NCBI GenBank assembly: GCA_044226625.1
Contig: JBGAGQ010000102.1
Coordinates: forward strand, 1-15,152
Source: Thermoanaerobaculia bacterium
GTDB lineage: Bacteria; Acidobacteriota; Thermoanaerobaculia; Multivoradales; UBA5704
Length of the DNA: 15,152 bases
Direction of reading: 5' to 3'
Positions 1 through 15,152 of the stretch are shown piece after piece. The position numbers and the translations under genes are program-made. Below the pieces are notes generated by a model. The model saw only the letters and a list, made by a program, of their open reading frames with translations. It was not told the DNA's origin and did not search any database. The number at the start of each line of letters is the position of its first letter. The first letter of the stretch is position 1.

Positions 1-1718
1 GCGTACGAAGCCGCTTCGCCCAGGGGTAGCCGGGTGGGAATCTCCAGCTTGAAACGCGCCCCGCGCGAGGTTCCGTCGAGAACCCGCAGATCGATCTGGC
101 CGGATGGGTTGCCCGCGCGCCGAACGCAATAGAGGTCCGCGTCGAGGGTAGACCGGCTCCCGTGGGCCAGCGCAAAGCTGTACTTTCCGCTCTCGATCTC
201 GGCGAGGGACAGAACGGTTTCCCGATGGTCGAGAAAGCTTGGGAAAGGCGCGATCTTCGGGACGGCGACGTCGAACCGGGCGACGACCGGATGGTGATCG
301 GAGACCGCGATCCCCTGGAACGTTCGGCCGAGAACCGAGAGCGGCGTGGGGATTTCCCAATCGCGAGGAATCGAGACGGTCGCGGGACCGAGGAACGAGG
401 CCCGTTCCCTCGGCGCGAAGTAGACGTGGTCGCGGCGATCCTTTCCCTGGCTCGGAGCCGCGGCCGAAGCAGCCTCGTGGAGCGCCCAGCAGAAGCTGTT
501 CTCGGCCGGCCATTCGGTATACGCCTGATCGAGGCTCGGCAGGAATCGGCGGACGAGCTCGGTCGCCCCGCGGCCGCCGAGCGCGGTATCGAGCGCCTGC
601 CGTTCGGCATTGTTCCTTTCGCCGAGTTGGAAGTCGCCGAGCAGGATTCGATCCCGGCTCGGGTCGGAGAGCGTCTTGGCCGCGGCCACGTCGCGCATCG
701 CCCGCAGGGCCGCCTGGGCATCCGACGGACCGAACGTCGTTCCGATCCGAATCGAGCCGGTGGTGCGATCGTCCGCCGGAAATTGCACGGTCGCTTCGAG
801 CAGGCCTCGCCGGTCGAGGGATGCCGTGCCGGCGGCCCCGTCGAACAACGTGAAGCGGCCGTCTTGGAGCGGAAAGCGGCTCAGGATCAAGAGACCGGCG
901 GTTTCTTCGATCGCGTCGCGCCATTGGGCGCGCAAGGCGCTCAAGTCGTGGCTCAACGACGCCAGCTGGGCCGAGAGCACCGAGCACGAGATCATGGGGC
1001 CGACGACCGGGATCGCGCTCAAGACGGAGAACCAGTTGGCCCACCACGACGGCGTCGGGGTCTGCGGAGCTCGGTCGATCGTGGGGTAGGCGAAAGGGTA
1101 CGCCGCGAAGGTGGCGTCGAGAGGCTGGTCAGCGAGCGCCCAGGCCCCCTGCAGACAGACCACATCGGGATCCACCTCGTCGATCTGGGCCAACCGCCGC
1201 ATCAGCTCGCCGGCCCGCTCCGCATCGTGGCAGATCTGGTCCGCTGGAACGGATTTCGCCCCCTCCAGCAGGTGGGCGTTCAGGGTCAGGACCGAGAGCG
1301 AGCGCTTCGCCGGCCGCTGCTCGACGTAGACCAAGATGCCGAGCGGATGGCCGCCCACGGGAAACGTCGCCGAGCCCCAGCTCTTGTCCCCGGCGACGGG
1401 AGGCACCTCATGGCCGAAACGGAGGGTGACGTCGAGAAGGGCCGAGGGCTCGACGACGAAGGCGTAGTTGCCGTCGTTCTTGTACGAGCAGCAGTAGGCG
1501 AGCGAAAACGCGCAGCCGGTCTCGTCGCCGAACCGGACCCATCCCTCCGAGCCGGCCGCCGCCCCGGCCGGATCCTTCCCCGTGAACCGGCCGAAGCCTC
1601 CGGGGTGGATCAGGTGCGTGCCGTGGAAATCCCAGCTGCCATGTGTGTTCGTTTGGCTCGCGACGTGAAGGGTGAGCCTGGAGTGGTTGACCACGGTGAT
1701 CTCGCAGAAGAGGTCCAT
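1..1718 (-). CDS. Multidomain protein, 3' end runs off the window: N-terminal aegerolysin/Cry34-like beta-sandwich + endonuclease/exonuclease/phosphatase (EEP, sphingomyelinase-like) domain + start of a C-terminal FG-GAP/VCBS-like repeat region
   Basis: Translated by hand because the ORF track omits it (no stop in the window). ATG at 1718-1716 is preceded by AAGGAAG, and 572 codons are open to the window edge. N-terminus: MDLFCEITVVNHSRLTLHVASQTNTHGSW...GSEGWVRF...FSLAYCCSYKNDGN. EEP motifs: LSVLTLN, PDVVCLQG, GLLILSRFPL, ILLGDFQ, RRDHVYF, SDHHPV. Tail: DLYCVRRAGNPSGQIDLRVLDGTS. Confidence 0.8.
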   Translation of the reverse strand, partial: MDLFCEITVVNHSRLTLHVASQTNTHGSWDFHGTHLIHPGGFGRFTGKDPAGAAAGSEGWVRFGDETGCAFSLAYCCSYKNDGNYAFVVEPSALLDVTLRFGHEVPPVAGDKSWGSATFPVGGHPLGILVYVEQRPAKRSLSVLTLNAHLLEGAKSVPADQICHDAERAGELMRRLAQIDEVDPDVVCLQGAWALADQPLDATFAAYPFAYPTIDRAPQTPTPSWWANWFSVLSAIPVVGPMISCSVLSAQLASLSHDLSALRAQWRDAIEETAGLLILSRFPLQDGRFTLFDGAAGTASLDRRGLLEATVQFPADDRTTGSIRIGTTFGPSDAQAALRAMRDVAAAKTLSDPSRDRILLGDFQLGERNNAERQALDTALGGRGATELVRRFLPSLDQAYTEWPAENSFCWALHEAASAAAPSQGKDRRDHVYFAPRERASFLGPATVSIPRDWEIPTPLSVLGRTFQGIAVSDHHPVVARFDVAVPKIAPFPSFLDHRETVLSLAEIESGKYSFALAHGSRSTLDADLYCVRRAGNPSGQIDLRVLDGTSRGARFKLEIPTRLPLGEAASY

Positions 1719-1994
1719 GGGATCTTCCTTTCGAACTACGAAGAGGAAGGCCCGCGGACCTCCCGGATCAACGGCTGTGATCTGAAGAGCGGCGATCATA
1801 CCTTGGCCGCCGAGCAGACTTCGGCGCGACCCGGTGATGTGCCGCCGGTGAGGTTTCTCGCTGGTGACGGGGCGCTCGACCTCAGGTTAGGCTCCGAGGG
1901 AATGGCCGCGCCGGCAAACACCGCTCGGATCTCCCACGCGAAGAAATCTAATGTTCCCGAAGAGCCCGATTCCCTACCGGGCCGAAGGAGCGTT

Positions 1995-2912
1995 ATGCGC
2001 CTGGGTTTGTGCTGCCAGTTCGCCGCGGAGCCGATCAAATTTCGCACGACGACGGCGACGGCGATGTTGCGCCTGCCCCGCGCCGAGCGGCTCGCGCGGC
2101 TGGCCACCCTGTGCCGAGCGAATGCCGAGGCGCTCCATGCCTCCTTGGCGTTCTGCGCGAGCCACGGCATCGGCGCGTTCCGGATCAACAGCCAGATCCT
2201 GCCGGTGAAGACCCACCCGACGGCGGGATACTCGATCGACGAGCTGCCGGGCGGAGGGGAGATCGTCGAGCTCTTCCGAGAGTGCGGCCGCTTCGCTCGG
2301 GAGCGCGGCCTCCGTCTCTCCTTTCATCCGGATCAGTTCGTGGTGCTCAACTCGCCGAACCCGCAGACCTTGGCGCATTCGCTCGCCGAGCTCGCCTACC
2401 AGGCCGAGGTCGCGGAATGGGTCGGCGCCGACACGGTCAACGTCCACGGAGGCGGCGCCTACGGCGACAAGACCTCCGCGCTCGCCGCCCTACGCCGAAA
2501 CGTCGAGCGGCTGCCCGACCCGATTCGCGCGCGCCTCACGTTGGAAAACGACGACAAGGTCTACACCCCCGCAGACCTGCTGCCGGTCTGCGCCGACACC
2601 GGCGTGCCGTTGGTCTACGACGTACACCATCATCGCTGCCTGTCCGACGGCCTGAGCGTTGCCGAGGCCACCGACCGCGCCCGGAAGACCTGGACGACCG
2701 AGCCGCTTTTCCACATCTCCAGCCCGATCGAAGGCTGGGAGGGGCCGAAACCGGAGCGGCATCACGACTACATCGACAGCGCGGACTTTCCTTCGGAATG
2801 GCGCGGCTGGCCGCTCACGGTGGAAGTCGAGGCCAAGGCGAAAGAGCTCGCGGTGCTCCGACTGCTCGCGGACCTGGCCGAGATCGCGCTGCCGGAAACA
2901 GGCCCCGCCTAG
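1995..2912 (+). CDS. uvsE: UV DNA damage repair endonuclease UvsE (UVDE), 305 aa
   Basis: The likely start is ATG 1995 after AAGGAG, inside the 916-aa ORF. It has UVDE motifs MRLGLCC, FRINSQILP, RLSFHPDQFVVLNSP, NVHGGG, LTLENDD, YDVHHH, FHISS, HHDYI and VEAKAKE. Confidence 0.95.
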   Translation: MRLGLCCQFAAEPIKFRTTTATAMLRLPRAERLARLATLCRANAEALHASLAFCASHGIGAFRINSQILPVKTHPTAGYSIDELPGGGEIVELFRECGRFARERGLRLSFHPDQFVVLNSPNPQTLAHSLAELAYQAEVAEWVGADTVNVHGGGAYGDKTSALAALRRNVERLPDPIRARLTLENDDKVYTPADLLPVCADTGVPLVYDVHHHRCLSDGLSVAEATDRARKTWTTEPLFHISSPIEGWEGPKPERHHDYIDSADFPSEWRGWPLTVEVEAKAKELAVLRLLADLAEIALPETGPA

Positions 2913-3158
2913 CAGCCGGCTAGATGGGGATTCCGGTACCGGGGAGATCGCCGAAGGGGTGGCCCACGCTTTTCATCCCGACCCTTTCGCCGTGGCAGTC
3001 CTCCCTTGGTCCGGGACATTGACGGGTTCCCTGCTCTGACGTCTCGCTTCCGTTCGTGAGAGCACTCTTCCTTGTAGCGACTTTCGCCGGTACCCAATCC
3101 GAGTTTCCGCGAGGCCGTTTCCCCGGCCTTGAACCTGAGGTTCCTTTTTGGAGGCCCT

Positions 3159-4835
3159 ATGCGCAAAGTGTATCCGTCGATGATCCTTCTGATGCTTCTG
3201 TCGGTTTCGTTCCTCGCTCAGGCTCAAGCCGCCGAGGCTGCCCCGGGGAGCAATCCTCGTGGCTGGCCCTCGGTCGCGAGCCAGCTGGCCCAGCACAAGG
3301 TCCTTTCCGGGAGCAACCTCGAAGGCCTGATCTACGCGAACCAGGACTTCGAGATGCTCCGTCCCGGCGAGAGGAACGACAAGATCGGCATCGCGCCTTG
3401 GCTCAGGGTCTGGTGGCGCAAGGCGCACCCGGAGCTGACCTACTCGGCGAGCGATCCGACCGGCGGCTATCCCCGCGTTCTCCACGAGGTGCAGGAGTGG
3501 ATGTTGCACCATCAGGACCTGCTGCCGGGCCTGGCCGACGTCGACATCGCTCCGGAGGAGCTTCGCACCACCGTCGGAACCAACGTGCGCACCTCGGGTC
3601 TCCAGACCAGCCCGCGCTCGGAGTCGGACATCCGGATCAACTTCCTCAATCCGAACCAGGTGATCGCGGCCTCGAACGCGATCGTTTCGGGTGGACATCA
3701 GGCGCAGTTCTACTCCTCCAACGGCGGCTTGACCTGGGGGCAGACGACGCTTCCGTTCACCGGCACCGACGCTTTCCATTCCGACCCGACCGTCGACTGG
3801 CGCTCCGACGGCAGCGCCTGGGCGACCACGATCGGCATCAACGCGGCGGGATCGCAGCTCCGGATGCGCTCGTACAAGTCGACCACGGCCGGCTCCTCGT
3901 GGACCTTCGACAGCACCTTCTCCGGCACCCAGACGAGCGCCGACAAGCAGCTCATGTGGGTCGACCACAGCAGCACCTCGGCGTTCAAGGATTCGATCTA
4001 TGCGTGCTGGCACAACGGCAACCCGGCCTACGTGAATCACCGCACGGCCACGGGCGCCTGGGGCACCCCGCTCGCGGTGAGCGGCGCCGAATCGACCGGC
4101 ACGGCGATCGGCTGCGACATCAAGTCGAACAGCTCGGGCGACGTCTTCGTCTTCTGGCCCACGACCTCGAACCGCCGGATCATCGTGCGCAAGTCGACCA
4201 ACAACGCCGTGAGCTTCTCGGCGGCGGTGATCGTGCGCACCATGTTCGACGCTTACGACATCGGGATTCCGGCGATGGCCAACCGCCGCGCCCTGATCTA
4301 CACGAGCGGCGGCGCCTACCGTAACGGCGCGACCAACAACGTTTACGTGGCTTGGACCGACTTGACCGGCGCGGCCGGCTGCACCTCGGCCGCCAACGAG
4401 CCGGGCACGAACGCCGCCTCGACCTGCAAGACCCGGATCTGGTTCTCGCGCTCGACCGACGGCGGCACGACCTGGTCGGCGGCGGCCATGGTCAACAACC
4501 AGGCCGGCCTGAACGACCAGTTCAACCAGGCGCTCGCGGTCGACGAAAGCACCGGGCGCATCGCGATCATTTATTACGACACCGTGGGCGACGCGACGCG
4601 CAAGAAGACGAACGTCTATTACCAGACGTCGTCCAACGGCGGCTCGACCTGGAGCGCCGCGACCCAAGTGACCACGCTCCAGACCAACGAAACCATTGCG
4701 GGTGCCGATTTGGGCAACCAGTACGGCGACTACAACAGTCTCTCGGGCTGGGCGAGCAAGTTCCTCCCCTCCTGGACGGACCGCCGCAGCGCAGCCAAAG
4801 AAGAGATCTGGACCGCGCCGATCACCGAGCCGTAA
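3159..4835 (+). CDS. Secreted BNR/Asp-box repeat (sialidase-like beta-propeller) protein, 558 aa
   Basis: ATG 3159 follows GGAGG. Signal peptide MRKVYPSMILLMLLSVSFLAQAQA. Five Asp-box-like motifs: SSNGGLTW, STTAGSSW, STNNAVSF, STDGGTTW, SSNGGSTW. C-terminal YGDYNSL...WTDRR motif. Confidence 0.85.
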   Translation: MRKVYPSMILLMLLSVSFLAQAQAAEAAPGSNPRGWPSVASQLAQHKVLSGSNLEGLIYANQDFEMLRPGERNDKIGIAPWLRVWWRKAHPELTYSASDPTGGYPRVLHEVQEWMLHHQDLLPGLADVDIAPEELRTTVGTNVRTSGLQTSPRSESDIRINFLNPNQVIAASNAIVSGGHQAQFYSSNGGLTWGQTTLPFTGTDAFHSDPTVDWRSDGSAWATTIGINAAGSQLRMRSYKSTTAGSSWTFDSTFSGTQTSADKQLMWVDHSSTSAFKDSIYACWHNGNPAYVNHRTATGAWGTPLAVSGAESTGTAIGCDIKSNSSGDVFVFWPTTSNRRIIVRKSTNNAVSFSAAVIVRTMFDAYDIGIPAMANRRALIYTSGGAYRNGATNNVYVAWTDLTGAAGCTSAANEPGTNAASTCKTRIWFSRSTDGGTTWSAAAMVNNQAGLNDQFNQALAVDESTGRIAIIYYDTVGDATRKKTNVYYQTSSNGGSTWSAATQVTTLQTNETIAGADLGNQYGDYNSLSGWASKFLPSWTDRRSAAKEEIWTAPITEP

Positions 4836-4875
4836 GGCGCACCGAGTCGAAGTCCCAAAGAATCGCGAACATCGA

Positions 4876-4910
4876 CGGGCACCTCCTTTTCGGAGGTGCC
4901 CGCTTTTCTT
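4876..4910 (+). terminator. Rho-independent terminator of the Asp-box gene
   Basis: Perfect 11-bp stem CGGGCACCTCC / GGAGGTGCCCG with a 5-nt loop, followed by CTTTTCTT, 40 nt after the stop. Confidence 0.85.
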
Positions 4911-5082
4911 GGGAGCCGGCGGAACCGATCTGTGTTCACGGTACTGCGCCACTCCCCGCCGAACGGCCGGCTCGGCCGACCGAGGTCTCGTTTCCGCAGG
5001 TGTAGACAACCTGTCTTGAGGGAGGCTCCGCACGCCAGCGGCCGAAAGGATGCACCTTTCGAAATCCTCCGGAGGAGAATCC

Positions 5083-5289
5083 ATGAAGAAACGGACGAAG
5101 CCCCTGCGCCTTCACCGGGAAACGCTTTGTGCCCTCGAGCGCGGGCAGACTCTGCGTGTCGCGGGAGCCACCGTGGGCATGTGCACGACGGCCTACTGCG
5201 AGGAGGCCTCTTGGTGCGCCTGCGCCTCGGAGACTTTCTGCAACGAGCCGACGCGCTGGGACCACACCTGCGGCGGAGTCTGCTGGTAG
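5083..5289 (+). CDS. Small Cys/Thr-rich peptide, putative RiPP (class I lanthipeptide-like) precursor, 68 aa
   Basis: Strong RBS GGAGGAG before ATG 5083. Leader MKKRTKPLRLHRETL (LxLxRETL) ends in VAGA. The 39-aa core TVGMCTTAYCEEASWCACASETFCNEPTRWDHTCGGVCW has 7 Cys and 8 Ser/Thr. Confidence 0.7.
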   Translation: MKKRTKPLRLHRETLCALERGQTLRVAGATVGMCTTAYCEEASWCACASETFCNEPTRWDHTCGGVCW

Positions 5290-5352
5290 GTTCCCGAGGA
5301 CGCCCGCGGCGTCTTCGCGAGCGGCGTTTAGGTCGCAAGGGGGTCGGCCTCG

Positions 5353-6663
5353 CTACTTTGGAGGAGCGATCCCCAACTCGTCCCAGAGGAAGCGAAAGCT
5401 GGCGGGCTCGTGGCCCGTCTTGAGGGCGCCCCTGGCCTCGTGCTCCTCATAGTCTTTGAGCAGCTCCACCACCTGACGTCGGCCGGTTCGCGTCCGGATG
5501 GCCTCGCGCGGAGTGAGGCCGCCGAGGGCCGGAATCGGCTCGTCCGACCAATTTCGATAGAGCGCTCGATGGATCTCCTCCGGGAGCGGCCCATCGGATG
5601 GCTTCTTTTCGTGGGAAGGGGGCCGATGCGCCAGAGCGGCGAAGGGATCGACGACCTCGCGTGTCCGGTAGGTGAGTGCGGAACCAGCCACCTCTCGCAG
5701 CCAGGCCGCGCCTCGTTCCGCCCGACTCAGGGTTTGCGCGAAAGCCTCCAGGCGGTTCGCCTTGCCGAGGTTTAGGCTGAGGCTCGCCCGCTCGAAGGTC
5801 TGGCCCTCGACCGCTTCGAGCCGAACCCAGCCACTCTCTCGATCGCCCTCGACGTCGGGCTGTCGGGCGAGCGCGGCGGCGAGGGCATCCCAGTCGGCCA
5901 CGTCGTAGTGATCCGTGACTAGAAGCACGGGATCGCCCGAACCGGCGTCGACCAACTCCGGCAGAGGGGGAGGCGACGCCGTGACGTAGCGAAGCCAGCA
6001 GTCGACGATCGGCTCGCTTGCACGGTGCCCGGCTCGCTTCGCCGCGCGCACCTCCGCCTTGAGGTTTTTCAACTGATCGCGGGGAATCGGGTAGATCGCG
6101 CCGCTCAGCTGCCACTCCTTTTCCCGAGGGACGAGTCGTGCCCCCACGACGTCCCACCGAACCAGGCTTTGGGATCCCATGTGCTCGACGACCCAGAGAC
6201 GCCGCGCCTTCGGCTGCGCCGCGTCTTTGACCCAGAGGCCTTCTCCGGGCACCGCCTCCTGAACTTCATAGATCGACATGGAATGATCGGCCAGCGCTTG
6301 GAGCTTCTGCCGGTCTTCGACCGCGAGAGGAGGGCCTCCGAGACCGAGGAGCAGATCCGGAATCCGTCGACGCGCCCCGCGCACCTCGATTTCGCCCTCG
6401 GCAAGGAGCCATTCGGTGGCGTTGGCGTTGACGACCTCCTTGACCCCTTCGGGAAGCTCCAACAGGCGCGAGCCCTCTTCTTCGTCGAGGCCCGCGAAGA
6501 ATTCGGCGAGCGCTCGGGAGTACCCTTTGTCGTGGTTCCGCTCGAGCCATTCCAAGCAGATGTCCACCCACGACCTCGGCGCCCGCTCGCCGCGCAGGAG
6601 GCAGCAGTTCTTGTGTTTCTTGCCGCTGCCACAGGGGCAGGGATCATTGCGGCCGACTTTCAT
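5353..6663 (-). CDS. SEC-C motif zinc-binding protein with C-terminal Xre/MbcA/ParS antitoxin-like (DUF2384-type) domain, 436 aa
   Basis: N-terminal KVGRNDPCPCGSGKKHKNCC is a SEC-C motif. C-terminal NWSDEPIPALGGLTPREA matches the W..P...LGG.TP signature of MbcA/ParS C-terminal domains. Confidence 0.8.
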   Translation of the reverse strand: MKVGRNDPCPCGSGKKHKNCCLLRGERAPRSWVDICLEWLERNHDKGYSRALAEFFAGLDEEEGSRLLELPEGVKEVVNANATEWLLAEGEIEVRGARRRIPDLLLGLGGPPLAVEDRQKLQALADHSMSIYEVQEAVPGEGLWVKDAAQPKARRLWVVEHMGSQSLVRWDVVGARLVPREKEWQLSGAIYPIPRDQLKNLKAEVRAAKRAGHRASEPIVDCWLRYVTASPPPLPELVDAGSGDPVLLVTDHYDVADWDALAAALARQPDVEGDRESGWVRLEAVEGQTFERASLSLNLGKANRLEAFAQTLSRAERGAAWLREVAGSALTYRTREVVDPFAALAHRPPSHEKKPSDGPLPEEIHRALYRNWSDEPIPALGGLTPREAIRTRTGRRQVVELLKDYEEHEARGALKTGHEPASFRFLWDELGIAPPK

Positions 6664-6696
6664 CGCGAGGGCTTTCGATCGAGCATTGGACCCTTT

Positions 6697-7572
6697 TTAG
6701 GCTGCCTGAGCCCGGGCGGTATACCGAACGTGCTCCGAGCCGGGCTCGAAGCCGAGTCTCCGGAGCAGCTCGGGGTCGATCTCGTCGGGTGCGGCTCGAG
6801 GGAGGAGGAGCGGCTCTTCCCCGGCGAGGCGGCCGAGCTCGTCGATCAGCAACGAGAGGCCGAGGCGGCCGAGGTCTCCGGGAACGCAGCCGATCGCGAG
6901 GATCTCCCGCCCTCGGGACCCAGGGCGGTGAAGCACCCACGCTTCGAGGCGATCGGCGGAGTGAAACCCGATTCCGGCCAAGTCTTCATCGATCTTCGGG
7001 CGTGCAACGAGATCGCGCTGCCAGCAACGGACGGTCTCTGCGCCTGTTGTGAGGATCCCGGCGTCGAGTAGATCGCGGAGGGTGATCGGCGCGACGGCAT
7101 CCGTGACGGCCGCTGGCACGGAGGGCTGGAGATCTCGCGCAGAGTGCTCGCGGCGCCAGTCGGTCAGGCGCGCCCCTTCGATCCAGCCGCAGGCGGCGAA
7201 GGCGGCGCGGGCCGCCTCGCGCTCCGCCGGAATCTCGGCGACGAGCTCCGGAGGACCGAGAATGGCGAGCTTCTGTCCGAGCGAGGTGAGGAGGTGCCGC
7301 GCGTGGCCAAGCCGGCGGTATTCCGGATGGACGCGCAGACCGTAGACCAGCGTGGATCGAGGCCGCTTGGCGCCGAGGAGGACGCCCACCGGCTCGCGCC
7401 CTTCGAACGCGACCATACAGCTGCTGCACCAGAGGTCGAGGTCGCGGATGAGGAGCTTGAAACGGTCCCGGTCGAGCGGTGCCGCCGCCGCGTCCTCCGG
7501 TCCTCGGCAGCGCGCCCAGGCTTCGACGAGAAGGTCGATGTCGTCGGTGCGGCAGAATCGATAGGCTGTCAT
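6697..7572 (-). CDS. GNAT family N-acetyltransferase (N-terminal GNAT domain plus probable degenerate second domain)
   Basis: Acetyl-CoA binding motif A: LRVHPEYRRLGHARHLL. Start taken at MTAYRFCRTDD (7572). An alternative ATG at 7611 has a GGAG upstream. Confidence 0.8.
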   Translation of the reverse strand: MTAYRFCRTDDIDLLVEAWARCRGPEDAAAAPLDRDRFKLLIRDLDLWCSSCMVAFEGREPVGVLLGAKRPRSTLVYGLRVHPEYRRLGHARHLLTSLGQKLAILGPPELVAEIPAEREAARAAFAACGWIEGARLTDWRREHSARDLQPSVPAAVTDAVAPITLRDLLDAGILTTGAETVRCWQRDLVARPKIDEDLAGIGFHSADRLEAWVLHRPGSRGREILAIGCVPGDLGRLGLSLLIDELGRLAGEEPLLLPRAAPDEIDPELLRRLGFEPGSEHVRYTARAQAA

Positions 7573-7661
7573 GAATCGCTGAGGCTGACGCCGCAGCTTA
7601 TCGCAGCGCATGGGGTCTCCCGCCGCATCGGAGAGTCCCGCCGCGGCGAAGGAAGGAGAGT

Positions 7662-8096
7662 ATGGCGCTCCAACGAATGGACAACGTCCTCCTCGTGGTC
7701 GACGATCTCGAGGCCGCCAAGGCCTTCTTCCTCGAGCTGGGTCTTACGCTCGAAGGGGAACAGACCGTCGAGGGGCCGTCGGTCGGAAAGCTGATCGGGC
7801 TCCAGGACGTCCGGGCCACCCTAGCGATGCTGCGGACGCCCGACGGGCAGGGCATCGAGCTGGACAAGTTCCACACGCCCGAGGCGATCCGTTTCGGGCC
7901 CGTGAACGCGCCGGTCAATGCGCTCGGCTTCCGTCGCGTCATGTTCGCCGTCGACGATCTCGACGTCCTCGTGGCGCGCATGCGGGACCACGGAGCCGAG
8001 CTGATCGGCGAAATGCAGTACGGGGATACCTACCGGCTGGCCTACATCCGCGGTCCCGAGGGCATCATCGTCGCGCTTTCCGAACGGCTCCGCTGA
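7662..8096 (+). CDS. VOC family protein (glyoxalase/bleomycin resistance/dioxygenase superfamily), 144 aa
   Basis: RBS AAGGAG. Motifs MDNVLLVVDDLEAAKAFFLELG, IELDKF, RVMFAVDDLD and YIRGPEGIIVAL. Confidence 0.9.
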   Translation: MALQRMDNVLLVVDDLEAAKAFFLELGLTLEGEQTVEGPSVGKLIGLQDVRATLAMLRTPDGQGIELDKFHTPEAIRFGPVNAPVNALGFRRVMFAVDDLDVLVARMRDHGAELIGEMQYGDTYRLAYIRGPEGIIVALSERLR

Positions 8097-8191
8097 GGCG
8101 GAAGCCCGCGGGTTGCGACAAGCCTGCGGGACGTTGCCTGGCTGGATCCCCGATCGACCTCTGAAGACCTTTGCAGCGCGCGCCCCCTGAC

Positions 8192-10603
8192 CTACTCGGC
8201 GCGCAGCGCCTCCACCGGATCGATCCCCGCCGCTCGGCGCGCTGGGATGTAGGCGGCGATGAGCGCGACCGCTCCGAGGATCGCGACGGCTCCGGTCAAC
8301 GTCCATGGATCGTTGGGTCGGACTTCGAACAGCAGGGAGCGCAGCAGCCGGGTGGCCGCCAGCGCGCCGAGCAGGCCGAGGGCGGACCCTCCGGCAATCA
8401 CCAGAAGGCTCTCCCGCAGTAGCTCGCGAATGACGTCGCGGTCGCGGGCGCCGAGCGCGATGCGGACGCCCACCTCGTGGGTGCGTTGCGTCACGGCGTA
8501 GGTCATGAGGCCGAAAATGCCGAGTGCCGCGAGCACCAACGCGGCGAGCGAGAACTGGCCCAGGAAGATGGCGGGGAAGCGGCGGGTACCGATCGACCCC
8601 TCGAACACCTGCGCCATGGTCCTCACGTCGTGGACCGGCACGTCGCGGTCGAAGCGGTGCATCGCGTCGACGATCGCGCCGGTCGCGAGAGCCGGGTCGC
8701 CCGCCGTGCGCGCTACGAGATAAAGGTGCCGAGTCGGGTTTTGCGGCAGCGGCACGTAGGCCTGAAGCGGCGTGTCCCGGTCCACCCCTTCGAGCTTGAC
8801 GTCGGAGACCACCCCCACCACTTCGCGCCAGGGGGCCTCCGCCTCCGGCCAACCCTGCTTCACCCGTTGGCCGATCGGGTTCTGCCCGGGCCACATGCGG
8901 CGGGCCATGGTTTCGTTCACCAGGATCACCTGCGGCGAATCGGCGGTGTCGGCCGCGGTGAAGGCGCGGCCGCGGATCAGGCGTATTCCGAGTCCGGGAA
9001 ACACGCCGGGGGAGGCCGGAATCCAAGCCGCGTTGGGAAGCTCCGAGCGCGGCGGCACCGGTTGACCGGCGACGATGAAGATCGAACCCCAGTTCGAACC
9101 CTCGAACGGCAGCGAAAGGGTGAGCCCGGCCGCCTCGACCCCCGGCAGCGCCTCGATGTTCTCCACGATGTCGCGATAGGCGACCTGGCGTTTCGCCTCG
9201 TCATAGCGATCGCCGACCAGCCCGAACCGGAGGGTGAGCACGTGGTCCGGGCGGAATCCGGGATCCACCTCGCCGAGGCGGGAGATGGTCCGCATCATCA
9301 GCCCGGAGGCGGTGAGGAGGACGACCGCGAGCGCGATCTCGGCGATCAGGAGCGCGCGACGGATGGGACTCTTGCCGCCGAATCGGGCGGCGGAGCCGCC
9401 GGAGCGGGCGCCTTGATGGAGGCGGGTCCGCGCCGCCTGCAGCGCCGGCAGCAGGCCGAACAGGAACGCGGTGGCGATGGCGGAGGCCGCGGCGAACGCG
9501 AGCACCCGGCCGTCCATCGCGACCGTGGTGAGCCGGGGGATGGTCTCGGGAAGGACCGAGACGAGGAGCGGCAGCGCGAGCTTCGCGAGCCAGATGCCGA
9601 ACAGGCCGCCGAGCACCGCGAGCGCCAGGCTCTCGGTGAGCATCTGCCGCGCGATGCGAGAGCGCCCCGCCCCGAGCGCGAGCCTCGTTGCGATCTCCCC
9701 CTGCCGGGTCGTGGCGCGTGCGAGCAGCAGGCTCGCGAGATTGACGCAGGCGAGCAGGAGTACGCAGCCGACGCCCACCATCAAGACCAGCAGCGAAGTC
9801 CGGACGTCTTCCACCATTACGTCGGCGAGCGCACGGATATTGGCGCTGAGACCGCTGTTGCTTTCGGGGTGCTCCTTGGCGAGCGCCGCCTCGAGGCCCT
9901 TCATCTCTGTCTGAGCCGCGGCGAGCGAGACGCCGGGCCTCAATCGAGCGATGGCGTAGATCCCGCTGTGGTTGCCGCGCTCCAGATCCCCTTCGTCGAT
10001 GTAGGGGGTCATCGGCAGATAGAGATCTTCGGGTCTGGTGAATTGGAACCCTGGGGGGAGGACGCCGATCACCGTATAGGGCTTATCGTCGAGGGTCAGG
10101 TTGCGGCCGATGGCTCGGGGGTCGGCGTGGAGCAGCCGGCGCCATAGGCGGTCGCTCACCACCACCCGGTCGGGTTCCCCCTGGCGGTCGTCGTTCGGCA
10201 CGATCAGCCGTCCCACCTGCGCCTGCACCCCAAGCAAGTCGAAGAAACCGCCGGTGACCATCCGCCCGTCGAGCTGCTCGGCCCTCTCGAATCCGGTGAG
10301 GTTGAACCGAACCTGGCGCGATCCTTCGATCCGGTCGAACGAGCGCGCGCGAGCTCGCCAGTCGATGAAATTCGGCCAAGAGACGCTCCACCGATCCCCA
10401 TCGGGAGACATCTCCGCTCCGAGCACGAGCCGCTCCGCGTCGCGAAACGGGAGCGGCCGGAGGATCAGCCGGTCGACTACCGAGAAGATCGACGTCGTGG
10501 CGCCGATTCCGAGTGCCAAGGTGGCGACGATCACGGCCGCCAGGCCGCGATTCCGGCTCATCATGCGCCAAGCTTGACGAAGATCCTGGACGAAATCGGC
10601 CAT
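8192..10603 (-). CDS. ABC transporter permease, acidobacterial duplicated orphan permease (ADOP; 2x MacB_PCD + FtsX), 803 aa
   Basis: ATG 10603 follows GGAGG (MADFVQDLRQAWR). Motifs TLALGIGATTSIFSVV, LLACVNLASLLLAR...EIATRLALGA, RTHEVGVRIALGA and IPARRAAGIDPVEALRAE. No ATPase gene is adjacent. Confidence 0.93.
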   Translation of the reverse strand: MADFVQDLRQAWRMMSRNRGLAAVIVATLALGIGATTSIFSVVDRLILRPLPFRDAERLVLGAEMSPDGDRWSVSWPNFIDWRARARSFDRIEGSRQVRFNLTGFERAEQLDGRMVTGGFFDLLGVQAQVGRLIVPNDDRQGEPDRVVVSDRLWRRLLHADPRAIGRNLTLDDKPYTVIGVLPPGFQFTRPEDLYLPMTPYIDEGDLERGNHSGIYAIARLRPGVSLAAAQTEMKGLEAALAKEHPESNSGLSANIRALADVMVEDVRTSLLVLMVGVGCVLLLACVNLASLLLARATTRQGEIATRLALGAGRSRIARQMLTESLALAVLGGLFGIWLAKLALPLLVSVLPETIPRLTTVAMDGRVLAFAAASAIATAFLFGLLPALQAARTRLHQGARSGGSAARFGGKSPIRRALLIAEIALAVVLLTASGLMMRTISRLGEVDPGFRPDHVLTLRFGLVGDRYDEAKRQVAYRDIVENIEALPGVEAAGLTLSLPFEGSNWGSIFIVAGQPVPPRSELPNAAWIPASPGVFPGLGIRLIRGRAFTAADTADSPQVILVNETMARRMWPGQNPIGQRVKQGWPEAEAPWREVVGVVSDVKLEGVDRDTPLQAYVPLPQNPTRHLYLVARTAGDPALATGAIVDAMHRFDRDVPVHDVRTMAQVFEGSIGTRRFPAIFLGQFSLAALVLAALGIFGLMTYAVTQRTHEVGVRIALGARDRDVIRELLRESLLVIAGGSALGLLGALAATRLLRSLLFEVRPNDPWTLTGAVAILGAVALIAAYIPARRAAGIDPVEALRAE

Positions 10604-11027
10604 ACGCCCTCCGCGAAGGTCCTCTCTAGGGTTTTCGATCTTACGCTTACGTTTCCGGGCGCCCTGGGTTTTGGTACGCACGGCTTCTCATCAGAACTTC
10701 AGTCTACCGAGGCCTCCCAAGACAGGCATTTCGGTCTGCGCCGCGAAATTCCCGCGTGGCGCGCGGTCGATCGAAGCGGACCTTCAGAGTCGAAAGCCCC
10801 GGATTCCAAAATTCTGACTTCGTACGCTGAGCTCTTCGTTCCGATTTCCAAATTTTCACGCCGCCGAGCCGCTTTCGACGTTGCGCTCGGGAGTTCCGGT
10901 CTGGCCGAGCACAGCGCCAAGCCGAGAATTCGAATTTCGCCGCACGGAATGAGAATTCGGATTCGGCCAAGGCGAATGTCCGACGGACTCCGGGGAGCGC
11001 CAGCCAGCCTTCGCGCATCGTCACGTT

Positions 11028-11270
11028 GATTTTCCCGGGCGCGCGCTTGGGAAAGTGCATTGCTGGGTCGATTTTCCGGAGCGCGGCCAGGCGGAGCCCT
11101 CTACCCGTTTGATTTTTCCCAGCGCACCCAGGCGGAGTGCTCTGTCAAGCTGAAATTCCCGAGCGCGGGCGCCGGCTTTGCGCCTGCCGATTTCTTCCTC
11201 CCGAGAGTGGCGCCGCTTTCGTCTACGCCCGAGTTTTTCAGAACTGCGCGCCGAAAATCAGGCGGCGCCC
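11028..11270. repeat. Degenerate tandem repeat, ~41-42 bp unit, about 6 copies
   Basis: Units begin at 11028 GATTTTCCCGGGCGCG, 11070 GATTTTCCGGAGCGCG, 11111 GATTTTTCCCAGCGCA, 11152 GAAATTCCCGAGCGCG, 11189 GATTTCTTCC and 11231 GAGTTTTTCAG. Units 2 and 3 also share CCAGGCGGAG. Confidence 0.55.
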
Positions 11271-11315
11271 AAACTTTCTCTGCCAGTCAGGAGTGTCACC
11301 GGGTTCGAGGAGGTC

Positions 11316-11720
11316 TCAGTTGCCCGAGGTCGCTTCGAACGGGGTGATGTCGGTCTTCGAGAAGTCGTTCCCTTTCAAGAGGAGAGGCTCGCCGAGCACC
11401 TTGGCCAGGGCGTAAGCGAAGCCGTCGCCGTAGTTCAGCCCGGCCGGATGACGTCCTTTGCCAAACTGGCTGAACGCACGGCGCGCCACCTTTCCTTGCT
11501 CGGCATCGACGGCGACGAGAAGGATCCCCGCCCGGTCGAGAAAGAAATCGAGCTCGCGCAACCCTTCGGCTCCCTGGCGAGACTCGATCACGAGCGAGCT
11601 CTCGACGAAGTTCGCCACGGACATCTTCCGCGACGGGGCCGCCTCAATCGCTTCATTGAACACGTGGCGTTCGGGCTCGGCCTGGAGGATTGCGAGCAAT
11701 GCCGACGTGTCGATCACCAT
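11316..11720 (-). CDS. vapC: VapC PIN-domain ribonuclease toxin, 134 aa
   Basis: MVIDTSALLAILQAEPE...LNYGDGFAYALAK...LLLKGNDFSKTD carries the PIN acidic residues. The start overlaps the antitoxin stop (TGATG). Confidence 0.95.
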   Translation of the reverse strand: MVIDTSALLAILQAEPERHVFNEAIEAAPSRKMSVANFVESSLVIESRQGAEGLRELDFFLDRAGILLVAVDAEQGKVARRAFSQFGKGRHPAGLNYGDGFAYALAKVLGEPLLLKGNDFSKTDITPFEATSGN

Positions 11721-11974
11721 CAGCTAGGCAGCCCGTTTTCGTCGTAGCCCAAGATCTCTTCGGCGGGCCGCGGATCGAGAACCGGCAGACTGGCGCACCG
11801 GAGAGCGATCTCGTCGAGCTCGTCGGCAAGGCGACGCCCTTTCCGTTCACGCTGAAGCCGCACGAGTTGGTCGCGAAGAGCCCGCCGGACCGCCTCGGTC
11901 TTCGTCTCGCCGGTCAGGCTGGCCAATTCTTGTGCCAGTTCCTCGGTCTCGCGGTTTTTGATGTTGAGCGCCAT
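11720..11974 (-). CDS. vapB: VapB antitoxin (Rv0623-like/PSK_trans_fac family), 84 aa
   Basis: MALNIKNRETEELAQELASLTGETKTEAVRRAL...ILGYDENGLP. It lies directly upstream of vapC and is translationally coupled to it. Confidence 0.92.
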   Translation of the reverse strand: MALNIKNRETEELAQELASLTGETKTEAVRRALRDQLVRLQRERKGRRLADELDEIALRCASLPVLDPRPAEEILGYDENGLPS

Positions 11975-11984
11975 GCATCCTCAC

Positions 11985-12004
11985 GTGTAGTAGTCCGACG
12001 ACAC
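11985..12004. promoter_or_regulatory. Imperfect palindrome upstream of vapB, candidate autoregulatory operator
   Basis: GTGTAGTAGTCCGACGACAC matches its reverse complement at 14 of 20 positions and lies 10 nt upstream of the vapB start. Confidence 0.4.
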
Positions 12005-12199
12005 GGTAATAACCCCTGACCTGCTCGTCAACGCAGCGATGCGAGCCCTGAATCTTTCGGAAAAGAGATCCGAAATCCGAGCCGCGCCGACTTTTTTCGG
12101 AAAAAGGGGCGATTTGCTCGACTTCTCGGAATTGTCTTCCTATCCTCCTGGATGTGGGAATCATCCCGCACCCGGCTTCGCCAAGGCGAAGGAGGAAGT

Positions 12200-12610
12200 A
12201 TGCGTCAGAGAGGGTATGCCGACATCGCGAACACCTGGAACGTCATGGTCGAGAACGCTCGGCCGATCTTGGGTTCGCTCGGCCCGGCGGTCGAGCGGCA
12301 CCAGAGCTTGGAGACGCACGTCCAGGACCTGCTCCGCTTCAACGAGCGGGCCGAAGCGATGCGCTCGGAGCTCACGAGCGTCATGAAGCAGCGTCGGGAG
12401 CTGGCCCGCGAGGGCGCGCACAGCTACCGGCGTTTCACCGCGGACCTGCAGGCCCATCACGGATTGGACAGCTCCGAGCTGATCCGCTACGGCCTCCAGC
12501 CGAAGGGTCGGCCCCGGAAGGTCAACGCCAAGAAGAAGAAGGAAGAGGAGGCGGCGAAGGCGAAATCGGTGGAGAAGGGCAAAGTCGACGTCGAAGTCGC
12601 CCCGGCTTGA
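12200..12610 (+). CDS. Hypothetical helical/coiled-coil protein with basic AT-hook-like tail, 136 aa
   Basis: ATG 12200 follows GGAGG. Helical heptad-like core, HGLDSSELIRYGLQP motif, then KGRPRK and KKKKEEEAAK. It has its own terminator downstream. Confidence 0.8.
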   Translation: MRQRGYADIANTWNVMVENARPILGSLGPAVERHQSLETHVQDLLRFNERAEAMRSELTSVMKQRRELAREGAHSYRRFTADLQAHHGLDSSELIRYGLQPKGRPRKVNAKKKKEEEAAKAKSVEKGKVDVEVAPA

Positions 12611-12633
12611 TCCCCGATTCACCTCTGTAGGTC

Positions 12634-12666
12634 GCGACGGGCGGTGGCAGCCGCCCGTCGTTGTTT
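12634..12666 (+). terminator. Rho-independent terminator
   Basis: Perfect 10-bp stem CGACGGGCGG / CCGCCCGTCG with a 6-nt loop, followed by TTGTTT. Confidence 0.75.
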
Positions 12667-12839
12667 CGCCCTCGCCGTCCGAAGAAAACTATCCCTTCAA
12701 GCCCAAGGACACAAGCTGCGGGGCCGCGGAAGGGCCCTGGAAGGGCCTGTTCGGCCCACGGTCCGCCGAATCCGCTTACGAGGTTTACCGCCTCGTGCCT
12801 GCGCAAAATAGCCGGCTGCGCTGGGATAGGGCGCTTGGC

Positions 12840-13043
12840 TCAGCCGTTGGAGCGACTTCGAGCGATGAGCTCGCGGACCTGCGGCACGAGCTCGACTGGC
12901 ACGTCCATCATCGTATGGGTGGTGGACTCATACGCCGCTTCGTCCTCGGCGATCGCTTGGTCCTCGGACTGCTGCTCATAGTGATCGAGGACGCCGAGAA
13001 CTCGGGTTTCATCCCAGCCGGCCGGAAATTTGGTCTTGCTCAT
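12840..13043 (-). CDS. Small acidic putative type II antitoxin (FPAGWDE...VPVELVPQVRELI family), 67 aa
   Basis: The likely start is ATG 13043 (MSKTKFPAGWDETRV), overlapping the stop of an upstream toxin-like frame (ATGA). Acidic EQQSEDQAIAEDEAAYE segment. The family assignment is from recognition only. Confidence 0.7.
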   Translation of the reverse strand: MSKTKFPAGWDETRVLGVLDHYEQQSEDQAIAEDEAAYESTTHTMMDVPVELVPQVRELIARSRSNG

Positions 13044-13135
13044 CGATTTCTTCCTGGCTTGAGGCGCCGTCTTAGGGCGCGAAGGACTTTCCACCCCAGA
13101 GGATACGCCGTGACGACGAAAACCGATTCCGCTCC
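13040..13135 (-). pseudogene. C-terminal remnant of a BrnT/DUF4258-like toxin
   Basis: Hand translation gives GAESVFVVTAYPLGWKVLRALRRRLKPGRNR*. The V-V-T-A-Y strand and basic tail are typical of these toxins. It is coupled to the antitoxin by ATGA. The frame upstream is not toxin-like and hits TAG at 13193-13195. Confidence 0.6.
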
Positions 13136-13143
13136 TGCTCCTG

Positions 13144-13170
13144 ATGGGTGCTGCTCCTGGCACCTATTCC
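13144..13170. repeat. Partial/collapsed copy of the REP-like motif (hairpin)
   Basis: ATGGGTGC (13144-13151) pairs with GCACCTAT (13160-13167). TGGCACCTATTCC matches TGGCACCCATTCC of the 13967 copy at 12 of 13 positions. Confidence 0.5.
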
Positions 13171-13265
13171 CGCAGCTCAAGAGTCCGAGAGGCTATTCAC
13201 GCGCCGGATATGTCCGAACTCGTTGGCGTTCGCCAGGCGCTTGGTTTTTGTAGGACGACCGCCGG

Positions 13266-13616
13266 TCACTCGGGGAGATCGATCGCAGCTCGTATTCCGA
13301 TCTCCACCATTCGCAGGTAGGGGCCAGTTAGGCGGCCGATCTTCTGCGTCAGCTTCGATCGATCGAGCGTTGTGATCTGGTGGCAGATAGCCGTACTAGC
13401 CTCCGGAAGGTTCGCGGTCCCTGCCGGGAGGTTCACCGAAGTTGGTCCCCGCCGGCCCTGAGACTTGGAGGTCGAGCACGGGACGACGATCACCGAACAC
13501 CAAGTAGGCGTTTCGTTGAAGGCGTCATGAGACAGCAGAATGACCGGGCGGCGTCCCCCCTGCTCAGATCCCGAGCGAGGTTTGAGATCGGCCCAGTAGA
13601 CATCCCCCCGCTTCAC
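13266..13616 (-). CDS. mazF: PemK/MazF family endoribonuclease toxin, 116 aa
   Basis: MKRGDVYWADLKPRSGSEQGGRRPVILLSHDAFN...VIVVPCSTS...CHQITTLDRSKL. The GTG start overlaps the antitoxin stop (GTGA). Confidence 0.93.
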   Translation of the reverse strand: MKRGDVYWADLKPRSGSEQGGRRPVILLSHDAFNETPTWCSVIVVPCSTSKSQGRRGPTSVNLPAGTANLPEASTAICHQITTLDRSKLTQKIGRLTGPYLRMVEIGIRAAIDLPE

Positions 13617-13879
13617 GCCGCTCTTTCATCTAGGAGCAACTCAAGGCTCGCCTCTTCAAGCTGCTCGTCCGAATCGAACTCCGTGCCGGCCTGGGCCTTC
13701 GCATAGGCCGCGATCTCTGAGTGGAGGCGCAGCCGTCGGCGCTGCTTGAGCCACTGGAGAAGCGCTTCACGGGCGAGCGAGGTTGCAGACTGGCCCGTCT
13801 GCTCCGCTTCTTCACGAAGCATCTGATGGAGGTCGCCGGGGAGCGGAAGGTGGAAGTTGAGCATGGCTGGCCTTGACAT
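13613..13879 (-). CDS. Ribbon-helix-helix (CopG-like) antitoxin partner of the PemK/MazF toxin, 88 aa
   Basis: RBS AGGAG. RHH pattern NFHLPLPGDLHQMLREEAEQTGQSATSLAREAL and an acidic C-terminus. It is coupled to the toxin. Confidence 0.8.
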   Translation of the reverse strand: MSRPAMLNFHLPLPGDLHQMLREEAEQTGQSATSLAREALLQWLKQRRRLRLHSEIAAYAKAQAGTEFDSDEQLEEASLELLLDERAA

Positions 13880-13890
13880 GTCGATTCTCC

Positions 13891-13927
13891 TGCCACGATT
13901 TTATGCCATAGATCGAGGTCGTGGCAA
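13891..13927 (-). promoter_or_regulatory. Sigma70-like promoter with overlapping inverted-repeat operator for the RHH/MazF operon
   Basis: Minus strand TTGCCA (13927-13922), 18-nt spacer, TAAAAT (13903-13898). Inverted repeat TGCCACGA (13891-13898) / TCGTGGCA (13919-13926). Confidence 0.6.
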
Positions 13928-13966
13928 TTGGCTCCAAGGCTGGCCTGAGGGTTCAATCTCGTTTTC

Positions 13967-13994
13967 AGGTTAGGGTGGCACCCATTCCGGCCCG
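13967..13994 (+). repeat. REP-like motif copy A (inverted relative to B and C)
   Basis: AGGTTAGGGTGGCACCCATTCCGGCCCG. The first 16 nt are identical to the reverse complement of copies B and C, and similarity continues with one gap. Confidence 0.75.
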
Positions 13995-14176
13995 CCATTC
14001 TTCCGGCTCGCGATTGGAAGTGACGATCGTGGAGTGTTTCTGGTGGCGCTCCAGGAGGATCTCGTAGAGGTCAACGGCTCTCCGTGGGATCGAGAGTGTC
14101 CAGGCCAGATTCGTCGAGCACCAGCAGGTCGACCGCAAAGAGTCGGTGCATCTCGCGTTCGAGGCTGTAGTCGAGC
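13995..14176 (-). pseudogene. istB: Internal fragment of IS21-family helper ATPase IstB, frameshifted
   Basis: LDYSLEREMHRLFAVDLLVLDESGLDTLDPTESR (Walker B DLLVLDE), then one extra base at ~14073, then DLYEILLERHQKHSTIVTSNREPEEW (the IstB TSN motif). There is no start, no Walker A and no istA. Confidence 0.8.
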
Positions 14177-14198
14177 CAGATAGGTGCCACCCTAACCT
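14171..14198 (-). repeat. REP-like motif copy B
   Basis: TCGAGCCAGATAGGTGCCACCCTAACCT, identical (28/28) to 14765-14792. Confidence 0.85.
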
Positions 14199-14298
14199 TT
14201 CGCAGGGTACGAGCACTAGTAACGCTGACCATATTAGCGAGATAATGAGTTGTTTAACAGCAAGACTAGAAGGCGGTAGGGTCAACGCGAGGTGTCGT

Positions 14299-14682
14299 AT
14301 GAAGAGGCTCAAGGCAATCCGTCGCAGCGATTTCGAGGTGGTGCTGGCCGAAGACTGGAGGCCCGTGGTCCTTGAAGGCAATGCAAGGCCGGAGTTCACG
14401 AGAAGGATTCCACAAGCGTGCATAATTGCAAGCGGCCAGGATCTGGCGACCGCTCCTCCGTACCGCTGCCCACAACTCCCCGATGCACGCCTCGTGGGAG
14501 GGATCGATGCTTGGCGTTCGGTAACAGATGACCCGGTACCTTTCAACAAAGACTGGTACGCGGTCGTCGCTTCGCCTTCCGATCCGGACTATGTTTTCGC
14601 GGTCGGTCCCCAGAGAGACTTGGAACATTGGAGCAGTGAGATCCCTTCACGGTATGACCGTATCAAAGTAGTCATCCTCTAA
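14299..14682 (+). CDS. Hypothetical protein (orphan, lower-GC cargo), ~127 aa
   Basis: GAGGT lies upstream of ATG 14299. The upstream segment is AT-rich (14221-14280 is 26/60 GC). No motif is recognised, and the start is uncertain. Confidence 0.5.
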   Translation: MKRLKAIRRSDFEVVLAEDWRPVVLEGNARPEFTRRIPQACIIASGQDLATAPPYRCPQLPDARLVGGIDAWRSVTDDPVPFNKDWYAVVASPSDPDYVFAVGPQRDLEHWSSEIPSRYDRIKVVIL

Positions 14683-14764
14683 GGTCTGTTCGCTGCCGCC
14701 TTAGCGATCGCCGAGGCTTCCCTGGCGGAGGTGGCGCGCTGAGCGCGACCAAGCCGCGGGTGGA

Positions 14765-14792
14765 TCGAGCCAGATAGGTGCCACCCTAACCT
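14765..14792 (-). repeat. REP-like motif copy C
   Basis: Exact 28-bp direct repeat of copy B, 594 bp downstream of it and ~240 bp upstream of the Y1 transposase start. Confidence 0.85.
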
Positions 14793-14904
14793 GCCGCGCG
14801 CCTCCCGCCGCTAAAGATTGCGTGCCGGTCAAGATCTTTTGTCAGCTCGGCAATCCCAACCAAATCAGCGTTTTCCACCCAGTTGACCCAGATTTCTCGG
14901 GGTT

Positions 14905-14929
14905 GACCCGCAAGATCTCTTGCGGGGTC
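14905..14929. other. GC-rich hairpin upstream of the HUH/Y1 transposase
   Basis: CCCGCAAG-ATCT-CTTGCGGG is a perfect 8-bp stem, extendable by GAC/GTC with a bulge. Confidence 0.5.
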
Positions 14930-15033
14930 GGGCCCTGCTGAGAACTGGATCGCAGGAGCCAAGCCGAACGCGCTCTGTAGTTTGACTCGACGCGGCTCGC
15001 CTGGTAGGGCTCTTGAGATGCCCGGCTGTCGAA

Positions 15034-15152
15034 ATGGCTCGGAAGATCCGATTCACGCCCGAAGGGGGAGCCCTCTACGAGGTGACCTGCCGTACGGTCC
15101 ACAGCCGATTCCTCCTGCGGCCGGGTCCTCTGCTCAACGAGACCATCGTGGG
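15034..15152 (+). CDS. N-terminus of a REP-associated/IS200-like HUH (Y1) tyrosine transposase, runs off the window
   Basis: Hand translation gives MARKIRFTPEGGALYEVTCRTVHSRFLLRPGPLLNETIV. This resembles the MARxxR...(Y/H)xVTxR...FLL N-terminus of RAYT/Y1 transposases. The HUH motif would lie beyond the window. Confidence 0.7.
   Translation, partial: MARKIRFTPEGGALYEVTCRTVHSRFLLRPGPLLNETIV

Follow-up and report, generated by a model that had tools for sequence, protein, structure and literature searches.

RESULTS

Organization of the contig end

The window, i.e., the whole stretch of DNA analyzed here, is the entire 15,152-bp contig C111 of a genome of 6.6 Mb assembled in 133 contigs and 97.9% complete. 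The features discussed below are located toward its right end and are as follows, the inner and outer sides of the motif being those defined further on.

13159-13170, plus strand: solitary outer sub-repeat GGCACCTATTCC, which is reiterated beside many motif copies in relatives
13266-13879, minus strand: mazEF-type toxin-antitoxin pair, cargo of the module ending at copy A
13266-13616, minus strand: PemK/MazF toxin of that pair (Pfam PemK_toxin, E 2.1e-26)
13613-13879, minus strand: RHH/RelB-like antitoxin of that pair (NCBIfam RelB-like antitoxin, E 1.5e-4, below its cut-off)
13913-13966, plus strand: inner flank of copy A, which recurs along with the motif beside a different gene in the congener G001
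13967-13989, plus strand: motif copy A (16-nt core at 13967-13982 plus CATTCCG), whose outer side points right
13990-14177, minus strand: IS21-family istB relic (residues ~150-217 of 253, Walker B to TSN-x5-W)
14171-14198, minus strand: motif copy B (core at 14183-14198), identical to copy C at 28 of 28 positions
14199-14715, plus strand: segment with a 127-aa ORF (ORF127, 14299-14682) without family assignment
14716-14766, plus strand: second IS21 relic (end of istA and first 9 codons of istB), abutting copy C
14765-14792, minus strand: motif copy C (core at 14777-14792), left terminal motif of the RayT-like element
14793-15152, plus strand: leader and 5' part of a RayT-like (Y1/HUH) transposase gene that begins at 15034 and runs off the contig

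Profile searches gave no family match for ORF127, and its only homologue among 60 relatives, a distant one with 39% identity, gave no motif information on the other end of the module. In an Rfam scan that also took in two island loci, no family matched window 12380-15152 at gathering thresholds. A Logan contig of run X1, possibly from the same sample, covers 13600-14802 without differences or gaps; since this second assembly is identical over that range, the arrangement is not an artefact of one assembler. In the same run, a low-depth contig (record 4; 4.6x versus 14.9x) corresponding to window 14773-14802 carries the same motif core and RayT leader next to a different outer flank, and represents another copy or a strain variant of the RayT-like left end.

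Elsewhere in the window, a 916-aa ORF (162-2912) carries a UvdE UV-endonuclease domain confined to its C-terminal third, and a 436-aa ORF (5353-6663) has a SEC-C motif at its N terminus and an Xre/MbcA/ParS antitoxin toxin-binding domain at its C terminus. A VapBC-like (PIN) module at 11315-12038 is 92% identical to a motif-bounded module in G003:C2, the corresponding motif being degenerate or partly deleted in the window.

Three copies of a short motif

The 16-mer AGGTTAGGGTGGCACC is found at 13967 (plus strand, copy A), 14183 (minus strand, copy B), and 14777 (minus strand, copy C), and a search allowing up to 2 mismatches returned 3 matches versus 0.01 expected from 200 shuffles. Copies A and B, whose cores are 216 nt apart, face each other as an inverted pair that is perfect over 16 nt (13967-13982 and 14183-14198) and imperfect over ~23 nt. 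An earlier note on this DNA had described them as an inverted pair of 28-nt repeats; the inversion holds over 16 nt, but A and B are not alike over the assumed 28 nt. The 28-nt identity (TCGAGCCAGATAGGTGCCACCCTAACCT, 28 of 28 positions) lies instead between B and C, which are direct copies and bracket 566 bp made of ORF127 and a 49- to 51-bp scrap of IS21. Such a geometry would be expected from a circle that integrated at a site or from a junction that was copied. Moreover, the 28 shared nucleotides include 3 to 7 nt beyond the usual motif that match the istB parent, a hint that a junction was copied; the nearest RayT-like relatives of copy C diverge right after ...CACCTATC.

Identity between window 13913-13982 and G001:C4:36460-36530 is 80%, with the homology ending inside the motif. 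Copy A and its 54-nt inner flank thus recur in another species next to another gene and another outer flank, which argues that copy A belongs to the sequence on its left and that there is no empty site for an insertion of 232 bp. The mazEF-side module terminates in copy A, and the left end of the RayT-like element is copy C. Copy B has no conserved inner flank and is assigned to its module from the orientation of the motif and its identity to copy C.

Single motif copies fold no better than shuffles (z +0.25 to +1.2). When the 232-bp unit is folded as a single strand, the 16-nt inverted pair of A and B forms the closing stem of a hairpin (z -2.6). Pairing between the two ends is confined to these 16 bp, and the istB interior has an unrelated local structure.

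The enclosed istB relic and its parent

Read on the minus strand, the interval between A and B encodes ...LEREMHRLFAVDLLVLDESG... (Walker B) and then, after a frameshift, ...AVDLYEILLERHQKHSTIVTSNREPEEW. The Pfam profile IstB_IS21 aligned to a 42-aa piece of it over profile positions 172-204 (E 0.0016; 18.4 bits versus a cut-off of 24.1), and tblastn with an intact congener IstB located residues 150-217 of 253 with 77 to 88% identity. Among the 60 relatives searched, window 13990-14177 was 89% identical at the DNA level, over 188 nt, to the intact istB gene of G004:C145, which encodes a full 253-residue IstB and adjoins istA; identity to a second intact istB, in G014, was 80%. The earlier note was therefore correct in deriving the insert from the interior of an IS21 istB gene. 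An extra A at 14073/14074, found in neither intact istB, breaks the reading frame, and the 188-bp relic is a frameshifted pseudogene piece without function of its own.

The same note had stated that the homology stops at the edges of the repeats, and the three-way alignment agrees: past both breakpoints the two intact istB genes run on and still agree with each other, but the sequence of the window changes to that of the motif. This change occurs at about 13986-13991 on the A side. On the B side, the junction could fall anywhere in 14171-14177, because the sequence there, TCGAGCC, is part of both the istB homology and the 28-nt B/C repeat. Relative to the 28-nt repeats assumed earlier, the istB homology extends 5 nt into copy A and 7 nt into copy B. 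The BLASTN search proposed for the parental element found none in the genome itself, the parent with mapped breakpoints being the intact istB of the congener G004:C145. A genome-wide tblastn search with IstA and IstB of G004 found no other istA or istB piece of that IS, and istB homology therefore does not continue beyond the motifs. What is present is an internal istB fragment only, not a complete IS21 with istA, a full istB, and terminal inverted repeats.

Further junctions between IS21 sequences and the motif

The second relic (14716-14766) is 98% identical (50 of 51 nt) to an intact and different IS21 on contig C93; the istB start codon is changed from ATG to CTG, and copy C is joined at istB codon 9. 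The C93-type and G004-type IstB proteins share 31% identity and thus represent two IS21 types. All three motif copies of the window meet internal IS21 sequence on the same, outer side, 5 to 12 nt past the core. A fourth junction was found in G003:C2 (L043 4097-4279), where a relic of a third IS21 type, encoding IstB residues ~190-251, begins immediately outside the motif copy that ends a RayT-like element. Four IS21 junctions on the same side of the motif fit a site-specific break better than random decay. When the parental IS21 was scanned for look-alikes of the outer part of the motif, the junction sites were not in the top 6; hence, target mimicry does not explain the four IS21 strikes. The motif was absent from 13 of 13 near-full-length istB loci of the genus (within the fetched loci), and neither the terminal repeats of the G004 parental IS21 (...GTGGCTAAC...TGGTGGCTAACGACA) nor the end of the C93 element (TGTCAAGCGACACCC...) correspond to it.

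Beyond the IstB relic of G003:C2 lie a ~190-aa ORF and then GCACCTATTTC/GCACCTATTCCGG sub-repeats. The intact C93-type IS21 (C93 3046-5385) assembles at ~3x the depth of the contig, and a further, 5'-truncated copy ends contig C42 (49230-49426); this IS21 is therefore probably active or was so recently.

The RayT-like element

The RayT-like gene begins 836 bp downstream of the 232-bp unit. The region 14793-15152 shows 74 to 83% DNA identity to many copies in congeners, and the encoded product is 92% identical at the amino acid level to an intact paralogue on contig C79. This paralogue scored 28.1 bits with Pfam Y1_Tnp (cut-off 23) and 43.1 bits with NCBIfam REP_Tyr_transpos NF047646, below the cut-off of 80, with profile positions 9-144 of 146 aligned. 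The RayT-like protein is included in a JGI family of >3000 proteins named "REP element-mobilizing transposase RayT"; a PDB sequence search gave no match at E up to 1.

Homology of the element to its relatives begins at copy C (14765-14774), and a related variant of the motif lies upstream of the C79 paralogue. In relatives, RayT-like genes are bracketed by inverted motifs with TAT(C/T).GG pointing outward (4279, minus, and 5622, plus, in L043; 8667, minus, and 10037, plus, in L044), and in the window only the left end, copy C, is present before the contig ends. The association of the repeat with a RayT-like tyrosine (Y1/HUH) transposase gene, a premise of the REPIN reading in the earlier note, is thus borne out, with copy C as the left end of the element. 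RayT-like matches number 4 in the genome itself and 14 to 34 in each of five congeners, where they are mostly fragmentary, many being truncated or interrupted by stop codons.

Distribution of the motif and of the modules that it ends

Within the 6.6 Mb of its own genome, the motif has 3 exact copies, all within 830 bp. The next-best 16-mers have 2 to 3 mismatches and look like chance matches, and the candidate of a genome-wide REP was rejected. With up to 1 mismatch, 4 to 13 copies were found in 5 of 7 congeners and essentially nowhere else among the 60 relatives. In 185,579 species genomes, a 20-nt degenerate pattern had 31 matching stretches, which were confined to six acidobacterial MAGs.

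We compared the window with 12 loci from related islands (144 kb in all), 59 motif copies being counted in the window and these loci together. The aligned copies define a ~23-nt unit, (C)AGGTTAGG(G/C)TGGCACC-TAT(C/T)(T/C)(G/C)GG, and one or two additional GGCACCTATTCC sub-repeats frequently come after it. In 34 of the 59 copies, the flank lying upstream of AGGTTAGG is shared with copies at other loci, versus 8 of 59 for the opposite flank. The motif is a module end, its inner side being the one upstream of AGGTTAGG and its outer side that of TAT(C/T).GG, and this polarity is statistical rather than absolute. One class of inner flank is a unit of at least 140 nt present at many ends and possibly the common right end of the element family; another is the ~240-nt leader of the RayT-like gene. 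The unit of at least 140 nt had no Rfam match. It ends in a CGAGGA...TCCTCG hairpin followed by the motif, and occurs at the ends of both RayT-like and toxin-antitoxin modules (L047 1490-1650 and 3310-3470, L048 9790-9950, and ~17 more in L042-L052). Many module ends carry 2 to 3 reiterated GGCACCTATTCC sub-repeats, and tandem duplications with a 36- to 37-nt period (...TCTCGTCCTC-(A/G)GGTTAGGCTGGCACC-TATTCCCGG) are present at L045 5041-5112 and L052 3129-3202. No compensatory changes supporting a hairpin were seen by eye among the motif variants. A match to the Acido-Lenti-1 RNA (Rfam, 40.7 bits, gathering score 37) was found at L048 9437-9482 on the minus strand, ~300 nt from a motif copy.

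The genes of these islands include PIN, ParE, PemK, HicB, and DUF433/DUF5615 toxin-antitoxin pairs, together with TIR, Abi, and Hypoth_Ymh genes and an ISL3. The 44 intervals between adjacent motifs in the 12 loci comprise 9 plus-minus, 9 minus-plus, 16 plus-plus, and 10 minus-minus arrangements, and the closest inverted pair among them is 303 nt apart. The nine plus-minus intervals, comparable to the A-B interval, contain mostly whole and varied genes, including a ParE toxin-antitoxin pair; mobile-element sequence occurs in 2 of them (an intact ISL3 and a piece of the RayT-like leader), IS21 in none of the 9, and no recognized mobile-element sequence in 7. The earlier note had named other motif pairs enclosing random sequence as an observation that would refute its reading, and this is largely what these intervals show. 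Nine of the 59 motif copies have a truncated piece of the RayT-like gene no more than 120 nt away, on the outer side in 5 and on the inner side in 5, and gene fragments are as frequent against the inner side as against the outer one. Given the IS21 junctions and these truncated RayT-like pieces, the motif is a recurrent, general breakpoint in these islands.

Part of the motif, GTTAGGC/GTTAGGG, resembles GTTRRRY, the core of integron attC sites. This candidate was set aside: no inverse core site was seen upstream by eye, no integrase family was found among the 177 island ORFs scanned, and the bases after the core are conserved, which is not predicted for attC.

DISCUSSION

We consider, with somewhat better than even confidence, that the 232-bp unit is a junction scar and not an element, left when an IS21 was trimmed on both sides at two module ends. 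We propose a model in which the contig end would belong to a hypervariable island of modules sharing a ~23-nt end motif, tied to a multicopy RayT-like Y1/HUH gene. An IS21-family element would once have stood between the mazEF module end (copy A) and the twin of the RayT-like left end (copy B). Events at both ends, e.g., adjacent deletions promoted at element ends, recombination with non-cognate DNA, or nested insertions followed by loss, would then have removed all but 188 bp of istB, so that the outer sides of both motifs now flank the fragment. Copy C may have been joined to istB codon 9 of the second IS21 in the same process, and the RayT-like enzyme would be the one that cuts and joins at the motif. 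Since no intermediate was found, neither an intact IS21 between the two ends nor an IS21 with a single module inserted, we infer the trimming history, and the order and type of its events are proposed here as candidates. Relics of insertion sequences produced by nested insertion and adjacent deletions are similar in being truncated, frameshifted pieces with breakpoints at the termini of neighboring elements and with the rest of the IS gone. They differ in their neighbors, which are here RayT-type modules and not IS with DDE transposases; to our knowledge, adjacent deletions have not been described for RayT-type elements. Several observations stand against the scar: the inner/outer polarity is statistical, plus-minus intervals of relatives often contain whole genes, gene fragments are equally frequent on both sides of the motif, copy B lacks a conserved inner flank, and the 28 nt shared by B and C, including parental istB bases, are not predicted by a simple two-deletion model.

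The sequence shared by B and C speaks for a read-through capture (transduction), in which a RayT-type module beside an IS21 would have carried flanking istB sequence to another motif copy by imprecise or one-ended HUH transposition, the fragment becoming cargo of copy A or B. The fragment begins and ends precisely at motif copies, and the genome contains nothing else of this IS; B and C are identical at 28 of 28 positions with the outermost 3 to 7 nt matching istB, as if an end had been copied with its flanking bases, and these direct repeats around 566 bp look like an integrated segment. Capture of gene fragments by HUH transposons is documented for Helitrons (PMC4778049). IS91/ISCR elements and Helitrons resemble the present case in their HUH-type transposase and in the foreign gene fragment lying against an element end, and differ from it in being Y2 or Rep-helicase rolling-circle systems without inverted ends, whereas the enzyme here is of the Y1 type, the ends are inverted, and no mobilized second copy of the fragment was found. 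Indeed, neither the fragment nor either junction has a second copy in the genome, the 60 relatives, or the metagenome contigs, where the A junction and the extended B/C end each gave 0 matching stretches, although records of the genome itself may be missing from these contigs. Furthermore, the A-type end occurs in G001 without IS21, and the 7-nt overlap at B is equally expected from microhomology-mediated joining. We know of no rolling-circle transposition by Y1 enzymes of the IS200/IS605 and RAYT types, and we regard such a capture as rather improbable.

The reading of the earlier note, a REPIN-like nonautonomous element of 232 bp made of two inverted REPs and a captured spacer and mobilized in trans by the RayT-like transposase, appears very unlikely. 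The perfect 16-nt inverted pair does close a hairpin, a RayT-like gene does begin 836 bp downstream, and REPINs are defined as inverted REP doublets with a spacer (PMC3116915). Against this, the unit is single copy, no second copy being present in the genome or the 60 relatives, nor in metagenome contigs searched with the junction pattern. The motif does not behave as a REP, with its 3 genome copies packed within 830 bp and its single copies, not palindromic by folding, showing no advantage over shuffles. No inverted doublet closer than 303 nt exists among the 44 adjacent intervals of the 12 related islands, and the sides that face inward in the unit are those that face outward on RayT-like elements. 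Moreover, copy A keeps its left flank in another species, and the unit lacks an empty site. An IS21-derived MITE, i.e., a miniature deletion derivative whose own terminal inverted repeats would be the motif, would suit the geometry of inverted ends around IS21 coding sequence, and the GGCACCTATTCC sub-repeats beside the motif recall the reiterated IstA-binding repeats that IS21 ends carry. Nevertheless, both parental IS21 types have different terminal repeats, which refutes this candidate for the two parents seen; the motif is lacking at all 13 near-full-length istB loci of the genus and brackets RayT-like genes instead, and the fragments at A/B and at C come from two unrelated IS21 types with 31% IstB identity. 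This origin has hardly any probability left. The same can be said of a spacer-like record of an invading IS21, the second proposal of the earlier note, or of an antisense regulator against it; the single point in favor is the mobile-element origin of the enclosed sequence. Such inserts form no array, none of the 9 comparable intervals contains IS21, and 7 of the 9 have no recognized mobile-element sequence and hold mostly whole or unassigned genes. The genome has no intact copy of this IS to be targeted, its only intact IS21 being 31% identical at the protein level, and no Rfam family was found in the region.

Besides the junction scar itself, the surrounding modules invite comparison with known systems. 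The 188-bp and 51-bp relics are pieces of two IS21 family members with intact relatives in G004:C145 and C93; the enclosed 188-bp piece differs from a family member in having no istA, no terminal repeats, and no intact reading frame. IS200/IS605 elements have no terminal inverted repeats, carry distinct subterminal hairpins, and insert 3' of a fixed tetra- or pentanucleotide. The Y1 domain is present here as well, but the ends carry the inverted ~23-nt motif, inside many of them lies the ~140-nt unit with its CGAGGA...TCCTCG hairpin, and no fixed target sequence emerged. The closest likeness is with the REP/REPIN-RAYT systems, reportedly described by Nunvar in 2010: the transposase is a Y1/HUH enzyme of RayT type to which the NCBIfam REP_Tyr_transpos profile aligns end to end, and the gene is bracketed by an inverted short repeat also found away from the gene. 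The differences concern both the repeat and the gene. The repeat is rare, with 3 copies here and 4 to 13 per motif-bearing congener (up to 1 mismatch), while REPIN-associated RAYT groups have 57 to 140 repeat copies (Bertels et al. 2017, PMC5581495). It is clustered in islands instead of dispersed, it is not clearly palindromic, and close inverted doublets never formed in the 12 related islands, whereas classical REPINs, with ~71 nt separating their 16-mers, are present in hundreds of copies (Bertels and Rainey 2011, PMC3116915). The transposase gene, for its part, exists in several copies that decay as insertion sequences do, contrary to the single-copy, housekeeping-like status used as a criterion for RAYT genes (PMC5581495), and its NCBIfam score is below the curated cut-off.

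Tentatively, the ~23- to 28-nt motif might be a cut-and-join site at which the multicopy RayT-like Y1 enzyme, by joining module ends with one another and with non-cognate DNA, assembles arrays of toxin-antitoxin and defense cassettes in this acidobacterial genus and picks up or strands fragments of other mobile elements along the way, a possibility that we put forward as an unlikely one. If true, the istB piece and the 28-nt B/C repeat around 566 bp would be footprints of capture or integration, and the system would be a bacterial Y1 counterpart of the fragment capture by Helitrons and ISCR elements or of the site-bounded modules of integron cassette type.

The 232-bp unit itself is a dead relic of little importance, and its analysis removes the unsupported story of a REPIN with a captured spacer. 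Its surroundings contain a genus-restricted, IS-like RayT family whose short terminal motif marks the borders of toxin-antitoxin and defense modules and is repeatedly found at junctions with internal sequence of other mobile elements. This RayT-like module system is of moderate interest as a variation on the REP-RAYT theme. The usual description of RAYTs is that of domesticated, single-copy genes tied to abundant REPINs, and a multicopy relative that assembles arrays of gene modules would offer a useful contrast as well as a tractable system for studying where a RayT-type enzyme cuts and what gets joined.
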